Shown here: piece after piece, positions 1 through 64,000 of the stretch
Position numbering within the stretch: position 1 is the first letter of the stretch
How the letters are laid out: the number at the start of each line of letters is the position of its first letter
Virus record (IMG/VR): IMGVR_UViG_3300037882_001770
Coordinates: 186,001 to 250,000 of that record
Strand: one strand, 5' to 3'
Length of the DNA stretch: 64,000 bases
Translations under genes and position numbers: made by a program
Notes under the pieces: model-generated
Databases searched by the model: none
What the model was told of the DNA's origin: nothing
Seen by the model: the letters and a program-made list of their open reading frames with translations, nothing else

Positions 1-206
1 GCATACAAACTTATAATGATAGCGATGCCACCCATGATGAACCCAATGAATGCATAGGTAACTTCCAATGTCATCATGCTAGTAATCCCACTACTACGCC
101 GGCTACAAATGCTATCAAGGCAGCCTTGGCCAAATCTATATCGGTCCAGATTGGATGATTATGTCCATATTCAGCAATGCTTTTAGGCAAATTCCCAGGC
201 TTAAAT

Positions 207-395
207 TTATTCATTATTCTTTCCGTCTCTTAAAAATTTTTCTAGTGGATCTACTTTGACCAGCATAGCACGACCGTTGACATTTTTAACTTGGAAGTAG
301 TCGCCGCCCTTCCACCCTAACTTGTCTATATCAAGTTCAGAATCTAATAGAATTCTATTAGGTTCTAAATCCCAGGTATAATCGCAATATAACAT
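207..395 (-). CDS. hypothetical phage protein
   Basis: 62-aa ORF, TAATG-coupled to the upstream ORF in a minus-strand run. Confidence 0.7.
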   Translation of the reverse strand: MLYCDYTWDLEPNRILLDSELDIDKLGWKGGDYFQVKNVNGRAMLVKVDPLEKFLRDGKNNE

Positions 396-655
396 TACTT
401 GGCCTTGTTTATATCACTTAATTGATCAGCACAAGCACGAATGTCTTTGCTTAGTGCGCCTACTCCAATTTTTTGTTCAACTTCTCTAGCAATATCGTGT
501 AAATGTATTACCAAGTATTCGATATCAAAATTCATTATATTTGCTCCTTCTTTGAGAAACTTTTTGAGTTTTCTAGTTCTTATTTCTTCTTCACAGATGG
601 CCATATTTCTTATAATTTGCTCTCGGCGATTTGTTACGTTTTCCCAAGTGGACAT
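395..655 (-). CDS. hypothetical phage protein
   Basis: 86-aa ORF, overlapping stop/start with neighbours. Confidence 0.7.
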   Translation of the reverse strand: MSTWENVTNRREQIIRNMAICEEEIRTRKLKKFLKEGANIMNFDIEYLVIHLHDIAREVEQKIGVGALSKDIRACADQLSDINKAK

Positions 656-936
656 TAATCTCTCCTTGCATCGTTTTTGCCGTCGGCACGAGCAATACGG
701 TCAGTATCGGGCTTTAATCCTAGTGCGTTGCTTACAATTGTATCAATACGGATGACATCGTGATTCATTGTTTTAACACGATTGTCCAAGGCTGTGATAA
801 TTCCGGCCATGCCTTTGATGGCCGACAACACGCCAGCCAATAACAGTTTGATAGTTAGATATACAAAATAGCCACCAGCTAGTGCCGTAGCAATTGGAAA
901 ACCCAGATCCCCAATAATTTTGAAGATTTCATTCAT
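655..936 (-). CDS. small membrane protein, YvrJ-like
   Basis: N-terminal LGFPIA..GYFVY transmembrane segment followed by a coiled coil; AAGGAG RBS and TAAATA late promoter upstream. Confidence 0.6.
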   Translation of the reverse strand: MNEIFKIIGDLGFPIATALAGGYFVYLTIKLLLAGVLSAIKGMAGIITALDNRVKTMNHDVIRIDTIVSNALGLKPDTDRIARADGKNDARRD

Positions 937-1024
937 ACTCAGCTCCTTTTGTTAGAGTCTTTTTGTTGTATGAATATTTATTGAAAAATTAGATTTACAT
1001 CAACTCCGGAATTAACAGGGTATA

Positions 1025-2335
1025 TTATAGATCAACACCGATGTGTTTATACAAGCGGGCTAATTCTTCTGGAGTTCTAACAGAAGTAACTATGGAATCC
1101 ATAGTGGTTTTAAATTCTGGATTTTGTTGTTTTTCTTTGGTGATTTGTTGCAGATATTTTGCAGTTTTGTTTTGATTCATAATTGACATGGCCTGCTGTA
1201 AATTTTGTCTATATTCGTTCACAATACTATTGTGCCAGCGGTCTGAAAAAAACAATTCTTTATTATATTCGGTAATAATTCTAGCCTGAGACATTTTGTT
1301 ATCACGTTGTTCTGGAGTCCAATTTGAAATGTATTTCATAAGCTCAGCAATCTGTAACAACCGTTCAGCTGGATCTTCTACTAGATCATAACTTTCGTCC
1401 CAGATATCACCAAATGTTTTAAATCCGTAGTTACGTAAGTATTCTAAACTACCGTGTGTGCCAGCCAGTATAAAAGGTTGAGCACACGCAATAGGCCTTA
1501 GTGTTTTTTCAGTCAAATGCAATCGACTGTCATCGAATAGTGTTTCAAGCACTACTTCAATGTCGGTAGATTCATAATCTTTAAGATCAAAATCTGCACT
1601 ATAATTGCTGGATGCAAGACTTGGCGGAAAGAAATTTTCTAAAACAGTTTGAGGTCTCCATTGAGTATTTTTAAAGATGTGCAAATCGTAGTGTAGGCCT
1701 AACTCGGGTTCAACGGGATTAACACTGGTTTTACAGTGTTCTTGTAAATTTAGATGTATTAATAATTCAGCAAAACGTAACCGGTATTCTCTTGTGCCAG
1801 ACCAAGCTCTATTGTAAATCAAAAAAGTTTTTTGGACCTGTTTTTTTTGGGCAACCTGTTTGGCATATCTAAACCAGTCCCTGGCAATAACCGCATGGCT
1901 CCACCAATACACACCCAAAAATCCGTTTTGCTCATAGTACTCAAGTTGTTTGCTGTTTTTTTCAGAATGACACAGCAACACCAAATCATAGCAGTGTAGT
2001 GGATAGCGTAGTATTGATCTAAGGTGCATTCCAGAAAACATTTTAGCAATAGAGTCGGACTTGTCGACCCAGGCCCCTAACCGTTGAGTTACATGATTTA
2101 ACGCCAAGCCTGAGATATTATAGGCTTCAAAATCCAGTGGCTCCTGATCGTGGCAAATCATGTTTGGCAAGATCATGTTGTCTATCCACGATTGTGATTG
2201 AGTTTTTAATGGCAATATGTCTTCTATTTTTTTTGAGCCATGGGGGTAAAAGCGATAAATTACTAAGTCTCCATCACAAATGTCAGTTGAAACGTTATCA
2301 ATATGATGATATAATCGATCTAAAGGAATGCTCAT
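1025..2335 (-). CDS. glycosyltransferase-like protein (GT10/GT-B-like)
   Basis: VVLETLF...LTEKTLRPI...PFILAG...LRNYGFKTF..WDESYD resembles the GT10 nucleotide-sugar-binding motif. Confidence 0.6.
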   Translation of the reverse strand: MSIPLDRLYHHIDNVSTDICDGDLVIYRFYPHGSKKIEDILPLKTQSQSWIDNMILPNMICHDQEPLDFEAYNISGLALNHVTQRLGAWVDKSDSIAKMFSGMHLRSILRYPLHCYDLVLLCHSEKNSKQLEYYEQNGFLGVYWWSHAVIARDWFRYAKQVAQKKQVQKTFLIYNRAWSGTREYRLRFAELLIHLNLQEHCKTSVNPVEPELGLHYDLHIFKNTQWRPQTVLENFFPPSLASSNYSADFDLKDYESTDIEVVLETLFDDSRLHLTEKTLRPIACAQPFILAGTHGSLEYLRNYGFKTFGDIWDESYDLVEDPAERLLQIAELMKYISNWTPEQRDNKMSQARIITEYNKELFFSDRWHNSIVNEYRQNLQQAMSIMNQNKTAKYLQQITKEKQQNPEFKTTMDSIVTSVRTPEELARLYKHIGVDL

Positions 2336-2338
2336 AGT

Positions 2339-3586
2339 ATGAAAAAAATAGGATTTATTGGGTTGGGTAAACTTGGCCTAGACTGCGCCGAAGTGTTTGC
2401 CGAACATTATGAAGTGCGCGGCTTTGATATTTACCCAAGAACCAGTGACCTGGTAAAAGTTTGTAGCATAGAAGAAACTGTCAATGAAAGTGAATGGATT
2501 TTTTTAGCAGTACCAACTCCTCACTGTGAAGGATACGATGGATCAGTTCCTAGCAGCCATATGGAACCCAAAGACTTTGGACGCGAAGCAGTATTAGCCG
2601 CAATTGACAGTATAAACAAACATGCAACCTCAAGCAAAAAAGTAGTGCTAATCAGCACAGTGTTGCCAGGTACTACTAGACATTATTTTGCTGGACGTCT
2701 TGATTCTGTACACAATTTTTTGTACAATCCTTACTTGATTGCTATGGGCAGTGTAAAGTGGGACATGGTCAATCCAGAAATGATCATGATCGGCACCGAA
2801 GATGGCAATCCCAATGCGCTTGCACAAGAGTTAATCGATCTATATACACCAATGATGAAAAATAGTCCAAGGTATGAAGTTGGTACTTGGGACGAGTGTG
2901 AAGCAATTAAAATTTTCTATAACACATTTATCAGTGCCAAAGTTGGTCTGGCCAATATGATTCAAGATTTTGCTATGAAGATTGGTAATATCAATGTGGA
3001 TGTGGTCACGGATGCATTGGCTCGTAGCACAATGCGTATTATGGGTCCCAAGTATATGACAGCTGGCATGGGCGATGCAGGTGCTTGCCATCCTAGAGAT
3101 AATATTGCTCTACGTTGGCTGGCACAAGAATATGACTTAGGGTACGACATGTTTGATACAATCATGCATGCTCGAGAAATTCAAGCACGTAATCTAGCTG
3201 AGTTTTTAGTAATACAAGCACAAAAAAATAACTTGCCAATAGTAATTCATGGCAAGGCTTATAAACCAGACGTGCCGTATTGTATTGGTAGTTATAGCAC
3301 CCTAATTGGACATTATGTTGAACAGGCAGGACACCGGGTGTCCTATGTTGATCCATTGGCCGACGACCAAACAAATGTAGTATCAAGTCTTGACACCCCG
3401 GCGGTAGTGTTGTTGGCACATAACCGACATGTAACCTATGGATATACTGGACAACCTCAACAAGACATTTTTTATTACGATATTAAGTCTGGCAGCGTTA
3501 TTGTTGATCCGTGGCGCTCAATTTCACAAGACACGAAAGGCATGACTGTTATACACTATGGAAACACACGTAATAACCAAATATAA
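2339..3586 (+). CDS. ugd: UDP-glucose/GDP-mannose dehydrogenase family protein
   Basis: Rossmann GLGKLG, AVPTP, STVLPGTT, catalytic Lys in EAIKIFYN, catalytic Cys in GACHPRD, AYKPD. Confidence 0.9.
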   Translation: MKKIGFIGLGKLGLDCAEVFAEHYEVRGFDIYPRTSDLVKVCSIEETVNESEWIFLAVPTPHCEGYDGSVPSSHMEPKDFGREAVLAAIDSINKHATSSKKVVLISTVLPGTTRHYFAGRLDSVHNFLYNPYLIAMGSVKWDMVNPEMIMIGTEDGNPNALAQELIDLYTPMMKNSPRYEVGTWDECEAIKIFYNTFISAKVGLANMIQDFAMKIGNINVDVVTDALARSTMRIMGPKYMTAGMGDAGACHPRDNIALRWLAQEYDLGYDMFDTIMHAREIQARNLAEFLVIQAQKNNLPIVIHGKAYKPDVPYCIGSYSTLIGHYVEQAGHRVSYVDPLADDQTNVVSSLDTPAVVLLAHNRHVTYGYTGQPQQDIFYYDIKSGSVIVDPWRSISQDTKGMTVIHYGNTRNNQI

Positions 3587-4076
3587 TCTAGTAAAATTCT
3601 GGGACGATGAATACAAACACCTGGAGTACATCAATGAGCCGTTTAACGATCCGGTAAATCTAGCCTTGTGGACCGGCCAGGGATACACTACACAGTTCAC
3701 CGGCGACATGTGTGACATGCGTAGCCAACAGCCTAGATGGAATGAGCAATTTATATCTATTTTTTCAGCTCTTGGCTGGCAAAATATTGGAACCAGTTAC
3801 TATCGAATGGGCACTGGTACGGTGTTGCCTGTACACGGTGATCTATACACAAAGTACATTGAACTGTATAACCTTCAAGGTCAAGAGAACCGTATACGCA
3901 GAGCCGTGGTATTCTTAGAAGATTGGGCCAGCGGCCATTACTTCGAAGGCATGGGGCAAGCTATGACAAATTGGAAAGCTGGCACTGTGATCGAATGGAC
4001 TTACGATACTCCTCACATGGCAGCCAACATAGGACTTACTCCTAGATATACCTTACAAATTACAGGGCATGTATGA
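3558..4076 (+). CDS. 2OG-Fe(II) oxygenase/cupin-like protein
   Basis: LPVHGD (HxD) ... PHMAANIG..PRYTLQITG double-stranded beta-helix signature. Confidence 0.75.
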   Translation: METHVITKYNLVKFWDDEYKHLEYINEPFNDPVNLALWTGQGYTTQFTGDMCDMRSQQPRWNEQFISIFSALGWQNIGTSYYRMGTGTVLPVHGDLYTKYIELYNLQGQENRIRRAVVFLEDWASGHYFEGMGQAMTNWKAGTVIEWTYDTPHMAANIGLTPRYTLQITGHV

Positions 4077-4996
4077 TATATTCTGTCAATGAGTGGGACC
4101 CATTGGAAAAAATCATAGTAGGCACTGCTAGTCATGCCAACTGGCCCATGACTGACCCAGTTTTTGCCGAAGAAGCAAAGAATTCGTTGTGGAAAGAAAC
4201 ACCAGCACCCAGCGGTCCTGTGCCACAGTTTATCATTGATGAAGCCAATAGAGAACTAGATATTTTGTCAGAGACCCTGTTGCGGTATGGTGCAATAGTG
4301 TATAGGCCTCGCCCCATGGACTTTGTTGAGAACAAAGGCATGTACAATTATTGCCCTAGAGATCGATTATTGGTCGCCGGAGACACCTTGATTGATTGTA
4401 ATATGATGTATCCTTGCCGTAATCAAGAAATCAAAAACTATACTAAATTAATAAGCGAAGCGCGAAACGTATTGACCATGCCAAGAGATCAAGGCATGAT
4501 TTTAGATGCTGCTAATATTTGTCGATTGGGCGACACTTGGTTGTTTTTAGAAAGTGCCAGTGGCAATCGTGCTGCATATGAATGGTTGTGTCATAAGTTT
4601 CCCAACATCACAATTGAACTATGCAATTTTTATGCAGGCGTACATATTGATTCAACTATTACTCCGCTACGTGAAGGCTTGGTAATGCTTAATGCCAGTC
4701 GTGTAACTGAAGAAAACTGTCCCAAGGTATTGCAAGATTGGGAAAAGATCTGGGTAACCGAAGACATGATTGTGGCACAAAACTTTTATCAGTATCCGTA
4801 TGCAAGCAAGTGGATTGCTATGAATCTATTGGTGCTGGACCCAGAAACTGTTATAATTGATGCTGCCCAAACCAAGTTAATTGCTATATTAAAGTCTAAA
4901 GGGATTGATAGTATCCCGTTGACCTTGAGCCACAGCCGCACTTTGGGTGGTGGCTTTCATTGTGTTACTTTAGACACACGGAGAAAACATGCTTGA
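4073..4996 (+). CDS. amidinotransferase (glycine/inosamine-phosphate amidinotransferase family)
   Basis: NEWDPLE.IIVG, CPRD, LDAAN, HIDST, GGGFHCVT (Cys-His-Asp triad). Confidence 0.9.
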   Translation: MIYSVNEWDPLEKIIVGTASHANWPMTDPVFAEEAKNSLWKETPAPSGPVPQFIIDEANRELDILSETLLRYGAIVYRPRPMDFVENKGMYNYCPRDRLLVAGDTLIDCNMMYPCRNQEIKNYTKLISEARNVLTMPRDQGMILDAANICRLGDTWLFLESASGNRAAYEWLCHKFPNITIELCNFYAGVHIDSTITPLREGLVMLNASRVTEENCPKVLQDWEKIWVTEDMIVAQNFYQYPYASKWIAMNLLVLDPETVIIDAAQTKLIAILKSKGIDSIPLTLSHSRTLGGGFHCVTLDTRRKHA

Positions 4997-6266
4997 TACA
5001 AATGCTGTACAACAGCTAATTGAACAACAGATAAACAAAACAGTCAACGAGCAAATCAAGGAAGTGCTGGCAGCCAAAGACTGGATGGAGTCACTCGAAA
5101 ACAAAATTATTAATTATACCAAGGATCGTATTGTAAGCAAATTTGCAAACTCGTCGGCCTTGCCTGAAATTGTTGAAGCAGTTAAAAGCAGTGTGAGTGA
5201 GTTGTTTGCATCGGGCCAAATTCCGGGTATCGAACAATATGTAAATGACACTCAAATTCAATATTCAATTGACCAAGCAGTTGAGCAGTTGATACAAGGT
5301 GCAATTGAGCAGTTAGGACGTGATCCAATCTGGTTGGCAAGAATTGAACACCTGATTAACCAAGCAGTGGTTCAACGAACTGTTGCTGGGCTAGGAGCAA
5401 TTGATATTACCAGTGTTATTCATCAACGTATTGACGAAAATATAAAAAACGCCCGATATAATTTATTGACTAATTTTTCTAGTCTAGGTATTAATGATCA
5501 AGCCACCAGTTGTCAGTTTACTGTAATGGATGACACTACAGTGGTTGAAAATAAACTAACAGCTAGAGAATTAGATGTAGTAGGGTCTGCCCGGATTAAA
5601 GATCTAGCAATCACAGGCTCGATTAACACTGATAACCGAGCCTGGACAGATCTAGCCGATGTTATTTCAGTCAAAACATTGGATAAAATTAATACCGAGT
5701 GGCAAAACTCTCTAGTTGCACAAGTGGTTGAACAAATTGAAATTAATGGAGTCTCGTTTGACCAAGTCAGAGTTGGCGACACCTTATTAGTTGACGGCAA
5801 CATATTATCTTCGAAGATCACCGAATCAGCTATACAAGCACTTGGCACTTTACGCACCTTATCAGTCAAGGGCGAAACACACCTCAATGAAACTGTTAGT
5901 GTGTTGCGTGGACGATTGGGTATCAACACTCAAGAACCAGAATCTGCACTCAGTATCTGGGACGAAGAAGTTTCATTGGTCTTGGGCAAGCACAAGTTAA
6001 AACAGGCTTATATTGGTACTAATAGAGATCAAGGCCTAGTTCTTGGAGTTAATAGATTGGCACAATTAGAAATTAGCACTGATGGACTAACTACAATTAA
6101 AAAGTTGCGAGTAGGACTGCATAAGATAGGGCATGACACACAAGTTCCAGGGTATGTGGGCACACGCGGCGACATTGTGTTTAATTCCAATCCTGGCCCA
6201 GATCGAGTATTTGCTTGGATATGCTTGGGCTCATACAACTGGCAAGTATTAAAGAGCGCAGAATGA
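4989..6266 (+). CDS. putative virion/tail-associated protein
   Basis: helical N-half; GRLGINTQEP and GTRGDIVFNSNP..AWIC motifs of the type seen in fibre/spike proteins. Confidence 0.5.
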   Translation: MLDTNAVQQLIEQQINKTVNEQIKEVLAAKDWMESLENKIINYTKDRIVSKFANSSALPEIVEAVKSSVSELFASGQIPGIEQYVNDTQIQYSIDQAVEQLIQGAIEQLGRDPIWLARIEHLINQAVVQRTVAGLGAIDITSVIHQRIDENIKNARYNLLTNFSSLGINDQATSCQFTVMDDTTVVENKLTARELDVVGSARIKDLAITGSINTDNRAWTDLADVISVKTLDKINTEWQNSLVAQVVEQIEINGVSFDQVRVGDTLLVDGNILSSKITESAIQALGTLRTLSVKGETHLNETVSVLRGRLGINTQEPESALSIWDEEVSLVLGKHKLKQAYIGTNRDQGLVLGVNRLAQLEISTDGLTTIKKLRVGLHKIGHDTQVPGYVGTRGDIVFNSNPGPDRVFAWICLGSYNWQVLKSAE

Positions 6267-6820
6267 ACATCAACTGGGTATTAGCAAATCAAGTAGTGGT
6301 TGACCCACTATACAATATTGATGAGATGAAAAGCATTGGTAGTTTTTGGGGCGGCTGGCAGACCTGGAGATCATGTCAAACCGACAATGTGATTTGCCAT
6401 GATTTACAAAAAGCACAAGACCTGGTCAAAAGAAATTTTCATACCCTGTGTAATCTCCACGTGCCTTCGTCGTCGTTTGTTGCATTGGATCGGCCTGACA
6501 GAGTACGTTTATATGAAGGTGAATTCAAACACGAAGTTTACAACAAAGAAGAATTAGTGGCCATGCATTTGGCTGCAACCACCAGCGATATAATTTTGCT
6601 ATTGGGATTCAATTGGGAAACTCCCAAAGATACCGGCGATCGACTACAAAATCATTATGACCACAACTATTTTGGGCTAACAAAAGAAGTCATAAAAAAT
6701 CACCCACTGGTACAGTGGGTGTTGGTTGATCACATCGCCGACGTAACTGTTGATTTTAAAACTTTGCCCAATTTAACTCGTGAAAGTTTAACTGGTGTTT
6801 TGAGTTTGTTAAAATCTTAA
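6263..6820 (+). CDS. hypothetical protein (possibly degenerate glycosyltransferase/Maf-like)
   Basis: ATGA-coupled start at 6263; VICHD and A...IILLLGF motifs. Confidence 0.55.
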   Translation: MNINWVLANQVVVDPLYNIDEMKSIGSFWGGWQTWRSCQTDNVICHDLQKAQDLVKRNFHTLCNLHVPSSSFVALDRPDRVRLYEGEFKHEVYNKEELVAMHLAATTSDIILLLGFNWETPKDTGDRLQNHYDHNYFGLTKEVIKNHPLVQWVLVDHIADVTVDFKTLPNLTRESLTGVLSLLKS

Positions 6821-6821
6821 A

Positions 6822-7094
6822 TTATTCTGGCGCTGGTTCACCGGCCACTACATTTTCAATAAGCACAGCAGATGGTGGCGTAGCAAGTGCATAAATCCAG
6901 GCTTCCCAAGCTTCAGCATTGGGCACGCTGTCGTACCAGTTGCGATAAATTATCACGTCGTCGCCGACAAATTCGCGGTATGGAACACCGTCGGTTTTGC
7001 CTTCGGCTGTAAGTATATCGATTTGAGCCTTGCATTCGGCTTGCACTGCCTCATAAGCTGTAAGAGTCCAAGTAGTTTTGGTTCTAATAGTCAT
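6822..7094 (-). CDS. hypothetical protein
   Basis: AGGAAGG RBS and TATAAATA late promoter at about 7121-7128 on the minus strand. Confidence 0.65.
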   Translation of the reverse strand: MTIRTKTTWTLTAYEAVQAECKAQIDILTAEGKTDGVPYREFVGDDVIIYRNWYDSVPNAEAWEAWIYALATPPSAVLIENVVAGEPAPE

Positions 7095-7179
7095 TGTAAA
7101 TCCTTCCTGATTTGATAACATTATTTATACCTAGTTTAGAATAGTTGACAATATAAGGACTTGGTTGTATAATACTTGT

Positions 7180-8214
7180 ATGAATACACTCAAACGCATA
7201 GGTTTTTGTTGCAAATGGCTAAATGATCCGTCTGAATGTGGCGGCATGAAGGTCAATGCCAAAGACCGTGATCTAAACGGGCGTAGCACTACCATGCGTT
7301 GGTTGCGTGAGCACCCAGCTGAAGCCGAACAACGCCAATGGGACATCATGAATCATAATACTAGTGCAGCGGTCAAGCTGATTGAGCGGGTGGCTACCCT
7401 GCCAGCTAATCGCAGAATGGTACGCTTGGGTAGTGAGATGTTGCAGGGTTATACCGAAAAAGACTGGATTGTGTGGTGGCAACAGAAGGATGTACAGGCA
7501 CATTTGGAACGTATATTTGCACCCATAGGCGAAACAGCACGTAGACTAGATGTGCGACTCAGTTTTCATCCAGGGCAATTTTGTGTGCTGGCATCAGAGA
7601 ATCCCGGCATTGTTGAACGATCAATACAGGAGTTTGAATATCATGCGGATATGGCCAGATGGATGGGCTATGGCAAATCCTTTCAGGATTTTAAAATCAA
7701 CGTACACATCTCGGGTAAACAAGGTCCCGAAGGCCTCCGACGCACCTACGGTAAACTCTCACCCGAAGCCCGCAGTTGTATTACAATTGAAAACGAAGAA
7801 AATTCATGGGGATTAGATGATTGCCTTACCATTAGCGATATTGTTCCTATTGTGCTTGACGTACACCATTATTGGATACGCGAAGGGGCATACATTGATG
7901 CCGCTAGTGATCGCGTTAAACGAGTGGTGGATAGTTGGCGTGGTGTACGTCCTGCTATGCACTACAGCGTATCTCGCGAAGATATTCTAATAGGACATGA
8001 CAGTCAAGTAGCTCCTGAATATGCTACCTTGCTAGAGGCCGGTCACAAAAAACAAAAGTTACGGGCACACTCAGACTTTTATTGGAACCAAGCCACTACA
8101 GATTGGGCCTTGACGTTCTGGGAACAGTTTGACATACAGTGCGAATCAAAGGGCAAGAACTTAGCTAGCGAGCAAGTGTACAATCGTGCTGTAGAATTGG
8201 GATTAGTAACATAG
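7180..8214 (+). CDS. uvsE: UV-damage endonuclease UvsE/UVDE
   Basis: RIGFCC, RLGSE, RLSFHPGQF.VL.S, NVH, IENEE, LDVHH, HYS, RAHSD, ESKGK; sigma70 promoter TTGACA 7145 / TATAAT 7168. Confidence 0.92.
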   Translation: MNTLKRIGFCCKWLNDPSECGGMKVNAKDRDLNGRSTTMRWLREHPAEAEQRQWDIMNHNTSAAVKLIERVATLPANRRMVRLGSEMLQGYTEKDWIVWWQQKDVQAHLERIFAPIGETARRLDVRLSFHPGQFCVLASENPGIVERSIQEFEYHADMARWMGYGKSFQDFKINVHISGKQGPEGLRRTYGKLSPEARSCITIENEENSWGLDDCLTISDIVPIVLDVHHYWIREGAYIDAASDRVKRVVDSWRGVRPAMHYSVSREDILIGHDSQVAPEYATLLEAGHKKQKLRAHSDFYWNQATTDWALTFWEQFDIQCESKGKNLASEQVYNRAVELGLVT

Positions 8215-8255
8215 AAAAAGTAGATTATCAAGATCCGCACCCTGCATGGACGGAA

Positions 8256-8438
8256 GTGATTATACTGTGGGAAGATATATTAGATGGTCCCAAATATCCT
8301 ATCAGAGACATTTTAAATTGGATAGACTTTGCTCCCGGAAGCAGATATCATCTACATGGATATCAAAATGACCAAGGATTTGTTTTTAGATTCCAAGACC
8401 CTCAAGATGCAACATATTTTAGATTAAGGTGGATGTAA
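8256..8438 (+). CDS. small protein, F-x-F-xxx-D-A-xx-F-x-L-x-W family
   Basis: C-terminus FRFQDPQDATYFRLRW shared with other ORFs in the window. Confidence 0.65.
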   Translation: MIILWEDILDGPKYPIRDILNWIDFAPGSRYHLHGYQNDQGFVFRFQDPQDATYFRLRWM

Positions 8439-8740
8439 TGAATTTTATTTTTGTAGCAAAAGAAAATGTCTGGGCCTATGTGCAACACGACTGGACCAGC
8501 AATCGTGTGCGTTTCTGTGCCGAAGTCATGGCCTGGGCATGCAGTGTGGTAAGTGCCATTATGTTTGCAGCCACCGTGCCCAACATTCCGGTTGTGCCGC
8601 TGTACAGTATCTTTATCACAGGATGCGTGTGCAGTGCCTATGCTTGCTATAACCGCAGAAGTTTTGGCCTGCTGGCCAATTCGGTATTTCTGATTATAAT
8701 TGATGGTATTGGCTTGATCCGATACTTTGTTGTTACTTAG
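8438..8740 (+). CDS. small membrane protein
   Basis: three hydrophobic segments; TAATG coupling. Confidence 0.7.
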   Translation: MNFIFVAKENVWAYVQHDWTSNRVRFCAEVMAWACSVVSAIMFAATVPNIPVVPLYSIFITGCVCSAYACYNRRSFGLLANSVFLIIIDGIGLIRYFVVT

Positions 8741-8934
8741 GCCTTAGGAGCCGATGGCTTGCGTGGTTTGCGGGCACTGGGTTTCTTAGCAACTGGCTTT
8801 TTTTTGGATTCAGAGGTGTTGGCTGTAGGGAACGGAAATTCAGCAACTTTGGACTCCGGTTTTTCTACCTTGTAGGGCGCAGGTACAGGTTCGGTTGGGG
8901 TAGCATTAAAAATCTTCTTCAAAAATGATAGCAT
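8737..8934 (-). CDS. basic Lys/Pro-rich small protein
   Basis: TAAGGAG RBS and TAAATA promoter upstream on the minus strand. Confidence 0.7.
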   Translation of the reverse strand: MLSFLKKIFNATPTEPVPAPYKVEKPESKVAEFPFPTANTSESKKKPVAKKPSARKPRKPSAPKA

Positions 8935-9071
8935 GTTAAATCTCCTTATTGAGTATTTAGTTTGAGTCGATTGAGGTTGCTATTTGTGCAGATGCAGTAT
9001 ATAATGGTAAATACTATTAGTAGAAACCATGAGTTTTTACTATCTTAAAATTTACTCAAAAGGAAAATATC

Positions 9072-9200
9072 ATGAAAATCGTAAAATCAATTTTATCCGC
9101 AGTTTGGACATTCTTATGTGCTTGTGGGCAGGCTAGGTATGCCGCAGAACTGGCACGCAATGGTAAATGGGCCGAAGCACAGGCTGTCTACAAAAACTAA
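9072..9200 (+). CDS. 42-aa hypothetical protein (not in ORF track)
   Basis: AAGGA RBS; MKIVKSILSAVWTFLCACGQARYAAELARNGKWAEAQAVYKN; TAATG-coupled to GNAT gene. Confidence 0.65.
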   Translation: MKIVKSILSAVWTFLCACGQARYAAELARNGKWAEAQAVYKN

Positions 9201-9745
9201 TGATCTCCACAATGTTTCTTCCCCGGGGAGAATACAGCATGTACGGGGATTGGCTGTCACGCCAAGACCCCGAAACCCTAAAAACCTATTTTGGAGTCAC
9301 AACAACACCAGGATTTATTAAATCCTTGGTGGATCGCATTGCTTTTAATCCCGGCAAACACGAATTTTTAATTGCACTAAATGATTGTCGTTGGGTGGGC
9401 ACCCTGCATATGGCTCTGCACTTGAACACAACCATTGAGTTTGGATTGATTGTTGATCAGAGACATCGCGGACAAGGTATTGCAGATCGTCTCATGGATG
9501 AAGCAGTGACCTGGGCACAAAATCGTAGGTACAAACGATTGTATCTACACTGTTTGAGTTGGAATCAGCCGATCAAACACCTGTGCAAAAAATATGGTCT
9601 AGAAATACGTAACCGAGACGGGTCAGGTGAAGTTGATGTAGAATTACCACCGCCTAGCATGATTAGTGTAGGCAAAGAGTTTGCCACCATGAATCGCAAC
9701 ATTTTTACCAAACTATTAGAAACAAGCTGGGATACTGCTAAGTAA
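9200..9745 (+). CDS. GNAT family acetyltransferase
   Basis: EFGLIVDQRHRGQGIADRLM acetyl-CoA motif; N.PIKHLCKKYG. Confidence 0.85.
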   Translation: MISTMFLPRGEYSMYGDWLSRQDPETLKTYFGVTTTPGFIKSLVDRIAFNPGKHEFLIALNDCRWVGTLHMALHLNTTIEFGLIVDQRHRGQGIADRLMDEAVTWAQNRRYKRLYLHCLSWNQPIKHLCKKYGLEIRNRDGSGEVDVELPPPSMISVGKEFATMNRNIFTKLLETSWDTAK

Positions 9746-9748
9746 AGT

Positions 9749-10453
9749 ATGACTGAATTAATCTATACCTTGGTAATGGTTCAAATTACCATAGCATGTG
9801 TTACTTTGTATTTGCATCGTGGTCAAGCGCATCGTGGTGTGACTTTTCATCCTGTGATAGAACATGCTATGCGTTTTTGGCTATGGCTAACCACAGGCAT
9901 GGTTACACGTCAGTGGGTAGCTATACACAGAAAACATCATCAACGTAGCGATCAAGCAGGCGATCCTCACAGCCCGCAGGTCCACGGGATTTGGCGTGTG
10001 CTGTTTGGTGGTGCATTTTTGTATCATGCAGCCAGCAAAGACACAGAAATGGTTGCCCGGCTAAGTCACGGAACCCCGGATGACTGGGTTGAGCGGAACG
10101 TATATGCAGCGCACAGCAGACTGGGTATAATGATCATGCTGTCCATAGATCTTGTGGCGTTTGGCTGGTGGGGGTTCTTGGTTTGGGGCATACAAATGAT
10201 CTGGGTACCTGTTTGGGCAGCCGGAGTCATTAACGGCCTGGCACACTGGTGGGGCTACCGCAACACCAAAACCGCAGATACCAGCACAAATTTGTGGCCC
10301 ATTGCAATTTGGATTGGCGGCGAAGAATTGCACAATAACCACCACGCAGATGGTGCCAACGCAAAATTCAGTCAACGTTGGTGGGAATTTGATATTGGGT
10401 GGTTTTACATAACCGTACTTAAAACTTTTAATTTGGCAAAATTGAGAGTATAA
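9749..10453 (+). CDS. fatty-acid (delta-9 acyl) desaturase
   Basis: His boxes HRGQAH, HRKHH, HNNHH; GDPHSP; WWEFDIGW. Confidence 0.93.
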   Translation: MTELIYTLVMVQITIACVTLYLHRGQAHRGVTFHPVIEHAMRFWLWLTTGMVTRQWVAIHRKHHQRSDQAGDPHSPQVHGIWRVLFGGAFLYHAASKDTEMVARLSHGTPDDWVERNVYAAHSRLGIMIMLSIDLVAFGWWGFLVWGIQMIWVPVWAAGVINGLAHWWGYRNTKTADTSTNLWPIAIWIGGEELHNNHHADGANAKFSQRWWEFDIGWFYITVLKTFNLAKLRV

Positions 10454-10567
10454 AATGTTGCAATGCAAGGTAAATTCTGTTATACTATCATAAATAAGTT
10501 AGAGAAAAGAAGTTAGTGCCGATAGTCGGGCTAACGCAACCCCCTCGCTTAATTAAGGAGATTTACC

Positions 10568-10810
10568 ATGTTTGATTTTAAATCAGTAGTAGACCAAGTA
10601 GCAACAGCAACCAAACAACCGTTGACATACGTTGAGGACAAAGCCATCCGTGCAAATCTAGAAACTCTAGTGGAAGCACAAGCAGAATTTGCAAAGACTG
10701 TTTACGATACAACTTTAGAACTGTCTAAGCAAATTGTAGAAAGCGTAAAATCAACAGATTTTACTAAGTCTTTTGAAAAGGCTACTAAAGGTTTCAAAGT
10801 GGCTGCTTAA
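10568..10810 (+). CDS. helical protein, possibly phasin-like
   Basis: strong RBS, Ala/Lys/Thr-rich amphipathic helices, high-expression codon usage. Confidence 0.55.
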   Translation: MFDFKSVVDQVATATKQPLTYVEDKAIRANLETLVEAQAEFAKTVYDTTLELSKQIVESVKSTDFTKSFEKATKGFKVAA

Positions 10811-10838
10811 TAGCTCAGTTGCGTAAAAACAACACCCT

Positions 10839-10868
10839 AAACCCCCAGTCCGATGGGGGTTTTCTTTT
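10839..10868 (+). terminator. intrinsic terminator
   Basis: AAACCCCCA-gtccga-TGGGGGTTT followed by T-rich tail. Confidence 0.85.
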
Positions 10869-10940
10869 GGCTACAATTTGATTGACCATTAATTGACATT
10901 TTGCTATACTTGCTTTATGAAAACTAAAAGAGGTATCATT

Positions 10941-11612
10941 ATGAACAAGCGTATTTTGGTAGCCGCAATGGCAGTGGCCGGTTTGCATCTGGTAGGTTGT
11001 AGTTCAACCGGTACTAAATTGTCCAGTGGCGAATCTATTCAACCAGGGGCCAATGCTGGAGTGGCAATTGCAGATCAACGACTGGCGTCAAGTGAATTTA
11101 AGAGCCAGGGCGTCAAGGTCATTTATAATTTGTTTGGCAATGTAGAGGCCATTGAAGTTACTGGCTATGCCGCAGTATGGGGCAATAGCACAAATGCTGC
11201 ACGTGAAAGTTATCGTGTGGCCGAACTTGAAGCTAAAAAATCACTAAGTGATTTTATCAACAAAGAGTCTATTACCAGCACCACTAGTGTTCGAATGATC
11301 AGTAACAATCTCGAGCAGGCACAAGACAACAATACCAACAAGTTTGCAAGCAATAAGTCGCCAAGTTTAGAGGCAGTTGACACTGAGGCCAATAATAGCA
11401 CTCAAGAAAACACAGCAGTTCGAAACAATGCTGTTAAGATTGCTAGCCAGCTCAACACAATCATTACCACCCAAAATCGTGGTATTATTGGCGGACTTTA
11501 TCTCAAAGAAGGCACTGTAATTGATGGTGGACGTGCTGTCAAGGTTGTGATGCGTTGGGATAAAAAACACAACGATGCTCGCAAGCAGATTCGTAACTTG
11601 ATGGCACAATAA
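10941..11612 (+). CDS. lipoprotein (LPP20-like)
   Basis: signal peptide with lipobox LVGC; A..VAELEAK..L motif; promoter TTGACC 10882 / TATACT 10905. Confidence 0.7.
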   Translation: MNKRILVAAMAVAGLHLVGCSSTGTKLSSGESIQPGANAGVAIADQRLASSEFKSQGVKVIYNLFGNVEAIEVTGYAAVWGNSTNAARESYRVAELEAKKSLSDFINKESITSTTSVRMISNNLEQAQDNNTNKFASNKSPSLEAVDTEANNSTQENTAVRNNAVKIASQLNTIITTQNRGIIGGLYLKEGTVIDGGRAVKVVMRWDKKHNDARKQIRNLMAQ

Positions 11613-11614
11613 TT

Positions 11615-12703
11615 GTGCGCCGGCTGGTAGTAATTGGCGCATGCCTGTTAGGGCTGACAGCACCCTTGGCTCAAGCACAGATCACTCCTGTGCTTGCAGC
11701 ATCTTTTGCTCCTAGTCCACTGGGCCTAGCATTGACTGTGGGCAAATGGATCTACGATGCCGCAACCAAGCAACAGGTCTACTATGTCGAAGTGGCAGGC
11801 GAGGGCAATGATCCCGCCCAAGCTAGAGATAATGGATTTCGACTAGCAACCGAAATGGCGTTGGGTAGCTTAATCAGTAGTGAAACCGAAGTACAGGCCG
11901 GCCGGATTCAGCGAGATGAAATTATCAGCTATTCTTCAGGTTTTGTAGAAAGATTTGAAATAATTGAAACTCGCCCAGGCAAACAAGGAACCACTGTGGT
12001 TATGAAGGTCTGGATCAAACGCAGTGCATTGGCTGATCGATTATTGAATCGCAGCAAACAAGCAGGCGAAGTGGATGGTGCTAGAGCCAGTGTACAATTG
12101 CAGACTCTAAACAAAGAACGGGCCACCGGTGATCGCTTGTTGCAAACTGTACTAAACGATTTTCCAAAACGAGCCTTTGATATCGCGCTGAACCCAGCCG
12201 ATATTGTCCGCAACGATCGAAGTGCAGGCATTGAAATTTCTTTTGCTATAGCATGGAATCAAGACTATTTGAAAAGTCTATGGACGGCAGTCGAAGCAAC
12301 TGCACAAAAAAATTCAAACCAAGTTGCAATCATTGGTGTAAATTCAGGGGGATTATTTAGAGGCTACGGCGGGCAAGCACATTACGATGATACTAGAAAA
12401 TACGAATTACTGGTAAATCAGATGGTTATGTCGGGACCATCTGTACTAGTAACTATACGCAACGCCCACAGACTCGTTTTGTACTCGGCTTGTTTTAACT
12501 ACCAAGAGCTGGATCATCAGCCCAGTTATGTGGTTACAAATCGACGTTTTGTGGAATTAAGCCCATACCGCCCTACAGCATTTGTAGACGGCTCCTACAA
12601 AATGCGCAGTAAAATACAAATTCCAGTTAATTTGATCACGCTAGAGCAGGCCGGAATTGTAGAAATGGATGTAGTGGTTCGAAAACAGTGCCCAAATCAG
12701 TAG
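11615..12703 (+). CDS. exported protein, probable partner of the lipoprotein
   Basis: signal peptide ending AQA; G.G.D..QARDNGFR.A.E.A.G..I.SET N-domain. Confidence 0.6.
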   Translation: MRRLVVIGACLLGLTAPLAQAQITPVLAASFAPSPLGLALTVGKWIYDAATKQQVYYVEVAGEGNDPAQARDNGFRLATEMALGSLISSETEVQAGRIQRDEIISYSSGFVERFEIIETRPGKQGTTVVMKVWIKRSALADRLLNRSKQAGEVDGARASVQLQTLNKERATGDRLLQTVLNDFPKRAFDIALNPADIVRNDRSAGIEISFAIAWNQDYLKSLWTAVEATAQKNSNQVAIIGVNSGGLFRGYGGQAHYDDTRKYELLVNQMVMSGPSVLVTIRNAHRLVLYSACFNYQELDHQPSYVVTNRRFVELSPYRPTAFVDGSYKMRSKIQIPVNLITLEQAGIVEMDVVVRKQCPNQ

Positions 12704-12795
12704 TAATTTTGTAACAAGATTGGAAATATTTGCCATAAGTAATATGAGCAGTTCCAGGGTAGTTATAATATACGCAGTTAATTACAGTTGAGATC

Positions 12796-13371
12796 ATGGC
12801 CTTACCAACCGATATAGATTCTGAGAAAGATCCGTCTCGCTTGCTTCAAGAAGCAGGCATGTACGTGTTTATGAGCGATGTTTCAGACGAAAGCATCAAG
12901 CCCATCATTGAATGGATTTTGGTGGAAAATCATGTGGTCAAGAAAAAGAAAAAAGAACTGTTGTTAATGATCTGCAGTGAAGGCGGTTCGGTAGAAGATG
13001 CCTTTGCCTTGATTGATGTAATGAAGTCTAGCAGTATTCCAATCAAGACAGTAGGACTCGGGTGTGTGGCCAGTTCAGGCCTGCTGATATTCTTGGCCGG
13101 TATGAAAGGTCGTAGAATGTTGACTCCTAACACTAGTATCCTGAGTCATCAATACTCAAACTATCACGAAGGCAAGCATCACGAGTTATTTGCCATTGCT
13201 AAAGAACACAGCCTGATTCAAGAACGCATGTTGCGTCATTATCAAGCAACCACCGGACTAAGTGAAGAAATTATTTTGAGCAAGTTGCTACCACCAACTG
13301 ATGTTTATCTATCATCTGACGAAGCACTGGCCTTGGGCCTGTGCGATTACGTTACAGACTTAAAAAAATAA
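12796..13371 (+). CDS. clpP: divergent ClpP-like serine protease
   Basis: ICSEGGSV, GCVASSG (Ser), LSHQ (His), PTDVYLS.DEAL.LGL.D. Confidence 0.85.
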   Translation: MALPTDIDSEKDPSRLLQEAGMYVFMSDVSDESIKPIIEWILVENHVVKKKKKELLLMICSEGGSVEDAFALIDVMKSSSIPIKTVGLGCVASSGLLIFLAGMKGRRMLTPNTSILSHQYSNYHEGKHHELFAIAKEHSLIQERMLRHYQATTGLSEEIILSKLLPPTDVYLSSDEALALGLCDYVTDLKK

Positions 13372-14949
13372 TCAACGCTGTTTAGGCCTACCGTAGGCTT
13401 TTTCGTTGTATTTAGGCTCTTTTTTGTTTTTGTCAATTCCGCCGGTTCTGGCAGTGAGCCCTGAATCAGCTGGCATATAATCAACTAATTCGCCAGCTTG
13501 ACTTGCACCAGGTGCATCAGTAGTAGAACTTTGTTCAACGTTGGGTATTACCTTAGGTTCTTTGTTAATGTTGAACACTAACTTACCACTTGAACTTGAT
13601 GTTGAACTATAACTTTTTTGTGCTTCCAGCGTAACTTCCGTAAACAACTTACTTGGCCAAACAGTGGTAAAACCTTGGATAATAAACTCTCCTTTACTTT
13701 TTTTAGCTTCGGTATACATCTGAACAAATGCAGAGTTATTTAAAATATCAGCGGCAGCTTCTGAAAAGTTAGTTTTCATATTAATTTCATTGCATACTTT
13801 ATAAGCAATACTTGATACTAAATGATTGAGTGGGATAACTTTATTTTCATCATCGGCTACACGGTCTTTGTAAATTTGTTTTAAGTTTTTAGTCAAGTTG
13901 GTATTGTCAATATTAAAATTTTTGTCGCCGTCGTATGATTTTAAGGTCATGACTTGTTCTGATTCAGCTGGAGTTATTAGCTTAAGATCTACAGCCAACT
14001 CTAATGGAGCTGAATCGTGAGTTCCTTTGTCGATCACCTCAAGAATTCTAATAGGTTCTGGATACAGTTCACGGAACTGTGTTATGCCAGCCGCTTCTAG
14101 CTCACGCACACTCTTAATAAGATTGGTACTGGATGCCATGGCACCCTTGGCACCTTTACTTGATAGTTTGATTTGTTTACCTTGAGGATTAATCAATAAA
14201 CTATCGTAAAGTTCGCCACTGGTTTTTTCATTGAAACTTATGATACAATCACTATAGGTTCCGCCCATGAATACTTCTGCGGCTTTGCTGGCATTACCTT
14301 TTACTGGTTGACCATTGATCAATATGATAGGCTGTAACATTTCGCAAAAGTAGTCACGAAACCCAGCAAAATCCATGTTGCCCGATGGAACGCTTACTGG
14401 GAAACTAGCGGCACTGGTTATGATCACAGCGGCATTGTACTCATCTGAGTTTGCACCAAATTTAGTTTGAATTTGTGCAAGAATACTTTCAGGCGTTTGA
14501 CTTTTGAATTCTTTTAAAACCTGACTGGGTTTGTAGCCAACCTTTTCTTTTGATCCACGGGCATCGGCTTGACTGAATCCACCCGGAATATCGTCAGTTT
14601 GAAAAAATTTATTTGAATCGTGAACAGGTTTAATATTTTGTGCAAATTTGGCCAAATATCGTGTACCTACAGCAGTGTCAAACGTAGCAATACCAAATGC
14701 CCGATTGCTGTTACTAGGTTGATTGATCTGCTCAATCGGATGACCTAGTTTTTTTTGTACTTGATCAAATGCTGCTTGGGTTTCTTCTTTGCTAGCATAT
14801 TGCCCAACTTGGGGATAAAATGTTAAACTTTGGAAGACAATTTGATCGTCGGGGTTATCACCACGCTTATAAACAGCACCTGGCACACGACCGCTGAGTC
14901 CACGGCTTTCGTTTAGTATAGTATCGAGTAGATTTAGAATGTCACGCAT
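13372..14949 (-). CDS. hypothetical late protein, possible internal virion protein
   Basis: 525-aa ORF; TAAGTA late promoter at about 14976-14981 (minus); leader MRDILNLLDTILNE. Confidence 0.7.
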   Translation of the reverse strand: MRDILNLLDTILNESRGLSGRVPGAVYKRGDNPDDQIVFQSLTFYPQVGQYASKEETQAAFDQVQKKLGHPIEQINQPSNSNRAFGIATFDTAVGTRYLAKFAQNIKPVHDSNKFFQTDDIPGGFSQADARGSKEKVGYKPSQVLKEFKSQTPESILAQIQTKFGANSDEYNAAVIITSAASFPVSVPSGNMDFAGFRDYFCEMLQPIILINGQPVKGNASKAAEVFMGGTYSDCIISFNEKTSGELYDSLLINPQGKQIKLSSKGAKGAMASSTNLIKSVRELEAAGITQFRELYPEPIRILEVIDKGTHDSAPLELAVDLKLITPAESEQVMTLKSYDGDKNFNIDNTNLTKNLKQIYKDRVADDENKVIPLNHLVSSIAYKVCNEINMKTNFSEAAADILNNSAFVQMYTEAKKSKGEFIIQGFTTVWPSKLFTEVTLEAQKSYSSTSSSSGKLVFNINKEPKVIPNVEQSSTTDAPGASQAGELVDYMPADSGLTARTGGIDKNKKEPKYNEKAYGRPKQR

Positions 14950-15000
14950 TTGCTTTTTCTTTAAGTTAATGTTATACTTATCTAATAAACAGGAGAACCC

Positions 15001-15597
15001 ATGCCAAATTTAGTACCCATTGTAGTAGAACAAACCAGCAAAGGCGAACGCAGTTACGATATATATAGTAGACTGCTGCGTGATCGTATTGTAATGCTAG
15101 ATACAGACGTAAACGAGCATACTGCCAGTTTGATAGTGGCTCAGTTGCTGTTTTTAGAAGCAGAAGATCCAGAGCGCGATATTATTTTTTACATCAACAG
15201 CCCAGGTGGCGTAGTCACGGCAGGTATGGCAATTTACGACACTATGAACTTTATTCGCCCGGATGTAAGCACAGTGGTCATGGGCCAGGCATGTAGCATG
15301 GGAAGTTGTTTAGCTCAGGCTGGCGCCGCAGGTAAACGATTTATTTTGCCAAATGCACGTCATATGATTCACCAACCTTCGGGCGGTGCCAGAGGACAAG
15401 CAACAGATATTCAGATTCAAGCACAAGAAATACTCAAAATGAAAAAATACTTAACAGAGATCTATGTCAAGCACAACACTGCTGGCAAAACCTTTGAGCA
15501 GTTGACCGCAGACATGGAACGCGACAACTTTATGAGTGCTGAAGAAGCAGTGGCCTATGGCTTGGCTGATCAGATTATAACTCGACGCGATGCCTAA
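15001..15597 (+). CDS. clpP: ATP-dependent Clp protease proteolytic subunit
   Basis: [46 protein letters not shown]. Confidence 0.97.
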
Positions 15598-16897
15598 TCA
15601 GCAGGTATTTTGCAACACCCCGTGGTATGAATTACATATCTATTGGGACGGTGGCTTTGGTATTTGTTGTCAAGAAAGCCACCGATTGTATAAAGATTCC
15701 ACACAGTACAACATTGCCAACATGAGCATTATGGAATGGTTTAATAGCCAACCTGTGCGAAAATTCAGAACAGACATACTGGGTGACAGTAAAATATCTG
15801 AGTGCCAGCGTTGTTATATTGAAGAACGACACGGCGGCAACAGTCGTAGATTAAAAAGTAATTTAAAAAGCGTTATCTTTACACGTCAGGCCTTTGATGA
15901 AAGTTTTAAACAAAGTCCAGGATATCCGATATTTTCAACCAACGACCAAACTCAAGGCTACACCACGACCCATCCGATTGATCTGCATGTTGACCTAGGA
16001 AACTACTGTAACTTGGCCTGTAAAATGTGCCATGCACAGGCCAGTAGCACAATTGCAAGCCAAGAAGTAAAATGGGGCATTGCCGAAAGCAAACAGTATC
16101 TTGGTACCGACTGGACCAGAAATCCGCAGGTATGGCAATCGTTTAAACAGCAGTTGTTGGAAATACCAAATTTAAAGAATATACACTTCATGGGCGGCGA
16201 AACTCTACTGACCAATCAATTTGAAGATCTAGTGGACTGGTTGACCGAACATCGACGATTTGAAGTGTGTTTTAGTTTTGTGACCAATGGTACAGTGTTT
16301 AAACCAACACTAATCGACAAACTTAAAAAGTTTCAGCGAGTGGGCATAGAAATCAGTATAGAATCTGTAGATGAACACAATGCTTATCAACGTCAGGGCA
16401 CCGATACTGCTCTGGTACTAGCCAACATCAAACAATATCAAACACACTGCAACAACACCAGCATCACCGTGGCATTACGTCCAGCACCTAGCGCATTGAC
16501 CATTGGCTACTATGTGGGATTATTGCAGTTTGCACTAGACAATCAGTTGGTGGTCAAAAGCAATCTGTGTTACGAGCCAAGATTCTTAAATGCAGAAATA
16601 TTACCTGACAAAACAAAATTGCTTTACCAGTCATATTATCAAGAATTTTTAACACAATTTGCCGATGTACAGGCCAATATCGATTACAATGCCAGCGACT
16701 TGAATAACTATCGATTAATCATCAAAGAACATGCAGAAATGTGCCTGGCCATATTGCAAACCCCGGAGCCCAACGATTATCAACATCAAATTGAATGTCT
16801 GGTCAATCACTGTAGAAAATGGGATGATATTTACGGATACGATGCACGAGTATTATATCCTGAATTAACTGAAATATTGGATCTTTATGGCTATTGA
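15590..16897 (+). CDS. radical SAM protein with N-terminal SPASM/Twitch-like domain
   Basis: [16 protein letters not shown]; N-terminal C..PW...CC...C..C. Confidence 0.9.
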
Positions 16898-17339
16898 TTA
16901 TTCTGTAGTAATAGATATTCATTTACGATCAATATGGCATGATAATCCGCCCGAGATTAATATTGGTATTAATGATGACATCAATAGAATAATATTAACT
17001 GACAATCGAGTATTCCATTATGATTTTACTGCTTCTGAAACTTCAGTATTAACTGTGGAATTATTAAACAAAACCGACACCGATACTGTCGATGGATTAG
17101 ATAAGGCAGTTGTAATAGAATCGGTTGATTTTTTTGGAATATCCGATCCAAAATTTTCCTGGGCCGGAATATACAAGCCCGATTACCCCGAACCCTGGGC
17201 AAGTCAACAAACAGACTTAAAACCGTTGTTAAAAAGCCACACTTATTTGGGCTGGAATGGTAAGTGGACACTGACATTTGATGTGCCTGTGTTTACATGG
17301 GTACACAGGGTGCAAAATCTGGGTTGGATTTACGGTTGA
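16887..17339 (+). CDS. hypothetical protein
   Basis: 150-aa ORF overlapping the radical SAM gene end. Confidence 0.75.
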   Translation: MAIDYSVVIDIHLRSIWHDNPPEINIGINDDINRIILTDNRVFHYDFTASETSVLTVELLNKTDTDTVDGLDKAVVIESVDFFGISDPKFSWAGIYKPDYPEPWASQQTDLKPLLKSHTYLGWNGKWTLTFDVPVFTWVHRVQNLGWIYG

Positions 17340-17364
17340 CCAGAAATGTCCGATTTGTTATACT
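17336..17364 (+). promoter_or_regulatory. sigma70-type early promoter
   Basis: TTGACC-N17-TATACT then AAGGAG; the -35 contains the upstream TGA stop. Confidence 0.85.
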
Positions 17365-17393
17365 AGTTCTATAGTAAACAAAAAGGAGCCGAA

Positions 17394-17801
17394 ATGAAAG
17401 ACGCAATTATATACGCAGGTTACAGTCGTGACAAAGCAGGCAAGATGCGTTTCCGTACTGCCACAACCCAAAAGCGTGTTGAACAATTAGAAGCACTAGG
17501 TGAAGAAGTTCACATGCGTATCATCAACGATGTTTACAGCAAGTCAGCGGCTGCCAAGGAATTACTCCGTTTGGATCATGCCAATGGTGCCAAAGAGCTT
17601 GAAGCATTTTATGCCGCACAAGTTCGTGACGAGAATCCGTTTAAAAAGACCACTAGTTTAGTCAAAGTAAAGGTTCCTACTAAGTTTATGGCACAAATGA
17701 CAGGTGCCCGCGTTGAAGTAGAAAAAATGAGTGTAAAAGAAGCGGCCCGGATCCGTGCCGAGTTCAATGCAAAGGTCAAAGCGGCTTACGAGGCCAACTA
17801 A
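17394..17801 (+). CDS. hypothetical early protein, probable paralog of 45776..46105
   Basis: AG....G..K/R.R.A...R...L...G N-terminal pattern. Confidence 0.75.
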   Translation: MKDAIIYAGYSRDKAGKMRFRTATTQKRVEQLEALGEEVHMRIINDVYSKSAAAKELLRLDHANGAKELEAFYAAQVRDENPFKKTTSLVKVKVPTKFMAQMTGARVEVEKMSVKEAARIRAEFNAKVKAAYEAN

Positions 17802-17802
17802 T

Positions 17803-17946
17803 ATGTACGAACTAAGATCATACGGTAATCGTGAGACAGGTGAAGCACACTATCTAGTGGATGGTGTAGAAGTTACCAAGTCTGAATACGATCGTTGCAT
17901 GGCAGAGTATCAACTGGCCAAATCCAAGGAGGTAGTACAATCATGA
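17803..17946 (+). CDS. hypothetical protein
   Basis: MYELRSYG...; ATGA coupling to next gene. Confidence 0.6.
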   Translation: MYELRSYGNRETGEAHYLVDGVEVTKSEYDRCMAEYQLAKSKEVVQS

Positions 17947-18215
17947 ATCTAACGCAAATCAAAGCAGAAATTTTAACCGGCGGGTTTGACAATGCCGAAC
18001 TTCGAGAACTAATCGAAACTGTGCAGTATGCTCGAGCTCAACTTGGTAAAGACATCAAGCGACAATTGGCACCCGGTGCAAGTGTCAGTTTTGTTAGTAA
18101 TCGTTCAGGACAACGGGTGTTAGGCACTGTGGAACGGGTGGCCATCAAGAATATTGTGGTGCGCACTCACTTGGGCCTGTATCGTGTGCCGGCCAACATG
18201 ATTGAGGTGGTATAA
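17943..18215 (+). CDS. hypothetical protein (SH3-like C-terminus)
   Basis: GGAGG RBS; G..VSF....G...GTV..VAIKNIVV......YRVPANMI. Confidence 0.75.
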   Translation: MNLTQIKAEILTGGFDNAELRELIETVQYARAQLGKDIKRQLAPGASVSFVSNRSGQRVLGTVERVAIKNIVVRTHLGLYRVPANMIEVV

Positions 18216-18394
18216 TGACAAATCCGATCCCAACTAGCGGTCTTTGGATGACACCAGCAGACATGGATCACTTGACCAGACTCCTAAACGAGTCGGGCAC
18301 CAAAGAGGAACAGCGAATGGCCTGGTATGGTGCCATGTTGGCCCTAAATCTAGCCCATATGCTACACGAAAAAAGCCTAGCAGATGTGGCATAA
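18215..18394 (+). CDS. 59-aa hypothetical protein (not in ORF track)
   Basis: GAGG RBS, TAATG coupling; MTNPIPTSGLWMTP...ADVA. Confidence 0.65.
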   Translation: MTNPIPTSGLWMTPADMDHLTRLLNESGTKEEQRMAWYGAMLALNLAHMLHEKSLADVA

Positions 18395-18501
18395 AAACAA
18401 CACTCTAAACCCCGTTTTAGCGGGGTTTTTTGTGGGTTGTCCAAACGGTTGACCCAAAATGATACCTGCGCTATAATGTATGTATAGTGAAAATAAAGGA
18501 G
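18385..18501 (+). promoter_or_regulatory. palindrome + terminator + early promoter + RBS module
   Basis: TGTGG-N8-CAACA, hairpin AAACCCCG/CGGGGTTT, TTGACC 18449-N17-TATAAT 18472, AAGGAG. Confidence 0.85.
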
Positions 18502-18507
18502 CAGAAA

Positions 18508-18789
18508 ATGGTTGGATTAACAGTAGTGGATGGTGACGTGATCCGTGCATACGACTTCAAGCCCATGGTAGGTCGTGACGACTGCTTTATTGAAGGTCGT
18601 GTGATTGATGCTCACAGCACCGAACAAGGGTATCAGGCCTACAAGATCCTGGTTACTAAAGATCATTTTGGTAACGATCGTGTTTCAACCCAAGCCGGTC
18701 CGGACAACCGTGTTGGTATCGAAATGTTTGTTCCGTGGAGAACCAGCTTTATGGAATTCCAAGGCCGCGTAATCAACTTGTCAAGATAA
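18508..18789 (+). CDS. hypothetical early protein
   Basis: RBS AAGGAG; GDVIRAYDF...DCFIEGRV. Confidence 0.75.
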   Translation: MVGLTVVDGDVIRAYDFKPMVGRDDCFIEGRVIDAHSTEQGYQAYKILVTKDHFGNDRVSTQAGPDNRVGIEMFVPWRTSFMEFQGRVINLSR

Positions 18790-18798
18790 GGAGCAGGT

Positions 18799-18975
18799 AT
18801 GAAGACCACAGTAGACTTGATTCGAATTGCCGACAGGATTGCTGACTTGACCGCAGACGAGCGAGTTAGGTTAGGTCGTATTCTAGTAGATCAATACAGC
18901 CAAGACGCTTGTGATTTAAAAGATGGCATCGAAGACGGATTTATTCAGTTAGAAAAAGAACTGGGGTTAGTATGA
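18799..18975 (+). CDS. 58-aa hypothetical protein (not in ORF track)
   Basis: TAAGGAG RBS; ATGA coupling. Confidence 0.65.
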   Translation: MKTTVDLIRIADRIADLTADERVRLGRILVDQYSQDACDLKDGIEDGFIQLEKELGLV

Positions 18976-19304
18976 AATTTACAAATACCGCCAACGCCAA
19001 TATGACCAGTCTCAAAGGTGAGTTTCCGATTACCTACGCAGAACTTGTTGAGATCTTTGGTCGGCCTAAATATGGACCAAATGCTGACCTGGACAAGACC
19101 ACTTGTGAATGGGCACTCACTTTTGAAGATGGTATTATTGCTACCATTTACGATTATAAAACCGACCGAACACCAATGGGTTTATACGAGTGGCACATCG
19201 GTGGGCACGATGCACTAGCCTATACTCATGTAGTGGATACCATTGTCCTACACCGCGATCGCTTGGTTAGAATGATTCGTAACTACTTGCCGGATGCAGT
19301 ATGA
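18972..19304 (+). CDS. conserved hypothetical phage protein
   Basis: TSL.G....TY.ELV..FG.P...DKT..EW...F....ATIYDYK...WHIGG. Confidence 0.8.
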   Translation: MKFTNTANANMTSLKGEFPITYAELVEIFGRPKYGPNADLDKTTCEWALTFEDGIIATIYDYKTDRTPMGLYEWHIGGHDALAYTHVVDTIVLHRDRLVRMIRNYLPDAV

Positions 19305-19678
19305 AAGCATTTCAAGAGACAACCGAATGGGACACAGATTTTGTGATGCCTAACCATGTTTATTTTTTAAGCGACTCAAAAGATAAAATGTATGGCTATG
19401 TACAGGCTGGTACCGGTCTTGTACAGGCCATAAGCAAGCCGTATCGGTTCAAAGCTGGCGGCCGCAAGTTTAAAGAAGTAGAAAATCGTTGGAACTTTAG
19501 AATTGCTGAAGATGAAACTGAAGCGGAAGCTACAGGTAAACAGTATCAGGTTCCGGGTAGCAAGGGTGCAGTCTATATAGTGACCGATGATTTGGGTACT
19601 TGGTCATGTACCTGTCCGGCATCAAAGTGGCAAAAAGGCGAGTGTAAGCATATCAAGAGCTTAAACACCAAATCTTGA
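19301..19678 (+). CDS. SWIM zinc-finger protein
   Basis: V.GSKG..Y.V......WSCTCP.......CKHI. Confidence 0.8.
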   Translation: MKAFQETTEWDTDFVMPNHVYFLSDSKDKMYGYVQAGTGLVQAISKPYRFKAGGRKFKEVENRWNFRIAEDETEAEATGKQYQVPGSKGAVYIVTDDLGTWSCTCPASKWQKGECKHIKSLNTKS

Positions 19679-20347
19679 TCTCAAAAAGTAATAATTTCTC
19701 TGTATCTGTTCTTGATTAAGCTGATCAGTATATAAAAGCATGTTGGCCACGTAGCCGAATGGTTGTCCTGGAATTTGACCTGTATAGTCGTGAGCATTAC
19801 CAGCCACTGTTCGAACTGTGGTTCCTACCTGTTCACCGTTGATGTAAAATGTTTGTCCTGAGCTGTTGCCGGTTACTGCCCACTGAACCCAGACGTTGGC
19901 TAGAGCACTTACATCGTTGTATCCTGAGGGATAAAATGCACTTGTACCATTGTCATACATGCCCAGGCGATTAGAACCAATTTCAATTATGATAGCGTGG
20001 TCATCTGGATTGGATCTAAACAAGGTTCTCCAACTGGTAGTACTAGCGATCATTCTTGCCCACACAATATAAGTAAATCCTGTTGTAGGAAGAGTAGGAG
20101 TGGCACTAGCGGCTCGAATGTTATAGGTGTTGGTACAATCCCAACACTTAACTCCCGACAATACTGTATAGGCAGCAGCATTGGATAAATTTTGTGTGCG
20201 ACCGTTCCCTGACAGATCTGTAATTGTAGTGCCTGATCCGGGATAACTGGCAACATTGTCGGCGTCAATCCATATGGCCATATTGTCGGCTGTAATACCA
20301 GCATCGAATATTTGTGTTCCGCGGAGTGTTACACCTGATATGATCAT
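19661..20347 (-). CDS. LamG/concanavalin A-like lectin domain protein (fibre-associated)
   Basis: DA.N..SYPGSGTT..DLSGNG; YINGEQV; L...QIQRNY....RFGV; ATGA-coupled to fibre gene. Confidence 0.8.
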   Translation of the reverse strand: MIISGVTLRGTQIFDAGITADNMAIWIDADNVASYPGSGTTITDLSGNGRTQNLSNAAAYTVLSGVKCWDCTNTYNIRAASATPTLPTTGFTYIVWARMIASTTSWRTLFRSNPDDHAIIIEIGSNRLGMYDNGTSAFYPSGYNDVSALANVWVQWAVTGNSSGQTFYINGEQVGTTVRTVAGNAHDYTGQIPGQPFGYVANMLLYTDQLNQEQIQRNYYFLRSRFGV

Positions 20348-23300
20348 ACCAATCTTTCGATAGTGATCATATTGTTGTTGTAGTCGGTACCAACGATCAA
20401 CGATATTCTCCAAGAAATAGCATTGGCTGTGTCCATGATTACCCAGGTGTCTGTGGCTCCTGCTGTAGCAAAATTGATGTTAGCGTCTAGATACGTAGGA
20501 GTCGTAGTAATGCTCACCGGTGTTTGCCCGGTGATAGTTGTGCTACTGACACTGTTTTCAACCCGAGTGTCGCTGCCAAACACGCTGTATGTTCCTGTTA
20601 CAGTTGACAGTTGTAAGCTCACGTTACCGGTGGCTGGTATTCTGGCTTTTAGATTGTCCAAGGTGACATCAACTCCACGATTGACCAAACCGCTGGCTTT
20701 GAACTGTAGTTCACCGCCTACACCCGCAGGTGCTTTGGACAAATCGATGTACACGCCTCTAGTATTACCACCGCTTTCAAAAAATCTAAGTTTATCAACA
20801 TATTGATCAACAACAACAGTGTTACCCGACAATGTGCTGTTGGCTGCTTGAGTAAAAGAAATTTCTCCGCCTTCATTACCGCTACTGCCTGTTGGCAATG
20901 TTAGCATACCGGTGTTGTCAAACACATAAGAATAACTACCAGCAACCAATGTGACATTTGGTTGTGTGCCTATCACATTGCCAGTGATATTGATGTTGCC
21001 AACAAAGTTAGCGGCTGTAATGTTACCAGTGGCAGTGATAGAATTGCCCACTGCGATGTTTTCTACAGTGAGTCGATTCTGTGCAGGATTGTAGGTGATA
21101 TTGGCTGTGCCATCAGCAGCCTTGATGCCAAGATTGCCGGTGTTGGCCACCAGCAGGGCTGGCACATATTCTTGATTTAACAACACGCTCGACACTGTAA
21201 CAGTGTTGGCCAAGGTAGCTTCGGACACAGCACCTGTGACATTGGCACCGATGATGGAAGTCAATGTGGAACCATTACCGACGAAGTAGTTGCCGGTGAT
21301 GTTGCCAAGCACGCTGAAGGGAACGTTTTGTACCTTTACGAGCACGTTACTCACTAGAAGATTGTTGTTGCCACCGGCACCAATGTTTACAGTATTGCCA
21401 GGACTCGGTGCAAAGATATTTGTAACCGTTAGGTTTGTAGTGTCAACATTGAGTATATCTCCTGTTGTTCCTTGAATGTTACCGACAAAATTAGCGGCTG
21501 TGATGTTGCCAGAGAATGTAGCACCTGCTCCATTAATGTTGCCTGACGCTGTGATATTGCCTGTGGCGCCCACAGTCGAAATTGAGCTAAATCCTGACAG
21601 ACTCGGAGCAGGACTTGCACCTGATCCTACCAAACTACCAGTAAGAACAATATTGCCTGTGGCAATCAAGTTGCTAGCAGTGACATTGCCAATAGCACTG
21701 ATATCGCCGGGAGCAGAAAGATCTCCGCTGGTGTCAAACGTCCAGCTCTCTGTGTTGGCAGTTATGACCGCATTAGATTGTGTGAATATCAATCCAAAGT
21801 CCGGATTCAAAGAAATGTTTCCATAGTCAGCATTGATATTTCTAGCTGTTACAGCCAAGCCTTCAATGGACTGGGTTGTGGTAATGTTGCCCGGAGCAGT
21901 CAAGTTGCCAGTGGTGTCAAATGTCCAGCCTGTGTTTCCAGCATCAGTGTATACGGATACATTGGAGTTAGCATAGATCTCAGCATCACCAGTGTTGTTC
22001 AAAAACAAGCCAGTAGCATCACTGGCACCAGCACTGAATCTCACTCCAGTGTTGCCCGCGGGCAGTATTTGGCTATTGCCCGGCAATGTAAGGGTGCCAT
22101 TGTTATCAAACAACCATGACTGAGTGTTGGCAGTGATAGCAACGTTGCCGGCTGATGGTCCTACAATATCATTGGTATAGACATTGCCTGATACGTTGAG
22201 ATTGATAGGAACTGAAAGATCTCCAAACTGACTGAAAGTAAAAGTATACGTGGCAGTGCCAGTGTTGGAAGTATTGATAGTGAAGTCGTTGTCTAGGCCG
22301 CCGTATATGGATGCTTGACTTCTAGGGAAAATCAAGGTACCGGTGTTGTCAAACACCCATTCATAAGTAGGAGCACCGATGGATAATGACCCGGCACCGA
22401 TCTCCACGTTGCCGGCATCGTTGTGCAGGCGTGTGTCGGTAACGTTGGCTGTGTCATTGGTAGGCAGTTGCAAGAATGCCCAACCTTCTGGGTCAGGGCT
22501 GATGTTGATCAGTGTGTCTGTGGCCCCATTGGCTATACTTATTTCTGTACCATAGATTGCAAGGTTACCAATGTTGGCTTCGCCGGTGTTGCTGGTTACA
22601 ACAACATCATCACCGTTGACTGTGAGTATATTGCCAGCAGTTAAACTTATTGGTACATTGTTCATGTAAATGGTAGCGTTTGATATGTACAAATCGTTCC
22701 ATTGATTCGTACTATTACCCAAACTATATGTGTTTGAAGTAGCCGGAATAATGTTTCCGGCCCAACCCACTTGTCCATATGCTACTGCATTGGCATTGGC
22801 ATAGTTTGAAACCCCAGTAAGTTGACTACCATCACCAATGAAATATCCGCCTGGACTTGCTACAATATTGGCAAAACTAGTGATTTCACCAACAGCATTT
22901 ATTTCTCCACTTATTCCAATATTTCCGCCAGCAATATTTCCAGAATATGTTGGCAAATATACAGCAACATTGCTATTACCGTACATACCAGTGAGCTGAC
23001 TACCATTACCTATAAAGTATGCGGCTGTAATATTTCCCGACGCACCGACAGTTTCGGACAAGATATCACCGTGGACCTCTAGGCCATCTTCGATGTTTAC
23101 AAAAGTAGAATCATCTGAACTGATATTGTTAACTATGAGATTGTTGACTGCAATATCTGGAGTTTCTAGGCCAATGTTCATTGTCCATGTGTTTGAACTT
23201 GCACTGTACAGCATTATGGCTATGTTATCATTGGCGCCCACTGTGATACCTGACCCATTGGCCGCATTAGCGGTGCTGGCTGTGTTGGCCAGCTGTATAG

Positions 23301-23724
23301 TTTTGGCATCGGTGATCAAGTTACCAATTTGTATGGTATTACCGGTCACTGTTAGGTTGCCGCTGACACTCAGATCAGCTACACTAAATGTTCCTGCGAG
23401 ATCTAAGTTTCCAGAAATGTTAGCATATTGTATGTACAACGAACTCCAGCGTTGTGTGCCGGATCCCAAGTTACGAATATTTGATGTGTTCGGAACAATG
23501 CTGACATTTGATTGTACTACTCCAATACCGTTGGGAGCCAAGACCAAGTTTCCATTGGTGTTAGTGGTCAAGATGGTATTGTTGGCAATTTGCACGTTGC
23601 TCAATACTGGACCAGCAGCGAAAATCTGATTGAAATTCAGGTTAGTTTCGTTAAACGCGGTTCTTAAAGGGTCGCCAGTACCATCATTTGGTAGTGCGCC
23701 GATGTTGATTACATACTGTGTCAT
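20344..23724 (-). CDS. tail fibre / baseplate-attached fibre protein
   Basis: N-terminal INIGALPNDGTGDPLRTAF..TN.NF attachment motif; GN-rich repeats and W.FD.TG.L..P repeats; TAAATA promoter upstream. Confidence 0.85.
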   Translation of the reverse strand: MTQYVINIGALPNDGTGDPLRTAFNETNLNFNQIFAAGPVLSNVQIANNTILTTNTNGNLVLAPNGIGVVQSNVSIVPNTSNIRNLGSGTQRWSSLYIQYANISGNLDLAGTFSVADLSVSGNLTVTGNTIQIGNLITDAKTIQLANTASTANAANGSGITVGANDNIAIMLYSASSNTWTMNIGLETPDIAVNNLIVNNISSDDSTFVNIEDGLEVHGDILSETVGASGNITAAYFIGNGSQLTGMYGNSNVAVYLPTYSGNIAGGNIGISGEINAVGEITSFANIVASPGGYFIGDGSQLTGVSNYANANAVAYGQVGWAGNIIPATSNTYSLGNSTNQWNDLYISNATIYMNNVPISLTAGNILTVNGDDVVVTSNTGEANIGNLAIYGTEISIANGATDTLINISPDPEGWAFLQLPTNDTANVTDTRLHNDAGNVEIGAGSLSIGAPTYEWVFDNTGTLIFPRSQASIYGGLDNDFTINTSNTGTATYTFTFSQFGDLSVPINLNVSGNVYTNDIVGPSAGNVAITANTQSWLFDNNGTLTLPGNSQILPAGNTGVRFSAGASDATGLFLNNTGDAEIYANSNVSVYTDAGNTGWTFDTTGNLTAPGNITTTQSIEGLAVTARNINADYGNISLNPDFGLIFTQSNAVITANTESWTFDTSGDLSAPGDISAIGNVTASNLIATGNIVLTGSLVGSGASPAPSLSGFSSISTVGATGNITASGNINGAGATFSGNITAANFVGNIQGTTGDILNVDTTNLTVTNIFAPSPGNTVNIGAGGNNNLLVSNVLVKVQNVPFSVLGNITGNYFVGNGSTLTSIIGANVTGAVSEATLANTVTVSSVLLNQEYVPALLVANTGNLGIKAADGTANITYNPAQNRLTVENIAVGNSITATGNITAANFVGNINITGNVIGTQPNVTLVAGSYSYVFDNTGMLTLPTGSSGNEGGEISFTQAANSTLSGNTVVVDQYVDKLRFFESGGNTRGVYIDLSKAPAGVGGELQFKASGLVNRGVDVTLDNLKARIPATGNVSLQLSTVTGTYSVFGSDTRVENSVSSTTITGQTPVSITTTPTYLDANINFATAGATDTWVIMDTANAISWRISLIVGTDYNNNMITIERLV

Positions 23725-23858
23725 GGGTGGAGTTAGCCTTTTTTATTATTTATGGTTAAATGCTTAACCTAAAGGCGTTGCGCATCGTGCAACTTAGTGC
23801 TATACTAGTCCTATGCTGTTGTTAAACAGCGTTTAACAAAGAAAGGTAATTTTTACAA

Positions 23859-24122
23859 ATGAAACATTTTAATCCAGAAACCAAGACGTTTAAAGTATTT
23901 ACTGCATTGCAGTCCGGCAAAGCATTGACAGCTAGCCAAGCATCCAAGATGGGTGTTAAGAACTTGTCAGCAGAAGTAAGCCGTATCCGTTCAAACGGTT
24001 TTGCAGTTTACACCAACAGCCGCAAAGCTGGCAACGGTGTTCAAGTAACCGAATACGTGTTGGGTAAACCAAGCCGTAAATTGGTAGCCGCTGGCTATCG
24101 CGCTCTTGCATTAGGTATCTAA
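23859..24122 (+). CDS. winged helix-turn-helix DNA-binding protein
   Basis: L.SG..LTA.QA...GVKNLSAEVSRIR..G..VYTN; promoter TTGCGC-N17-TATACT. Confidence 0.7.
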   Translation: MKHFNPETKTFKVFTALQSGKALTASQASKMGVKNLSAEVSRIRSNGFAVYTNSRKAGNGVQVTEYVLGKPSRKLVAAGYRALALGI

Positions 24123-24161
24123 TACCTCAACGCTGTCCGATTCAGACCGGACACTGAGCCC

Positions 24162-24187
24162 AAACCCCGTGCAATGCGGGGTTTTTT
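24162..24187 (+). terminator. intrinsic terminator
   Basis: AAACCCCG-tgcaatg-CGGGGTTTTTT. Confidence 0.85.
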
Positions 24188-24262
24188 CTTGACTAAAATA
24201 CCGTTTGACCAATAAATCCATTTCAAGTATAATAATAGTATATTAATAAGTAAGGATGTGCC

Positions 24263-24775
24263 ATGCCAAATTGGTGTTCAAATCGTGCTACTATCGCCGG
24301 TCCTGCTCCGATAATTGCCGAAATTACAGAAATCCTAAATCGAGACGACACTCCACTACTAAACTGGATGATGCCAGAACCCAAACACAACGAAGGTTGG
24401 TATGACTGGCGTGTAAACAATTGGGGTACCAAGTGGGATATCTGTGATGTTTACTTTGAAAACCAACCCGAAGAAGATTCAATAGAATTTTCGTTTTGTA
24501 GTGCATGGGCTCCGCCCACAGAAGCATTTCGAGTATGGGCAGAATCAGATGGACGAGTTGAGTTTAAACTGGAATATTGGGAACCTGGAATTGGATTTGT
24601 AGGATCGGCCGTCTATGATGGCGACTGCTACTTTGAAGATTATGTAGACTGCAATCAAGATGAAAAAGAGTACAAGCGTATTGCCAGTGATGTTTGGGGG
24701 TATGAAGAATACGAAGAACCCGAGCCACTTACCGAGTGGTACAAAGACGGCATCAAAGAAAAAGGACTAAAGTAA
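24263..24775 (+). CDS. DUF1281/YubB ferredoxin-like domain protein
   Basis: MPNWCSN, WYDWRVNNWGTKWD, F.SAWAPP, Y.EPG..F.G; promoter TTGACC 24205 / TATAAT 24228. Confidence 0.8.
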   Translation: MPNWCSNRATIAGPAPIIAEITEILNRDDTPLLNWMMPEPKHNEGWYDWRVNNWGTKWDICDVYFENQPEEDSIEFSFCSAWAPPTEAFRVWAESDGRVEFKLEYWEPGIGFVGSAVYDGDCYFEDYVDCNQDEKEYKRIASDVWGYEEYEEPEPLTEWYKDGIKEKGLK

Positions 24776-25152
24776 TGGAACTTTCAGATATTGTTGTAAA
24801 CATTTTAATTGGTATCGGCATTGGATTTGGTATGATTGTTGCGTATGCCTGGTATCTGTATCGAGGTCTAAAGGCCCGTGTGGATCAAATGATTGCAGAA
24901 GTCATTGCCGAAGCCGAAGCCAGCATGGTTGGCCTCGACATCGAAGTTGACAATGGTGTGTATTTTTGCTATAATAGCAAAGATAAACAGTTTGTTTGTC
25001 AAGGATCCACAGTAGAAGAAATTCGCGAAGGATTCCGTCGACAATTTCCGAACAAGACAGCATACTTGGCTGGAGGAGATCCGGCAGTGATGGAACAAAT
25101 TAAAATAGAATTATTAAAGATAGCACCCAATGAAAATAGCCCTAGCGTCTGA
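24775..25152 (+). CDS. membrane-anchored hypothetical protein
   Basis: N-terminal TM helix; YFCY...KQFVCQG.T.EE. Confidence 0.7.
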   Translation: MELSDIVVNILIGIGIGFGMIVAYAWYLYRGLKARVDQMIAEVIAEAEASMVGLDIEVDNGVYFCYNSKDKQFVCQGSTVEEIREGFRRQFPNKTAYLAGGDPAVMEQIKIELLKIAPNENSPSV

Positions 25153-26053
25153 CATACATTTAGAATTTGGACCCATTGTCTTAGACAATACCCAATCGGC
25201 TGAAGTGTTGATCTTGGCTGGCGACATCTGTGTGGCACAGCATTTTGCTGATCGTAATCCCACCTATGTCAAACACCTGGCCGGTGAGTATCGAGATTTC
25301 TTTGATCATGTGACCCAGCAATTTCCGCATGTGATCTATATCTTGGGCAATCACGAACACTACTCGGGTGATGTGGCTCACAGCTACAATATTCTTAAAC
25401 ACCACTTAAATTATCCCAATCTGCACATTCTTGAAAAAGAAACCTGGGTACATCAAGGCTATACCTTCGTCGGCGGAACTCTTTGGACTGACATGGACAG
25501 TGAAAACGCTGTGGCCATGAGCTATGCACGCTCGGCCATGACCGACTTTCGCGAAATACTCAACAGCAACAGAATGGTGGTGCGTAATGTGCCCATTTAT
25601 GAACGCAACCCGCTCTGGACCGAAGACGGCAAAAATGGTGGGCAGTATGTTAAAAATGAAGACGGATCATTGATTCGTACCGGTTATAAAAGCCGTGAGG
25701 AGCCAGCTAGATGGACACCAGAAGATTCAGTTGCGGATCACAAACGGATGCTGGACTACATTGACTTGGTTACTCGTGCGCCCGGACAATATGTTGTGGT
25801 AGGTCACCACTGCCCGAGTGAGTCGAGTGTAGCTGAGTGTTATAAGGGTAATCTGCTGAATGCGGCATTTCGTAGTCGCCTGGATGACTTTATTGAGCAA
25901 CGCCCACAGATTCAACTTTGGTTGCATGGACACACCCATTTTAATTTCAATTATTGGATTGGTGAAACTCGGGTGGTGTGCAATCCCAGAGGCTATGTGG
26001 GTCATGAATCAATTGCCAACTTTTTCCAATTGCAGTATATAGATCTAGCTTGA
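25130..26053 (+). CDS. calcineurin-like metallophosphoesterase
   Basis: SDIHLE, LAGDI, GNHEHY, TLWTD, HHCP, HGHTH, CNPRGY. Confidence 0.92.
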   Translation: MKIALASDIHLEFGPIVLDNTQSAEVLILAGDICVAQHFADRNPTYVKHLAGEYRDFFDHVTQQFPHVIYILGNHEHYSGDVAHSYNILKHHLNYPNLHILEKETWVHQGYTFVGGTLWTDMDSENAVAMSYARSAMTDFREILNSNRMVVRNVPIYERNPLWTEDGKNGGQYVKNEDGSLIRTGYKSREEPARWTPEDSVADHKRMLDYIDLVTRAPGQYVVVGHHCPSESSVAECYKGNLLNAAFRSRLDDFIEQRPQIQLWLHGHTHFNFNYWIGETRVVCNPRGYVGHESIANFFQLQYIDLA

Positions 26054-26084
26054 CCTGTAATGGGCAATCCTGTATAATGTTACT

Positions 26085-26282
26085 ATGACTACAGAACAAG
26101 AATTCCGCGCCATTGCCGATCAACTGGTCACCAGCTTAGTTGGAAAGAACATGGTTGATGCCTGGTGGGCCAGCCCCAATCGGGCCTTTGATGACCGCAC
26201 ACCCGAAGCACAGTGGGCCCAAGGGTCGGATCAGGTAGTCAATTATCTAATGCATTATGCATTCGCCGGGGGAGGCAGTTAA
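26085..26282 (+). CDS. stand-alone Xre/MbcA/ParS antitoxin C-terminal-like protein
   Basis: G.....AWW.SPN.AFD..TP.......G...V..YL; own promoter TTGACC 26050 / TATAAT 26073. Confidence 0.6.
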   Translation: MTTEQEFRAIADQLVTSLVGKNMVDAWWASPNRAFDDRTPEAQWAQGSDQVVNYLMHYAFAGGGS

Positions 26283-26506
26283 TGAACGAGCGGATTCGAC
26301 AACTTGCTGAACAGGCTACCACTTACATTGAGCTAGTACCGGGACATAGTGGTGAAGGGTGGATCTTTGACAAAGAAAAGTTCGCCCAGTTGATTGTGGA
26401 AGAATGTGCTCGTGCTTGCTTGGCTGCTACTGAACCAGGTTCCTCTGTGCATCTAGTATCAGTGGCCTATGCTGACGCAGTCCGAGGACATTTTGGAGTT
26501 GAATGA
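26282..26506 (+). CDS. MNERI-family small protein, copy 1
   Basis: MNERIRQLAEQ..EKFAQLIVEECA..HFGVE. Confidence 0.8.
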   Translation: MNERIRQLAEQATTYIELVPGHSGEGWIFDKEKFAQLIVEECARACLAATEPGSSVHLVSVAYADAVRGHFGVE

Positions 26507-26931
26507 TGAGAGCAAGTAATCCAATCGAAACCTTGTCCCATTGTATGGCGCATGCTGTATATGAAGGGTTTCCTGAATTTGAGTACCAAGACCGTGATTG
26601 GTCGCAAGGTTATCAACCAGGAGTTGAACCAACATATATCACGAAGAAACGCAAACACATTGCGTATGATGTGACTGTATATGCCATGTTTCCACAAACG
26701 TGGGGTTCTACCGCATTGGGCTTTGGTGGTCTTGGTGGACAAGCAATCACTGATGCATACACTGTGGTATTAGAATCTCACCAAGGTGGAGGATATTGCG
26801 TATACTTTGGTGGTCGTTTTGCATATAGAATTAAACGACCATATGGCAAATTTTGGGATGATATTCAGACACAAAGTTTGAATGGTGTTGCTGGTGCCAA
26901 GAAAATGTATGAAAGTGCAGTTGAAGAATGA
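26503..26931 (+). CDS. conserved hypothetical phage protein
   Basis: FPQTWGSTALGFGG.GGQA.T.AYT...VYFGGRFAY. Confidence 0.8.
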   Translation: MMRASNPIETLSHCMAHAVYEGFPEFEYQDRDWSQGYQPGVEPTYITKKRKHIAYDVTVYAMFPQTWGSTALGFGGLGGQAITDAYTVVLESHQGGGYCVYFGGRFAYRIKRPYGKFWDDIQTQSLNGVAGAKKMYESAVEE

Positions 26932-27134
26932 AAAAATCTTACACTCTTGTCTCTAACTCTAAGGCAAAGAAGCCTTATGTTATTGGGCATTATGCCACGA
27001 TGAAGGATGCTGAAAACGCACTTGAACTCTATGAGCGTAAACGTGCCAACTCACTGGAACTACAGCGTAAGTATCCAGGACAGGGTATAGAAGAGTTATA
27101 CTGTGATTTGAAAATTATCGGAGTTGAAGAATGA
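26928..27134 (+). CDS. hypothetical protein
   Basis: ATGA-coupled, ends GVEE. Confidence 0.7.
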   Translation: MKKSYTLVSNSKAKKPYVIGHYATMKDAENALELYERKRANSLELQRKYPGQGIEELYCDLKIIGVEE

Positions 27135-27310
27135 ACTTTGGCTACATAATCGACCGGTTGCCCATCACCGTTGTGACTCTGATGTTGCTATCCGTTCCAT
27201 TTTTTGTTTACGATTTTTTACAAGCAGACAAAGCGTGTACTCAAGCAGGCGGGGTGTTGGTTAAATCCGCAGGCGGATGGATTTGTATTCGAGCGGAGGC
27301 AAAACAATGA
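27131..27310 (+). CDS. 59-aa membrane protein with Cys pair (not in ORF track)
   Basis: MNFGYIIDRLP-TM-...CTQAGGVLVK..GGWICI; ATGA coupling at both ends. Confidence 0.7.
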   Translation: MNFGYIIDRLPITVVTLMLLSVPFFVYDFLQADKACTQAGGVLVKSAGGWICIRAEAKQ

Positions 27311-27519
27311 ACGAGCGGATTCGACAACTTGCTGAACAATGTCGTTGGCAAGAAACTGTCACGGAAGATGGTGAAGAATGGATCCACGCACACTTTGATG
27401 AAGCCAAGTTCGCCCAGTTGATTGTTCAGGAATGTGCTGGCCTTGTAGATCATGTGCGTATGGAAGATGGAACAAACAGAGGCGATTTTATTCGCAAACA
27501 TTTTGGAGTTGAACAATGA
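27307..27519 (+). CDS. MNERI-family small protein, copy 2
   Basis: MNERIRQLAEQ..AKFAQLIVQECA..KHFGVEQ. Confidence 0.8.
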   Translation: MNERIRQLAEQCRWQETVTEDGEEWIHAHFDEAKFAQLIVQECAGLVDHVRMEDGTNRGDFIRKHFGVEQ

Positions 27520-27887
27520 GTGAATACACACCAGACCGTTGGCTTGTTATACGAATTACCACACCCACGGAACAACTTTATAAAGTGTTTGCGGCCTGGT
27601 CCGGCGGCTACACAGGATCAGATTCATGGAAGATGAATTCGGGCATTGTGCGTGCTACCTGGGCGGATCCTTACTGGGAGTTTGATGGGTCATCTGGATC
27701 AGTATATCAGTGTCACTGGGATGGGTATGGCACCAATGGCTATGGTGGAGCGGTCTTGGACAACCTGATCAGTCAGGCTCAAGCTCAAGGCATTCAGATT
27801 GAAGTCATGGATGGAGAAACTGACTGGGCACAACTACAGTATGATCCCTTGGCACAGTGGGTAGAGTCAGGAGCAAACAATGCTTAA
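27516..27887 (+). CDS. conserved hypothetical phage protein
   Basis: YTPDRW...YKVFA.W.GGY.GSDSWK.NSGI...F.GSSGSVY.C. Confidence 0.8.
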   Translation: MSEYTPDRWLVIRITTPTEQLYKVFAAWSGGYTGSDSWKMNSGIVRATWADPYWEFDGSSGSVYQCHWDGYGTNGYGGAVLDNLISQAQAQGIQIEVMDGETDWAQLQYDPLAQWVESGANNA

Positions 27888-28065
27888 ATGGTTGCGTTAT
27901 AGTGGTGCCAGTCTGGTAATAACAGTTAATCCACTACACTGGCGTTGGGTTCCACAAGCAGGACAGGTATTTACAACCGAGTGGGCCACGCCCAATGAAC
28001 AGACCTGGCAGGCAAGTTGGTTATTTTTGACTGTGAGAATTTGGATCGATGACGGGAGTTGGTAA
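27880..28065 (+). CDS. hypothetical protein
   Basis: AGGAG RBS; Trp-rich 61 aa. Confidence 0.7.
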   Translation: MLKWLRYSGASLVITVNPLHWRWVPQAGQVFTTEWATPNEQTWQASWLFLTVRIWIDDGSW

Positions 28066-28268
28066 TGGCAGAAATAGCACTGAATCGCAGACAGTTGGAA
28101 AAACTGTTTGAAATAACCCGGCACTTTCACGAGGTGGAATGGTTTACTGTGGAGACTGATGACACCAGCGGCATTGGCACCGGAATTGTGGTCAAGTTCA
28201 ACGCATTTGGCGACACGGATAAAGACACCGACACTACTGTGAACATAACTGATGTGAGTACTTGGTAA
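28065..28268 (+). CDS. hypothetical protein
   Basis: SGIG...ITDVSTW; TAATG coupling. Confidence 0.7.
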   Translation: MAEIALNRRQLEKLFEITRHFHEVEWFTVETDDTSGIGTGIVVKFNAFGDTDKDTDTTVNITDVSTW

Positions 28269-28492
28269 TGAAGATTGAATCTGCAGACGGACAAGAAGGC
28301 ATACTAATCTGGTGTGGCGGCGACCGCTATGTGTTTAGAGTCTACACTGCACCACCAGAAGAATTTGTGGATTATGACATCTGCCACACAGACATGCGTG
28401 TGGTAATTCGAGATTTTGATGCATATTTTTACACAGATGACAATGGAGCCCGTGTGGATCATAGTCCTGTTACCTTAGGGATTAATCTGTAA
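28268..28492 (+). CDS. hypothetical protein
   Basis: YVFRVY...F.DYDI.H.D...DHSP.TLG. Confidence 0.7.
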   Translation: MKIESADGQEGILIWCGGDRYVFRVYTAPPEEFVDYDICHTDMRVVIRDFDAYFYTDDNGARVDHSPVTLGINL

Positions 28493-28869
28493 TGGGCATG
28501 TTTGATCATGTTCTCTACCAAGGTCGTGAGTATCAGACCAAGGATACACCTGAGCAGATGTTGGACAATTATAAAATTGAACAGGATGCAGAATCGGGTG
28601 AGTGGCATCTGTGGCATGAAGAATACGACGCTGAATGGATTCAGGATGATGGCCAACTGTTTGGTGGCAGCATCAAGCAGAGCAATCATCGTTGGGTGCT
28701 CTGTACAGACTTTGATGGTGAAATACGTTTTTACTATTATCGTAGCCATGAGGATCAGGAAGAATACCGAGCCCTGTTTATGGACGGACGCATGTTAAAA
28801 ATACGTTTGACCAGTGAACCACTCACTGACTGGTTGGTCAAGGGCATGGAAGAACGAGGAATTAAATGA
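28492..28869 (+). CDS. hypothetical protein
   Basis: MGMFD...YQTKD...F.GEIRFY...EY.A.F.DG. Confidence 0.75.
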   Translation: MGMFDHVLYQGREYQTKDTPEQMLDNYKIEQDAESGEWHLWHEEYDAEWIQDDGQLFGGSIKQSNHRWVLCTDFDGEIRFYYYRSHEDQEEYRALFMDGRMLKIRLTSEPLTDWLVKGMEERGIK

Positions 28870-29063
28870 AACAGTGGATTGGTCGTGTGGTCAGCGAAGT
28901 GCTATTTTATCTAGGACATTGGATACATTTTCCAATGATTTGGTTTGATTGGGCTTGGATGCATCGCCCCTACAGTTATTTAATGACCTGGAGTCATGAC
29001 GTGCAAGTCTGGGCCGGAACCGACGGCCCCTGGGGTCCTGATACAACAAAGGATGTAGAATGA
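28866..29063 (+). CDS. hypothetical protein
   Basis: ATGA coupling. Confidence 0.65.
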   Translation: MKQWIGRVVSEVLFYLGHWIHFPMIWFDWAWMHRPYSYLMTWSHDVQVWAGTDGPWGPDTTKDVE

Positions 29064-29272
29064 AGTGGTTACACGTGCGACGCCAAGAAGGCGAATGGTT
29101 AAACTATGGATTAACCTTTTATCCGCTATCCGACAAGCATAGCATTGGGTTTATGTTTAGAACCGAAGAGCGATATTTTAGACTACGCTACAGCAAAAAG
29201 GTTAGGAAATGGTTTTGGCAATATGTGCGTCTAGAACCAAAAGCATGGCGTATATTGAAAGGTGAAGAATGA
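29060..29272 (+). CDS. hypothetical protein
   Basis: ATGA coupling, ends GEE. Confidence 0.65.
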   Translation: MKWLHVRRQEGEWLNYGLTFYPLSDKHSIGFMFRTEERYFRLRYSKKVRKWFWQYVRLEPKAWRILKGEE

Positions 29273-29499
29273 ACACTCGAATACAAAAACTAATGGATCG
29301 AAGCTTTACCGACGAACAGGGTGAACGATTCGATCCCGAACGATTTGCCAAATTGATTGTGCAGGAATGTGCTATTTTTGGTATGGTCATAACCGATGAT
29401 CACTTTGATGTCGATGCTTTATACAAGCATTTTGGCATGGACAACAATCCGTTACCAGGTCGGTCTACCTATCCTGGCCCACAATGTTCGCCCCCATAA
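29269..29499 (+). CDS. MNERI-family small protein, copy 3 (diverged)
   Basis: MNTRIQKL..ERFAKLIVQECA..KHFG. Confidence 0.75.
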   Translation: MNTRIQKLMDRSFTDEQGERFDPERFAKLIVQECAIFGMVITDDHFDVDALYKHFGMDNNPLPGRSTYPGPQCSPP

Positions 29500-29514
29500 T
29501 CCAAGGAAAATAAA

Positions 29515-29619
29515 ATGGAAATTACTCAACTCACTCTAGGCATTGTAACCTTCACTGTAGCTATTGTTACTCTGCTTGTTATTATTATTTTTAGCCGTTG
29601 GCCCAACCGAAAGGACTGA
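29515..29619 (+). CDS. 34-aa single-pass membrane peptide (not in ORF track)
   Basis: AAGGA RBS; MEITQLTLGIVTFTVAIVTLLVIIIFSRWPNRKD. Confidence 0.55.
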   Translation: MEITQLTLGIVTFTVAIVTLLVIIIFSRWPNRKD

Positions 29620-29620
29620 C

Positions 29621-30007
29621 ATGTTTACTATATTCAAATTCTTCTGGTCATTGTCCCAGTCATCATGGGATATCATGAATCCTAATCATAATCCTCTGCG
29701 TCTTGCTCCGCCACACATCAAATACTTTGCCTCAATCTTGTTAGGTTGTTTTTGGAGTCTGGCATTTGGTATCTATGCTGGTGAACTCTACTATATCGGC
29801 TACAACATGTTTGGACACATTGCTGTCATCAGCATGGTGTTTGTGACCTGGCTAGTGTTCGCTCAGTTTAAGAAAACATATGGATCTGGTTCATATCCAC
29901 TTATGCGTGCTCCAGATCGCTCCAGTCGCTGTGATGAACTCACTGACGAACAGCGACAACAAGCTGTTGCTCGTGCTGATCAACTGCTGTTGACAAATAA
30001 AAATTAA
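29621..30007 (+). CDS. membrane protein
   Basis: AAGGA RBS before ATG 29621; MNP..NPL..P and two TM helices. Confidence 0.7.
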   Translation: MFTIFKFFWSLSQSSWDIMNPNHNPLRLAPPHIKYFASILLGCFWSLAFGIYAGELYYIGYNMFGHIAVISMVFVTWLVFAQFKKTYGSGSYPLMRAPDRSSRCDELTDEQRQQAVARADQLLLTNKN

Positions 30008-30024
30008 TTCTTAAGGAAAACAAA

Positions 30025-30498
30025 ATGTTTAGAAAATTTAACAACATGCGTAATTATTGGAACAGCCTGCCAGATCTGGCTTTGGCTCACTTCTTACTGA
30101 GAATCCCCCTGGCCGTGGTGTTCATCACACAAGGCATCAGCAAGTTGCCGTTTGATCCAACAGGTGGTGAAGCATTTGGACTCATACCCCTGGTCTGGTG
30201 GGTGGTAGTCTACGGTGAAATTGCAGCCGGTATTGGTTTGTTAGTAGGCGGCCTGGCCACCCTGCCCAGAATACAGGACATACCCCTGGTGGCCGAACTG
30301 GGCGACATGCTTACTCGATTCTGCGGTATCACCATGTGCTGTGTGGTCACAGGTGTGATCTGGGTAGTGAGCAAGCCCGAAAGTCTTTGGGCATTTGTGC
30401 TGTATGATAACCTGCACTTGTTTTTATGGGTAGGTGGTCTTTATTTTGCTCTAAGAGGCAACTGGGCTGTGGCTGTGAAAAAGACACTGGGCAGTTGA
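30025..30498 (+). CDS. DoxX family membrane protein
   Basis: LLRIPLA.VFI.QG.SK; V.YGEI.AGIGLL.G; LTR. Confidence 0.75.
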   Translation: MFRKFNNMRNYWNSLPDLALAHFLLRIPLAVVFITQGISKLPFDPTGGEAFGLIPLVWWVVVYGEIAAGIGLLVGGLATLPRIQDIPLVAELGDMLTRFCGITMCCVVTGVIWVVSKPESLWAFVLYDNLHLFLWVGGLYFALRGNWAVAVKKTLGS

Positions 30499-30550
30499 CC
30501 ACTATATTGTAAAGTGTTATAATGTTGCATAATCAAAGGATCCGCCCTAC

Positions 30551-31276
30551 ATGAAAATCTATAAATCTTGCTACAGAAATCATTGGATTTCTCCCTACAC
30601 CATCATTGACTATGTGTTCTTTTGGACTGACTGGAGCCGGTGTAGTCGTAACAGCACTTTACAAACAGCTATCGACGAGGCCGAAGGCAAATACAAGTAC
30701 ATAGAACATCCTGAGTGGGTGGACCGCTGGGCTGATCGATTGAGTCCCATCAGCCGTGCCCTACAGTGGTTTTTAGATCTTGTTCACCCGCAGATCAAGT
30801 ATGTGAAAATTGATCCATGGGATACCTGGAGCATGGATCATACCTTAGCCGACATTATCCTGCCCATGCTGAAACAGTTGCAGGCAACCAAGCATGGTAG
30901 CCCCAACACCGATGACGAGGACGTGCCCGAATACCTACGCAGTCACATGGCACAGCCCAAAGAAAACGAGTGGGATACCGACAGCCTACACCATATGCGT
31001 TGGGACTGGATCTTGGCCGAAATGATCTTTGCCTTTGAGAAAAAAGCACAGGATGACTGGCAAGCTGAGTTCCACTCGGGCAAGATTGACTGGGTCCATG
31101 TGCCGGTAGATGCCAAAGGTAACGAAGTACCCAAAGGCGAACACCGTTTTTACCAAATGAAAGACGGTCCCAACCATACTCATGTGTATGATGCCGAAGG
31201 TGCCCAACGGGTGCAAGAACGCATCTCAAACGGCTTCCGCCTGTTTGGCAAATACTATGAAAATCTCTGGGACTAA
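30551..31276 (+). CDS. conserved hypothetical phage protein
   Basis: D.WDTWSMD.TLA.II.PML.QL...KHG.P; RWDW.L.EMI.AF; GF.LFGKYY..LWD; promoter 30495/30518. Confidence 0.85.
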   Translation: MKIYKSCYRNHWISPYTIIDYVFFWTDWSRCSRNSTLQTAIDEAEGKYKYIEHPEWVDRWADRLSPISRALQWFLDLVHPQIKYVKIDPWDTWSMDHTLADIILPMLKQLQATKHGSPNTDDEDVPEYLRSHMAQPKENEWDTDSLHHMRWDWILAEMIFAFEKKAQDDWQAEFHSGKIDWVHVPVDAKGNEVPKGEHRFYQMKDGPNHTHVYDAEGAQRVQERISNGFRLFGKYYENLWD

Positions 31277-31277
31277 C

Positions 31278-31457
31278 ATGGATATCATAGTGGTTCCAGG
31301 CAACAACAAGAGTCATGATAGATTCAATGATCAATTTGCCTGGTGTGAAAAAACCTTTGGCCAGTTTAGAGATCAGTGGAACTACGATATTGTAAAAGAT
31401 GTCTACGGGTTTCGTTACGAATCAGATGCAGTTTTGTTCAAGTTAAAATGGGAGTAA
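31278..31457 (+). CDS. small protein, F-x-F-xxx-D-A-xx-F-x-L-x-W family
   Basis: WC..TFG.....W...YGFRYESDAVLFKLKW. Confidence 0.7.
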   Translation: MDIIVVPGNNKSHDRFNDQFAWCEKTFGQFRDQWNYDIVKDVYGFRYESDAVLFKLKWE

Positions 31458-31460
31458 AAT

Positions 31461-32213
31461 ATGTCTAGCACATTAATACCTACAAGAATTTATAACACCA
31501 ACACTGTTTTTGAGGTCGATGATGATTTTGATATATTACTAGAAGAAAAAACAGACCGAGCATTAAAAAAAGAAATACCTGACGCTGTTTTTAAAGATGA
31601 TCCGGTGGCTCTCAGCATTACCAGCTACCTGATCTGGATTAAAAATCCGCATCGTCGTTGGGTCACTATAGATGAAGTAGGCCAGGTTGTGCCCGAAGCT
31701 AGGGCAATGGCACACGAGTTACGCCAATATTTTCTACATCGCGGCACAATGAAAGTGCTACAAGGCCAGACTCCTACTGAATTTCAGTACAAGATGAATG
31801 CTTTCTTGAGTGATATTCGCCCACTCAAAACAGATGAACTGGGTTTGTTGTATCGCTTGCCTTACTTCTGGCAAGAGGACATGGCTCTGGATCGGGTATT
31901 TGAAGGAGCTACCGACATTACAGTTGATCACGAACCTCAGTTGCGTCACATCACAATGATAGCTCCGTTGACACCTATTCGTGAAGTGTTGAAGAGTCGT
32001 CGTAGTGGCGACATGGTTCAGTTTTGGTTTGCTAATACTGAAGGTCAACGATGTGTGTACACAGTTCGCAGTGACAACAGTCTAATCTCTGTGTTTAGAA
32101 GCCTGTACAAGCAGGAGAAACTACAGATAAAAGCTCAGGCATCGTGGCACCAATTGCCTGGCAGTCATATTAGAACTCGATTCTGGAAACTGTCAGCTTT
32201 AGAACTAGCATAA
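31461..32213 (+). CDS. hypothetical protein
   Basis: 250-aa ORF with GGAG RBS. Confidence 0.75.
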   Translation: MSSTLIPTRIYNTNTVFEVDDDFDILLEEKTDRALKKEIPDAVFKDDPVALSITSYLIWIKNPHRRWVTIDEVGQVVPEARAMAHELRQYFLHRGTMKVLQGQTPTEFQYKMNAFLSDIRPLKTDELGLLYRLPYFWQEDMALDRVFEGATDITVDHEPQLRHITMIAPLTPIREVLKSRRSGDMVQFWFANTEGQRCVYTVRSDNSLISVFRSLYKQEKLQIKAQASWHQLPGSHIRTRFWKLSALELA

Positions 32214-32743
32214 TGGGACTAACCTTGCCACCAGACGATCCTCGCAACCCCAAGAAGAAAAAATCAAATCTTGCGGATGGTCGAACCAGTGCCGACATGG
32301 ATGTAGGCGGCAATCTAGTTGAATTTATCAACCGCAATGTCACACCATATCCCACCGAAGTTGGTGGTCCTGCGTTTGATCTGATTCCGGTTGAGAAGCA
32401 AAAAGACATCATGGTCAATGTTGCCCGTATGCACGGCCATCAAGAATATCGTCGTATCATGGAACTGGTTAGTGTACTGCAGCGACAAGCTGACGAAGTT
32501 CGTCAGCGTCTGGAAATTACCGATCTGGTACACGCAGCCAAGTACAGCTTTCAAATTTACCATGGTCAGTGCTATTGGTTAGCACGTGATCTAGCCCGTG
32601 GCGGAACCTTGTTGACCCAAACCGGTCCGACCGAATGGACCACCACTCCACCTGACTACTACGAATACATCTGCAGAGTAAAATGGCTGGGTGATTATAC
32701 CTGGATTGAAGTTGACCTAAATGGAGAAAGTGTGTTAAAATAG
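32213..32743 (+). CDS. DUF2452-like protein
   Basis: PYPTEVGGP.F; LQ.QA.....R......V..A.Y.F....GQ.Y.L; P.EW; D.TW. Confidence 0.7.
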   Translation: MGLTLPPDDPRNPKKKKSNLADGRTSADMDVGGNLVEFINRNVTPYPTEVGGPAFDLIPVEKQKDIMVNVARMHGHQEYRRIMELVSVLQRQADEVRQRLEITDLVHAAKYSFQIYHGQCYWLARDLARGGTLLTQTGPTEWTTTPPDYYEYICRVKWLGDYTWIEVDLNGESVLK

Positions 32744-32746
32744 TAT

Positions 32747-32992
32747 ATGGATAAAGTATTTGAAGATATTGTAGCTTGGGCTGACAGAAGTGGACAGATT
32801 CGCACACCCATCGGTCTTGAAGAATTTGATCTATGGCGACACGATTATATCTGGGAAGCCTTGCATGGTCAACGCTATGGCCAGAGTTTTTGCAACAGGT
32901 TTGGCATAACCGACAACCTACTATATTATACAACCTGGCCTGCTGAACAGGTTGATGATTACATACGGAAACACTACATTGAGAGAACCTAA
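32747..32992 (+). CDS. hypothetical protein
   Basis: GQRYGQSFCN.F.I.D.LLYY. Confidence 0.7.
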   Translation: MDKVFEDIVAWADRSGQIRTPIGLEEFDLWRHDYIWEALHGQRYGQSFCNRFGITDNLLYYTTWPAEQVDDYIRKHYIERT

Positions 32993-33200
32993 GTTTCTAT
33001 ATCATTGCACAATACCCTGGATTGATCAAACCAATCCTATGTATTATTGGGACACATTGTGTGCCAATGCTATAGAATTATTTGGACTTCCGGGAGATAG
33101 GTACATAACCGATATAAGCGAGCACTCAATGACCTGGAGTTTTTGCAACCAACATGACGCATTACTTTTTAAATTAAAATTTGGGGAAACATGTCAGTAA
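32952..33200 (+). CDS. small protein, F-x-F-xxx-D-A-xx-F-x-L-x-W family (start may be TTG 32979)
   Basis: W...CA.AIE.FGLPG.RY...WSFCNQHDALLFKLKF. Confidence 0.65.
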   Translation: MMITYGNTTLREPKFLYHCTIPWIDQTNPMYYWDTLCANAIELFGLPGDRYITDISEHSMTWSFCNQHDALLFKLKFGETCQ

Positions 33201-33823
33201 ACGACGAAATCATTCGTGTAACTCCAATACCAGAATATTTCAACATCACATGGATGCTAGGATCTAGATGCAACTACGATTGTATGTATTGTCCGGCCGA
33301 ATTGCACGATGCTACAAGTCGGCCACACGATTTAGAAACCATGCAAAAGGCGTGGATAAACATACACTCTAAAACAACTAATAAAAACTTGCCTTACAAA
33401 ATTAGTTTCACTGGCGGTGAAGTAACTGCCAATAAAAACTTTTTATCATTGGTTGGGTGGTTAAAATCCAACTACTCTGAAATTGGAATGATATTAACGA
33501 CCACTAACGGCAGCGCCAGTAAACGTTATTACGAACAGTTGAGTCAATCAATTGATTCGATCAGCTTTAGCACTCACAGTGAGTTTATGAACGAAGCAGA
33601 ATTTTTTGACAAGGTGTTGGCAACAGATCGGTTGATGCTACGTCCAGAAAAAAGTGTTCATGTTAACATCATGGACGAATATTGGAATCAGTCACGCATA
33701 CAAATATACAAAGAATTCTTAGAAAAACACAGTATCAGTTATAGCATAAACACAATCGATTACACTAGTAAAATTAGAGAAAACATTTTGAATAACGGAG
33801 TACAAAATCTTGTCGTCACTTGA
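33191..33823 (+). CDS. radical SAM protein (core domain only)
   Basis: CNYDCMYC, FTGGEVT, TNGS, SFSTHSE. Confidence 0.9.
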   Translation: MSVNDEIIRVTPIPEYFNITWMLGSRCNYDCMYCPAELHDATSRPHDLETMQKAWINIHSKTTNKNLPYKISFTGGEVTANKNFLSLVGWLKSNYSEIGMILTTTNGSASKRYYEQLSQSIDSISFSTHSEFMNEAEFFDKVLATDRLMLRPEKSVHVNIMDEYWNQSRIQIYKEFLEKHSISYSINTIDYTSKIRENILNNGVQNLVVT

Positions 33824-34115
33824 AAATCATATCAACTACAACTGCGAGGTCGAAACCGTTCAGGGAAAAACATATCAAATATATGCCAACTGGCTACACA
33901 ACCATGGCCTTGACCACTGGCAGGGCTGGCACTGTTCGGCCGGCAACACACGCTTATATATTGATAAAGATCTAGTGGTGCACAGTGGAATGTGTCTGAA
34001 CGATACCCTTGGCTCTGCGCTAGACGGGTTTGATCTATTAGAACACGCTATATGTCGGCAATCTACTTGTACTGGATGTACCGATGATCTGGTCATTTCT
34101 AAACATAAATTATGA
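33810..34115 (+). CDS. stand-alone SPASM/Twitch-like Fe-S domain
   Basis: GWHCSAG...L.I..D.......C..D.LG....C....C..C.DD; GGAG RBS 33797. Confidence 0.7.
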   Translation: MSSLENHINYNCEVETVQGKTYQIYANWLHNHGLDHWQGWHCSAGNTRLYIDKDLVVHSGMCLNDTLGSALDGFDLLEHAICRQSTCTGCTDDLVISKHKL

Positions 34116-34519
34116 ATACTAATTTTTATTTTGCTTACGGTGCCAATATGCATCCAGGACATATGCAATTTCGTTGCCCAGCGGCTCAAGCGGTAGGCGC
34201 ATTCACATTGAGAAAGTGGGAACTTAAATTTTATAGTCATGCTACAATTGAACCTAATCCTCAAGCTACGGTTGCTGGGGTTTTATGGAAAATCACCAAC
34301 GACTGCGAGTCAAGCCTTGATATGTTTGAGGGATACCCCAGTTATTATACCAAACGTACTTGGATACAAGACGAAACTCAGTTTTTCTTTTATGAGATGA
34401 CCGCACCTAAGTCGGGTAGGCCCAGTGAAGGTTATGTGCTAGACATTGCAGAAAGTTATAAGTTCTGGCAATTACCTCAAAATTTATTAATTGAATCTTT
34501 GCATGACACTATTGCGTAG
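34112..34519 (+). CDS. gamma-glutamylcyclotransferase (AIG2-like)
   Basis: YFAYGANM....M..RCP.A; V.GVLW; LD.FEG.P..Y; PS..Y. Confidence 0.85.
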   Translation: MNTNFYFAYGANMHPGHMQFRCPAAQAVGAFTLRKWELKFYSHATIEPNPQATVAGVLWKITNDCESSLDMFEGYPSYYTKRTWIQDETQFFFYEMTAPKSGRPSEGYVLDIAESYKFWQLPQNLLIESLHDTIA

Positions 34520-34766
34520 AGAAACAGGACCATTATTAAAAAGTCCCATGGACTACATGCGTGATAAGGACAGTTTTCGTCATGCACAAGAAATTGCCAA
34601 ACCGTTTGGTGTGCTAGAACAGGTATTAGATTGGTGCAAAGAAGAACTAGTTGGCGAATGGCGCTGGCAGTTAATTGAAGTTAGTAGCGATCGTAAACCA
34701 GGCCGTTATTGTTTTTTCTTTGATTCGGAACGCGATTGCCTGGCATTTACAATGAAATGGTCTTAG
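34503..34766 (+). CDS. small protein, F-x-F-xxx-D-A-xx-F-x-L-x-W family
   Basis: WCKEEL.GEWRW...YCFFFDSERDCLAFTMKW. Confidence 0.7.
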   Translation: MTLLRRETGPLLKSPMDYMRDKDSFRHAQEIAKPFGVLEQVLDWCKEELVGEWRWQLIEVSSDRKPGRYCFFFDSERDCLAFTMKWS

Positions 34767-34826
34767 GTTGACCAACAATATTCTTTTTAGTATAATAGCA
34801 GTATAGTAATTAATTGTGAGATTCTG

Positions 34827-35180
34827 ATGAAAAACTATCGTTTTTTTGGTGACGAAGCAGAGGTGCTTGGTAATCGTTTAGATCAAGCCCGTGAGCGTTT
34901 AGCCAACTCAAAAACTGCTTGGTCAAAAAATTATTGGTTACAGACTCTAGAACGATTGCTGTTACAATGGCGGCACCTTCCTATACTACATGATAGTGAC
35001 GCCCTGGTAACTATTATTCCGCGGTGGACCGTGAGTTATGATTTTTATGAAAAAGGCAACGACGTTGGATACAATGGCATTACTGATCGAGCTTACAACA
35101 AGGTATTCAGAGACAATGTGGATCTAGATGCCAGTTGGGAAAATCATCGAGCACAACGACTGGCCCGGGCACAATTCTAA
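34827..35180 (+). CDS. hypothetical early protein
   Basis: promoter TTGACC 34768 / TATAAT 34791. Confidence 0.7.
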   Translation: MKNYRFFGDEAEVLGNRLDQARERLANSKTAWSKNYWLQTLERLLLQWRHLPILHDSDALVTIIPRWTVSYDFYEKGNDVGYNGITDRAYNKVFRDNVDLDASWENHRAQRLARAQF

Positions 35181-35347
35181 TGGCAATAGTTTATACAGAC
35201 GGCCGTTCCAGATTCTTTTATGTAGTAGAACGCTATAAGATTGATCAAACAGACTGGATACGTTATACTAATTCTGTTGGTGAAGAATTTGCTTGCCTAG
35301 AAGAAGCATTTAATTTTAGATTTCAACCAGTGGAGAATGAATCATGA
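35180..35347 (+). CDS. hypothetical protein
   Basis: TAATG coupling; W..Y.N..G.EF.CLEEAF..RF. Confidence 0.65.
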   Translation: MAIVYTDGRSRFFYVVERYKIDQTDWIRYTNSVGEEFACLEEAFNFRFQPVENES

Positions 35348-35538
35348 TGAGCGAAGATCGTTTGATGGTAGCAGAAGCAGTGTTGGCAGGCCAGATTCCG
35401 GAGTATCATTTGACCCAAGATGAAATTGACGAACTGTTTGAAATTGCATGCGATGCTGCAACTGACAAATTGATGTACGAAGCCGAACAGCGTGGTTGTT
35501 CAGTATTCGACGGAGTTGAAGGCGATACAGTGCAATGA
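35344..35538 (+). CDS. hypothetical acidic protein
   Basis: GGAG RBS; ATGA coupling. Confidence 0.65.
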   Translation: MMSEDRLMVAEAVLAGQIPEYHLTQDEIDELFEIACDAATDKLMYEAEQRGCSVFDGVEGDTVQ

Positions 35539-35864
35539 CACATCAGTTTGTGGTCATGTGGGATTGCAATGGTCTTGAGTATGTGGGCGATATCACCGAG
35601 GAACAGGGCCGAAAAACCTGGGCCACACTCAAAGGTGAGGAATATCGCGGCATGCCCAATCTGTTACATCTACGACTCAGAGCACAAGCAAACTATCAAA
35701 GAAATTATGAGATTTATTTTGTGGATGCAGTCGAAGGAATTACCACGGAAGATATCTGTAGCATGTTTGAGGCTGATCCTCAAACCGCCGCCGAAACTGT
35801 TAGACGTTTGGGACAGGTGTTTTACAGTAACCGGATCGACATATCAGATCGGGTTATAGTATAA
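35535..35864 (+). CDS. conserved hypothetical phage protein
   Basis: MWDC.GLE; LRA.AN.QR.YEIY; F...PQ..A..VR..G. Confidence 0.75.
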   Translation: MTHQFVVMWDCNGLEYVGDITEEQGRKTWATLKGEEYRGMPNLLHLRLRAQANYQRNYEIYFVDAVEGITTEDICSMFEADPQTAAETVRRLGQVFYSNRIDISDRVIV

Positions 35865-35873
35865 GTTTTTCGA

Positions 35874-36095
35874 AGCTGAGTGATATCGGCTAGTGTGACC
35901 CGCACGATAAGTGAAATAATCAATCACGGGTGGTCCCAGTCTAACCTAACTGGCGCTGGCAATGCGTAACGGGCCCTGTAGTGAGCGGGTGAGGACTAGC
36001 TTGTTTCTCTGCTGAATCCGATGGGATAACCAGAGGCAACATAAACCGAATGTTGCAAAGTATAGGGTATAATTGACCGCCTGGGGCTGCAGAGC
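35874..36095 (+). ncRNA. candidate structured non-coding RNA, family unassigned
   Basis: GC-richer intergenic stretch with nested stems GCTAGT/ACTAGC, ACCCGC/GCGGGT, CCAGT/ACTGG, CTCTG/CAGAG, GCAACAT/ATGTTGC. Confidence 0.6.
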
Positions 36096-36112
36096 ATTGT
36101 GGTATGTAGAGG

Positions 36113-36141
36113 TTGACATTTCTTAAAGATTCCAGTATAAT
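36113..36141 (+). promoter_or_regulatory. consensus sigma70 promoter
   Basis: TTGACA-N17-TATAAT. Confidence 0.9.
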
Positions 36142-36227
36142 TGTCAAATGCTAGCCGATTTAAACTAAAGAAGTCGGCGGCTAGTTATTAACTGACAGTC
36201 TCAGGACTGCTATGAAAGGATGTAAAC

Positions 36228-37292
36228 ATGGTACAGCGTCTTACACGTAAACTTACCGATGTGGCCTCGGAAGTTGAAAAGCAAATCAAGGCCCACTACA
36301 ATATCACGCAAAAAATACTAGATAGTTTTCGTGAGCAAGCTCAAGCAAAACACACTCTAGGATATAACTTTCCTGAATCAAAAATGGTTGCCATTGATGA
36401 TCTCTGGATTGATTACGAAGTTCAACGAGATGTGCTACACAAACATATTATCAGTATTATGAAAAATTGGGATCCAAGAATTTGTAGCCCAGTTTCAGCT
36501 TGCAAACTAACAGACCGCGAGCGGTGCGATACATACGACGGCCAGCATCGAACCATCTCTGCGGCAATCCTAGGCTATACAGAAATCCCAGGTGCAGTAG
36601 TTCATACCAACGACCCAAACTTTGCCAGTCTAGCATTTGAACAACTCAACGACACAGGTGTCAAACGTTTGGGTCCAGGCGACTTGCATCGCAATGCCTT
36701 GGTGCGTTATAAAAATGGTAGTCACGAACTTCGCAATGTTCGTGCTCGCATCTTGCAAGATCAGTTTGATAACTTGCAAATTGACCTGCAAGACAAAGGT
36801 GCTAGGTCCAGCGATAACCTACGCGGCGATCACGACTACTTTTTTAGTCATTTTAAATATGCCTACAAGGCTATTGATATTGACGAATCCGGCAAGGTGT
36901 TGTGTGCTGTGTTGGATGCTATAAAAACAGTATTTCCTTTGCAGGAAGAAGTTGATCAAGGTGTGTTTATTGGCCTAGTTGAATTGCAACGATTAACCAA
37001 TACTAATCCACGTAATCAACTACCCACGGATTGGATGAAAACCTTGTTGGAATCTGTTAAATCTACTTTTAAAAGCAGTCATTTGATTCATGCCAAAGCA
37101 AAGATTCAATGGGAACACAGCCATCCAGGTGCAGGTTGGGTCGCTCCTACTGCTATGAGTAACTTCATGCGTGAGATTCATCTACGCAATGGTGGCAAAT
37201 TGAATCTTCCTTATCACGGTGAGGGTGCCAAGGTTGGTATTGTGGATGGTAATGTCGCTCCGGGACTATTTCCACAGGGAGCCGAACAATGA
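36228..37292 (+). CDS. ParB/Srx-like (DGQHR) domain protein
   Basis: L.IDYEVQRD, WDP....P, DGQHR..A..LG, A..F..LN...K.L. Confidence 0.8.
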   Translation: MVQRLTRKLTDVASEVEKQIKAHYNITQKILDSFREQAQAKHTLGYNFPESKMVAIDDLWIDYEVQRDVLHKHIISIMKNWDPRICSPVSACKLTDRERCDTYDGQHRTISAAILGYTEIPGAVVHTNDPNFASLAFEQLNDTGVKRLGPGDLHRNALVRYKNGSHELRNVRARILQDQFDNLQIDLQDKGARSSDNLRGDHDYFFSHFKYAYKAIDIDESGKVLCAVLDAIKTVFPLQEEVDQGVFIGLVELQRLTNTNPRNQLPTDWMKTLLESVKSTFKSSHLIHAKAKIQWEHSHPGAGWVAPTAMSNFMREIHLRNGGKLNLPYHGEGAKVGIVDGNVAPGLFPQGAEQ

Positions 37293-37771
37293 ATCCTACC
37301 ATCACAATCAACCTGGCAGATATTTGGGACTATACAGAAATTCCACACATCATGCGAAATCACATGATTGCTGAGTATGGCTATGCTTTTAGACGTGGTA
37401 ACATGATTCTCAAGTACGGATTAAGTGCCGACAACTCTAGAATTTACGGCGAACGTATCTATCGTCAATCCGGCAATTTACCAGGATGGAGAAAACTGCT
37501 GGGCGGCCCCAGTGGTAGCGACATGGCAGATATTGCTCGTGAGTTTGAACAAATATACGGTCTGGAGTTGAATAGAAAAGATGTGTCTATTGATGTTTAC
37601 CAGATGCCCAATGCCTCTGCTTGTGCTGAGTTCGAACGCAAACTGATCACCGATTATATATGGACTCACGAAGGATCAGCACCACTGGGTAACAAAGATT
37701 TTGAGACCTTGCTGGAAGAGCGCAAGTATCGTAATACCCGTATGTTGTCTACTATCATAGAGTTTATCTAA
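37289..37771 (+). CDS. GIY-YIG-like nuclease
   Basis: YGYAF....ILKYGLS......GERI.R; E..LI..Y....G..PLGNK. Confidence 0.6.
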   Translation: MNPTITINLADIWDYTEIPHIMRNHMIAEYGYAFRRGNMILKYGLSADNSRIYGERIYRQSGNLPGWRKLLGGPSGSDMADIAREFEQIYGLELNRKDVSIDVYQMPNASACAEFERKLITDYIWTHEGSAPLGNKDFETLLEERKYRNTRMLSTIIEFI

Positions 37772-37773
37772 CC

Positions 37774-38331
37774 ATGCTTAAAGAATCTCTAGATACGTTT
37801 GTTGCACCCAACTACGGTAAGACTCAGCGCAGTCCCGAAACTTATCAAGCGGTAGCTCAACATTGTCGCCAGCACTTGATTCACTTGGTTACCGAATATC
37901 ATCTTGTAAATAATAATCAACAATTATTACGAGAAATTCGTAACGATATGGATTATTACCTACGACGATATCACGAATACTGTATCCAACAACGTGATGG
38001 TATGAAAGCGCACTACTATGAAATTGGCGCCGACGATGACTGTGACTTTGAACACTTGATACCAGCAGCTCGAATTCGTGATCTGCTGTTATTTGGGATC
38101 ATCACTGTAGAGCAAGCTCTTAATGCTCCTACTGTAAGATTGAGTCGCGCTAAACACATGGCGCTCAAAGATGCTGGTTGGGCCAGTAAAACTCCCGACA
38201 TGTGGTTACCGTTCCGTCGATACACTCAGGTATTTGCCGCAAACTTTCAAACGCATGACGGGGTAGCAATAGATACAGAAACATGGACATTAGAAAAACA
38301 TTTTGATTATTTTAAACATTTGGTGTTATAA
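37774..38331 (+). CDS. hypothetical protein with EHxxP (HNH-like) motif
   Basis: DFEHLIPA...P.V.L....H..L...G....P....PF.RY. Confidence 0.55.
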   Translation: MLKESLDTFVAPNYGKTQRSPETYQAVAQHCRQHLIHLVTEYHLVNNNQQLLREIRNDMDYYLRRYHEYCIQQRDGMKAHYYEIGADDDCDFEHLIPAARIRDLLLFGIITVEQALNAPTVRLSRAKHMALKDAGWASKTPDMWLPFRRYTQVFAANFQTHDGVAIDTETWTLEKHFDYFKHLVL

Positions 38332-38777
38332 TGAGTGAAATTACTTTTAAACGATTTCCTGAAAGCAAGCAAGAACAGATCAGACAGTTTGTGGCCTATG
38401 CACAGATGTGTGGCTTGTCGGGCAAGGACATTCGCAGCATCGGTGACAAGCTGGATCGGCAACGCAAGGTCAGCGAGCGGCAGGCCAACATGGAAATCGT
38501 TAAAGGCTTTGAGTGTTTAAGCATTGGGGATGATGCCAAGAAATACGATAAAAAATATCAACTCAACCAACGTTTCAAACTCAAAACTGCTAACGGCGCT
38601 TACAACTTTGTTTACAACTGGGGTGGTTATACGGTCACCAGTTTAAAAACTAAAAAAACTGTAAGCCACAAGACTGACATCCATGCTTATGAACTTCCGG
38701 TTAGAAACTATGATGAAGTCGCTCGTTATGCAACCTTGTTGGATATTGCATTTGGTAAATTGAAACTGAATTTTTAA
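38331..38777 (+). CDS. hypothetical basic protein
   Basis: TAATG coupling at both ends. Confidence 0.7.
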   Translation: MSEITFKRFPESKQEQIRQFVAYAQMCGLSGKDIRSIGDKLDRQRKVSERQANMEIVKGFECLSIGDDAKKYDKKYQLNQRFKLKTANGAYNFVYNWGGYTVTSLKTKKTVSHKTDIHAYELPVRNYDEVARYATLLDIAFGKLKLNF

Positions 38778-39925
38778 TGATTGAACAATACTATCAACAG
38801 CTATGTCAGGAGTGGGGATATACGCCCACCGCCGATGTATGCACAGGTTACGAATCGGTTATGCCTAGATTGCGAGCACTTGGCAAAGAAGCATGGAACC
38901 GAGCCGACGAAGCGGGGAAGCAATCGATTCAGGATGAAGTATTTAATATCTATCGCAGTGTGGGCGTAGTTCCTATTACCTACTACAATCTGGACGGGTG
39001 TCGTGCTCAAGTCAATGAACTAGTAACCAAGACAAAGTCAGTTAAGAATCATCAGTTAGGAGTGGGCAACAACGAAGGCTTGGCATTTGGTCGGTTTTGG
39101 TTTCCTAACATGCAAGATGCCAAATGGAACGACAACGCCACAGTGAGTATTCGGGCTAGATTTAATCACGACAGCAAACTCAAACGAGCAATCAAGTTGG
39201 CCTATGTACATCGCGACGAAGGTGAGGACACAGTAATACCCAAAAATATTCGCCGTGCATTGGAGCTGGTCAATGGTGGGACCATACAAAACTTCAAACC
39301 TATGAATGCTCGTGCTGTTTGGGAACATATCTGCCCAGTATTTCGTGGCAACGTATTAGACTTTAGTTCGGGATATGGTGGTCGTATGTTTGGAGCAATG
39401 ACTAGTAATCTACGATATCATTACACAGGATTAGATCCAAATACCAGGACATTTCAAGGACTCAATGCACTGGGTGAATTACTTACAGATCAAAATTTAG
39501 GGGCAGGTTATTCTATGCACTGTATTCCCAGTGAGGAATTTGATCCAGACCCTGGCTTCTACGATGCGGCATTCTCTAGTCCACCTTATTTTAATTTAGA
39601 AACCTACACCGATGAACCAACACAATGTATGAATCGTTATACTACATTAGACGAATGGTTTGATGGATATGTAGTTGAAACTATACACATGACTCACAAG
39701 GCATTATGTCAGGGCGGTATGTATGCTGTAAACATTGCTGACTACAAGAACGGAAAGCAAGATTTTAAGATTGTAAACCACTGGATTGAACTAGCCGAAG
39801 CGACTGGATTCAGGCACGTCGAAACAATAGATATGATACTAAATGTTCGCCCAGGAGTTGGCAACAACAAGTTGGAAAAAGCCTACAAAAGCGAAGGCAT
39901 CTATATTTTCCAAAAAAAATCATAA
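38777..39925 (+). CDS. SAM-dependent DNA amino-methyltransferase (N4-C/N6-A)
   Basis: NFKP..A; motif I VLDFSSGYGGR; Y.G.DPN; motif IV FSSPPYFNLE.Y. Confidence 0.88.
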   Translation: MIEQYYQQLCQEWGYTPTADVCTGYESVMPRLRALGKEAWNRADEAGKQSIQDEVFNIYRSVGVVPITYYNLDGCRAQVNELVTKTKSVKNHQLGVGNNEGLAFGRFWFPNMQDAKWNDNATVSIRARFNHDSKLKRAIKLAYVHRDEGEDTVIPKNIRRALELVNGGTIQNFKPMNARAVWEHICPVFRGNVLDFSSGYGGRMFGAMTSNLRYHYTGLDPNTRTFQGLNALGELLTDQNLGAGYSMHCIPSEEFDPDPGFYDAAFSSPPYFNLETYTDEPTQCMNRYTTLDEWFDGYVVETIHMTHKALCQGGMYAVNIADYKNGKQDFKIVNHWIELAEATGFRHVETIDMILNVRPGVGNNKLEKAYKSEGIYIFQKKS

Positions 39926-39943
39926 AAATATATTCGCAAGCCC

Positions 39944-39996
39944 ATAGGCACAATCTATTAAAAACTGTTGACAATAGTATTAAATAAACATATACT
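39944..39996 (+). promoter_or_regulatory. LysR/OxyR-like box plus sigma70 promoter
   Basis: ATAG-N7-CTAT 39944-39958; TTGACA 39968-N17-TATACT 39991. Confidence 0.6.
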
Positions 39997-40036
39997 ATTA
40001 ATCAGTAGTTGTAACAATATTCAAAAGGAAATCTAA

Positions 40037-40180
40037 ATGGAACAATATGTATGTGGAGTATGTGGCCACGTTCACAATGAGGCCGTCGAAGGTGTGTTTG
40101 CAGAACTTAGCGACAACTTTCTTTGCCCTGAGTGCGGGTGCTACAAAGATGAGTACGCAGTACAAGAACTAGCAGTATAA
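40037..40180 (+). CDS. rubredoxin (not in ORF track)
   Basis: MEQYVCGVCGHVHNE...F.EL.D.F.CPECG..K..Y, two CxxC motifs; AAGGA RBS. Confidence 0.9.
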   Translation: MEQYVCGVCGHVHNEAVEGVFAELSDNFLCPECGCYKDEYAVQELAV

Positions 40181-40237
40181 GGTCGACACAGTGAGTAAAT
40201 CACTGTATAATTGTTTTTTTATAAAGGAGAAGTAAAG

Positions 40238-40678
40238 ATGGCAAAATCAGTAAAAGGTACCAAAACAGAACACGCATTGAAAGATGCGTTTGCAGGTGAA
40301 AGCAAAGCCAACCGCCGTTATTTGTATTTCGCAAACATGGCTGACGTAGCAGGCGCACCAGATGTTGCGGCAGTATTCCGTTCCACCGCTGAAGGCGAAA
40401 CAGGTCATGCACACGGCCATATGGAGTACTTGATCACAGGTGGTGCAGGCGATCCTGAAACAGGTCTTCCAGCTGGTTCAGTCAAAGAAGCTTTAGAAAG
40501 TGCTATCGCAGGCGAGACACACGAGTACACCGACATGTACCCAGGCATGGCTAAGACAGCCCGCGACGAAGGCTTTGACGAAATCGCTGACTGGTTTGAG
40601 ACTTTGGCTAAGGCTGAGCGTAGCCACGCAAACAAGTTCACCAAGACTTTGGCGGCTCACTTAGAAGACATCAAGTAA
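40238..40678 (+). CDS. rbr: rubrerythrin (di-iron domain only)
   Basis: [38 protein letters not shown]. Confidence 0.93.
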
Positions 40679-40879
40679 TTGGAAACCAGAACAAGAACTC
40701 TTGTCAAGACAATGATCTACAGGTGCTGGGTCTTGCTCAGCACCTATGTGATGCTGTTGGTCACTGGTCAAAGTTTTGCTGAGGCTATTGTTCCTACTAT
40801 CATTATCAACTGTGTCTGGATGACGTCCTACTACCTGTATGACCGACTCTGGGCACACATTGCCTGGGGACGTGAATGA
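40679..40879 (+). CDS. DUF2061-like membrane protein
   Basis: ET..RTL.KT..YR; YY..DR.W..I.WG. Confidence 0.7.
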   Translation: METRTRTLVKTMIYRCWVLLSTYVMLLVTGQSFAEAIVPTIIINCVWMTSYYLYDRLWAHIAWGRE

Positions 40880-41185
40880 ATGCAAGTTGTCACCTGGTCT
40901 GATTGGCTTGAACGCCATATTCCCTACTACCAACAGCAGCAACAGCAAGACCAGTATGGCAATTATCCACCGGAAGCTGTGTTGATAATTGACCCCACAG
41001 ATCGCTATCAACGCTCAGTTCGTCATGGTTATATTGGCAGCACCTGGGAAGCTATGGACAATCTGATTGCGGCGTTAAACTATCGGTCCAAACCAATATT
41101 CTTGGATACTGACACACACCAACGCTGGTATTGGGGTTTTTGGTCACAAAACGATGCCCTGGCAGCTGTAATACGATTGTCATAA
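40880..41185 (+). CDS. hypothetical protein, related to the F..DA..L family
   Basis: C-terminus WGFWSQNDALAAVIRL. Confidence 0.6.
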   Translation: MQVVTWSDWLERHIPYYQQQQQQDQYGNYPPEAVLIIDPTDRYQRSVRHGYIGSTWEAMDNLIAALNYRSKPIFLDTDTHQRWYWGFWSQNDALAAVIRLS

Positions 41186-41200
41186 AATAACCAGTAAATA

Positions 41201-41272
41201 ACTTAACCGGACACAAGATAAGGTGATCGCTGGAGTCCGTAACCAGCACTAAAGAGCCCAGGCTCTTTTTTT
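41201..41272 (+). ncRNA. candidate small pseudoknotted RNA with terminator
   Basis: TAAATA promoter 41195; hairpin GCTGG/CCAGC whose loop GTCCG pairs with upstream CGGAC; terminator AAAGAGC/GCTCTTT+T. Confidence 0.5.
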
Positions 41273-41345
41273 ATTGTCACAATTTTCTCCTTGATTTTTC
41301 ATATATACTTGTGTTACAGTTTTATTACTGAAGGAGGACAAGACT

Positions 41346-41504
41346 ATGAAACAAAGTAAATTGGTTCGTAAAGTGTATCAGGCCTGTATCGACCATGACG
41401 CTGAGAAACAGCAGGAACTTCGCAAGAAGGAATTTGCCAAGATCTTTAAGCACAAGTCCGCAGGCAAATCATTTGACACCAAGTGGACACTAGTAACGGT
41501 GTAA
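41346..41504 (+). CDS. 52-aa basic hypothetical protein (not in ORF track)
   Basis: AAGGAGG RBS; MKQSKLVRKVYQACIDHDAEKQ... Confidence 0.7.
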   Translation: MKQSKLVRKVYQACIDHDAEKQQELRKKEFAKIFKHKSAGKSFDTKWTLVTV

Positions 41505-41549
41505 CAAAAGTGTAATACTTTTTTCTCTGGCATTGCAGTAAATAAGCAC

Positions 41550-42374
41550 ATGCCAGAAAAAACCTACAGATCAATTTTTATTTCGGATGTACATCTCGGT
41601 ACCCGTGACTGCAAGGCCGAAGCTCTCAACAACTTTCTCAAACACAACACCTGCGAAACCCTGTATCTTGTAGGAGACATAATTGACGCATGGAAAATAC
41701 AACAGAACAAGTGGCGATGGAAACAAAGCCACACCAATGTGATACGCAGAGTAATGGGTCATGCCAAACGTGGCACTCGAGTAATTTATGTGGCCGGCAA
41801 CCACGATGAATTTCTAAGACCCTTGATACCTTTGGGCATTGGCTTTGGCCTGATCGAAGTGGTAAATCAAGCAGAACACATAGGCGTGGATGGCCGACAC
41901 TATCTGGTCACACATGGTGATCTGTTCGACGGTATTACTAGACTGGCACCGTGGCTAGCATTTCTGGGTGACAAACTTTATGATTTTGTATTAAACTTAA
42001 ATTCACAGTTCAATGCTGTTCGTCGTAGGTTGCGCTTGGGTTATTGGAGTCTAAGCCGGTATCTCAAATACAAAGTCAAAAAAGCCGCCGATTTTTTGTT
42101 TCAGTTTGAACGTAATCTTGCTACCTACTGCAAGAAGCGTGGCTACGATGGTGTTATTTGTGGGCACATACATCATGCAGAAATCAAAGAGATAGATGGA
42201 ATCATGTACATGAATGACGGAGACTGGGTTGAGAGTATGACCGCCTTGGTTGAACATCATTCAGGAACATGGGAAATCATAACCTGGACCAAGGAGCACG
42301 ACGATGTGGATACTGATACTGTTGGCCGTGAACATAAACAATCCAAACGACGTACCCGGAAGAGTAAGCATTGA
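41550..42374 (+). CDS. LpxH/PlcP-like metallophosphoesterase
   Basis: FISDVHLG, YLVGDIID.W, GNHDE, HGD.FD, ICGHIH, Y.NDGDWVES.TALVE. Confidence 0.9.
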   Translation: MPEKTYRSIFISDVHLGTRDCKAEALNNFLKHNTCETLYLVGDIIDAWKIQQNKWRWKQSHTNVIRRVMGHAKRGTRVIYVAGNHDEFLRPLIPLGIGFGLIEVVNQAEHIGVDGRHYLVTHGDLFDGITRLAPWLAFLGDKLYDFVLNLNSQFNAVRRRLRLGYWSLSRYLKYKVKKAADFLFQFERNLATYCKKRGYDGVICGHIHHAEIKEIDGIMYMNDGDWVESMTALVEHHSGTWEIITWTKEHDDVDTDTVGREHKQSKRRTRKSKH

Positions 42375-42477
42375 GTTTGCCACCGAATCTGAATGTGTGC
42401 GGGCTCAGTCCACTGTGCAGTCGTGGTTGAAATTTGATTCTTTTCGAGTGATTACCAAATGTCAAAAACAATCTTAG
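42304..42477 (+). CDS. 57-aa exported protein with Cys pair (not in ORF track)
   Basis: AAGGAG RBS at about 42291; MWILILLAV...F.TE.EC..A......C. Confidence 0.6.
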   Translation: MWILILLAVNINNPNDVPGRVSIEFATESECVRAQSTVQSWLKFDSFRVITKCQKQS

Positions 42478-43466
42478 TAATAACCGACAATGTTCCAGAT
42501 CAAATCAACGGTGTGGTCACAACTTTCAAAAACCTGGAAAGTCACGCTGTTGACGCTGGGCATTGTGTTGTTTATCTTGATCCCTCTCAGTTTCCTCATT
42601 GTGCTTGCCCTGGGTATCCTGAAGTTCAACTCTGCTGGCCACACGGCATTAGCACGAAGATTAAGGCGATACAGCCGTCGTATATTCACATTGCCACCGA
42701 AGGCCCAGTAGGCCTATTTGCTCGCTGGTGGTGTGAGCGAAATCACATTCCCTACAATACCAGTTATCACACCGACTTTGCCAAGTTTCTAAAGAAAATG
42801 TATCGTGTGCCTGAGTCCGTGACCTGGTGGTATCTGCGTTGGTTTCACAAGAACAGTCACAGGGTGCTGGTTACAACAGAAAGCATACGGCAAGACTTGT
42901 TGACTCGTGGATTCGCCAATCTGCGTGTGTGGACTCGAGGAGTAGACCGAACCATATTTAACAGCACTCATCGTGGTGAAACTGTGGCAGGCGGTCCGGT
43001 ACTGTTAAGTGTTGGTCGGGTAAGTGTTGAAAAAGGCCTAGATGATTTTTGCCGATTAGACATTCCAGGCGCCACCAAAATTGTAGTTGGGGACGGTCCA
43101 TATAGACAAGAATTACAACGCCGGTATCCTGATATCGTTTTTGTGGGAAGTAAACAAGGAACCGACTTGGCTCGGTATTATGCTCAAGCCGATGTGTTTG
43201 TTTTTGCCAGTCGTGCTGACACTTTTGGTGTGGTCAACATTGAAGCATTGGCCTGCGGAACCCCGGTTGCGGCCTATCCTGTTGCAGGACCCAAGGATAT
43301 TGTTGAGCCTGGACTTACCGGATTCTTAAACAACAATTTACAATTAGCAGTGCAACAGTGCTTGACTCTGGATCGTGCGGCGGTAGAAACAGCCAGCCTA
43401 CAATGGACCTGGGCAGAATGTTGGCGTATATTTGAGGACAATCTAGTAGACTGTTCTGTTGCCTAA
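42459..43466 (+). CDS. GT4 glycosyltransferase (Agt/MgtA-like lipid glycosyltransferase)
   Basis: TD...QINGVV.T, HIATEGP.G, SYHT.F, W.RGVD, VGRVS.EK, DTFG.V..EALACGTPVAAYP. Confidence 0.92.
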   Translation: MSKTILVITDNVPDQINGVVTTFKNLESHAVDAGHCVVYLDPSQFPHCACPGYPEVQLCWPHGISTKIKAIQPSYIHIATEGPVGLFARWWCERNHIPYNTSYHTDFAKFLKKMYRVPESVTWWYLRWFHKNSHRVLVTTESIRQDLLTRGFANLRVWTRGVDRTIFNSTHRGETVAGGPVLLSVGRVSVEKGLDDFCRLDIPGATKIVVGDGPYRQELQRRYPDIVFVGSKQGTDLARYYAQADVFVFASRADTFGVVNIEALACGTPVAAYPVAGPKDIVEPGLTGFLNNNLQLAVQQCLTLDRAAVETASLQWTWAECWRIFEDNLVDCSVA

Positions 43467-43574
43467 AAACAACACATTTAAAGCCCGATAAAACGGGCTT
43501 TTTTCTGGGTTTACCAAAAGGTTGACCAAAAATACCAGATCGGCTATAATAGTTGTATAGTTAATAAAAAGGAG
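43457..43574 (+). promoter_or_regulatory. palindrome + terminator + early promoter + RBS module
   Basis: TGTTG-N8-CAACA; AAAGCCCG/CGGGCTTT hairpin; TTGACC 43522-N17-TATAAT 43545; AGGAG. Confidence 0.88.
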
Positions 43575-43911
43575 CCGAAGATGAGCAAACTTACAGCATA
43601 TACTTTAGAGATTTACAAAAAAGACCGCAGAATCAAAGCAGGCCAACGCCTGGTTGAAAAGAAGGACTTCTGCCCAGTTACCCTGGATTACATTCAAACC
43701 GTGGTATCGGACAAGATTGCACAGGGATTTCTAGTGCAGGTTCACGAAACCTTTGTTACCAAGACTAACCTAATGGGTGGTAAGGAGTTTACCGAGCGTT
43801 ATGATACTCCACATTTTTGCTCGCCTGCTAGCGAATCATATTGGAGCATGTAAAACGGTTGACCAAAATTTACCGATTTGCTATAATAGTTGTATAGTTA
43901 ATAAAAAGGAG
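43543..43911 (+). repeat. 32-bp direct repeat covering -10 box to RBS, flanking one gene
   Basis: GCTATAATAGTTGTATAGTTAATAAAAAGGAG at 43543-43574 and 43880-43911. Confidence 0.9.
43581..43853 (+). CDS. hypothetical early protein
   Basis: YK.DRR.K.G.R; NLM.G.EF.E..DTP..CSP.SE.YWSM. Confidence 0.8.
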   Translation: MSKLTAYTLEIYKKDRRIKAGQRLVEKKDFCPVTLDYIQTVVSDKIAQGFLVQVHETFVTKTNLMGGKEFTERYDTPHFCSPASESYWSM

Positions 43912-43917
43912 TAGATA

Positions 43918-44115
43918 ATGACCACATTACAAGATAAATTAGGCCGTACCTTGACAGTAGGCGATCGTGTAGCATACGCTTCTTTTAAAAACCTGGGCAT
44001 GACATTTGGTACAGTTACCAAACTGGGTCGTGTGCGAGCCACGATAACTCCAGAAGCCCCTGCATTTAACCCCGATTCAGAGTCGTTTCGAACTACTGAA
44101 TTGGTAAAGATCTGA
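43918..44115 (+). CDS. hypothetical early protein (SH3-like)
   Basis: D.LGR.L.VGD.VAY; own promoter 43859/43882. Confidence 0.75.
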   Translation: MTTLQDKLGRTLTVGDRVAYASFKNLGMTFGTVTKLGRVRATITPEAPAFNPDSESFRTTELVKI

Positions 44116-44179
44116 AACGGTTGACCAAAAAAGGCATTTAGGGTATAATAGTATATACAGTCAAAAAACGGAGCAGGAA

Positions 44180-44335
44180 ATGACAAAAAAACATTTTATC
44201 GCAATGGCAAAAGAAATCGCCCAAATGCCTAACATGGCAGATCGTTTAAAGGTTGCAATCGCTTTCTGTAAGGTAGCGGCAACGACCAATCCAAGATTTG
44301 ACCAAGCAAAATTTTTAGACGCATGTGGAGTTTAA
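44180..44335 (+). CDS. 51-aa hypothetical early protein (not in ORF track)
   Basis: MTKKHFIA.A.......NPRFD..KF..AC; promoter 44121/44144. Confidence 0.75.
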   Translation: MTKKHFIAMAKEIAQMPNMADRLKVAIAFCKVAATTNPRFDQAKFLDACGV

Positions 44336-44336
44336 T

Positions 44337-44684
44337 ATGACTGACATCAACAATATCATTCAAGTTAATACAATCGTGAACGAGGCCAAACAAGCCGCAC
44401 GTGAAGCCGCAGAAAAGTACTTCCAAGAAAAGCTGGGCGGTGTGGATCGATACTCGTGCGGATTTGCATGGGTTGACATCTACGGTATCAAGGGCAATAC
44501 CCGATTGGGCAAGGCATTCAAGGCCGCGGGCGTTCGCAAGAGTTACACTGGATCGTATCAGATTTGGAATCCAGCTGAAATGGGTGTACAGAACATTGAT
44601 ACTCTCGAAGCAGGTGCAGAAGCGGCCGCAAAGGTCTTTGAGAAGTATGGTTTCCGGGCCTATGCAGGATCGAGGTTAGACTAA
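44337..44684 (+). CDS. conserved hypothetical phage protein
   Basis: CGFAWV; Q.ID..EAGA.A.A.V...G..AYA.SRLD. Confidence 0.8.
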   Translation: MTDINNIIQVNTIVNEAKQAAREAAEKYFQEKLGGVDRYSCGFAWVDIYGIKGNTRLGKAFKAAGVRKSYTGSYQIWNPAEMGVQNIDTLEAGAEAAAKVFEKYGFRAYAGSRLD

Positions 44685-44848
44685 TGACCCTAGACCAAGC
44701 CCTGGAGGCAATTGAGAAGTACAGTATTAACCAAGGGGTAGACAGTCTTACAGCCATTGAACAGATGGTTCGATGCGTAAAAACTCTAACTCCAGAACAG
44801 TTGGAGGCATTGGATGTATTCATGGCCGAAGTAAAGGAACCAGTGTGA
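44684..44848 (+). CDS. 54-aa hypothetical protein (not in ORF track)
   Basis: GAGG RBS; TAATG and GTGA coupling. Confidence 0.6.
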   Translation: MTLDQALEAIEKYSINQGVDSLTAIEQMVRCVKTLTPEQLEALDVFMAEVKEPV

Positions 44849-45513
44849 GAGTAACCAAGCAGAAACATGATGCCATTGACCTAATACCAGCTGACCTAGC
44901 TTGGTCTGCGGCTCAAGCGGCCTATCGTATCAATGGTGGTTATCTTAAACAACCGCTGGTCAAAGGCGATAAAATTGTCAAGCCTACCAACCGTGAGATT
45001 GTCAAGATTGCTCTGCACGATTTGTCATTAATCACTGATGCAGACCGTGAACTGGCTCAACAGATGCGTAAATTTATGGCCTCGACTGTGACCATGCAGG
45101 CACTCAAAACCGAACTCGGTGAGTGGGAACGGATTACTGCTCAGATATGTGGCCTAGATGTGGTTGATAGTTTATACGCTTTATCAGTGATCACAGCCAT
45201 GCCGCACAGTTATGCCAAGACCTTAAAGAAAGAATCTGTGGATGCCAGACTGGCTCGCACTCAAGAAGGCGGACTTCAAGCCAAAGTAGGCGACAAGGTT
45301 GATTTGACTGTGGAAATTGTTCGCAACAACTACAGTGCCAAGTTCAACACCTGGTTCATATCTGCCATTACCAATGACAACTATGCGGTGTTCTTTGCAT
45401 ACCGCGAAGCCATGCAACCAGACACTTGTATAAAAATCCGTGGCACGGTCAAACGACACACTGACCGTAGCACTCAACTCAATCGTGTCAAACTTGTAGG
45501 AGATAAAGAATGA
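44845..45513 (+). CDS. protein with C-terminal OB-fold
   Basis: A.RINGGY.K; VGDKV...V.......IRGTVK.H.....TQLNRVK. Confidence 0.7.
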   Translation: MRVTKQKHDAIDLIPADLAWSAAQAAYRINGGYLKQPLVKGDKIVKPTNREIVKIALHDLSLITDADRELAQQMRKFMASTVTMQALKTELGEWERITAQICGLDVVDSLYALSVITAMPHSYAKTLKKESVDARLARTQEGGLQAKVGDKVDLTVEIVRNNYSAKFNTWFISAITNDNYAVFFAYREAMQPDTCIKIRGTVKRHTDRSTQLNRVKLVGDKE

Positions 45514-45638
45514 AAGCATTCGTGCTAGGAACCGTTTTTGGTATTTTGATCTGCACCGTTGGTTTATCTGGAATCGCTAAGATTTTGGACAACGGTGTAG
45601 CCAAAGTGCAAGAAGTATCCAAAGAAGCGGCCAAATAA
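45510..45638 (+). CDS. 42-aa membrane peptide (not in ORF track)
   Basis: AGGAG RBS; MKAFVLGTVFGILICTVGLSGIAKILDNGV... Confidence 0.6.
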   Translation: MKAFVLGTVFGILICTVGLSGIAKILDNGVAKVQEVSKEAAK

Positions 45639-45775
45639 GGCATTTTGGATAACCAAAGATACACATTATGGTTGACAACAAATACTCAATCAGCTATAAT
45701 ATGTATATGCTAAGAAATTGGCATAGTAGTTCAGTAGTTTAAATCAACTTAATAGGCAACTTAGAAAGGCAACAC

Positions 45776-46105
45776 ATGTCACAAGAAAAATTATTTACAG
45801 TAGCAGGTACAGCAACTAATCCTAACGGCACAGTGAAAGCTCGTTTCGCTAACGATTTGGTAGCTCGTATCAAGATTTTAAACAAAGCAGGTTGCACTGC
45901 AATCAATTTAATTGAGCTCCCAAGCCCAATGACCAAATTGCAAGCTCTCCAGCATTTGCAGAGCGTTGGTATCACTGAAGGTGATGCTGGTTACGCAGTA
46001 GCAAACAAGTTGGCAGAAAAGACCAAGCTCGCCAAGAAAGGCGAAGTAAAGGTCAAGGCAACCGCAGTTAAGGCACCTGCTAAGGCAGAGAAAGTAACAG
46101 CCTAA
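45776..46105 (+). CDS. hypothetical protein with Lys/Ala-rich tail
   Basis: VAG.....G..K.RFAND..RIK.L.K.G...I.L.ELP.PMTK; promoter 45672/45695. Confidence 0.8.
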   Translation: MSQEKLFTVAGTATNPNGTVKARFANDLVARIKILNKAGCTAINLIELPSPMTKLQALQHLQSVGITEGDAGYAVANKLAEKTKLAKKGEVKVKATAVKAPAKAEKVTA

Positions 46106-46137
46106 TCTTCAGGGGCCAGGCAACTGTAAGTCCCCTG

Positions 46138-46260
46138 ATATTAGTTTTGTTGTTTGTAAGCTCAGAAGCACGATCAAGCCTTATGTAACCAAAACAATAA
46201 ACAGTAAACTCGAGTAAAGCTGTTGAGTTAGGCATATAGTGCAAACAACAAAACTAATAT
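46138..46260. repeat. perfect 19-bp inverted repeat enclosing 85 nt
   Basis: ATATTAGTTTTGTTGTTTG 46138-46156 / CAAACAACAAAACTAATAT 46242-46260. Confidence 0.9.
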
Positions 46261-46264
46261 TACG

Positions 46265-46287
46265 AGCTCACTTCGGTGAGCTTTTTT
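46265..46287 (+). terminator. intrinsic terminator with UUCG loop
   Basis: AGCTCAC-TTCG-GTGAGCT-TTTTT. Confidence 0.9.
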
Positions 46288-46317
46288 ACGGCCAACATTT
46301 CTATGCTAAGTATCTTT

Positions 46318-46554
46318 ATGCTGGACGATATCAAACTCGAAGAAAGTATTCGCTTAACTATCCTTAATCTTATGGTGGTGTTGCATGATTGCGGAATTAA
46401 AGAAATACACCTAGGCGGGCTCATGCGAATACTTGGAATTGCCAATGACAAAGCAAGTATGCATGACAATGAGCTGGTTCAAATAGATGATAATTTTGTT
46501 AAATATGTAGAGGAAATAAATGCTCCAAGACCCGCAAATCAATCTTTACATTAA
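46318..46554 (+). CDS. hypothetical protein
   Basis: TAAGTA late-type promoter just upstream; VL...GI..IH.G.LMR.LG. Confidence 0.7.
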   Translation: MLDDIKLEESIRLTILNLMVVLHDCGIKEIHLGGLMRILGIANDKASMHDNELVQIDDNFVKYVEEINAPRPANQSLH

Positions 46555-46796
46555 TGACTTTACCTACGTTTAAAAATGGGGATGCCCTTTATACAGTAAT
46601 CATACGAGACCCAGACGCCAAAAATCATTTAACCAAATGGTCCACATCGAGTCGTAGCATTCAGGCCCGGGTTGAGGACAATCGTATGCATATCTATGAC
46701 CATAATACTCTAAGTCTTTTTATAGTAACTTGGACACACAGTTGGGACAACATGGTCATTTGGGATCCTTGGACCAAACGGCATATTACTTTTTAA
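46554..46796 (+). CDS. hypothetical protein
   Basis: TAATG coupling. Confidence 0.7.
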   Translation: MTLPTFKNGDALYTVIIRDPDAKNHLTKWSTSSRSIQARVEDNRMHIYDHNTLSLFIVTWTHSWDNMVIWDPWTKRHITF

Positions 46797-46868
46797 AATA
46801 CTTGACATACCGCCTTTATAGTGTATAATTAACTAGTGCATCAAGCACTTTATATAAAGGAAATAACA

Positions 46869-47054
46869 ATGTCACAACATGACGCAATCGTAACAGCATT
46901 TAACAACTATATCTCTGAAAACGAGAAATTTACAACCAAAGGTGTAAAAGCATCAGCTGCTCGTGCTCGCAAAGCTCTCCAAGAAATGAGTAAAGGCATC
47001 AAAGAGCGTCGCAAAGAAATTACTGCTGAAAAAGAAGCCTTGGCCGCCAAGTAA
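46869..47054 (+). CDS. histone H1-like (Hc1-type) small basic protein
   Basis: EKF..KG.KA.A.RARKAL.E..K..KE.RKEI. Confidence 0.7.
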   Translation: MSQHDAIVTAFNNYISENEKFTTKGVKASAARARKALQEMSKGIKERRKEITAEKEALAAK

Positions 47055-47055
47055 C

Positions 47056-47505
47056 ATGTCAAGTCCGCTTTGGAAATCTGGACAAACACTAACTGATACA
47101 TTAACAGCATCAGTTAGTGCAACTACAGCCAGTCAAAATTATACCATTGGAAATCTTGGAAGTGGGTTGACTTATTCCAACACAGCTATTACCGGTCTGG
47201 CATATCCTAATGTGACTATCAGTGCCGGGACCAATGCTCAACCGTGGTTTAATACTAATGCAAGCCCTAAGATCAAACTGGACGGTGAAGGTGCTGACAT
47301 AGTGGTCAATGGACACAGTCTAGTTGATGCTATCAATGACATCCGAGATCGTCTCAATTGCCTGCAGATCAATCCGGCGTTGGAAAAGGAATGGGACGAA
47401 CTTAGAGCGTTAGGCGATCAGTACCGCGAACTGGAAAAACAGATCCTAGCCAAACAGGCCACGTGGGATCGGTTAAAGGCCATGCTGCCGCCTGAGATTG
47501 ACTAA
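47056..47505 (+). CDS. hypothetical protein
   Basis: ADI..NG.SL...I..RL..L..NP.LE.EW.EL coiled-coil C-terminus. Confidence 0.75.
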   Translation: MSSPLWKSGQTLTDTLTASVSATTASQNYTIGNLGSGLTYSNTAITGLAYPNVTISAGTNAQPWFNTNASPKIKLDGEGADIVVNGHSLVDAINDIRDRLNCLQINPALEKEWDELRALGDQYRELEKQILAKQATWDRLKAMLPPEID

Positions 47506-47594
47506 ATTAGTAAACTTTGCTATAATGTATGTATATTATGGTAAAAACGCATCAAAATTTGCAGTTATTGGCCCGTGTTGTTGTGCATGAGCTA

Positions 47595-47880
47595 AGTATT
47601 CTAGAGAGTAGAAAACACAACCAGGCTGTCGTTTGTTCGATCAGCGGAGGATTACAGTCTAAATCTACTCCACAACGGATCGACCAGTGCCGCAAAGCTG
47701 GTCTTTTTACAAGAGGACTTCGGAAATCCTCTTCATTGACAAATGGTATAGGCCCGGGGAGAAACAAAACCGCGCTTAAAGAGTATGGCACTGAGGCCCG
47801 AGGTCTTTATCTGTCCTGCGACTTTGTCTATGCGTCCATCCTGGGCACTCCGGTGAACGGTTCACTATAACCGAAAGGAG
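47595..47880 (+). ncRNA. candidate structured leader/ncRNA upstream of cell-wall hydrolase
   Basis: stems GAGTAGA/TCTACTC, AGGCTGT/ACAGTCT, GACCAGT/GCTGGTC, AAGAGGA/TCCTCTT, TAAAGA/TCTTTA, CGGTT/AACCG. Confidence 0.5.
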
Positions 47881-47886
47881 AAGACA

Positions 47887-48447
47887 TTGAAACTTATCTC
47901 AATATCGAACTTAGGTAGTTTTGCATTCAAGTTGGTGGGCTTTACCGCAGTGATGTTTGCTGTGGTCTCAGCGGTCAATTATAAATTGGATGCGTTGGCA
48001 GCAGAAAATCAAGTGGCACGTCAGGGATTTATCAGCGTGGCAGAACGTAGTAAGCAGTTGGATTGCCTGACCCGCAACATCTACTGGGAAGCCGGATCTG
48101 AGCCGTTTGAAGGCAAGGTGGCTGTGGCCCAGGTCACTTTAAACCGCGTGGAGTCGGGACGATTTGCTCGAGACATTTGCGGTGTAGTTTATCAAAAAAA
48201 TGTAGTGTACGATCGAGTAATCTGCCAGTTCAGCTGGTACTGTGACGGATCCAGTGTACGCAAGACCATTTACCCAGCACACTGGAAAGAGTCGGAAGAA
48301 GTGGCCAAAAAGGTCTTACTGGAAGGCTTTAGGCTGCCCAGCGTAAAAAACGCCATGTATTTTCATGCGGACTATGTAAATCCGCGGTGGGGTAAACCAC
48401 AAGTAGCAAAATTTGGAAGGCACATCTTTTATGCGGAAAAAATATGA
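47887..48447 (+). CDS. cell wall hydrolase (SleB/Hydrolase_2) with N-terminal TM anchor
   Basis: CL..NIY.EA.SE...GK.AVAQV..NR; IC.VVYQ; CQFSW; FHA.YV.P.W; G.HIFY. Confidence 0.92.
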   Translation: MKLISISNLGSFAFKLVGFTAVMFAVVSAVNYKLDALAAENQVARQGFISVAERSKQLDCLTRNIYWEAGSEPFEGKVAVAQVTLNRVESGRFARDICGVVYQKNVVYDRVICQFSWYCDGSSVRKTIYPAHWKESEEVAKKVLLEGFRLPSVKNAMYFHADYVNPRWGKPQVAKFGRHIFYAEKI

Positions 48448-48758
48448 TCAAAAACTTAGACACTTTTGTAACGTCATCAAGAACCTGGTTAGAACAACAC
48501 TTGCCCAAAGTAAGTGCTGACACGCTGGGTTGGTTGGCCATAATATTAATTCATTGTGCAACCATTCCTACCCTGTTGGCCTTGCTGACCGGACTCAGCG
48601 ACAATGTGCCCAACCTGGATATTGTGTTGTTCATGTGGTCCGGCCTGGCACTCTTGTTCTTTAGGGCAGTGGTCATGCGTGATCTACTGAACATTATCAC
48701 AATTGGCCTGGGTTTTATTACCCAAGCTGTGATTATGGCCATGATCCTATTCAAATAG
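48444..48758 (+). CDS. membrane protein (three TM helices)
   Basis: hydrophobic 104 aa, ATGA-coupled to the hydrolase. Confidence 0.7.
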   Translation: MIKNLDTFVTSSRTWLEQHLPKVSADTLGWLAIILIHCATIPTLLALLTGLSDNVPNLDIVLFMWSGLALLFFRAVVMRDLLNIITIGLGFITQAVIMAMILFK

Positions 48759-48805
48759 GTTGACCAAAAACTCGTAATTTGTTACAATAGTAGTATGAAT
48801 AACAA

Positions 48806-49216
48806 ATGCGAGTTTCTCCTATGACAATGCATCTTGAAGGCCCGTGGCTTAGTACCACAGGCAAGAAACGTGGTCCACGTAAATGGGCAAGTTCGGAACA
48901 AAAACGCCAATCCGAAAAGCGCCAGGCTGAATGGGATCGCAAGTTGGTAGAATTTGAACGAATGGCTCCCAAGTTCAGTACAGGTCCTTACAATGCACCC
49001 AAGAAGACTCTGTCAGACTACATGCCCAAGACTCCTCCTGGACGTGAAACGGCTCGTATTGAATCTCGTGACACCGGCTGGGTGCCGTGTGTCAAGGTGC
49101 ATGATCAACAGTACACAGGCACCAAAATTAAAGGTATTGGCACCATGCACAAGAGCAATGCAGTTCCGGTATTTTCCGATGAAGAGGCCAAAGATATTAG
49201 TAAAATGCGCCGTTAA
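48806..49216 (+). CDS. conserved basic phage protein
   Basis: YTGTKIKGIGTMHKSNAVPVF...A.DI..MRR; start may be slightly downstream. Confidence 0.8.
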   Translation: MRVSPMTMHLEGPWLSTTGKKRGPRKWASSEQKRQSEKRQAEWDRKLVEFERMAPKFSTGPYNAPKKTLSDYMPKTPPGRETARIESRDTGWVPCVKVHDQQYTGTKIKGIGTMHKSNAVPVFSDEEAKDISKMRR

Positions 49217-49251
49217 TGCATAAGTACTTGTCAAGGAGATAATAAACACAA

Positions 49252-49470
49252 TTGAGTAAAGAAGACGTCATTAAGATGGAAGGTATTATATCAGAAGTTC
49301 TGCGCAATACCACATACCGAGTTCAAATCGAAAACTTTGAAAAAACTGTACTTGCTACGTTAAATGGCCGTATGCGACAGAACAATATCAAAGTACTAGC
49401 CGGAGACGTAGTCGAGCTAGAATTTAGCCCGTACGATTTAACTCGCGGCAGAATTACAAGAAGGCGCTAA
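49252..49470 (+). CDS. infA: translation initiation factor IF-1
   Basis: KEDVI.MEG.I.E.L.N...RV; G.MR.N.I.VL.GD.V..E.SPYDLTRGRI..R. Confidence 0.95.
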   Translation: MSKEDVIKMEGIISEVLRNTTYRVQIENFEKTVLATLNGRMRQNNIKVLAGDVVELEFSPYDLTRGRITRRR

Positions 49471-50604
49471 ATGAGTTCTTGGTATTGTGCTTTACCTTTT
49501 AAACATGTGTTTGTGGACAGTACAGGACTTAGTCCTTGTTGCAATACCGTCGGACAATTTGGGCTTGACGTCAGTATAGACGAATACAAATCACATCCTA
49601 AGTTACTAGAATTACAAAAACAATTTCTTGATGGGCGCACTCCTGCTGCATGCTCTGTTTGCTTGCACCAAGAAAAAATTCAAAACAAAAGTATGAGAAT
49701 AGACAGTAATATTGACTACAATCATCGGGTGTTTGATTCTACCGAGTTTGATTTTATACACCTTAGTCAAAGTAACTTGTGTAATTTCAAATGCCGCAGT
49801 TGTAGTCCAAGATACAGCCACGGAATAGTTCAAGAACACAAAAAATATCCCGAATTGTTTGCGGACGCACCTCAACAAAAATTCGTCGAAGTCAATCCTG
49901 ACAATTATAAATGGATTATTAAAAATTTATCAAGTATTAAAAGACTTTTAATAACCGGCGGAGAGCCCACAGTAATGCCAGAAATAAGACATTTGTTTGA
50001 ATTTTTGTTGCAAACACCGCGGCCGCAACCACAACCGTATATTATGATGACAACCAATTGTAGCTGGACTGATAATTTTTGGTATCAAGCAATTGACGGT
50101 ATGTCTAATTTGCATATCACAGCTAGTGTAGATGCAGTAGGAGATGCTGCGCAACTAATAAGACACGGTACTGTTTGGAATCAGGTAGAGCGCAACGTGA
50201 AGTGGTTAGCCCAGCATGCCTCGAGTTTTGATATCAATACGGTAATTAGCAATTTAAATATAAACCATCTTTATGATTTACTTCAATTCTGCAGACAAGA
50301 ACAAATAGCCTCCAAAGTAGAAAATGGAGGGAAACAGGGAGATTTGGGACTACGGCATCAATTTACTATAGCTAACGGTGTCAATGAGATTACCTGTTTT
50401 CCGGATGATCTAAAAACAAAAACACTAAAACATTTGGATCAGTGCCTTGCATTGGATCTAGATCCAGACCAACTGAAATTGATCAAGGGGTTAATTGTAA
50501 CTGTTCAAAATAGTACATACAATCATCAAAAATGGCAAAGTATTGTAGAATATCAAACCAAACTTGATCAAATTCGTGGTGAAAACCATTTGAAACTACT
50601 CTAA
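49471..50604 (+). CDS. radical SAM protein with N-terminal Twitch-like domain
   Basis: C.LPF..PCC..C..C; CNFKCRSC; TGGEP; TN. Confidence 0.9.
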   Translation: MSSWYCALPFKHVFVDSTGLSPCCNTVGQFGLDVSIDEYKSHPKLLELQKQFLDGRTPAACSVCLHQEKIQNKSMRIDSNIDYNHRVFDSTEFDFIHLSQSNLCNFKCRSCSPRYSHGIVQEHKKYPELFADAPQQKFVEVNPDNYKWIIKNLSSIKRLLITGGEPTVMPEIRHLFEFLLQTPRPQPQPYIMMTTNCSWTDNFWYQAIDGMSNLHITASVDAVGDAAQLIRHGTVWNQVERNVKWLAQHASSFDINTVISNLNINHLYDLLQFCRQEQIASKVENGGKQGDLGLRHQFTIANGVNEITCFPDDLKTKTLKHLDQCLALDLDPDQLKLIKGLIVTVQNSTYNHQKWQSIVEYQTKLDQIRGENHLKLL

Positions 50605-50615
50605 TAAATATTATC

Positions 50616-51158
50616 ATGCGCAAACATATCGATCTTGTAGAAGCAACTACCCGCCCGGCTAAGTTGGAAACTACTCCGTTGCCGTATGGTGAACAGGACC
50701 TAGAACCAGTGATGAGCCAAGCAACCATTGGCTATCACTACGAGCACCTGGCTAAGGGCTATGCCAAACGCTACAATGCCGGTGAAGGCAATGCTGATTT
50801 TAACCGTGCTGGATCATTTTTACATAATAAATTTTTTCCGCAACTAAAAGAACCCAAAGGTGCAAACCGCCCAAAAGGTGCTGTATTAGAACTTATAGAA
50901 ACAAACTTCAAAACGTACGAAGACTTTAAAGCAGAATTTAAAAAGGTGGCCATGTCTGTGCAAGGGTCCGGATGGGTATATCTCTCTACATCGGGCACTA
51001 TCAAAACCATCCCAAATCATCAGGTTAGAACGGATATCTGTGTTCTTGTTGACTGGTGGGAACACGCTTGGGCACTAGATTATCAATGGGACAAAGAGAA
51101 ATATCTAGATAATATTTGGAAAATAATCAACTGGGACGTGTGTAACGAAAGAATATGA
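50616..51158 (+). CDS. sod: Fe/Mn superoxide dismutase
   Basis: LPY....LEP; YHY; FLHN; GSGWVYL; DWWEHA; INW. Confidence 0.88.
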
Positions 51159-51481
51159 TAACTATAAGCGAAACTGCAATAGCAAAACTGCAAGATATTT
51201 TAATCGAGGAAAACAATCCCGATCTTAAATTACGTGTATTTGTTCAAGGTGGTGGCTGTAGCGGAATGAGCTATGGTTTTACCCTGGACGAAGTTCAAAA
51301 TGAAGACGATTGGGATCTGGAAATTTCCGGTGTAAAAGTCCTAGTAGATTCAATGAGTGGTGGCTATTTACAGGGTGCCGAAGTGGATTACAAAGAGGAC
51401 AATTACGGCAGTAGCTTTACCATCAAAAATCCAAACGCACAAACAACCTGCGGTTGCGGCAGCAGTTTTAGTCCCACCTAG
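51155..51481 (+). CDS. erpA: A-type Fe-S carrier ErpA/IscA
   Basis: [16 protein letters not shown]; VDSMS..YL.GA.VDY; [12 protein letters not shown]. Confidence 0.93.
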
Positions 51482-51545
51482 CAGTAAATCTCTCAAATTG
51501 CCAAGCTAAAGAAATCTGGTAAATACTACCAGAGGACTTAAATCT

Positions 51546-54296
51546 ATGGCTCAACAATTTATTAATGTAGGCGCATCACCCAATGATGGGCAAGGCGATC
51601 CTATACGAACAAGTTTTATCAAATGTAACAACAACTTTGACCAACTGTATAGTCGAGCTCAAACAGCACCTCCTGCTACCCTAGTAGGAACTCCGGGCGA
51701 TGAAGCCGGAATGTACGCATACGACGTAGACTTTTTCTACTATTGTTTTCAAAATTACGACGGTAGTTCAGTTATTTGGAATCAAGTGCAACAGGCCGGT
51801 AATGTCAATGCTTCAACATTGACAAACGGCGACAGTAATGTAAGAATTGCCCTGCCAGATGGTCCTGTCACTGTTTCTGTAAATGCTGTCAGCAACATAG
51901 CAGTGTTTACCACTACAGATTTAACCTTAACTGTTGATGTGAGTGCCACGGGCAATATTACCGGTGGAAATCTATTAGGCGATACTGATATTGTTGCAGT
52001 GGGTAATGTATATGGTGGCAACTTGCTGGCAAATGCCAACATTGTTGCCACTGCAAATGTTTCGGCCAACAATTTGATAGCATTGGCCAATGTATCGGCT
52101 GTGGGCATCAGTGCCTCTGGTAATGTAACAGGTGGCAACATTCTTACTGTTGGACGCATAAGCGCTACCGGCAACGTCAACGGAAATTATATTTTAGGCA
52201 ATGGTGCCTTGTTGACTGGCATTGTGACCACTGTTGACAATGTTACAAACGGAACCAGTAATGTTCGAATCAGTTCAGCCAATGCCAATGTCACAGTTGG
52301 AGTAAATGGCACAGCTAACGTAGCAGTATTTTCTACTTCAGGATTAACAGTTACGGGCATTTCATCATCCACCGGAAATGTAATCGGTGGCAACATTACC
52401 ACAGCAGGTCAAGTTGTTGCCACAGGCAACATCACTGGCGGAAACATATCAACTGCTGGCGGAATAAGTTCGACTGGAAATATTTTAACAGCCGGCAACA
52501 TTTCTGCTACTGGCAATATTACCACAAGCGGAGTGTTTGTTGGAACATTCTTTGGCAACGTAACCGGTAACTTTGTGGTACCCGGTGCCAATACTCAAAT
52601 TATTTTCAACACCAATGGTAATGCTGATGCAGTTGCAGGCCTGACATACAATGCAATATCAAATGTGTTGACTGTGCTAGGAGTAGTAAGCGCCACTGGC
52701 AACGTGTTGGGTGGCAATTTACTAACCACAGGATTAATCAGTGCCACTGGTAACATACAAGCCGGCAATTTAAGAACCACTGGCGTGATGACTGCCACAG
52801 GAAACATTGTGGGTGGAAATCTTTTAACCACCTTGGTTGAAGCCACTACAGTCAGTGCCACTGGTAACATACAAGCCGCCAATTTAAGAACAACCGGATC
52901 AGTCAGTGCCACCGGCAACGTAGCTGGCGGAAATTTAATTGCTGCAGGCATTACTACAGCAGTAGGCAACATCAATTCAGGCGCCAATATTATAGCGGCA
53001 GCCAATGTAATTGGTGGTAATATCTCCACAGCCGGACAATTATCGGCCGCAGGAAATATTACTGGCGCAAACGTTACTACCGGTGGTAGAGTACTAGCAA
53101 CCGGTAACGTAACAGGTGGCAACATTACTACCGGCGGAGATGTTGACGCATTGGGTGATGTTAGCGGACTAACAGTTACAGCTTCGGCAAATATTACTGG
53201 TGGTAATTTACGAACAGCAGGTGTTGCCAATATAGCCACCTTATTAGTAACAGGAAATACCACATTCACAGGCAATGTGGCCAACATCAATGTCACTGGC
53301 AACGTAACAGGTGGCAATTTTGTTACTCCGGGATTAGGATCATTTGGCACTGTGGTAACTGCAACTGGCAACGTGATCGGCGGCAACGTTACCACAGCTG
53401 GCCAGGTCGTTGCCACAGCCAATATAACAGGTGGTAACATCACCACTGCTGGTAGAGTACTAGCCACAGGCAACGTAACAGGTGGTAACATCACCACTGG
53501 TGGCCTAGTTGTAGCCCTTGGCGACATTACCGGCGGTAACTTAAGAACCACCGGATTAGTTAGCGCCACCGGCAATATCACCGGTAACAACGCAACCATT
53601 ACCAACACACTTACAACAGCTGCCCTCAGTGTAACTGGCAACGTTGCCAATAATCTAGCAGTAACTGGTAACGTGTCCGGAGGCAATCTTAGAACAGCTG
53701 GTCAAGTAAGTGCCACTGGCAATATTACTACAAATGGATTGTTTGTTGGAAACTTTACAGGAAATATTACTACTACTAGTATTATAATTCCAGGAACTCT
53801 TACACTCAACAGTGGAAATTCAGCCACGGCAATTATCAATGGTGGCGGCAATGCTGTGGGCAATATTGGTTCAAGTTCAAACTATTTCAACACTGTATTT
53901 GCCAAAGCAACTTCGGCACAGTACGCCGACTTGGCAGAACTTTACCTAGCCGACACAGAGTATGCGCCTGGAACAGTGGTGTCGTTCGGCGGCGCCCAAG
54001 AAATTACGCTCAGCACAGCAGATCACGACGTGACAGTAGCTGGTATTGTGAGTACCAATCCTAGCTACCTAATGAATTCTGGACTGTCGGGAGAACACGT
54101 GGTTGCAGTAGCATTAACTGGTCGCGTTCCCTGTCAGGTACAGGGGCCAGTACGCCCGGGTGCAATGATGGTCAGTGCCGGAAACGGCCGTGCCAGGGCC
54201 GAAGTTAACCCCGCAATGGGCACTGTAATAGGTAAGGCCTTGCAATCATTCGATGGCGAGGTTGGAATAATTGAAATTGTAGTTGGAAGACTTTAA
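51546..54296 (+). CDS. tail fibre protein with GN repeats and C-terminal chaperone/peptidase-like domain
   Basis: INVGASPNDGQGDPIRTSF.K.N.NF; many VSATGN(I/V)TGGN(L/I) repeats; AQYADLAE.Y...G.VST.P..LMN...AL.GRVP. Confidence 0.88.
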   Translation: MAQQFINVGASPNDGQGDPIRTSFIKCNNNFDQLYSRAQTAPPATLVGTPGDEAGMYAYDVDFFYYCFQNYDGSSVIWNQVQQAGNVNASTLTNGDSNVRIALPDGPVTVSVNAVSNIAVFTTTDLTLTVDVSATGNITGGNLLGDTDIVAVGNVYGGNLLANANIVATANVSANNLIALANVSAVGISASGNVTGGNILTVGRISATGNVNGNYILGNGALLTGIVTTVDNVTNGTSNVRISSANANVTVGVNGTANVAVFSTSGLTVTGISSSTGNVIGGNITTAGQVVATGNITGGNISTAGGISSTGNILTAGNISATGNITTSGVFVGTFFGNVTGNFVVPGANTQIIFNTNGNADAVAGLTYNAISNVLTVLGVVSATGNVLGGNLLTTGLISATGNIQAGNLRTTGVMTATGNIVGGNLLTTLVEATTVSATGNIQAANLRTTGSVSATGNVAGGNLIAAGITTAVGNINSGANIIAAANVIGGNISTAGQLSAAGNITGANVTTGGRVLATGNVTGGNITTGGDVDALGDVSGLTVTASANITGGNLRTAGVANIATLLVTGNTTFTGNVANINVTGNVTGGNFVTPGLGSFGTVVTATGNVIGGNVTTAGQVVATANITGGNITTAGRVLATGNVTGGNITTGGLVVALGDITGGNLRTTGLVSATGNITGNNATITNTLTTAALSVTGNVANNLAVTGNVSGGNLRTAGQVSATGNITTNGLFVGNFTGNITTTSIIIPGTLTLNSGNSATAIINGGGNAVGNIGSSSNYFNTVFAKATSAQYADLAELYLADTEYAPGTVVSFGGAQEITLSTADHDVTVAGIVSTNPSYLMNSGLSGEHVVAVALTGRVPCQVQGPVRPGAMMVSAGNGRARAEVNPAMGTVIGKALQSFDGEVGIIEIVVGRL

Positions 54297-54299
54297 AAT

Positions 54300-57089
54300 A
54301 TGGCACAACCTGTTTGGGTAACTCCGGCTGGTAGCTTAGGCACTATTCCCGAAGGGGTCTTTTATCAAATACCCTTAGAGGCCTATGAACCAGAATTAAT
54401 TCTAACAGTTACCTCTCTGGTGGCCACTGGATCTAGTGTTACTTTAAACTTTGCAACACAAGCAACAATTCCGTTTTTGGTAGGCACAACTATAACAGTA
54501 GCCGGATTTATACCCAACACTTACAACTCGATCTACACAGTAACAGGCGCAACTACCAGCTCGGTTACCTTTGCAAGTACTGTAACTGATTCAGTTACCA
54601 ATTATGGCACAGTGCGTGTGGGAGTACAATTTCAAATTATTGCTGGGTCCTTGCCGCCCGGAATACAAGTTGAAGCCACCGGAGTGATTGAAGGCATTCC
54701 GTCGGCGACAATTGAGATACAAGGTGTTCCGGCCAACGTAAGCAGAGATGTCACTAGCAAATTTGCCATACGAGCCTACACAGAAACCATAGTTAACGGC
54801 ATACGAGTTATTAACCGGCTAGCGGATCGAACATTTACACTAACAGTCACTGGTCAAGACGCTCCTGAATTTATTACACCCCCCGGAAACATTGGAATCT
54901 TTTATGATGGCGCCCAAATTGAGCCAATACAGATAGAATATACTGACACAGATCCAACGGACATAGTTGTTATTAGACTGTCAGCTGGACAATTGCCACC
55001 TGGATTAACGCTAAGTGCGTCTGGACTTATCTCGGGCTACACCATTCCTAATTCGCCTATTGATGCCACGGCCGGATACAGTAGAGACGGGCAAGGATTT
55101 GATGAATACCCGTTTGATTTTTCAACTCAAAGTATCGACACAACATATGAGTTTGTGTTAGAAGTAACCGACGGAAAAAACAGTGACCTGCGGGCCTTTA
55201 CAATCCAGGTGTATTCTCGAGATTCGTTAGACGCTTCAACCACAGATATAACTGCTGACAATACCTTTATCACAGCCGATGCTAGCCCAACTCGTGTGCC
55301 GTTTATTACTACTCCACAGGGCAGTATTGGCACTGTAAGAAATGACAACTTCTTTGCTTTCCAATTCCAAGGACTAGACTTTGACGGCGATCGATTCGAC
55401 TTTGCTGCATTGACTACCTTGCCACCTGGGCTAACCTTAGACCCTGTATCGGGTTGGTTATACGGATACATACCCGACTTGGGCCAGACCGAAAATGTAT
55501 ATAATTTTTCACTACGTGTATTCAAGGTAGACAATCCATTGGTGTTCAGTGAAAACTACAACTATTCATTATCTATAATTGGCACAGTTGATACCACAGT
55601 TACTTGGTTGGTCCCAGGTGACCTGGGATCAATCAACAACGGTGATACTAGTACCTTGTATGTCGCAGCTGAAAATGCCGCTGGCATACCATTATTGTAT
55701 CGACTACAATCAGGTAGCGACAGTAGCTTGCCACAAGGACTGACCTTATTGCCCAGTGGCGATATTGCTGGACGAGTAAGTTTTAACACTTTTGCGTTGG
55801 ACAAAGGAGCGACCACATTTGATGTGGCGTCGCGCACCGGCGCAACAACATTTGACCTTACCTACATCTTTGTGGTCAATGCCTACAGTACCAATGGATT
55901 GGTCAGTGTATTTAAAACCTTTACTATACATCTGGTTCGTGAATATAACGAGCCCTATGAAAATCTGTATATCCAAGCCATGCCACCGCTCAATGATCGA
56001 GCAATAATTAACTCGTTGTTGTCAAACTCTAACATATTCCCAGAAGACCTGTTGTATAGACCAACTGATCCAAATTTTGGATTGGCTGACAGTGTGATTT
56101 ATCAACATGCTTTTGGTCTAACCAGTGCAACTATTGCCGACTATGTGTCAAGTTTGTATCTCAACCACTATTGGAAAAATTTAATACTGGGAAATATTCA
56201 AACAGCGCAGGCGTTAGATGATGATGGAAATGTTTTATATGAAGTGGTGTACAGCAAAATCATCGATAATTTAGTTAATGCGCAAGATCAAAGTGTCAGC
56301 AAAGAAGTCACCTTACCTTACCCTATAGCGTTTCCGGACTCGGCTGAATTGTCTACAGTGTATCCAAACAGTCTAGACAACATGCGAGACCAAGTGATTG
56401 ATACTGTAGGACAAATTAGCAATATTTTACCACGTTGGATGTTGAGCAAACAAGCCAACGGACAAGTGTTGGGATTTACGCCTGCTTGGGTAATTGCCTA
56501 CACCAATCCTGGAAAGAGCGGGCAGATTGCCTACAATATAGAAACACAGTTTACACAACCGTTAAATTTGATAGATTTTAAAGTGGATCGTTACGAGTTA
56601 GATCGTGCTCTAAGTATCAATTGGGATCCGTTGGCTGACAGCAGCCAAGGAGCATGGGAGCCATATCCAACCCTGACTACATTTGACATTAATCCGCATT
56701 ATCAATTGATGTCACAACCAACTGTTGGTGGAACTGGATATGCTGTTGGAGACATAATTGCAATATCCGGCGGTGACCTGTTAGGCGTTCCTGGAGCAAA
56801 TGATGCGTTTTTTACTGTGTCGCAGGTTAGTGATGTTGGTGCAATTGAAATAGTGTTTTGTTCGGGCACAGCCGAGCTGTTCACTGAAGGTGCAGTGTTT
56901 ATTGATTATTTTGGAACAAATATCATTGGATCTGGCAGTGGCGCAACATTCAGCATTGAAACAGTAGCCGGAGTACAAACCGAGTTTGATGGTGGCAGCC
57001 TACGATTTATTAGTCCTGTAGATATGTACACTACCGGTAACGAATACGATAAATATCTCGTATTCCCCAAACGGAACATTTTAGAATAA
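54300..57089 (+). CDS. baseplate wedge-like protein with Ig-like (LPPGL) domains
   Basis: repeated W.TP.GSLG and G.LPPGL.L...G.I.G; LPRWM...Q; F..DRY; DKY..FP. Confidence 0.75.
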   Translation: MAQPVWVTPAGSLGTIPEGVFYQIPLEAYEPELILTVTSLVATGSSVTLNFATQATIPFLVGTTITVAGFIPNTYNSIYTVTGATTSSVTFASTVTDSVTNYGTVRVGVQFQIIAGSLPPGIQVEATGVIEGIPSATIEIQGVPANVSRDVTSKFAIRAYTETIVNGIRVINRLADRTFTLTVTGQDAPEFITPPGNIGIFYDGAQIEPIQIEYTDTDPTDIVVIRLSAGQLPPGLTLSASGLISGYTIPNSPIDATAGYSRDGQGFDEYPFDFSTQSIDTTYEFVLEVTDGKNSDLRAFTIQVYSRDSLDASTTDITADNTFITADASPTRVPFITTPQGSIGTVRNDNFFAFQFQGLDFDGDRFDFAALTTLPPGLTLDPVSGWLYGYIPDLGQTENVYNFSLRVFKVDNPLVFSENYNYSLSIIGTVDTTVTWLVPGDLGSINNGDTSTLYVAAENAAGIPLLYRLQSGSDSSLPQGLTLLPSGDIAGRVSFNTFALDKGATTFDVASRTGATTFDLTYIFVVNAYSTNGLVSVFKTFTIHLVREYNEPYENLYIQAMPPLNDRAIINSLLSNSNIFPEDLLYRPTDPNFGLADSVIYQHAFGLTSATIADYVSSLYLNHYWKNLILGNIQTAQALDDDGNVLYEVVYSKIIDNLVNAQDQSVSKEVTLPYPIAFPDSAELSTVYPNSLDNMRDQVIDTVGQISNILPRWMLSKQANGQVLGFTPAWVIAYTNPGKSGQIAYNIETQFTQPLNLIDFKVDRYELDRALSINWDPLADSSQGAWEPYPTLTTFDINPHYQLMSQPTVGGTGYAVGDIIAISGGDLLGVPGANDAFFTVSQVSDVGAIEIVFCSGTAELFTEGAVFIDYFGTNIIGSGSGATFSIETVAGVQTEFDGGSLRFISPVDMYTTGNEYDKYLVFPKRNILE

Positions 57090-57102
57090 ATTAGGATAAA
57101 CT

Positions 57103-57987
57103 ATGACTAGCTTGATTAACCCAAACAACATTGACGGCGCTTACCCAGTTGCCGGCCAAGACAATAATTCACAAGGATTTCGTGATAATTTTACCAACAC
57201 AAAAACCAACTTTCAGTATGCGTCTAACGAAATCACAGACCTGCAAAATAAAGCAGTTCTCAAAAGCGCATTAACCGGAACCACGCTAAACAACGATATG
57301 TTGGGCAGTTTATTAAGCAATGCAACCATACAGGATTTTGGGTTGACCGCAGTTGCATTAGGCACATTGAGCTCAACTGTAACTATTAACTATGCCGCTG
57401 GACACTACCAAACAGTCACAACTGGAGGCAGTATCAGTTTGAGCTTTACCAATGTTCCGGCGGCTGGTACCGCAGGTGTTTTTGCTGTTCAAATTACAGT
57501 GGCTAGCACTGCGCATACTGTCACATTGCCAGCAGCAGTTAGCGTGAACAGTCGTGGTGTCTGTGGATTGAATACTTCAACTAACGTTATTACTTTTTCC
57601 AGCACCGGCGTGTTTACATTCCAATTTATCACATCAGACGGCGGTTCTTCATATACTGTTAATGAAGTTAACAAGCAACTCCAACCATTCAATAACAGCA
57701 GTGAAGATTTAGCAGCCAGTGGTGCCGCTAATTTGGCACTTGCTACCAGTTACTTTTCGACATCTGCAGCCGAAACAGCAACATTGGCAGCCGGGGTAAA
57801 TGGGCAGATTAAAACTTTTGCTATGTTTGCCGATTCTGGCGATATGGTTATTACTGTAACTAATGCTGGTTGGAAAACTTCAGGCACAGGTACAATTACA
57901 TTTGATACCATTGGTGATGCATGTACACTACAATATATCAATGCCAAATGGTTCTGTATTGGCAACAACGGTTGCGTATTTGCCTAA
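57103..57987 (+). CDS. virion structural protein
   Basis: ID..YPVAGQDN.SQGFRDNF.......EI.DLQ N-terminus; Thr/Ser/Gly-rich. Confidence 0.75.
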   Translation: MTSLINPNNIDGAYPVAGQDNNSQGFRDNFTNTKTNFQYASNEITDLQNKAVLKSALTGTTLNNDMLGSLLSNATIQDFGLTAVALGTLSSTVTINYAAGHYQTVTTGGSISLSFTNVPAAGTAGVFAVQITVASTAHTVTLPAAVSVNSRGVCGLNTSTNVITFSSTGVFTFQFITSDGGSSYTVNEVNKQLQPFNNSSEDLAASGAANLALATSYFSTSAAETATLAAGVNGQIKTFAMFADSGDMVITVTNAGWKTSGTGTITFDTIGDACTLQYINAKWFCIGNNGCVFA

Positions 57988-58031
57988 CCAAACTTATTGA
58001 CAATTGACAATTATTCATATACAATTAGTAT

Positions 58032-58253
58032 ATGGAACATCCGTTAATCACAGGTCTGGACTTGCTAACTCCAGACCAACTGTTAGAAAAAATATCCGAA
58101 CTTAATCGAAAGTTAGCATTTGCCTATCGATCTGGCAATGTAAATTTATGCAATCAGATTCGTATGGCCATCGATAGCCACCAATCCATCTACCAAGAAA
58201 AAACTCGTCGCAATCCCGGAACAGCATTTGACGATGTTATTGACATATCATGA
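58032..58253 (+). CDS. hypothetical protein
   Basis: promoter TTGACA 57997 / TACAAT 58020. Confidence 0.7.
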   Translation: MEHPLITGLDLLTPDQLLEKISELNRKLAFAYRSGNVNLCNQIRMAIDSHQSIYQEKTRRNPGTAFDDVIDIS

Positions 58254-58858
58254 ACGTTAGAATACACCACACTTTGCCATTTACAGCCGGAGTTTACTAC
58301 AATGGCCGGATGCAGATGAACACCTATAGTTTAAAACTATGGATGCTGACCAACAGCATGGATGCCAATGATCATAATATAAGTTTTGAGCGCATCAAAC
58401 ATTTTATCTACTCTGAAATCGAAAGCACAATTTTTATCAATAGTGAACACCGCGAACAGTGCCAACTGTATGCCAATGCAGGTCTTAATATTACAACTAT
58501 TCCAGGAGAACCAGTCGACCAATTGATTGGAATCATGCTATACTGTAAACTAAATGCTATTACTGAAACTCGCATGATAATCGTGGAAACAGAACTCAGC
58601 AGTCACCTTGGCGATGGCATGGTGTATATACATAGCGACGATGAAAATATACAAGGCGTTGAGGTACCAGACTGGTGGCTCACCCCCGATCTTGTTCATT
58701 GTGACAGTGCGTTGATTGACGTTGATAATGTGGTTCCTATGCACTTGACCAGTGCCTGGCGAGATTTTGATTTAAACTGGGTTGAAACCTCTGACAAGAA
58801 AACAAAAAACGATAACACTGTAGTATTTGCAGACTTTGGTAGAGATGATACAAAATAA
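58250..58858 (+). CDS. hypothetical protein
   Basis: 202-aa ORF coupled to the DnaE fragment. Confidence 0.75.
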   Translation: MNVRIHHTLPFTAGVYYNGRMQMNTYSLKLWMLTNSMDANDHNISFERIKHFIYSEIESTIFINSEHREQCQLYANAGLNITTIPGEPVDQLIGIMLYCKLNAITETRMIIVETELSSHLGDGMVYIHSDDENIQGVEVPDWWLTPDLVHCDSALIDVDNVVPMHLTSAWRDFDLNWVETSDKKTKNDNTVVFADFGRDDTK

Positions 58859-59366
58859 ATTTGGTGAACTAGTATTTTCAGAAAACGACATATGCGATTT
58901 GCTCATGCAAGGACGCACGGTTAATTCATTAAAAAATGTTGTTGTTGATGAAACTGTAAATATCGAGGCACTGGCCAAGTTGGTTGACCGTCCAGAAAGT
59001 CTACTGACTTGGTCGTTTCCGTACGATGCAGAAACTTCTGTTCCGGAGTTTCATTTGACACAGCAGATGTCCTGGCACATGCCCGATGAATATAAGCAAA
59101 TAGACATAGCAGCTTACATATTAGGGCTGTGCAATAACGAAGCAGAATTGCAAAGGTGCGGCGCAGAGTTATTGTTGTTTCAAGAAAAAGATCTATTCAA
59201 CCTGTTGCGTTACTTGAAATATCTAGTGGATGTCATGACCACCAACCATATTATATGGGGTGTAGGACGTGGGTCAAGTGTAGCCAGCTATGTATTGTAC
59301 AAATTGGGTGTGCACCAAATTGACAGCATGTTCTACGAATTAGACCCCACTGAATTTCTGCGTTAA
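58845..59366 (+). CDS. dnaE: DNA polymerase III alpha subunit fragment (split DnaE)
   Basis: R...EL......L..L.YLVD......I.WGVGRGSSVASYVLY.LGVH.ID...YEL...EFL. Confidence 0.85.
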   Translation: MIQNKFGELVFSENDICDLLMQGRTVNSLKNVVVDETVNIEALAKLVDRPESLLTWSFPYDAETSVPEFHLTQQMSWHMPDEYKQIDIAAYILGLCNNEAELQRCGAELLLFQEKDLFNLLRYLKYLVDVMTTNHIIWGVGRGSSVASYVLYKLGVHQIDSMFYELDPTEFLR

Positions 59367-59393
59367 ATACACCCATATTATTAAGGAAATATT

Positions 59394-59867
59394 ATGACCA
59401 AAAAGATATACAAAACAGCAATGGGCAAAACTGTTGATCTTGGCTCACTGCTACTGCAAAACGAAACAGTGCGAGCCGTGGGCAACATGAATGTCAATGC
59501 CCGAGGCGATCTATTGGATAGCAACAATCGTGTGATTGATCAAAAAAGTCGTCAAGTTCAACGACAATATCGACGCCAAACCAACGTTTCTAATATTCCT
59601 GTGGCTACCAGCACTCGGACTGCCAAGGAAAAACAATTTATTAATACTGTAAACTCAGATGTTTTGGAGCCTGCGCTCGGTAATGAGTTTACAGAGTCTC
59701 CTGAGAATATTGTAGTTGCTCCTGGTGTAGTGAATTCTGAAATTGATGCCACAGTGGAGCCACAAGGCGGTCTTGCAGCTGCTATTGCTCGTGCCAAAAC
59801 TGTCAAGCAAGAACTAGAAAAAACTGCAAAACAACAAGCTCAGTCACAACCACTAAAACGTATCTAA
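59394..59867 (+). CDS. hypothetical late protein
   Basis: TAAATA promoter at about 59364; GK.VD...L...NE...AVGNM.VNARGD. Confidence 0.75.
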   Translation: MTKKIYKTAMGKTVDLGSLLLQNETVRAVGNMNVNARGDLLDSNNRVIDQKSRQVQRQYRRQTNVSNIPVATSTRTAKEKQFINTVNSDVLEPALGNEFTESPENIVVAPGVVNSEIDATVEPQGGLAAAIARAKTVKQELEKTAKQQAQSQPLKRI

Positions 59868-59875
59868 GAGGAATT

Positions 59876-60277
59876 ATGATTAAACCAGCATTTGCTCCAC
59901 ATAAAATTCAGCAGAAACAATTACAAGCTATTAAAAAAGATATCATTGTTACCGATATGGAATTTGCTGAACGATTTACCGCCAACGGATTGATACTGCC
60001 ATCTGACAATGGCACTAGCCTGGGCATTAGACCGCGCTGGGGTAAAGTGTATGCAGTCGGTTCAGACCAGCAAGATGTATCAGTAGGACAATGGGTATGT
60101 GTGGCACACGGCCGCTGGACTCGCGGCCTGGACATTGAGGATGAAACTGGCAAGCGTACTATTCGCAAAATTGACCCAAACGATCTACTGTTGGTGTCTG
60201 ACGAAAAGCCCATGGATATGACCATGAGCAGTGCTATACACGTAGGAAAGAAACCCGCTGATCAACTGCATGATTAA
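59876..60277 (+). CDS. groES: GroES-like co-chaperonin
   Basis: T..GLILP.D; G.V.AVG....V.VG.WV.V; D.LLV. Confidence 0.75.
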   Translation: MIKPAFAPHKIQQKQLQAIKKDIIVTDMEFAERFTANGLILPSDNGTSLGIRPRWGKVYAVGSDQQDVSVGQWVCVAHGRWTRGLDIEDETGKRTIRKIDPNDLLLVSDEKPMDMTMSSAIHVGKKPADQLHD

Positions 60278-60280
60278 ACC

Positions 60281-60502
60281 ATGGGTTTCAAAAAACCAAA
60301 TCTAAATGAAGCCAACTGGGCTATACGTACAGCACTGACCGAAATTCACAGTCCGTTAAATGATGGATTTATTCAAAGTAGTTGCAAACACGAGTTATAC
60401 ATGTTAAAATGTTGGCTAAACGACGAATATGACAAACTTCCAATATTTGTTGGGGAAGAACTATGGGAACAAGAACGAATAGTACAGATACTGAAAAAGT
60501 AA
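60281..60502 (+). CDS. hypothetical protein
   Basis: SP.NDGF....CK..LY.LK....P.F.GEE.W. Confidence 0.7.
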   Translation: MGFKKPNLNEANWAIRTALTEIHSPLNDGFIQSSCKHELYMLKCWLNDEYDKLPIFVGEELWEQERIVQILKK

Positions 60503-60663
60503 AACCTTCAAAATGTAGTTTGTGTAATCAAGAGTATACCCCTGTGTGTGATTATCGGCAAGGACGATGTCCACATCATTCCAGCTGGTTAGATAATATT
60601 TTATCTGATCCATACAAGTCAAGATTTTACAATTTACTTAAATTTTTAAAAGGCAACAAATGA
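60463..60663 (+). CDS. small Cys/His (zinc-binding?) protein
   Basis: C..C......CDY.QGRCPH; ATGA coupling to clamp loader. Confidence 0.55.
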   Translation: MGTRTNSTDTEKVKPSKCSLCNQEYTPVCDYRQGRCPHHSSWLDNILSDPYKSRFYNLLKFLKGNK

Positions 60664-61580
60664 AAGAACTTTGGGTAGAAAAATATAGACCTAATACTAT
60701 AGACGGTTACGTATTTCGCGACACCGCTCAGCGGGAACAAATTGAAAGCTGGATCAAGGATCGAGCAATTCCACATTTGATATTCAGTGGCAATGCTGGC
60801 ATTGGAAAAACAACACTGGCTAAGATTTTGATCAATCAGCTCGAAATAAACGAATATGATCTATTGGAAATCAATGCCAGTCGAACCAACAGTGTTGACG
60901 ATGTTAGAGTAAAGATTCAGACCTTTGTAGAAACAATGCCCTTTGGCGACTTCAAAATTGTGTTGTTAGACGAAGCAGATTATCTAAGCCCTAATGCTCA
61001 AGCCGCACTTCGAGGAGTTATGGAAACCTATGCGCATACAGCCAGATTTATTTTAACCTGTAACTACCCAACCAAGATTATTCCGGCACTACACAGTCGC
61101 TGTCAGGGCTTTCACATTGAACGTGTTGACATGACTGAATTTACTGCTCGAGCAGCTACAGTGCTGGTTGAAGAATCAATTGAATTTGACCTAGATACCC
61201 TAGATACCTATGTCAAGGCTGCTTATCCAGACCTGCGCAAATGTTTAAATACCTTGCAAATGAATAGTTCGTCGGGTAAACTGTTGGTCCCCAGTGGCGA
61301 TGCCGGCAGTACAGGCGACTGGAAACTGTCGGCAGTTGAATTGTTTAAAGAAGGGCGGATCAATGACGCTCGCAAACTGATGTGTAGTCAAGCTCGGCCC
61401 GAGGAAATGGAAGATGTATTCCGTTGGATGTACGACAACTTGTCGTTATGGAGCAAGGACACCGAAAAGCAAGATCAAGCAATTATTATCATTCGTAACG
61501 GCTTGGTGAATGTGCCAATGGTGGCGGATCAGGAGATCAATCTATCAGCAACTATCACGGAACTTTGCCAGTTGCAATGA
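60660..61580 (+). CDS. sliding clamp loader subunit (RFC/gp44-like AAA+)
   Basis: LWVEKYRP, GNAGIGKTT, INAS, LLDEAD, SRC, DLRK. Confidence 0.95.
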   Translation: MKELWVEKYRPNTIDGYVFRDTAQREQIESWIKDRAIPHLIFSGNAGIGKTTLAKILINQLEINEYDLLEINASRTNSVDDVRVKIQTFVETMPFGDFKIVLLDEADYLSPNAQAALRGVMETYAHTARFILTCNYPTKIIPALHSRCQGFHIERVDMTEFTARAATVLVEESIEFDLDTLDTYVKAAYPDLRKCLNTLQMNSSSGKLLVPSGDAGSTGDWKLSAVELFKEGRINDARKLMCSQARPEEMEDVFRWMYDNLSLWSKDTEKQDQAIIIIRNGLVNVPMVADQEINLSATITELCQLQ

Positions 61581-62773
61581 AAAAGGTAATACCGATACAG
61601 ACAGATCGTGATTATTATTGTTCAAATAAATTTACTTTTTTAAAAATTGATTTTGAAAAACAAACCACGTATAATTGTCATGCAGCCACACCCCATCCAA
61701 TTGATTTTGTCTGGTTAGAAAATAATCCTGGGCAATTGTTTAATACGCCAATCAACATGTCTGAACGTGAGTTGATGTTGGATAATCAACGTAACCCTAG
61801 TTGTGAACAAAACTGCTATCCAGCCGAAGATCGTGGCCAGGTCAGTACTCGAATGTTACAGTCTACTCCGGATCGTCAATACACTGATGTTCTAACTCAC
61901 CCCAAGCTGGTGGACTTTACACTGTTTAGTGAATGCAACCTTACCTGTAGTTATTGTTGCAAAGAATACAGCAGTGCCTGGCGCAATGACTTGTTAAAAA
62001 ACGGATCGTATGATCTGCCAAATTACGCCAATCAAAATCGCATGAAATTGTTGCCTATAGATATTGTGTCTGGTAAGGTAAGTCAAAAAGAAAAAGCAAA
62101 TTTGCCTAAGATAAAATTGCTATTGGAGCAAGTTTACAACAGTCGAGAACATCTTGAAATTTTAACCATCACCGGCGGGGAGCCATTTCTAAACAATCTG
62201 CTACCAGAGATATTAGAAAAATTTAAAACAGTTCCTAGAATTGATTTGTTTACTGGTCTTGGAGTTAACACCGAACGATTTAAAAAAATATTATCTGTGG
62301 TATCACAATACAAAAATATCAACTTGTGCATCAGTGCCGAATCTACAGAAAAAAATTACGAGTTTAACCGCTACGGCATGACTTGGCAAAATTTTCAAGA
62401 ACGATTAAAAATTATTCAAGATCTTGGAATCAAATTTGAATTCCACTGCACTATCTCTAATCTTACAGTGTTAGGGTTCAAGGACTTTTATAAACTCTAC
62501 AAAGATGTCAAACTACATATAGACTTTGTGCATCACCCCGATTTTATGTCAGCCAGCAACTTAGATCCTGCATCCAAACAACAAGTCATAGATGATTTAT
62601 TGCCATATCAAGACGATGTAAAAATCCAACAGATATTACAAACCGTAATCAGCGATCATGTAAATAACGATCATAGGGTAACTATGGCCACGTGGCTAGA
62701 GCAGTTTGCTAGTCGTCGACAACTTGATTTAAATTTATACCCAAAAACTTTTTTAGATTGGCTAAAACAATGA
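61577..62773 (+). CDS. radical SAM protein with N-terminal Cys cluster
   Basis: C..KF...CH...SCEQNC; CNLTCSYC; TGGEP. Confidence 0.9.
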   Translation: MKKVIPIQTDRDYYCSNKFTFLKIDFEKQTTYNCHAATPHPIDFVWLENNPGQLFNTPINMSERELMLDNQRNPSCEQNCYPAEDRGQVSTRMLQSTPDRQYTDVLTHPKLVDFTLFSECNLTCSYCCKEYSSAWRNDLLKNGSYDLPNYANQNRMKLLPIDIVSGKVSQKEKANLPKIKLLLEQVYNSREHLEILTITGGEPFLNNLLPEILEKFKTVPRIDLFTGLGVNTERFKKILSVVSQYKNINLCISAESTEKNYEFNRYGMTWQNFQERLKIIQDLGIKFEFHCTISNLTVLGFKDFYKLYKDVKLHIDFVHHPDFMSASNLDPASKQQVIDDLLPYQDDVKIQQILQTVISDHVNNDHRVTMATWLEQFASRRQLDLNLYPKTFLDWLKQ

Positions 62774-63069
62774 GATATCTATTACTAACTTATTATACCA
62801 AACCCAATGGTCAAATCGATGAGGTTATGACAGTTGCTAACAAATTAAAAACCAGAGACTGGCAGACCTGTAACATTATTCTGGACTTCAAGGATCAAAA
62901 AGTATTGTTGTCCAGTGTCAAAGGTATGACCTCCACTAAAGACTGGGACACTGTTGTTGCTTATTATTACAAGCATTATACTCGCACAATCGAACGCATG
63001 TTTGAAGAAAACGGGCACCCTTTAAGTATTTTAGTGGACCAACGCAAAACAACAGAGGTTGACCAATAA
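62770..63069 (+). CDS. hypothetical protein
   Basis: MRYLLLTY..KPNGQIDE...ILDFK..KV; ATGA coupling. Confidence 0.75.
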   Translation: MRYLLLTYYTKPNGQIDEVMTVANKLKTRDWQTCNIILDFKDQKVLLSSVKGMTSTKDWDTVVAYYYKHYTRTIERMFEENGHPLSILVDQRKTTEVDQ

Positions 63070-63093
63070 TCCGATTTCATGTATAATAATACT

Positions 63094-63705
63094 ATGAAAT
63101 CGAAATTTAAGAACTTAGATCGTTTAATCCTAACTGATTGTGACGGTGTATGCCTTGACTGGGAGTGGGCCTTTAATGTTTGGATGCAGGAGCATGGATT
63201 TACCGAAGTTGATGGTAGCAAGTTCAGCTACGACATGAGTATCAGGTATAACATACCTAGGGAACAAGTAACCAAGCTGATACGCATTTTTAATGAAAGT
63301 GCCGCAATTGGTTTTCTACCAGCTATGCGTGATTCGGTGTATTACATCAAACGATTGCATGAAGAACACGGATTCCGTTTCCATGCTATCACTAGTCTGA
63401 GTTTAGATCCTAATGCTCAAAAACTACGTGAAATGAATATTCACAAGTTATTCGGTCCGACTGCATTTGAAAGAATTGTATGTTTGGATACCGGTGCACA
63501 CAAAGACGAAGCACTTGAGGAATATGAAGGCACTGGATGCTTCTGGGTAGAAGACAAAATTGAAAATGCCGAAGTTGGATACCGAGCAGGATTAAAAAGT
63601 TTGTTGCTCGAACATGGGCACAACATGAACCATGAGTGCCCATACCCGATTGTGAAGAACTGGAAACAGATCTATCACATTGTTACTGACTACTCCGAAG
63701 CGTAA
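63094..63705 (+). CDS. HAD-superfamily (T4 gp30.2-like) protein
   Basis: LTDCDGV.LDW; ITS; WVEDK; H.HN; promoter 63059/63082. Confidence 0.85.
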   Translation: MKSKFKNLDRLILTDCDGVCLDWEWAFNVWMQEHGFTEVDGSKFSYDMSIRYNIPREQVTKLIRIFNESAAIGFLPAMRDSVYYIKRLHEEHGFRFHAITSLSLDPNAQKLREMNIHKLFGPTAFERIVCLDTGAHKDEALEEYEGTGCFWVEDKIENAEVGYRAGLKSLLLEHGHNMNHECPYPIVKNWKQIYHIVTDYSEA

Positions 63706-64000
63706 AGTTTTAGCACAGAATCAATAATTCTGTGTCGCTGTATGTCCTTGTTGTCCAAATGACAAACTGCGATTCCTTTTACACCCCCTTCCTCTAATCG
63801 TGAACAAAGGTCCATTAAACCATTGTTGCCGCGATTACGATCGGCCTGTTCTACGTCGCCCGTGATTACAATTTTTGAGCCTTCGCCGATACGGGTCATC
63901 AGCATTTTTACCTGATTAGGTGTTGCATTTTGCATTTCATCTGCAATAATAAAACTATTTTTGAATGTGCGGCCACGCATAAAAGCCAATGGTGCAATTT
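63690..64000 (-). CDS. phoH: PhoH-like ATPase (C-terminal part, truncated by window edge)
   Basis: APLAFMRGRTF.N.FIIADEMQN; LMTRIG.GSK.V.TGD..Q.D; DIQRH. Confidence 0.93.
   Translation of the reverse strand, partial: IAPLAFMRGRTFKNSFIIADEMQNATPNQVKMLMTRIGEGSKIVITGDVEQADRNRGNNGLMDLCSRLEEGGVKGIAVCHLDNKDIQRHRIIDSVLKLYASE

What the first reader, a model, noticed from the sequence alone, without database searches (positions are those of the whole stretch)
39944..40879. Rubredoxin-rubrerythrin unit with an OxyR-like box
Seen: ATAG-gcacaat-CTAT ends 9 bp before the -35 of the promoter for a 47-aa rubredoxin missed by the ORF track; rubrerythrin lacking its own rubredoxin domain follows, with a second promoter (TCGACA-N17-TATAAT) containing the dyad ACAGTGA-N5-TCACTGT (40188-40206). 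Known: ATAG-N7-CTAT is the OxyR repeat unit, and rubredoxin reduces rubrerythrin peroxidases. Inference: phage peroxide defence wired to a host redox regulator. Only half of a full OxyR site is present.
Basis: partly seen in the sequence, partly recalled or inferred. Interest (0 to 1): 0.6.

Follow-up and report, generated by a model that had tools for sequence, protein, structure and literature searches.

The report
Phage peroxide operon with OxyR box
A 317-kb freshwater phage carries a small operon for destroying hydrogen peroxide (a mini-rubredoxin plus a rubrerythrin), and in front of it sits a short DNA palindrome, conserved across many unrelated phage copies and matching the binding site of the bacterial peroxide sensor OxyR, so the phage probably lets its host's stress sensor control its own antioxidant genes.

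Summary
The 47-aa ORF is a short rubredoxin. The 146-aa ORF is an "aerobic-type" rubrerythrin with all seven diiron ligands and no rubredoxin domain.

Within this genome the ATAG-N7-CTAT box is not significant: 10 copies against 3-8 expected.
- Across 81 viral loci, exact boxes are 113-fold enriched in the 300 nt upstream of the rubredoxin/rubrerythrin unit.
- There are 13 different N7 spacers, in at least 7 apparent groups of the Rbr tree.
- Half of 80 bacterial orthologues, with Polynucleobacter closest at 88% aa identity, carry the four-element OxyR-type site (at least 12/16; two are 16/16) next to the -35.
- Polynucleobacter has an OxyR orthologue with Cys199 and Cys208, within about 3 kb of rbr and about 4 kb of ahpC.

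The rubredoxin partner is phage-specific: 26/80 viral loci have it against 0/80 bacterial loci. It replaces the bacterial DUF3501 and Fe-S oxidoreductase neighbours.

The second promoter is plausible. Its dyad is unique in the genome, not conserved, and unsupported as an operator.

OxyR binding, the transcription start and peroxide induction remain untested. I rate this a new variant of a known kind, of moderate interest.

The parts
39920..39936 (+). A-rich LysR-type (T-N11-A) unit. It contains the conserved element AAAAATATATT (39924-39934). In the canonical OxyR register it reads ATAA-N7-TTCG (39922-39936).
   Evidence: The element AAAAATAnnwT is 24-fold enriched upstream of viral rd/rbr units. 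It is of the same type as the promoter-proximal unit ATTG-N7-CAAT of bacterial rbr sites and the ATAC-AAAAATA-yGAT unit of Polynucleobacter rbr promoters. Its spacing to the box varies among phages.
39944..39958 (.). Perfect palindromic OxyR-type half unit ATAG-gcacaat-CTAT, proposed as the operator.
   Evidence: Read. Exact boxes are 113-fold enriched upstream of the unit in 81 viral loci, with 13 distinct 15-mers. It matches the ChIP-derived P. aeruginosa OxyR half unit ATAGATTNAATCTAT at 11 of 14 defined positions (PMC3378865).
39968..39996 (+). Promoter P1, TTGACA-N17-TATACT (sigma-70 type, 11/12). The predicted start is near 40003.
   Evidence: Relatives L047, L063, L003 and L043 share this promoter, including its spacer. 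The start site was not mapped.
39984..39998 (.). Near-box ATAA-N7-CTAT (7/8) overlapping the -10 of P1, 40 bp downstream of the perfect box.
   Evidence: Found in the one-mismatch scan. It recurs in L047, L063, L043 and L003. Because those loci are alignable, shared ancestry cannot be excluded.
40037..40180 (+). Short rubredoxin, 47 aa, with Cys6, Cys9, Cys30 and Cys33.
   Evidence: Pfam PF00301 scores 26.2 bits against a cut-off of 23. PDB 6RXN/6NW0 match at E 7e-7. The gene is linked to rbr in 26 of 80 viral loci, upstream in 22 and downstream in 4.
40183..40211 (+). Candidate internal promoter P2, TCGACA-N17-TATAAT (11/12).
   Evidence: L002 has a different promoter-like site (TTGCTT-N17-TACAAT) at the same place, as read. 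In the L012 group rd and rbr are translationally coupled and no such promoter exists.
40188..40206 (+). Dyad ACAGTGA-N5-TCACTGT in the P2 spacer. Its function is unknown; a weak RNA hairpin is possible.
   Evidence: It is the only copy in 317 kb. The centroid hairpin folds at -8.9 kcal/mol; the 71-nt region that was folded has z -1.27 against shuffles. The T-run starts 7 nt after the stem. The dyad is not conserved in relatives.
40238..40678 (+). Aerobic-type rubrerythrin (erythrin/sulerythrin-like), 146 aa, without a rubredoxin domain.
   Evidence: PF02915 scores 90 bits. The B. pseudomallei Rbr structures 4DI0/9ONM match at E 7.5e-65 and sulerythrin 1J30 at E 5e-52. The ligands E21, E54, H57, E93, E96, E127 and H130 were read from the sequence against that alignment.
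40679..40879 (+). Small membrane protein, 66 aa, TTG start, resembling DUF2061.
   Evidence: PF09834 scores 20.9 bits, below its cut-off of 23.1. The ORF is 80-91% identical over all 66 aa in six syntenic viral loci, directly after rbr.
40880..41185 (+). Conserved phage-only protein, 101 aa, with the invariant motif DTHQxWxWxFW.
   Evidence: It follows rbr, or rbr plus DUF2061, in 13 viral loci. Alignment A1 has 69% mean column identity. The model has pLDDT 87. The best fold matches are only ACT/ferredoxin-like, with Z at most 5.7. Atlas neighbours are 96-100% viral.
41251..41268 (+). Intrinsic-terminator-like hairpin followed by a T-run; the likely end of the unit.
   Evidence: Consensus scan: 7-bp stem, 4-nt loop, then TTTTTATTG.

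Best explanation
The window lies in a 317-kb jumbo phage from freshwater. Positions 39920-41268 form one early transcription unit read by the host's sigma-70 RNA polymerase: rubredoxin, rubrerythrin, a DUF2061-like membrane protein and a conserved 101-aa protein, ending at a terminator.

The enzymatic core would work as follows. The 47-aa rubredoxin carries electrons to the diiron site of an aerobic-type rubrerythrin, which reduces H2O2 to water. The phage encodes no Pyr_redox_2-family reductase, so the electrons would have to come from a host reductase.

In bacteria this rubrerythrin type is linked to DUF3501 and a CCG-domain Fe-S oxidoreductase. The phages have swapped these for a self-contained one-gene electron carrier.

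Upstream of the promoter sits an operator of the OxyR type. It has a perfect ATAG-N7-CTAT unit centred about 52 bp before the predicted start, flanked by a degenerate A-rich unit. The host's peroxide sensor OxyR would bind there and tune transcription to the peroxide load of the infected cell.

Shown: the genes, their families, the motif, its conservation, and the full sites in bacterial orthologues. Inferred: the host (a Polynucleobacter-like member of Burkholderiales), OxyR as the binding protein, the direction of regulation, electron flow from rubredoxin to rubrerythrin, and the start site.
For: Genes
- Family assignments.
- Rubredoxin is linked to rbr in 26 of 80 viral loci, in both gene orders, and in 0 of 80 bacterial loci.
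- The phage genome has no DUF3501 and no Pyr_redox_2. Polynucleobacter L082 has DUF3501 and a CCG oxidoreductase divergent from rbr, with GST and AhpC downstream, as described in PMC5114695.

Box in phages
- There are 22 exact boxes in 24.7 kb of upstream regions, against 4 in 507 kb of flanks.
- 17 of 81 loci have an exact box and 42 of 81 have a box with at most one mismatch. There are 13 different 15-mers, with invariant arms and variable spacers.
- By my reading, these fall in at least 7 groups of the Rbr tree.

Full sites in bacteria
- Scores of at least 12/16 against ATAG-N7-CTAT-N7-ATAG-N7-CTAT occur at 41 positions in 21 kb upstream, against 7 in 453 kb elsewhere (117-fold).
- 40 of 80 loci reach at least 12/16. 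L108 and L111 score 16/16, with the site abutting a weak -35.

Host side
- Rbr is up to 88% identical in Polynucleobacter, and those copies are intermingled with the phage clade.
- In P. bastaniensis, ahpC, rbr and an OxyR orthologue lie within about 5 kb.
- That orthologue scores 298 bits to P. aeruginosa OxyR 4X6G. It has GHC..GVC at positions 199 and 208 and a nearly identical recognition helix.
- The P. aeruginosa ChIP half unit is ATAGATTNAATCTAT (PMC3378865).
- Polynucleobacter Rbr protein rises strongly after UV (PMC7522526). B. pseudomallei rbr is induced by H2O2 (PMC4175613).

Other points
- The phage genome has no LysR HTH domain.
- In 10 of the 12 architectures examined, the distance from the box to the -10 is 12, 22 or 32-33 bp, that is steps of one helical turn.
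Against: - No binding, footprint, start site or induction data exist. The metatranscriptome contigs that were laid cover only conserved rbr coding stretches of relatives.
- In the window only one unit is perfect. The distal unit in the canonical register matches 4 of 8 positions, which is about chance.
- P1 is near consensus, so it may need no activator.
- The box sits 10 bp further from the promoter than in bacterial orthologues.
- Spacing between the A-rich unit and the box varies among phages (13, 24, 31-32 bp), which is not what a rigid tetramer site predicts.
- Polynucleobacter ahpC promoters use ATCT/mGAT arms rather than ATAG/CTAT.
- The exact pattern is not enriched genome-wide in Polynucleobacter (17 copies against 33 for the control pattern).
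- Many viral loci (39 of 81) have no box within one mismatch. Some have no promoter of their own.
- The host is inferred.
Confidence: 0.6

Rival explanations
1. The box is a real operator but is read by something other than OxyR. Candidates are a second host LysR-type regulator (Polynucleobacter has an OxyR-like paralogue that lies divergent from a rubredoxin gene) or a phage-encoded DNA-binding protein shared by these phages.
For: - A single 15-bp dyad suits any dimeric regulator.
- The spacing to the second conserved element varies.
- G001 encodes a second OxyR-like LysR protein (213 bits to NF008361). Its gene starts about 180 bp from a divergent canonical rubredoxin gene.
- Host ahpC sites use different arms.
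- The 101-aa co-conserved protein has no assigned function.
Against: - The arms are exactly those of the experimentally defined OxyR unit.
- Bacterial orthologues show the four-element, 22-bp-period architecture specific to OxyR.
- No LysR HTH is encoded by the phage.
- The box travels with rbr through viral contigs of widely differing length and flanking gene content. That fits a host factor better than a phage one.
Confidence: 0.2
2. The box is a passenger. It was transferred together with the host gene's promoter region and persists without a regulatory role in this phage. Here the near-consensus P1, and P2, drive constitutive early expression.
For: - P1 matches 11/12, and P2 gives rbr its own promoter.
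- The box lies one helical turn further upstream than in bacteria.
- Several viral lineages have lost the box or carry decayed versions. L004 keeps only the right half, and L005, L007 and L010 have no promoter of their own.
Against: - The arms stay intact while the 7-nt spacer and the flanks turn over, giving 13 different 15-mers.
- The box is kept at helical-turn phasing in front of at least three different promoter arrangements.
- 113-fold enrichment is hard to reconcile with neutral decay in fast-evolving phage intergenic DNA.
Confidence: 0.15
3. The dyad at 40188-40206 is the functionally important element. It could be an operator for a repressor controlling P2, or a terminator or attenuator that uncouples rubredoxin from rubrerythrin.
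For: It is a perfect 7+7 dyad placed exactly in the spacer of an 11/12 promoter. The terminator scan lists it. L002 has a different hairpin at the equivalent position, as read.
Against: - It is the only copy in the genome and has no half-site family.
- It is not conserved in any relative.
- The folding energy of the region is ordinary (z -1.27).
- The T-run is 7 nt away from the stem.
Confidence: 0.1

Closest known systems
OxyR operators of Proteobacteria: E. coli and P. aeruginosa katG, ahpC and dps, with four ATAG elements spaced by heptanucleotides (PMC3378865)
   Same: The arms are identical (ATAG-N7-CTAT), the spacer is A+T-rich, and the T-N11-A signature is present. The site lies upstream of a sigma-70 promoter of a peroxide-detoxifying gene. 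Orthologous bacterial rbr genes carry the full site.
   Different: In the window only one of the two 15-bp units is good (12/16 overall). It ends 9 bp before the -35 rather than abutting it. It sits in a phage genome that encodes no OxyR.
Phage DNA already known to be read by host OxyR: the Pf1/Pf4 prophage region of P. aeruginosa (PMC3378865, PMC12395586) and lambda pM-pR (PMC2903704). From my own knowledge, also Mu mom and P22-type gtr phase variation.
   Same: A host peroxide sensor binds phage DNA and changes phage gene expression.
   Different: Those sites control lysogeny, DNA modification or O-antigen genes. Here the proposed target is an antioxidant enzyme cassette in a lytic-type jumbo phage. 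The site is conserved across many uncultured phages, but no binding data exist.
Auxiliary metabolic genes of cyanophages wired to host regulators, such as pho boxes before pstS/phoA and NtcA sites (from my own knowledge, not checked here)
   Same: A host-derived metabolic gene in a phage keeps or acquires the operator of the host stress regulon, so its expression follows the host's physiological state.
   Different: A different regulon (peroxide rather than phosphate or nitrogen), a different host group and a different enzyme.
Aerobic-type rubrerythrin: B. pseudomallei Rbr (4DI0/9ONM), sulerythrin (1J30); Cardenas 2016 (PMC5114695)
   Same: A four-helix diiron protein of about 140 aa without a rubredoxin domain. 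It matches BpRbr at E 7.5e-65, and all ligands are present.
   Different: Bacterial genes are linked to DUF3501 and an Fe-S oxidoreductase. The phage gene is linked to a free mini-rubredoxin, a DUF2061-like protein and a phage-only 101-aa protein.
Classical rubredoxin/rubrerythrin NADH peroxidase of anaerobes (Desulfovibrio, Pyrococcus)
   Same: A rubredoxin-type FeS4 centre is expected to feed electrons to the diiron site, and the rubredoxin and rubrerythrin genes are adjacent.
   Different: There the rubredoxin centre is usually fused to rubrerythrin. Here it is a separate 47-aa protein paired with the lineage that had lost the domain.

Membership tests
Rubredoxin (PF00301) | Two Cys knuckles, CxxCG and CPxCG, about 20-30 residues apart in a protein of about 45-55 aa | tested here: met
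   Cys6/Cys9 lie in CGVCG and Cys30/Cys33 in CPECG. The profile scores 26.2 bits against a cut-off of 23. The ORF aligns end to end with the 45-aa rubredoxin 6RXN.
Rubredoxin (PF00301) | Binds one Fe and is redox-active | not testable with these tools
   Needs the purified protein, with UV-vis or EPR spectroscopy.
Aerobic-type rubrerythrin (erythrin/sulerythrin group) | Four-helix bundle with the diiron ligands E, ExxH, ExxE and ExxH | tested here: met
   E21, E54-x-x-H57, E93-x-x-E96 and E127-x-x-H130 were read against the alignment to 4DI0/9ONM. PF02915 scores 90 bits.
Aerobic-type rubrerythrin (erythrin/sulerythrin group) | No fused rubredoxin domain | tested here: met
   The protein is 146 aa and its profile match covers residues 14-137. 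No Cys knuckle is present.
Aerobic-type rubrerythrin (erythrin/sulerythrin group) | Co-localised with DUF3501 and an Fe-S oxidoreductase (PMC5114695) | tested here: not met
   There is no DUF3501 in the phage genome, and it is absent from the window's neighbours. The pair is present next to rbr in Polynucleobacter L082. This is a context feature, not a defining property of the protein.
Aerobic-type rubrerythrin (erythrin/sulerythrin group) | Peroxidase activity | not testable with these tools
   Needs an enzyme assay.
OxyR operator | 15-bp dyad unit ATAG-N7-CTAT with the T-N11-A signature | tested here: met
   Positions 39944-39958 match 8 of 8 arm positions. They match 11 of 14 defined positions of the P. 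aeruginosa ChIP consensus.
OxyR operator | Four ATAG-type elements at 11-bp spacing, that is two units 22 bp apart | tested here: inconclusive
   The window scores 12/16 (ATAA-N7-TTCG-N7-ATAG-N7-CTAT, 39922-39958). The distal unit, at 4 of 8, is about chance level. Bacterial orthologues score at least 12/16 in 40 of 80 loci and 16/16 in two.
OxyR operator | Placed directly upstream of, or overlapping, the -35 of a peroxide-response gene | tested here: inconclusive
   In the window there is a 9-bp gap to the -35. In L002, L028, L057 and in bacteria the unit abuts the -35. In L009, L030 and L037 it overlaps the -35.
OxyR operator | Conserved in front of orthologous genes | tested here: met
   The enrichment is 113-fold in viral loci and 117-fold for the four-element site in bacterial loci.
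OxyR operator | Bound by OxyR, with expression dependent on H2O2 and oxyR | not testable with these tools
   Needs EMSA or footprinting and reporter assays. The candidate host genus does have an OxyR orthologue with Cys199 and Cys208.
Sigma-70 promoter (P1, P2) | -35 and -10 hexamers with a 17-bp spacer, in front of a gene | tested here: met
   Both score 11/12. Genome-wide, the + strand has 40 such sites against about 7 expected.
Sigma-70 promoter (P1, P2) | A transcript 5' end 6-8 nt after the -10 | not testable with these tools
   The RNA runs are available only as contigs, and none covers the promoter region.
Intrinsic terminator (dyad 40188-40206) | G+C-rich stem immediately followed by a U-run | tested here: not met
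   Only 3 of the 7 stem pairs are G-C. The T-run begins 7 nt after the stem. The hairpin folds at -8.9 kcal/mol and the region is not unusual against shuffles.
DUF2061 (PF09834) | Profile match above the gathering score | tested here: not met
   The score is 20.9 bits against a cut-off of 23.1 (E 5e-4), although the match covers the full 52-position profile. I call it DUF2061-like.

The most novel reading that the evidence does not exclude
A large, cosmopolitan group of freshwater phages carries a portable, peroxide-sensing antioxidant module in which two things are new.

1. The phages plug directly into the host OxyR regulon through a conserved operator, so a lytic virus would sense the oxidative state of the cell it infects.
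2. They pair the rubredoxin-less aerobic-type rubrerythrin with a free 47-aa rubredoxin. This points to rubredoxin-type carriers as a workable electron donor for an enzyme class whose physiological reductant is still unknown, and gives a minimal two-protein system in which to test that.
Probability: 0.4. Interest if true: 0.65.

Novelty: new variant of a known kind. Interest (0 to 1): 0.55.

Why it matters
Sunlit, humic freshwaters generate H2O2 continuously, and hosts such as Polynucleobacter strongly raise rubrerythrin after UV exposure (PMC7522526).

If the reading is right, a widespread class of phages does more than carry an antioxidant gene. It keeps the host's peroxide-sensing switch in front of that gene. 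That would add OxyR to the short list of host regulons (PhoB, NtcA, LexA) known or proposed to gate phage auxiliary genes, and it can be tested directly with a gel shift and a reporter.

The phage-specific replacement of DUF3501 and the Fe-S oxidoreductase by a 47-aa rubredoxin also suggests a simple experiment on an open biochemical question: what reduces aerobic-type rubrerythrins? The authors of the B. pseudomallei structures could only speculate about the partner (bioRxiv 10.1101/2025.06.01.657255).

The same window encodes three radical-SAM proteins. Their oxygen-labile clusters give the phage a plausible reason of its own to keep peroxide low.

Tried and rejected
- Chance occurrence: rejected only after comparison with other loci. 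Within the genome alone the box is not enriched.
- Box as a general phage promoter element: rejected. None of the other roughly 40 strong promoters has it.
- Phage-encoded LysR regulator: none found. The record is only 89% complete.
- oxyR immediately adjacent to rbr in bacteria: not seen among the neighbours checked in the 6.4-kb loci L082, L084, L100 and L108. In P. bastaniensis, however, oxyR lies within about 3 kb of rbr.
- Genome-wide count of the exact pattern in two candidate host genomes: uninformative (17 and 13 copies against 33 and 19 for the control pattern). The 15-mer alone is not diagnostic.
- Dyad regulon: no other copy and no half-site family.
- Homologue search for the rubredoxin: only 4 clusters. 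That search sees only proteins 0.55-1.75 times the query length, so it says nothing about fused rubredoxin domains. Classical fused rubrerythrins do exist in other Polynucleobacter genomes.
It was not run, so there is no evidence either way.
- Expression: one read-laying run on 1601 bases. The metatranscriptome contigs match only conserved rbr coding parts at 88-95% identity, plus two short perfect pieces. Nothing covers the rubredoxin or the promoters, so there is no information on the start site.
- Function of the 101-aa protein: no Pfam or PHROG family. The model is confident, but fold matches are only generic ACT/ferredoxin-like (Foldseek E at least 0.16; VIA Z at most 5.7).
- No alternative genetic code was needed or used.
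Full report
**What is in the sequence**

The window is bases 186001-250000 of a 317,493-bp viral record estimated to be 89% complete.
- the palindrome ATAG-gcacaat-CTAT at 39944-39958;
- nine bases, then TTGACA-N17-TATACT at 39968-39996;
- a 47-codon ORF at 40037-40180;
- TCGACA-N17-TATAAT at 40183-40211, with the dyad ACAGTGA-N5-TCACTGT at 40188-40206 in its spacer;
- a 146-codon ORF at 40238-40678, behind AAGGAG.

Three further parts complete the unit:
- a 66-codon DUF2061-like membrane protein at 40679-40879 (20.9 bits, just under the Pfam cut-off);
- a 101-codon ORF at 40880-41185;
- a terminator-like hairpin with a T-run at 41251-41268.

The unit is therefore larger than the reported interval.

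**The proteins**

The 47-aa ORF is a genuine short rubredoxin. It has CGVCG and CPECG knuckles, passes the Pfam rubredoxin threshold, and aligns over its whole length with the 45-aa rubredoxin 6RXN/6NW0.

The 146-aa protein is an aerobic-type rubrerythrin. It matches the B. pseudomallei Rbr structures 4DI0/9ONM at E 7.5e-65 and sulerythrin at E 5e-52. All seven diiron ligands are present and there is no rubredoxin domain.

Cardenas et al. (PMC5114695) showed that this lineage is normally linked to DUF3501 and a GlpC-like Fe-S oxidoreductase. The B. pseudomallei structural study could only hypothesise that operon neighbours replace the missing rubredoxin. I confirmed that arrangement in Polynucleobacter: DUF3501 and a CCG-domain protein lie divergent from rbr, with GST and AhpC downstream. 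The phage has no DUF3501.

The free rubredoxin shows the opposite distribution:
- It accompanies rbr in 26 of the 80 best viral loci, upstream in 22 and downstream in 4. Linkage in both gene orders argues for a functional tie.
- It accompanies rbr in none of the 80 best bacterial loci.

The phage encodes no Pyr_redox_2-family reductase, so reducing power would have to come from the host.

**Is the box more than chance?**

Inside this genome it is not. There are ten ATAG-N7-CTAT copies against 3-8 expected, and only this one sits at a promoter.

A scan of viral contigs found 341 loci encoding close relatives of the rubrerythrin; the 80 best are 83-97% identical. In the 300 nt upstream of the rubredoxin/rubrerythrin unit:
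- Exact boxes occur 22 times in 24.7 kb, against 4 times in the remaining 507 kb. That is a 113-fold excess.
- 17 of 81 loci have an exact box and 42 of 81 have one within a single mismatch. About 11 would be expected from the flank density.
- There are 13 different exact 15-mers. The arms are invariant, while every spacer position varies.
- By my reading the boxes fall in at least seven groups of the Rbr tree, in front of clearly different promoter arrangements.

This is the signature of a protein-binding dyad under selection, although the loci are not phylogenetically independent.

**Whose site is it?**

The closest bacterial rubrerythrins belong to Polynucleobacter and other Burkholderiales (up to 88% identity). 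In a tree, one Polynucleobacter group is intermingled with the phage sequences and separated from the main proteobacterial clade.

I scored all positions against the four-element OxyR pattern ATAG-N7-CTAT-N7-ATAG-N7-CTAT:
- Bacterial rbr upstream regions reach at least 12/16 at 41 positions in 21 kb, against 7 in 453 kb elsewhere (117-fold).
- Half of the loci reach at least 12/16, and two are perfect at 16/16.
- The promoter-proximal unit typically reads ATTG-N7-CAAT and abuts a weak -35.

The P. aeruginosa ChIP-chip study defines the OxyR half unit as ATAGATTNAATCTAT. It lists a dps site that differs from the window's box at only two positions, and also a site in the Pf1 prophage (PMC3378865).

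In Polynucleobacter bastaniensis, ahpC, rbr and a LysR-type gene lie within about 5 kb. That protein is an OxyR orthologue: it scores 298 bits to P. aeruginosa OxyR 4X6G, has Cys199 and Cys208, and its recognition helix is nearly identical.

The phage genome has no LysR DNA-binding domain. Host Rbr protein rises strongly after UV in P. asymbioticus, and B. pseudomallei rbr is induced by H2O2. Together these results make OxyR the best candidate reader of the box, but nothing here shows binding.

**Architecture and how it may work**

A second conserved element, AAAAATAnnwT, lies upstream of the box in most phage loci and is 24-fold enriched there. In the window it occupies 39924-39934. It is of the same type as two bacterial units: the proximal ATTG-N7-CAAT unit, and the ATAC-AAAAATA-yGAT unit that abuts the -35 in Polynucleobacter rbr promoters.

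In the canonical register the window reads ATAA-N7-TTCG-N7-ATAG-N7-CTAT, or 12/16.

Spacing between the two elements varies among phages (13, 24, 31-32 bp). I cannot explain that with a single rigid binding mode.

In 10 of the 12 architectures examined, the distance from the box to the best -10 is 12, 22 or 32-33 bp. These are steps of one helical turn, which is what one expects if the bound protein has to face RNA polymerase.
- At 22 bp the arrangement equals that of the bacterial promoters.
- The window belongs to the 32-bp class and has a near-consensus -35.

The window also has a 7/8 near-box overlapping the -10, at 39984-39998. Whether OxyR would activate, repress when reduced, or do both cannot be decided from sequence.

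P1 and P2 belong to a population of about 40 strong sigma-70-type promoters on the + strand, against about 7 expected. This implies transcription by host polymerase, which is a precondition for control by a host activator.

**The second promoter and the dyad**

P2 is plausible. L002 also has a promoter-like site between the two genes, whereas in the L012 group the genes are translationally coupled with no such site.

The dyad itself is unique in the genome and absent from all relatives. Its hairpin folds at only -8.9 kcal/mol and the folded region is ordinary against shuffles. Its T-run is displaced from the stem. I treat it as unexplained and probably incidental.

**Context**

Syntenic relatives (L002, L003, L028, L043, L044, L047, L057) share the order [rubredoxin]-rubrerythrin-DUF2061-orf101 ... 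LpxH-like phosphoesterase-glycosyltransferase.

The 101-aa protein is conserved (alignment A1), found mainly in viruses and confidently modelled. Its fold matches are only generic.

Public runs holding parts of the stretch are freshwater, lake and wastewater metagenomes. The RNA contigs laid on it cover only conserved rbr coding segments.

**Comparison and novelty**

Host OxyR acting on phage DNA has precedents: Pf4, lambda, and from my own knowledge Mu mom and P22 gtr. Phage auxiliary genes that keep host regulon operators are also a known idea (pho boxes and NtcA sites in cyanophages, again from my own knowledge). I found no paper describing a rubrerythrin auxiliary gene with an OxyR site, or the pairing of a mini-rubredoxin with aerobic-type rubrerythrin.

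I therefore classify this as a new variant of a known kind.

**Limits**

- The host is inferred.
- The viral loci are related, so the enrichment ratios overstate the number of independent events.
- Only the best 80 loci of each collection were examined.
- The complex prediction could not be run.

Noticed in passing
L090, L113, L116, L117, L128, L135, L138, L139, L142, L144, L148, L153 (50-125 nt upstream of rbr): Twelve of 80 bacterial rbr loci, mostly Gammaproteobacteria, carry a 15-bp palindrome TTAGA-N5-TCTAA just downstream of a promoter. It looks like the alphaproteobacterial Irr/ICE box. It occurs nowhere else in 453 kb of these loci. Most of these loci lack an exact ATAG-N7-CTAT box, although L090 scores 12/16 on the four-element site. 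The same gene therefore seems to have been captured by a different regulator in that group.
   Followed up: partly
window 18449-18490, 34768-34810, 43522-43565, 43859-43900 (and five more in the genome): A family of near-identical promoter and leader cassettes, TTGACC-N17-TATAAT-N3-5-GTATAGT...AAGGAG, has nine copies on the + strand and none on the - strand. They precede small genes and probably form the phage's main early-promoter class. The role of the conserved GTATAGT after the -10 is unknown.
   Followed up: partly
window 15590-16897, 49471-50604, 61565-62773; also 2339-3586, 41550-42374, 42459-43466: The window encodes three radical-SAM-domain proteins, a UDP-glucose dehydrogenase, an LpxH-like metallophosphoesterase and a GT4 glycosyltransferase. 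Oxygen- and peroxide-labile Fe-S enzymes in the same phage could be what the peroxide module protects.
   Followed up: no
L002, L028, L057 (start of rubredoxin); L030 (start of rbr): A second exact box, ATAGGAGnnnACTAT followed by G, overlaps the Shine-Dalgarno sequence and the start codon. It lies 53-55 bp downstream of the first box. It may be a coincidence of GGAG plus ATG, or a real second operator.
   Followed up: no
window 40880-41185; alignment A1: A conserved 101-aa protein, found mainly in viruses, has the invariant motif DTHQxWxWxFW. It is always placed directly after rbr or after the DUF2061-like gene (13 loci). The model is confident (pLDDT 87) with a ferredoxin/ACT-like topology, but there is no significant structural or family match.
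   Followed up: yes
G001 (Polynucleobacter bastaniensis) contig C2, 466718-467924: A canonical rubredoxin gene lies divergent from a second OxyR-like LysR regulator, about 180 bp apart. This is a possible host rubredoxin/LysR divergon and an alternative candidate reader of the box.
   Followed up: no
L223-L252 (Polynucleobacter ahpC upstream regions): ahpC promoters in the genus share a tandem LysR-type site, ATCT-N7-mGAT-N7-ATCA-N7-TCAT, directly followed by TAGACA. The phage L012 group's rubredoxin promoter contains the same CATTAGACAAA junction.
   Followed up: partly
window 38777-39925: The upstream 382-aa ORF has an SPPY motif and weak matches to phage DNA methyltransferase families (phrog_12517 at 2.7e-12; phrog_498 at 0.003). 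It is 85% identical in L044 and L046. It is probably an N6/N4 DNA methyltransferase. Its stop codon lies inside the A-rich unit.
   Followed up: no
window 58326-58340: The only other exact ATAG-N7-CTAT in the window lies inside the ORF at 58250-58858, with no promoter nearby. It is most likely chance.
   Followed up: yes
L218-L222 (other Polynucleobacter genomes): Some Polynucleobacter genomes lack a detected close aerobic-type rbr and instead have a rubrerythrin of about 190 aa, 43-48% identical, with a fused C-terminal rubredoxin-like segment. Two genomes, G050 and G060, carry both kinds. Both solutions therefore coexist in the candidate host genus.
   Followed up: no
window 40294-40671 in runs X15-X18: Freshwater metatranscriptome assemblies contain very many contigs, 865 in one run, that match conserved parts of this rubrerythrin at 88-99% identity. 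That suggests rubrerythrins of this clade are transcribed in lakes; which organisms or phages they come from was not resolved.
   Followed up: partly

What the first reader, a model, noticed from the sequence alone, without database searches (positions are those of the whole stretch)
41499..43466. Phage-encoded PlcP-like/Agt-like pair: possible phosphorus-saving lipid remodelling
Seen: an LpxH-family phosphoesterase next to a GT4 glycosyltransferase, with a 57-aa exported gene overlapping both, and an 11-bp-spaced repeat TGTAAC...TGTAAT (41500/41511) upstream. Known: PlcP phospholipase plus Agt glycosyltransferase replace phospholipids with glycolipids under PhoB control in aquatic proteobacteria; Pho boxes are 11-bp direct repeats. 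Inference: the phage frees membrane phosphate for DNA synthesis or alters the envelope. The Pho box is tentative.
Basis: partly seen in the sequence, partly recalled or inferred. Interest (0 to 1): 0.65.

Follow-up and report, generated by a model that had tools for sequence, protein, structure and literature searches.

The report
Phage operon that swaps membrane lipids
A 317-kb freshwater jumbo phage carries the two bacterial enzymes that remove the phosphate head from membrane lipids and put a sugar in its place, behind what looks like the host's phosphate-starvation switch and together with a phage-only small protein and a small structured RNA, so the virus could probably take phosphorus from its host's membrane.

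Summary
The window is part of a 317-kb IMG/VR jumbo phage.

- **Phosphoesterase (41550-42374).** It is not LpxH: it scores 47 bits against a cut-off of 134. It belongs to the LpxH-like paralogue that proteobacteria keep beside a true LpxH, usually just upstream of a GT4 gene. That is the published plcP-agt arrangement.
- **Glycosyltransferase (42459-43466).** It has every residue shown by mutagenesis to matter in the Pelagibacter Agt-type glycolipid synthase.
- **57-aa ORF.** It is a conserved, phage-specific gene. It is predicted to be a small globular protein, not an exported one.
- **Repeat.** The TGTAAC/TGTAAT repeat is not chance. The same 11-bp-phased repeat plus a TAAATA -10 precedes plcP in 49 of 63 related phages and 8 of 8 phage pstS genes. 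It is rare elsewhere in this genome.
- **Module in relatives.** More than 590 viral contigs carry the phosphoesterase. Of 58 assessable loci, 53 have a glycosyltransferase (GT4 or a swapped-in GT2).
- **Unexpected.** A second such promoter (41167-41200) precedes a single-copy, covariation-supported two-hairpin RNA (41204-41250) with its own terminator.

Biochemistry, PhoB binding and expression are untested.

The parts
41167..41200 (+). Promoter P1. Pho-box-like direct repeat TGTAAT-ACGAT-TGTCAT (41167-41183), an 11-nt spacer, then the -10-like TAAATA (41195-41200). No -35 element.
   Evidence: One of only 4 strict TGTMAY-N5-TGTMAY hits in the 317-kb genome. Sequence read. Six of the 8 phage pstS promoters read show the same repeat / 11 nt / TAAATA layout; the L009 and L028 promoters carry the repeat but no TAAATA at that distance.
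41204..41250 (+). Conserved two-hairpin structured RNA element, a candidate ~68-nt Pho-controlled small RNA when taken together with the terminator that follows it.
   Evidence: In 20 sequences, 96% of cells are paired, 5 pairs show compensatory changes (23 cells), 0 of 500 shuffles reach the score, and slid controls reach 19-52% paired. The MFE fold reproduces the hairpins. It is single-copy in G000 and present 0-1 times in five other 290-525-kb phage records. There is no Rfam match.
41251..41275 (+). Intrinsic terminator T1 after the RNA element (stem AAAGAGCC/GGCTCTTT followed by a T-run).
   Evidence: Terminator scan and fold.
41346..41504 (+). Conserved 52-aa basic protein gene with a strong GGAGG Shine-Dalgarno. 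Its stop codon lies inside the first repeat of P2.
   Evidence: ORF. Matches of 50-87% identity lie in the same position in 37 of the 80 related phage loci. No family hit.
41500..41544 (+). Promoter P2. Pho-box-like repeat TGTAAC-AAAAG-TGTAAT (41500-41516), 22 nt, then the -10-like TAAATA (41539-41544), 5 nt before the ATG. No -35 element and no clear Shine-Dalgarno.
   Evidence: The distance from repeat to TAAATA is 21-22 nt in 34 related loci and 11 nt in 7.
41550..42374 (+). plcP-like gene: an LpxH-like metallophosphoesterase and predicted phospholipase C that releases diacylglycerol and a phospho-head group. Residues ~250-274 form a poorly conserved tail that overlaps the next gene.
42304..42477 (+). 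Phage-specific 57-aa gene between the two enzymes. Predicted small globular strand-strand-helix-strand protein with two invariant cysteines.
   Evidence: No tblastn match at E <= 1e-3 in any of the 80 bacterial plcP loci.
42459..43466 (+). agt-like GT4 glycosyltransferase, a predicted diacylglycerol glycosyl- or glucuronosyl-transferase.
43480..43505 (+). Intrinsic terminator T2 that closes the operon (AAAGCCCG-AUAAAA-CGGGCUUU followed by a U-run).
   Evidence: Sequence. Fold gives -12.2 kcal/mol, z = -3.2. A sigma-70-type promoter for the next gene follows at 43522-43550.

Best explanation
This is a phage copy of the bacterial PlcP-Agt membrane-lipid remodelling pathway, wired to a phosphate-starvation-type promoter.

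**Proposed mechanism (steps marked shown or inferred)**
1. When the infected cell is phosphate-starved, host PhoB~P binds the 11-bp-phased TGT(A/C)A(C/T) repeats, which stand in for a -35 element, and switches on two promoters (inferred).
2. P2 drives the operon plcP-like / 57-aa gene / agt-like (operon layout shown).
3. The PlcP-like enzyme has an LpxH-type metallophosphoesterase core and a two-helix lipid-binding cap (fold shown). It cuts the phospho-head group off host glycerophospholipids and leaves diacylglycerol in the membrane (inferred).
4. The Agt-like GT4 glycosylates that diacylglycerol from a UDP-sugar to a phosphorus-free glycolipid, so the membrane stays intact until lysis (catalytic residues shown; product inferred).
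5. The released phosphate esters feed the phosphate pool for replicating a 317-kb genome, about 635,000 P atoms per copy (arithmetic; the use is inferred).
6. The 57-aa protein is a phage-only cytoplasmic accessory factor. It most likely acts on or with the phosphoesterase, because it stays with that gene whether the downstream transferase is GT4 or GT2 (inferred).
7. P1 drives a small structured RNA that is physically tied to this module in related phages (linkage shown; function unknown).
For: **Phage origin and spread**
- The record is an IMG/VR virus of 317,493 bp, 89% complete, with a terminase hit.
- More than 590 viral contigs carry the gene at up to 89% identity (77-89% in the 80 loci kept), many on 290-525-kb records.

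**Not LpxH**
- It scores 47 and 36 bits against LpxH equivalog cut-offs of 134 and 190.
- Five of five bacterial genomes tested hold both a true LpxH (219-333 bits) and the paralogue (41-57 bits) that is the phage protein's relative.
- In the tree, four of the five true LpxH rows lie across very long branches. The fifth (L165) came from a faulty 663-aa ORF extraction and sits apart as a long branch at the base of the PlcP-like side.
- Twenty-one jumbo-phage proteins form one clade (99/100) within the proteobacterial PlcP-like group, which separates from LpxH at 91/92.

**Enzyme integrity and fold**
- All metal-binding motifs are invariant (D13, H15, D43, N84, H85, H122, H206, H208).
- The AF2 model (pLDDT 87.5) shows the core plus helices 134-161 and 168-196. 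The top 25 PDB fold matches are all LpxH.

**Operon equivalence**
- 54 of 80 closest bacterial loci (50-59% identical) have a GT4 that is 34-47% identical to the phage GT immediately downstream on the same strand. Two more have one nearby on the opposite strand.
- This is the 'type 2' plcP-agt arrangement of PMC4796936. It is also the arrangement of Pseudomonas PA3219-PA3218 (PMC8528852) and Burkholderia BCAL2364-2365 (PMC13691135).

**Glycosyltransferase residues**
- G18, H104, T159-R160, GRVSVEKG (186-193), FASRADTFG (249-257, with Asp254), E262 and W318.
- These correspond to Gly16, His104, Thr162-Arg163, GRVAxEKN, FPSxTDTFG (Asp256), Glu264 and Trp320 of the characterised Pelagibacter enzyme (bioRxiv 10.1101/2021.03.25.437072).

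**Module logic in relatives**
- 53 of 58 assessable related loci have a glycosyltransferase right after the small gene: GT4 in 28 and an unrelated GT2 in 25, in the same slot.

**Link to phosphate**
- A PstS-like gene is directly adjacent in 8 of the 80 related loci.
- In pelagiphage Mosig the homologue lies next to a phosphate ABC-transporter gene.
- All 8 phage pstS-like genes carry the repeat upstream, and 6 of the 8 also have TAAATA 11 nt after it.
- Some relatives have the canonical TGTCAC-N5-TGTCAT.
- 14 of 79 bacterial plcP loci have TGTCAY repeats upstream, against 0.29 expected.
- The motif is rare elsewhere in this genome.
Against: - No enzyme assay, lipid profile, PhoB-binding test or expression data exist. 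No RNA run holding the region was found.
- I could not align the protein directly with an experimentally characterised PlcP, because no named reference sequence could be fetched. Membership therefore rests on paralogue separation, synteny and published identity ranges.
- The commonest phage repeat is TGTAAC/T, which differs from the TGTCAY of E. coli and of the bacterial loci at the fourth base.
- In the window's P2 the repeat sits 22 nt, not 11 nt, from the -10 element.
- This particular phage has no pstS.
- The host is unknown, and the tree does not resolve a donor.
- The role given to the 57-aa protein is a guess. The complex prediction could not be run.
Confidence: 0.7

Rival explanations
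1. The module mainly changes the host envelope rather than supplying phosphorus. Replacing phospholipids with glycolipids could block superinfection by other phages, alter receptors or predator recognition, or stabilise the membrane during the long infection of a jumbo phage.
For: Lipid remodelling is reported to change phage and predator interactions in bacteria, going by the titles and abstracts of PMC9804370, PMC9938194 and PMC9457565 listed. The enzymes would be the same as in the best explanation, so the sequence evidence fits this reading equally well.
Against: The shared promoter motif with pstS-like genes and the physical linkage to them tie the module to phosphate acquisition rather than to exclusion. 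The two benefits are not mutually exclusive.
Confidence: 0.15
2. The repeats are bound by a phage-encoded regulator, or belong to a phage-specific promoter class, and not by host PhoB. The module would then be timed by the phage programme rather than by phosphate.
For: The dominant repeat TGTAAY departs from TGTCAY. The TAAATA -10 and the 21-22-nt spacing class are unusual. Jumbo phages often carry their own transcription factors (own knowledge).
Against: The motif is not a general promoter: it has only 4 strict hits in 317 kb, 2 of them here. Neighbouring genes use TTGACC-17-TATAAT promoters. The motif marks pstS-like genes, the classic Pho-regulon member, in 8 of 8 cases, and some copies match the canonical Pho box.
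Confidence: 0.12
3. The pair is a lipid A / LPS module: a true LpxH plus an LPS-core glycosyltransferase, as current database annotations say.
For: IMG names the homologues 'UDP-2,3-diacylglucosamine pyrophosphatase LpxH' and 'glycosyltransferase involved in cell wall biosynthesis'. GenBank annotates the Mosig and S-SRM01 homologues as LpxH. The only solved relatives are LpxH structures.
Against: The protein scores far below both LpxH equivalog cut-offs. Bacteria with this paralogue also have a separate true LpxH. The tree separates the two. The GT has the Asp-for-Glu catalytic signature and the diacylglycerol-binding residues of the Agt clade.
Confidence: 0.03

Closest known systems
Bacterial PlcP-Agt lipid remodelling operon (Sinorhizobium SMc00171; Phaeobacter MED193_17359; Pelagibacter HTCC7211 PB7211_983/960; Pseudomonas PA3219/PA3218; Burkholderia BCAL2364/2365)
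   Same: An LpxH-like phosphoesterase sits directly upstream of an Agt-type GT4 of ~335 aa, with Pho-box-type repeats upstream. The phosphoesterase is 50-59% identical and the GT 34-47% identical to proteobacterial operon members. All catalytic and substrate-binding residues are kept.
   Different: The module is carried by a jumbo phage. A phage-specific 57-aa gene is inserted between the two enzymes and overlaps both. GT4 is replaced by a 238-240-aa GT2 in about half of the relatives. The repeat is mostly TGTAAY and the -10 is TAAATA. A linked structured RNA is present. There is no dagK as in Burkholderia.
PhoB-regulated phosphate auxiliary genes of phages (pstS and phoA of cyanophages; own knowledge of Zeng and Chisholm 2012)
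   Same: Host-derived phosphate-stress genes on a phage, apparently placed under the host's Pho regulator. Relatives of this phage carry pstS-like genes with the same promoter.
   Different: The target here is membrane lipid phosphorus rather than uptake or extracellular ester hydrolysis. No report of a phage plcP-agt was found in the searched library.
LpxH (UDP-2,3-diacylglucosamine diphosphatase)
   Same: Same fold: a metallophosphoesterase core plus a helical lipid-binding cap. LpxH is the only solved structural relative.
   Different: A separate paralogue with 16-23% identity, scoring below the family cut-offs. It co-exists with true LpxH in the bacterial genomes tested.
Homologues annotated as LpxH in Pelagibacter phage Mosig and Synechococcus phage S-SRM01
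   Same: They fall in the same PlcP-like clade in the tree, at 51% and 35% identity. The Mosig gene lies next to a phosphate ABC-transporter gene.
   Different: No glycosyltransferase and no 57-aa gene follows them.

Membership tests
PlcP (LpxH-like phospholipase C of lipid remodelling) | Intact calcineurin-type metallophosphoesterase motifs (DxH, GD, GNHD, H, GHxH) | tested here: met
   D13, H15, D43, N84, H85, D86, H122, H206 and H208 are invariant in a 50-sequence alignment. Pfam Metallophos and Metallophos_2 match.
PlcP (LpxH-like phospholipase C of lipid remodelling) | A paralogue distinct from true LpxH | tested here: met
   It scores 47 bits against a cut-off of 134. Five of five genomes hold both LpxH (219-333 bits) and the paralogue (41-57 bits). 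The tree separates the two.
PlcP (LpxH-like phospholipase C of lipid remodelling) | Sequence similarity to an experimentally characterised PlcP | not testable with these tools
   No named reference sequence could be fetched, and the order-wide genome search returned no taxon names. Indirect evidence: 50-59% identity to proteobacterial operon members, while characterised PlcPs are 46-47% identical to each other (PMC8528852).
PlcP (LpxH-like phospholipase C of lipid remodelling) | Gene neighbourhood with a non-phosphorus-lipid synthesis gene (agt type) | tested here: met
   The window has GT4 19 nt-overlapped downstream. 53 of 58 phage loci have a GT. 54 of 80 bacterial loci have GT4 downstream on the same strand.
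PlcP (LpxH-like phospholipase C of lipid remodelling) | Phospholipase C activity that releases diacylglycerol | not testable with these tools
   Needs an enzyme assay or lipidomics.
Agt / GTcp clade of GT4 (diacylglycerol glycosyl- and glucuronosyl-transferases) | GT-B GT4 domains, length ~334 aa | tested here: met
   335 aa, with Glyco_transf_4 plus Glycos_transf_1.
Agt / GTcp clade of GT4 (diacylglycerol glycosyl- and glucuronosyl-transferases) | [quoted passage not shown] | tested here: met
   GRVSVEKG 186-193, FASRADTFG 249-257, H104, D254, E262 and G18 (against bioRxiv 10.1101/2021.03.25.437072). At position 254, 16 of 33 phage homologues have Asp and 17 have Glu.
Agt / GTcp clade of GT4 (diacylglycerol glycosyl- and glucuronosyl-transferases) | Diacylglycerol-binding residues (Thr162, Arg163 and Trp320 of GTcp) | tested here: met
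   T159, R160 and W318 are conserved in all or nearly all of the 33 phage GT4s.
Agt / GTcp clade of GT4 (diacylglycerol glycosyl- and glucuronosyl-transferases) | Makes MGlc-DAG and/or GlcA-DAG | not testable with these tools
   Needs heterologous expression and lipid mass spectrometry.
LpxH (true) | Score above the NCBIfam equivalog cut-off | tested here: not met
   NF003743: 47.3 against 134. TIGR01854: 36 against 190.35.
Pho box (PhoB binding site) | Direct repeats with 11-bp periodicity resembling CTGTCAT | tested here: met
   TGTAAC-N5-TGTAAT at 41500 and TGTAAT-N5-TGTCAT at 41167. Relatives have TGTCAC-N5-TGTCAT. The fourth base is A rather than C in most phage copies.
Pho box (PhoB binding site) | Replaces the -35 element, about 10-11 nt upstream of the -10 | tested here: inconclusive
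   P1 and 6 of the 8 phage pstS promoters have exactly 11 nt. The window's P2 and 34 relatives have 21-22 nt, one helical turn more.
Pho box (PhoB binding site) | Found upstream of known Pho-regulon genes | tested here: met
   8 of 8 phage pstS-like genes. 14 of 79 bacterial plcP loci, against 0.29 expected.
Pho box (PhoB binding site) | Bound by PhoB~P and induced by phosphate starvation | not testable with these tools
   Needs EMSA or footprinting and reporter assays.
   The hydrophobic run is only ~9 residues, with no positively charged N-region. AF2 (pLDDT 94.4) places residues 2-10 as a strand of a compact strand-strand-helix-strand domain.

The most novel reading that the evidence does not exclude
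Freshwater jumbo phages carry a self-contained, PhoB-triggered 'phosphorus-mining' regulon. It consists of a PlcP-type phospholipase, an interchangeable glycolipid synthase (GT4 or GT2), often a PstS-like protein, a phage-invented 57-aa partner protein with a new fold, and a single-copy structured small RNA of a class not in Rfam that is transcribed from the same type of promoter. The RNA and the small protein would be new regulators that tune membrane cannibalisation during infection.
Probability: 0.35. Interest if true: 0.8.

Novelty: new variant of a known kind. Interest (0 to 1): 0.68.

Why it matters
Phosphorus limits many lakes and oceans, and a jumbo phage needs a great deal of it. Known phage phosphate genes act on uptake (pstS, phoA). 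A phage-borne PlcP-Agt module would add the host's own membrane as a phosphorus source and would change the lipid make-up of infected cells.

The genes are common: more than 590 viral contigs carry the phosphoesterase. They are currently annotated as LpxH and 'cell wall' glycosyltransferases, so surveys count them as LPS genes.

The conserved promoter motif gives a directly testable case of host PhoB control in phages of heterotrophic bacteria. The linked small protein and RNA are new, tractable parts.

Tried and rejected
There is therefore no test of binding.
- **Fetching a characterised PlcP by taxon.** The order-wide genome search (401 Burkholderiales genomes, 200 with a match at 48-59% identity) returned no taxon names. 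A first attempt with a locus as the centre was a parameter error.
- **Fold search** of the 57-aa model against the PDB gave no match at E <= 0.001.
- **Family scans** (Pfam, NCBIfam, PHROGs) found nothing for the 57-aa and 52-aa proteins.
- **Rfam** found nothing credible in 40600-43900.
- **Sequencing-run search** found only DNA runs, from lake, freshwater and unspecified metagenomes, holding 5-12% of the sampled words, and no RNA run. Read laying was therefore not used, and there is no expression evidence.
- **Small-genome Burkholderiales as donors with a TGTAAY Pho box.** Their loci have 54-64% G+C and TGTCAT-type repeats. The phage variant is not simply copied from them.
- **A sigma-70 -35/-10 reading of the P2 region** was considered and rejected. 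TGGACA at 41484 lies 21 nt from TGTAAT, which is too far.
- **The GT2 of relatives** could not be assigned to a specific family. Its best NCBIfam score is 59-67 bits against a cut-off of 182.
Full report
**1. What is in the sequence**

The window is bases 186001-250000 of a 317,493-bp IMG/VR virus record, 89% complete by CheckV.
- It has a terminase-C hit and a PhoH gene.
- Genes are densely packed, mostly on one strand, at ~43% G+C.

- 41550-42374, 274 aa
- 42304-42477, 57 aa
- 42459-43466, 335 aa

Family and signal evidence:
- Pfam calls the first ORF a calcineurin-like metallophosphoesterase. It calls the third a GT4 glycosyltransferase, with Glyco_transf_4 and Glycos_transf_1.
- The 57-aa ORF has an AAGGAG Shine-Dalgarno 7 nt before its ATG. 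It overlaps its neighbours by 71 nt and 19 nt.
- A strong intrinsic terminator closes the unit at 43480-43505. A TTGACC-17-TATAAT promoter for the next gene follows.

**2. The phosphoesterase is the PlcP-type paralogue, not LpxH**

- *Family scores.* NCBIfam's two LpxH equivalog models give 47 and 36 bits, against cut-offs of 134 and 190.
- *Library-wide search.* An exhaustive search of 50%-identity cluster representatives finds 924 relatives at E <= 1e-30. The best are 53-56% identical.
- *Named genomes.* The closest relatives are 50-59% identical. They come from Burkholderiales (Limnohabitans, Acidovorax, Variovorax, Rhizobacter), Alphaproteobacteria and Pseudomonas.
- *Two paralogues in one genome.* In five of five genomes tested, a true LpxH (219-333 bits) lies elsewhere. 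The phage protein's relative scores 41-57 bits, like the phage protein itself.
- *Tree.* A maximum-likelihood tree puts four of the five true LpxH rows across very long branches.
  - The fifth, L165, came from a faulty 663-aa ORF extraction. It sits as a long branch at the base of the PlcP-like side.
  - All 21 jumbo-phage proteins sampled form one clade (99/100) in an unresolved position among the proteobacterial PlcP-like sequences.
  - The Mosig and S-SRM01 phage homologues lie in the same large group. GenBank annotates both as LpxH.
- *Integrity and fold.* All metal-binding motifs are invariant.
  - The AlphaFold2 model (pLDDT 87.5) shows the phosphoesterase core plus a two-helix insertion at 134-161 and 168-196.
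  - Its 25 best PDB matches are all LpxH, at 16-23% identity.
  - The C-terminal tail (about residues 250-274) has low confidence. It is the part overlapped by the 57-aa gene.

I could not fetch a named, experimentally characterised PlcP, so direct identity to one is untested. Published characterised PlcPs are 46-47% identical to one another (PMC8528852).

**3. The glycosyltransferase is Agt-like**

- In 54 of the 80 closest bacterial loci, a GT4 that is 34-47% identical to the phage GT lies immediately downstream of the phosphoesterase on the same strand.
- That is the commonest ('type 2') plcP context described for marine bacteria (PMC4796936). It is also the arrangement of Pseudomonas PA3219-PA3218 (PMC8528852) and Burkholderia BCAL2364-2365 (PMC13691135).
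- The Pelagibacter enzyme GTcp (334 aa) and Agrobacterium Agt define a GT4 clade with three features (bioRxiv 10.1101/2021.03.25.437072):
  - the motifs GRVAxEKN and FPSxTDTFG;
  - a His104-Asp256 dyad;
  - diacylglycerol-binding Thr162, Arg163 and Trp320.
- The window's protein has the matching residues: GRVSVEKG (186-193), FASRADTFG (249-257, Asp254), H104, T159-R160, E262, W318 and G18. They are conserved in the phage and bacterial homologues.

**4. The 57-aa gene**

- It is intact and conserved, with six invariant positions including two cysteines, in 51 of 58 assessable related phage loci.
- It has no match at E <= 1e-3 in any of the 80 bacterial loci.
- AlphaFold2 with 33 sequences gives pLDDT 94.4 and a strand-strand-helix-strand domain. 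The N-terminal hydrophobic run is strand 1.
- No PDB fold matches it.
- It is therefore a phage-specific, probably cytoplasmic, small protein. 'Exported' is not supported.
- It accompanies the phosphoesterase whichever transferase follows, so I infer that it works with the phosphoesterase.

**5. The module in relatives**

- At least 594 IMG/VR stretches encode a relative, and the 80 kept are 77-89% identical. Many lie on 290-525-kb records.
- Among 58 distinct loci with enough downstream sequence:
  - 23 are small gene plus GT4;
  - 24 are small gene plus GT2;
  - 5 are GT4 without the small gene;
  - 1 is GT2 without the small gene;
  - 5 have no glycosyltransferase.
- The GT2 is 238-240 aa (Pfam Glycos_transf_2, also over threshold for Glyco_transf_21). 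It occupies the same overlapping slot. This non-orthologous replacement suggests that selection acts on 'a glycosyltransferase after the phospholipase'.
- A PstS-like PBP_like_2 gene abuts the module in 8 of the 80 loci.
- One Burkholderiales genome has a PstS 76% identical to a phage PstS-like protein about 1.1 kb from its own plcP.
- In Mosig the homologue is divergent from a phosphate ABC-transporter gene.
- The window's own genome has no pstS.

**6. The Pho box**

- *Window sequence.* It reads TGTAAC-AAAAG-TGTAAT (41500-41516), then 22 nt, then TAAATA (41539-41544), then 5 nt, then the ATG.
- *Conservation upstream of plcP.* In 63 distinct upstream regions of phage homologues:
  - 49 carry TGT[AC]A[CT]-N5-TGT[AC]A[CT] with at most 1 mismatch, against 0.24 expected;
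  - 47 have TAAATA within 25 nt of the ATG;
  - the repeat-to-TAAATA distance is 11 nt (7 cases), 21 nt (23 cases) or 22 nt (11 cases), that is, one or two helical turns.
- *Independence from context.* The motif persists where the upstream gene differs. Several copies match the canonical TGTCAC-N5-TGTCAT.
- *pstS-like genes.* All 8 have the repeat upstream, and 6 of the 8 follow it after 11 nt with TAAATA. L009 and L028 have no TAAATA at that distance.
- *Rarity.* In the 317-kb genome the strict motif occurs 4 times, against about 1 expected. Two of those are here.
- *Bacterial loci.* 14 of 79 bacterial plcP loci have TGTCAY repeats upstream, against 0.29 expected.

This is the behaviour expected of a Pho box. 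The A at the fourth position, the 22-nt spacing of P2 and the lack of any binding data are the caveats.

**7. An unexpected linked RNA**

- *Promoter and layout.* The second strict motif hit (41167-41183; TAAATA at 41195-41200) lies just upstream of a 47-nt element (41204-41250). A terminator follows at 41251-41275.
- *Structure.* The element folds into two hairpins with conserved loops.
- *Covariation.* Across 20 distinct copies, 96% of cells pair and five pairs show compensatory changes (23 cells). No shuffle reaches the score, and slid controls reach 19-52% paired.
- *Copy number.* A covariance model finds one copy in this genome, one each in three other jumbo-phage records, and none in two.
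- *Position.* Every copy lies beside a plcP, GT or pstS gene, either upstream of plcP or just after the stop codon of the GT or pstS-like gene.
- *Second module in one record.* In the 524-kb record the copy sits at a second plcP-GT4 module. There it follows a 231-aa gene that has a canonical TGTCAC-N5-TGTCAC / 11 nt / TAAATA promoter.
- Rfam has no match.

I read the element as a Pho-type-promoter-driven small RNA or UTR element of unknown function.

**8. Mechanism and alternatives**

- *Best reading.* PhoB-dependent expression of a PlcP-type phospholipase C and a diacylglycerol glycosyltransferase converts host phospholipids into glycolipids. The released phosphate supports replication of a very large genome, 2 x 317,493 = about 635,000 P atoms per copy.
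- *Envelope-modification benefit.* Possible, and not exclusive of the phosphate reading.
- *Phage-encoded regulator for the repeats.* Less likely.
- *Database reading (LpxH plus an LPS transferase).* Contradicted by the paralogue and residue tests.
- *Habitat.* Only lake, freshwater and unspecified metagenome DNA runs hold related sequence, at small word shares, so the habitat call is tentative. No RNA run was found.

**9. Novelty**

The searched library has no report of a phage plcP-agt module. The pathway and Pho-controlled phage auxiliary genes are both known, so this is a new variant of a known kind. The added parts (small protein, RNA, GT swapping) are new.

Noticed in passing
window 41204-41275 (promoter 41167-41200): A single-copy, covariation-supported two-hairpin RNA with its own Pho-box-like promoter and terminator. 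In related phages it always sits next to plcP, GT or pstS genes. It has no Rfam family.
   Followed up: partly
window 41346-41504: A conserved 52-aa basic protein gene between the RNA terminator and the plcP promoter, present in 37 of the 80 related loci. It has no family hit.
   Followed up: partly
window 40037-40678: A 47-aa ORF with two CxxC pairs, which looks like a rubredoxin (read from the sequence only), directly upstream of a rubrerythrin gene (Pfam Rubrerythrin, E = 2.8e-25). This may be a phage oxidative-stress pair.
   Followed up: no
window 2339-3586: A gene of the UDP-glucose/GDP-mannose dehydrogenase family (PHROG 'UDP-glucose dehydrogenase', E = 5e-87). It could supply UDP-glucuronate to an Agt-type enzyme, but it lies 39 kb away and has no strict Pho-box-like motif.
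   Followed up: no
window 15590-16897, 49471-50604, 61565-62773: Three radical-SAM-domain genes in a single 64-kb stretch of the phage.
   Followed up: no
window 63702-64000 (continues beyond; G000 249702-250322, minus strand): A PhoH gene (249 bits). No PstS-like gene was found in this phage genome.
   Followed up: partly
L010:6910-7626, L030:6910-7632 and 23 other related loci: GT4 is replaced by an unrelated 238-240-aa GT2 in the same overlapping slot after the 57-aa gene. The GT2 could not be assigned to a specific family.
   Followed up: partly
L181 (G301:C3:26500-32300): A Burkholderiales genome of ~1.6 Mb has a PstS 76% identical to the PstS-like protein of a related phage (L064), about 1.1 kb from its own plcP. 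This hints at the host lineage.
   Followed up: no
L175 (G408:C1:81500-88500) and L046: The 524-kb viral record carries two plcP modules about 100 kb apart. One has GT2 and the small gene. The other has GT4 without it, followed by solute-binding-protein and dicarboxylate-symporter genes. The record might be a chimera.
   Followed up: partly
L001 (Mosig 94129-94866) and L173 (S-SRM01 210536-211240): The 'LpxH' genes of two cultured phages fall in the PlcP-like clade, so they are probably misannotated. The Mosig gene is adjacent to a phosphate ABC-transporter gene.
   Followed up: partly
L011:7902-9920 and L013:7913-9967: Right after the GT, a 672-aa phage gene in L011 has a CHASE2 sensor domain and an adenylate/guanylate cyclase domain. 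A similar-sized 684-aa ORF sits in the same position in L013 but was not scanned.
   Followed up: no
L048:2069-2959: A RimK-like ATP-grasp gene is inserted between the 57-aa gene and the GT4 in one relative.
   Followed up: no

What the first reader, a model, noticed from the sequence alone, without database searches (positions are those of the whole stretch)
46106..46290. 3' region with a 19-bp perfect stem enclosing a structured insert
Seen: after the stop at 46105 come a hairpin TCAGGGG-c-CAG(GCAA)CTG-taagt-CCCCTGA, a perfect 19-bp inverted repeat (extendable by a G-U and an A-U pair) around a segment with AGCTCA/TGAGTT, GCCT/AGGC and AACAG/CTGTT pairings that could cross, then a UUCG terminator. 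Inference: a processed ncRNA (RNase III-type substrate, ribozyme-like or decoy RNA) or a miniature inverted-repeat element.
Basis: partly seen in the sequence, partly recalled or inferred. Interest (0 to 1): 0.6.

Follow-up and report, generated by a model that had tools for sequence, protein, structure and literature searches.

The report
Self-pairing phage RNA beside tRNA islands
The 19-bp stem closes one copy of an uncatalogued, about 127-nt phage RNA whose two hairpin loops always carry self-complementary sequences, so it probably pairs with copies of itself, as the giant phage RNAs GOLLD and ROOL do.

Summary
Window 46136-46262 (+) folds into a 23-bp outer stem (P1) around a three-helix core.

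It is not a lone oddity or a MITE. A covariance model finds 97 copies (96 distinct sequences) in uncultured, apparently freshwater phage contigs, one per contig. None matches any Rfam 15 family.

Covariation supports all helices: 95.5% of cells pair, against 76% shuffled and 34-45% slid, and 32 of 36 pairs show double changes. U·G wobbles fix the strand as +.

Both hairpin loops are palindromic in 96 of 96 sequences. P4 carries eight different 6-nt palindromes (CUCGAG in the window). P2 carries GAUC, GCGC, GUAC, GGCC and others. This palindrome-to-palindrome switching is the published signature of symmetric intermolecular kissing loops in OLE and GOLLD.

Outside the window's clade, all 81 copies lie in phage tRNA arrays on the tRNA strand, and 48 abut the CCA end of the upstream tRNA. 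At least ten lie 408-433 nt upstream of a GOLLD 3' domain.

In the window the RNA sits in a short transcription unit: perfect sigma-70 promoter, conserved 109-aa gene, hairpin H1, motif, terminator.

Best reading: a processed, trans-acting RNA that homo-oligomerises. Its function is unknown.

The parts
45672..45700 (+). Promoter-like site TTGACA-17-TATAAT, 12 of 12 matches to the sigma-70 consensus, upstream of the 109-aa gene
   Evidence: This is a consensus match only; activity was not tested.
45776..46105 (+). 109-aa ORF with a Lys/Ala-rich tail. It is highly conserved (71-94% identity in the 80 viral loci kept, of 89 found) and has no Pfam, PHROG or PDB match. The RNA lies in its 3' untranslated region.
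46109..46138 (+). Hairpin H1: stem UCAGGGG/CCCCUGA, apical CAG-GCAA-CUG, 3' bulge UAAGU. Its last 3 nt are shared with P1. It stands where a tRNA acceptor end stands in the tRNA-array copies.
   Evidence: The GGGGC...RUAAGUCCCC form occurs in 16 of 80 relatives, single copy in the genome. It precedes the motif in every copy that has no tRNA nearby.
46136..46158 (+). P1, 5' arm of the outer stem (23 nt)
   Evidence: 21 of 22 P1 pairs show changes on both sides.
46165..46182 (+). P2 hairpin (46165-46169 / 46178-46182). Its 8-nt loop is 46170-46177 (ACGAUCAA), with the palindrome GAUC at 46172-46175.
   Evidence: All 4 pairs covary, and the loop is palindromic in 96 of 96 sequences.
46189..46195 (+). 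P3, 5' strand (CCAAAAC); pairs with 46227-46232
   Evidence: 82.6% paired against 66% shuffled, 5 of 6 pairs with double changes.
46201..46223 (+). P4 hairpin (46201-46205 / 46219-46223). Its 13-nt loop is 46206-46218 (AA-ACUCGAGU-AAA), with the palindrome at 46208-46215.
   Evidence: A palindrome of 6 nt or more is present in 96 of 96 sequences, in eight different hexamer kinds.
46227..46232 (+). P3, 3' strand (GUUAGG)
46240..46262 (+). P1, 3' arm of the outer stem
46264..46287 (+). Intrinsic terminator: GAGCUCAC-UUCG-GUGAGC followed by U6. The same terminator is kept in relative L018, which lacks H1 and the motif, and in L266, which has both.
   Evidence: The simple scan did not list it, apparently because the stem can extend into the T run (my reading).
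46318..46554 (+). Next gene (starts MLDDIKLEE...), after the terminator; it is not part of the RNA.

Best explanation
Window 46136-46262 (+) encodes one copy of a new family of small structured phage RNAs, about 107-135 nt long.

Shown:
- The RNA has a long outer helix P1 whose sequence is free but whose pairing is kept.
- P1 encloses a highly conserved core with hairpin P2 and the stacked helices P3 and P4.
- The apical loops of P2 and P4 always carry self-complementary words, and these change from one palindrome to another between phages.

Inferred:
- Each loop forms a symmetric loop-loop (kissing) duplex with the same loop of a second molecule, so the RNA acts as a homodimer or a larger homo-oligomer.
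- It is made as part of a longer transcript. In the window that is a short unit running from a consensus sigma-70 promoter through a 109-aa gene to an intrinsic terminator. In most other phages it is a tRNA-array precursor.
- Its ends are set by the flanking structures. In arrays these would be RNase P cleavage at the 5' end of the next tRNA and 3' processing of the preceding tRNA. RNase III cleavage within the 19-26 bp P1 is possible, and hairpin H1 takes the tRNA's place in the window.
- It acts in trans. Its position has moved between related jumbo phages (tRNA island or 3' UTR) while the core stayed nearly identical.

Its cellular role is unknown. My best guess is a self-assembling RNA particle that belongs to the same phage tRNA-island toolkit as GOLLD, which it often directly precedes.
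For: Structure:
- 97 copies were aligned to the model. 95.5% of cells pair, against 75.6% shuffled and 34-45% slid. 32 of 36 pairs have double changes (the 47-sequence set agrees).

Strand:
- U·G or G·U is the commonest pair at three positions.
- The one reverse-strand match listed scores 28 bits, against 146 bits for the forward strand.
- In all array loci together, only one tRNA lies on the opposite strand to the motif.

Palindromic loops:
- The P4 loop holds CUCGAG, CAAUUG, CACGUG, CGAUCG, CUGCAG, CGGCCG, UUGCAA or UCGCGA at a fixed place before UAAA, in 96 of 96 distinct sequences.
- The P2 loop holds GAUC/UGAUCA, GCGC, GUAC/UGUACA, UGCA, ACGU, GGCC or CUAG, in 96 of 96.
- The scan patterns left the P4 hexamer unspecified, and that also left out the P2 loop.
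- Six adjacent nucleotides cannot pair with each other within one loop. The same argument was used, and confirmed by cryo-EM, for OLE L9.3 and GOLLD L21a (PMC12286853, read).
- Self-duplexes of the hexamers are stable, at -3 to -10.7 kcal/mol.

Context:
- 81 of 97 copies lie in tRNA arrays and 48 abut the upstream tRNA at -6 to +3 nt.
- In L321, three tRNAs separate the motif from GOLLD, so the motif is a separate unit.
- A GOLLD 3' domain lies 408-433 nt downstream in at least ten loci.
- Some array-bearing contigs (L156, L164, L286) share proteins with the window's genome at up to about 80% identity.
- The window's transcription unit is shown.
- An empty site exists in L018.
Against: - There is no expression or end-mapping data.
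- Dimerisation is inferred from sequence alone. No RNA 3D or complex prediction was available.
- In the window and 18 other sequences the P2 palindrome is only 4 nt (GAUC, -1.8 kcal/mol as a bare duplex).
- Two metagenome sequences seen only in the pattern scan, and not among the 97 aligned copies (L278, L284), appear to replace the P2 loop with a GCAA tetraloop. The P2 contact may therefore be dispensable or different in nature.
- The many invariant unpaired nucleotides could equally serve catalysis or protein binding.
- All copies come from metagenomes, and no host is known.
Confidence: 0.6

Rival explanations
1. The palindromic loops are contact points for something other than a second copy. 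They could bind a dimeric RNA-binding protein. They could also pair with the palindromic loops of GOLLD, so that the small RNA is an accessory or cap of a GOLLD assembly rather than a particle of its own.
For: The motif lies directly upstream of GOLLD in at least ten loci. GOLLD loop L21a itself switches between GGCC, GAUC and AGCU, and GGCC and GAUC are also among the P2 loop words.
Against: The window's genome has no GOLLD, and neither do 12 tRNA-flanked loci within the DNA fetched. A protein would be expected to hold the loop sequence constant, not only its symmetry. Any palindrome pairs with itself at least as well as with another RNA.
Confidence: 0.15
2. It is only a cis-acting processing or stability element. 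On this view the long stem is an RNase III site that separates or protects neighbouring RNAs (tRNAs, or the mRNA 3' end), and the core has no function of its own.
For: P1 is 19-26 bp in most copies, long enough for RNase III. The element sits between tRNAs, or between an ORF and a terminator.
Against: Forty-six columns are invariant in the first 25 sequences, most of them outside the helices. Palindromes are maintained in both loops. The core differs at only a handful of about 83 positions between the window and L127, which have different contexts. None of this is needed for a cleavage site. tRNA arrays are processed without such spacers elsewhere.
Confidence: 0.1
3. It is a new class of self-cleaving or otherwise catalytic RNA.
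For: It has a compact multi-helix junction with many invariant unpaired nucleotides. Small ribozymes are common in phage and metagenome DNA.
Against: No Rfam ribozyme family matches, even at E up to 10. Catalysis does not explain the palindromic loops. tRNA-flanked copies need no self-cleavage to be released.
Confidence: 0.07
4. It is a DNA-level element: a miniature inverted-repeat transposable element, a cruciform, or a set of protein-binding or restriction-like palindromic sites.
For: It has a perfect 19-bp inverted repeat. The loop palindromes coincide with common restriction sites (my knowledge). Presence and absence are patchy among relatives.
Against: There is a single copy per genome. 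The stem sequence is not conserved between copies. No target-site duplication was noticed. Frequent U·G pairs would be A·C mismatches on the other strand. The one reverse-strand match listed scored 28 bits against 146.
Confidence: 0.02

Closest known systems
GOLLD (Rfam RF02032) and ROOL RNAs
   Same: They are phage-encoded, located in or next to tRNA islands, and of unknown function. They are held together as homo-oligomers partly by symmetric kissing loops whose palindromes covary (PMC12286853). GOLLD lies directly downstream of this motif in several loci.
   Different: This motif is 5 to 8 times smaller (about 125 nt against 600 to more than 800). It shares no sequence or secondary structure with them, and there is no Rfam match. 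It is closed by its own long stem. It occurs without GOLLD, and tRNAs separate it from GOLLD in L321.
OLE RNA dimer
   Same: Several symmetric contacts lie on one two-fold axis, including a kissing loop that switches between palindromes.
   Different: OLE is a roughly 600-nt bacterial RNA with protein partners, found in extremophilic Firmicutes. It is not a phage RNA and is not linked to tRNA arrays (my knowledge).
phi29 prohead RNA (pRNA)
   Same: It is a roughly 120-nt phage RNA. A long helix formed by its 5' and 3' ends projects from a junction whose two loops make intermolecular base pairs, giving an oligomer (my knowledge; it is cited in PMC12990946).
   Different: The two pRNA loops are complementary to each other, which gives a head-to-tail ring. 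Here each loop is complementary to itself. pRNA is restricted to phi29-like phages, is not in tRNA arrays, and its Rfam family does not match.
T4 species 1 and species 2 RNAs (rnaC, rnaD)
   Same: They are small stable RNAs of still unknown function, co-transcribed within a phage tRNA cluster and released by tRNA processing. Species 1 is a known RNase III substrate in vitro (my knowledge).
   Different: There is no similarity: the model scored against the T4 cluster with filters off gives no match overlapping rnaC or rnaD up to E = 10. T4 rnaC carries a tRNA-like T arm, which this motif lacks.
HIV-1 dimerisation initiation site (DIS) hairpin
   Same: It is a hairpin loop with a 6-nt palindrome flanked by unpaired purines that forms a symmetric kissing dimer. 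Different strains use different palindromes (my knowledge).
   Different: It is a single hairpin in a viral genomic RNA. The resemblance is to one interaction, not to the family.

Membership tests
GOLLD RNA (RF02032) | Match to the Rfam covariance model at 150 bits or more | tested here: not met
   There is no hit in the window, none in the whole 317-kb genome up to E = 10, and none at the motif itself. In loci that do hold GOLLD, the model match starts 408-433 nt downstream of the motif.
Any Rfam 15 family (ROOL, OLE, pRNA, ribozymes, Y RNA, 6S and others) | Match at the family's gathering score | tested here: not met
   0 matches at gathering score in the window and in 8 related loci. At E up to 10 the only hits are far below threshold, mostly microRNA precursor models matching the long hairpin.
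Miniature inverted-repeat transposable element (MITE) | Many copies per genome, with conserved terminal inverted repeats and target-site duplications | tested here: not met
   There is one copy in the genome and one per related contig. The stem arms differ between copies while the interior is conserved.
RNAs with symmetric (homotypic) kissing loops | A hairpin loop carrying a palindrome that changes to other palindromes across homologues | tested here: met
   P4 has eight hexamer palindromes and P2 has at least seven tetramer or hexamer palindromes. Both are palindromic in 96 of 96 distinct sequences.
RNAs with symmetric (homotypic) kissing loops | Physical dimer or oligomer formation | not testable with these tools
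   This needs native gels, SEC-MALS or mass photometry, or cryo-EM.
RNase III substrate | About two turns (about 20 bp or more) of near-perfect double-stranded RNA | tested here: met
   P1 is 23 bp in the window. It is 19-28 bp in most copies and 13 bp in a short-stem subgroup.
RNase III substrate | Actual cleavage by RNase III | not testable with these tools
T4 species 1 / species 2 RNA | Sequence and structure similarity to rnaC or rnaD | tested here: not met
   The model scored against T4 69000-74000 with filters off gives no hit overlapping rnaC or rnaD.
Intrinsic terminator (the UUCG hairpin at 46264-46287) | G+C-rich hairpin followed by a U tract | tested here: met
   The sequence is clear. 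The hairpin is conserved in L018 and L266. The simple scan missed it.

The most novel reading that the evidence does not exclude
This may be the smallest natural building block of an RNA-only assembly. On this reading, a roughly 125-nt phage RNA uses two different self-complementary kissing loops, and so two two-fold axes, to build closed multimers or lattices rather than simple dimers. These could form on their own or together with the GOLLD nanocage encoded next to it. That would give a tractable handle on the unsolved function of the RNAs of phage tRNA islands.
Probability: 0.25. Interest if true: 0.85.

Novelty: new variant of a known kind. Interest (0 to 1): 0.75.

Why it matters
Natural RNA-only quaternary structures were recognised only recently (OLE, ROOL, GOLLD). 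They are few, large and of unknown function.

This candidate offers several advantages for study:
- It is about 125 nt long and abundant in lake phage metagenomes.
- Its two interfaces are defined by covariation.
- It neighbours GOLLD in several genomes.
- It is small enough for mutational, biophysical and structural work.

It could therefore show what tRNA-island RNAs do for phages. It also adds a well-supported family that is missing from Rfam. Finally, it shows that related jumbo phages can carry the same RNA either as a tRNA-flanked gene or in an mRNA 3' UTR.

Tried and rejected
- Rfam at gathering score and at E up to 10 gave nothing relevant.
- Megablast and blastn against 50,697 cultured phage records gave no match.
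- An exact search for the window's stem arm in viral contigs gave one unrelated chance hit, L086.
- A pattern scan of 185,579 prokaryote species genomes gave 7 hits, none confirmed by the model. No prophage or host was found, although only one pattern was scanned.
- The T4 rnaC/rnaD comparison was negative.
- For the 109-aa protein, Pfam, PHROGs, PDB sequences and the Atlas gave no function. The large protein searches were not spent on it.
- The supplement of the IMG/VR structured-RNA catalogue (PMC10690425) is not held. I could not check whether this motif is among its 10,006 unnamed candidates.
- I looked by eye for J1/2 mimicking the P4 5' strand, as a possible conformational switch. I found no consistent covariation and dropped the idea.

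Full report
**Setting**

The window is bases 186001-250000 of a 317-kb IMG/VR virus record, a jumbo phage estimated 89% complete. Genes around the finding are phage-like: a glycosyltransferase, a metallophosphoesterase and a cell-wall hydrolase/endolysin. The genome has no tRNA genes and no GOLLD RNA.

**The observation**

After the stop codon of a 109-aa ORF (45776-46105) come three structures:
- Hairpin H1 at 46109-46138.
- A perfect 19-bp inverted repeat at 46138-46156 / 46242-46260, which extends to 23 bp with two wobble pairs.
- A UUCG-loop hairpin followed by a U run at 46264-46287.

The region folds far better than shuffled sequence (z = -5.5). A 12-of-12 sigma-70 consensus promoter lies at 45672-45700. 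The whole is therefore a compact unit: promoter, ORF, H1, long-stem element, terminator.

**It is a family, not a singleton**

- The upstream protein has 89 relatives in viral contigs, of which 80 were kept. In most of these the ORF is followed by a simple hairpin, a terminator, or another gene.
- L006/L007, L022, L025 and L026 carry a homologous long-stem element. Their stems have changed by compensatory substitutions, and their interior words are conserved.
- L018 has the same terminator and next gene but lacks both H1 and the element, so it is an empty site.
- Four collection scans were run: a 14-nt interior word, a 5'-half pattern, and a pattern that leaves out the P2 loop and leaves the P4 hexamer free, run on genomes and on metagenomes.
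- Together with covariance model R1, built from 25 sequences, these gave 97 copies (96 distinct sequences), each scoring 64-146 bits.
- There is one copy per contig.
- Nothing in Rfam 15 matches.
- There is no match in 50,697 cultured phage records.
- There is no confirmed match in one genome for each of 185,579 prokaryote species.

**Architecture**

- P1 is the outer stem. It is 13-28 bp long, 19 or more in most copies, and 23 bp in the window.
- P2 is a short hairpin with an 8-9 nt loop.
- P3 is a 6-7 bp helix, interrupted by an internal loop in the window's subtype.
- P4 is a 5-bp hairpin with a 13-nt loop, enclosed by P3.
- The joining strands are almost invariant.

On the 97-sequence alignment, 95.5% of cells form standard pairs. 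This compares with 75.6% when partners are shuffled and 34-45% when they are slid. 32 of 36 pairs show changes on both sides. The extended P3 is separately supported.

The strand is fixed as + for three reasons:
- U·G or G·U is the commonest pair at three positions.
- The one reverse-strand match listed scored 28 bits, against 146 bits forward.
- Across all the array loci, only one tRNA lies on the opposite strand to the motif.

**The key feature: two palindromic loops**

In all 96 distinct sequences the P4 loop reads AA(N0-2)-hexamer-UAAA, apart from two divergent copies whose loops are longer (L189, L229). The hexamer is always a palindrome: CUCGAG (the window and most copies), CAAUUG, CACGUG, CGAUCG, CUGCAG, CGGCCG, UUGCAA or UCGCGA.

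The P2 loop always holds a 4-6 nt palindrome: GAUC/UGAUCA, GCGC, GUAC/UGUACA, UGCA, ACGU, GGCC or CUAG.

A random hexamer is a palindrome once in 64. Seven independent replacements that all keep the symmetry are therefore not chance. The scan patterns did not specify these bases.

Adjacent nucleotides of one loop cannot pair with each other, so the selected partner must be the same loop of another molecule. This is the argument that Kretsch et al. used for OLE L9.3 and GOLLD L21a, whose symmetric kissing loops were seen by cryo-EM (PMC12286853). The calculated self-duplexes are stable, for example -10.7 kcal/mol for ACUCGAGU.

**Context elsewhere**

- Of the 97 copies, 81 lie inside phage tRNA arrays of up to 41 tRNAs.
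- 48 of these start 2-6 nt inside, or within 3 nt of, the 3' end of the preceding tRNA, so P1 begins at its CCA. Many end at or just before the first base of the next tRNA. Ordinary tRNA processing would therefore release the RNA.
- The flanking tRNA identities vary.
- The 16 copies without tRNAs all belong to the window's clade and always follow H1 directly. H1 occupies the place of the upstream tRNA.
- Several array-bearing contigs (L156, L164, L286) share proteins with the window's genome at up to about 80% identity. Related jumbo phages therefore carry the same RNA in different settings, which argues for a trans-acting product.

**Link to GOLLD**

In at least ten loci the Rfam GOLLD model matches 408-433 nt downstream of the motif on the same strand. 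By my reading, that gap is about the size of the variable GOLLD 5' domain. In L321 three tRNAs lie between the motif and that domain, so the motif is a separate RNA rather than part of GOLLD. Twelve loci where the motif is flanked by tRNAs show no GOLLD in the DNA fetched. According to the literature, GOLLD and ROOL are phage RNAs of tRNA islands that form RNA-only cages.

**Interpretation**

I regard it as settled that this is a conserved, strand-specific structured RNA of a new family.

I regard it as likely, at about two in three, that it homo-oligomerises through its loops. If both contacts lie on one two-fold axis the result is a dimer, as in OLE. If they define two axes the result is a larger closed or open assembly.

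Processing by tRNA enzymes or RNase III, and any role with GOLLD, are inferences. No expression data could be obtained. The rivals, in descending order of likelihood, are:
- contacts with a protein or with GOLLD;
- a mere processing site;
- a new ribozyme;
- a DNA-level element.

**Comparison and novelty**

The closest analogues by mechanism are GOLLD, ROOL and OLE, phi29 pRNA (whose two loops pair with each other rather than with themselves), and the HIV-1 DIS hairpin. The closest by context are the T4 species 1 and 2 RNAs, which the model does not match.

I found no description of this motif in the papers searched. It may be among the unnamed candidates of PMC10690425, whose supplement I could not read.

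Noticed in passing
L110:1132-1594 (-), L111:6249-6711 (+), L114:407-872 (-), L128:1448-1910 (+), L159:8247-8702 (-), L321:864-1329 (+), L369:2592-3061 (-): There are full-length GOLLD (RF02032) matches of 191-223 bits in these freshwater phage tRNA arrays, each with a tRNA embedded near the 5' end of the match. The roughly 414 nt before each match is conserved and has no consistent open reading frame; I take it to be the GOLLD 5' domain.
   Followed up: partly
L019:3167-3345, L022:3465-3640, L025:3503-3680 (approximate): A further G+C-rich stretch of about 180 nt follows the motif position in three relatives. It looks structured, starting GUCAACCC and ending in the conserved CCAGCCCGGGGCC...GACAUAAGGUAGCCGGGCACUU. 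It has some compensatory changes and no Rfam match even at E 0.1. Its nature is unknown.
   Followed up: partly
L019:3103-3170 and L020:3353-3393: At the motif's position these relatives carry reduced versions. L019 has an 11-bp stem around a 41-nt interior that keeps a hairpin with a CGCG-containing loop and the word AUGUAAC. L020 has only a 13-bp hairpin. They look like decayed or minimal forms of the element.
   Followed up: no
L285, L290, L294, L330, L333, L352, L364 (just after the motif): In window-clade relatives where a lipoprotein gene follows, its reading frame appears to start at the GUG inside the motif's conserved AUAGUGCAG and to run through the 3' arm of P1. If so, the start codon would be buried in the stem. 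I have not verified this.
   Followed up: no
L278 and L284 (metagenome): In this variant the P2 kissing loop seems to be replaced by a C-GCAA-G GNRA tetraloop, and P1 is short. The P4 palindrome is CGAUCG.
   Followed up: no
L265, L268, L272, L280, L291, L353: This subgroup has a short P1 of 13 bp, lying 2-3 nt after one tRNA. In four of the six loci the next tRNA follows after 7-8 nt; in L268 and L280 it follows after about 275 nt. The long stem is therefore not obligatory.
   Followed up: no
L093:1680-1743 (+) and L105:10653-10691 (-): Hairpins with the same UAAACUCGAGUAAA loop as P4 occur outside a full motif. L093 is also a tRNA-array contig. They may be a free-standing kissing-loop module or a diverged relative.
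   Followed up: no
window 46109-46138 and 16 related loci: Hairpin H1 has a conserved 3' bulge (A/G)UAAGU and a variable apex that ranges from a plain loop to an inserted 20-nt hairpin. It occurs directly after the stop codon of the 109-aa gene even where the motif is absent. It may be a protein-binding or processing site.
   Followed up: partly
G000:C1:314202-314640 (outside the window): ARAGORN calls a permuted tmRNA-like gene with an unusually long tag in a genome that has no tRNA genes. It may be spurious.
   Followed up: no
L164:11639-12008 (-) and L091:2777-3297 (-): These phage contigs with the motif also encode tmRNAs. L164 has a betaproteobacterial type at 152 bits, a possible hint to the host group, and L091 has a permuted type.
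   Followed up: no
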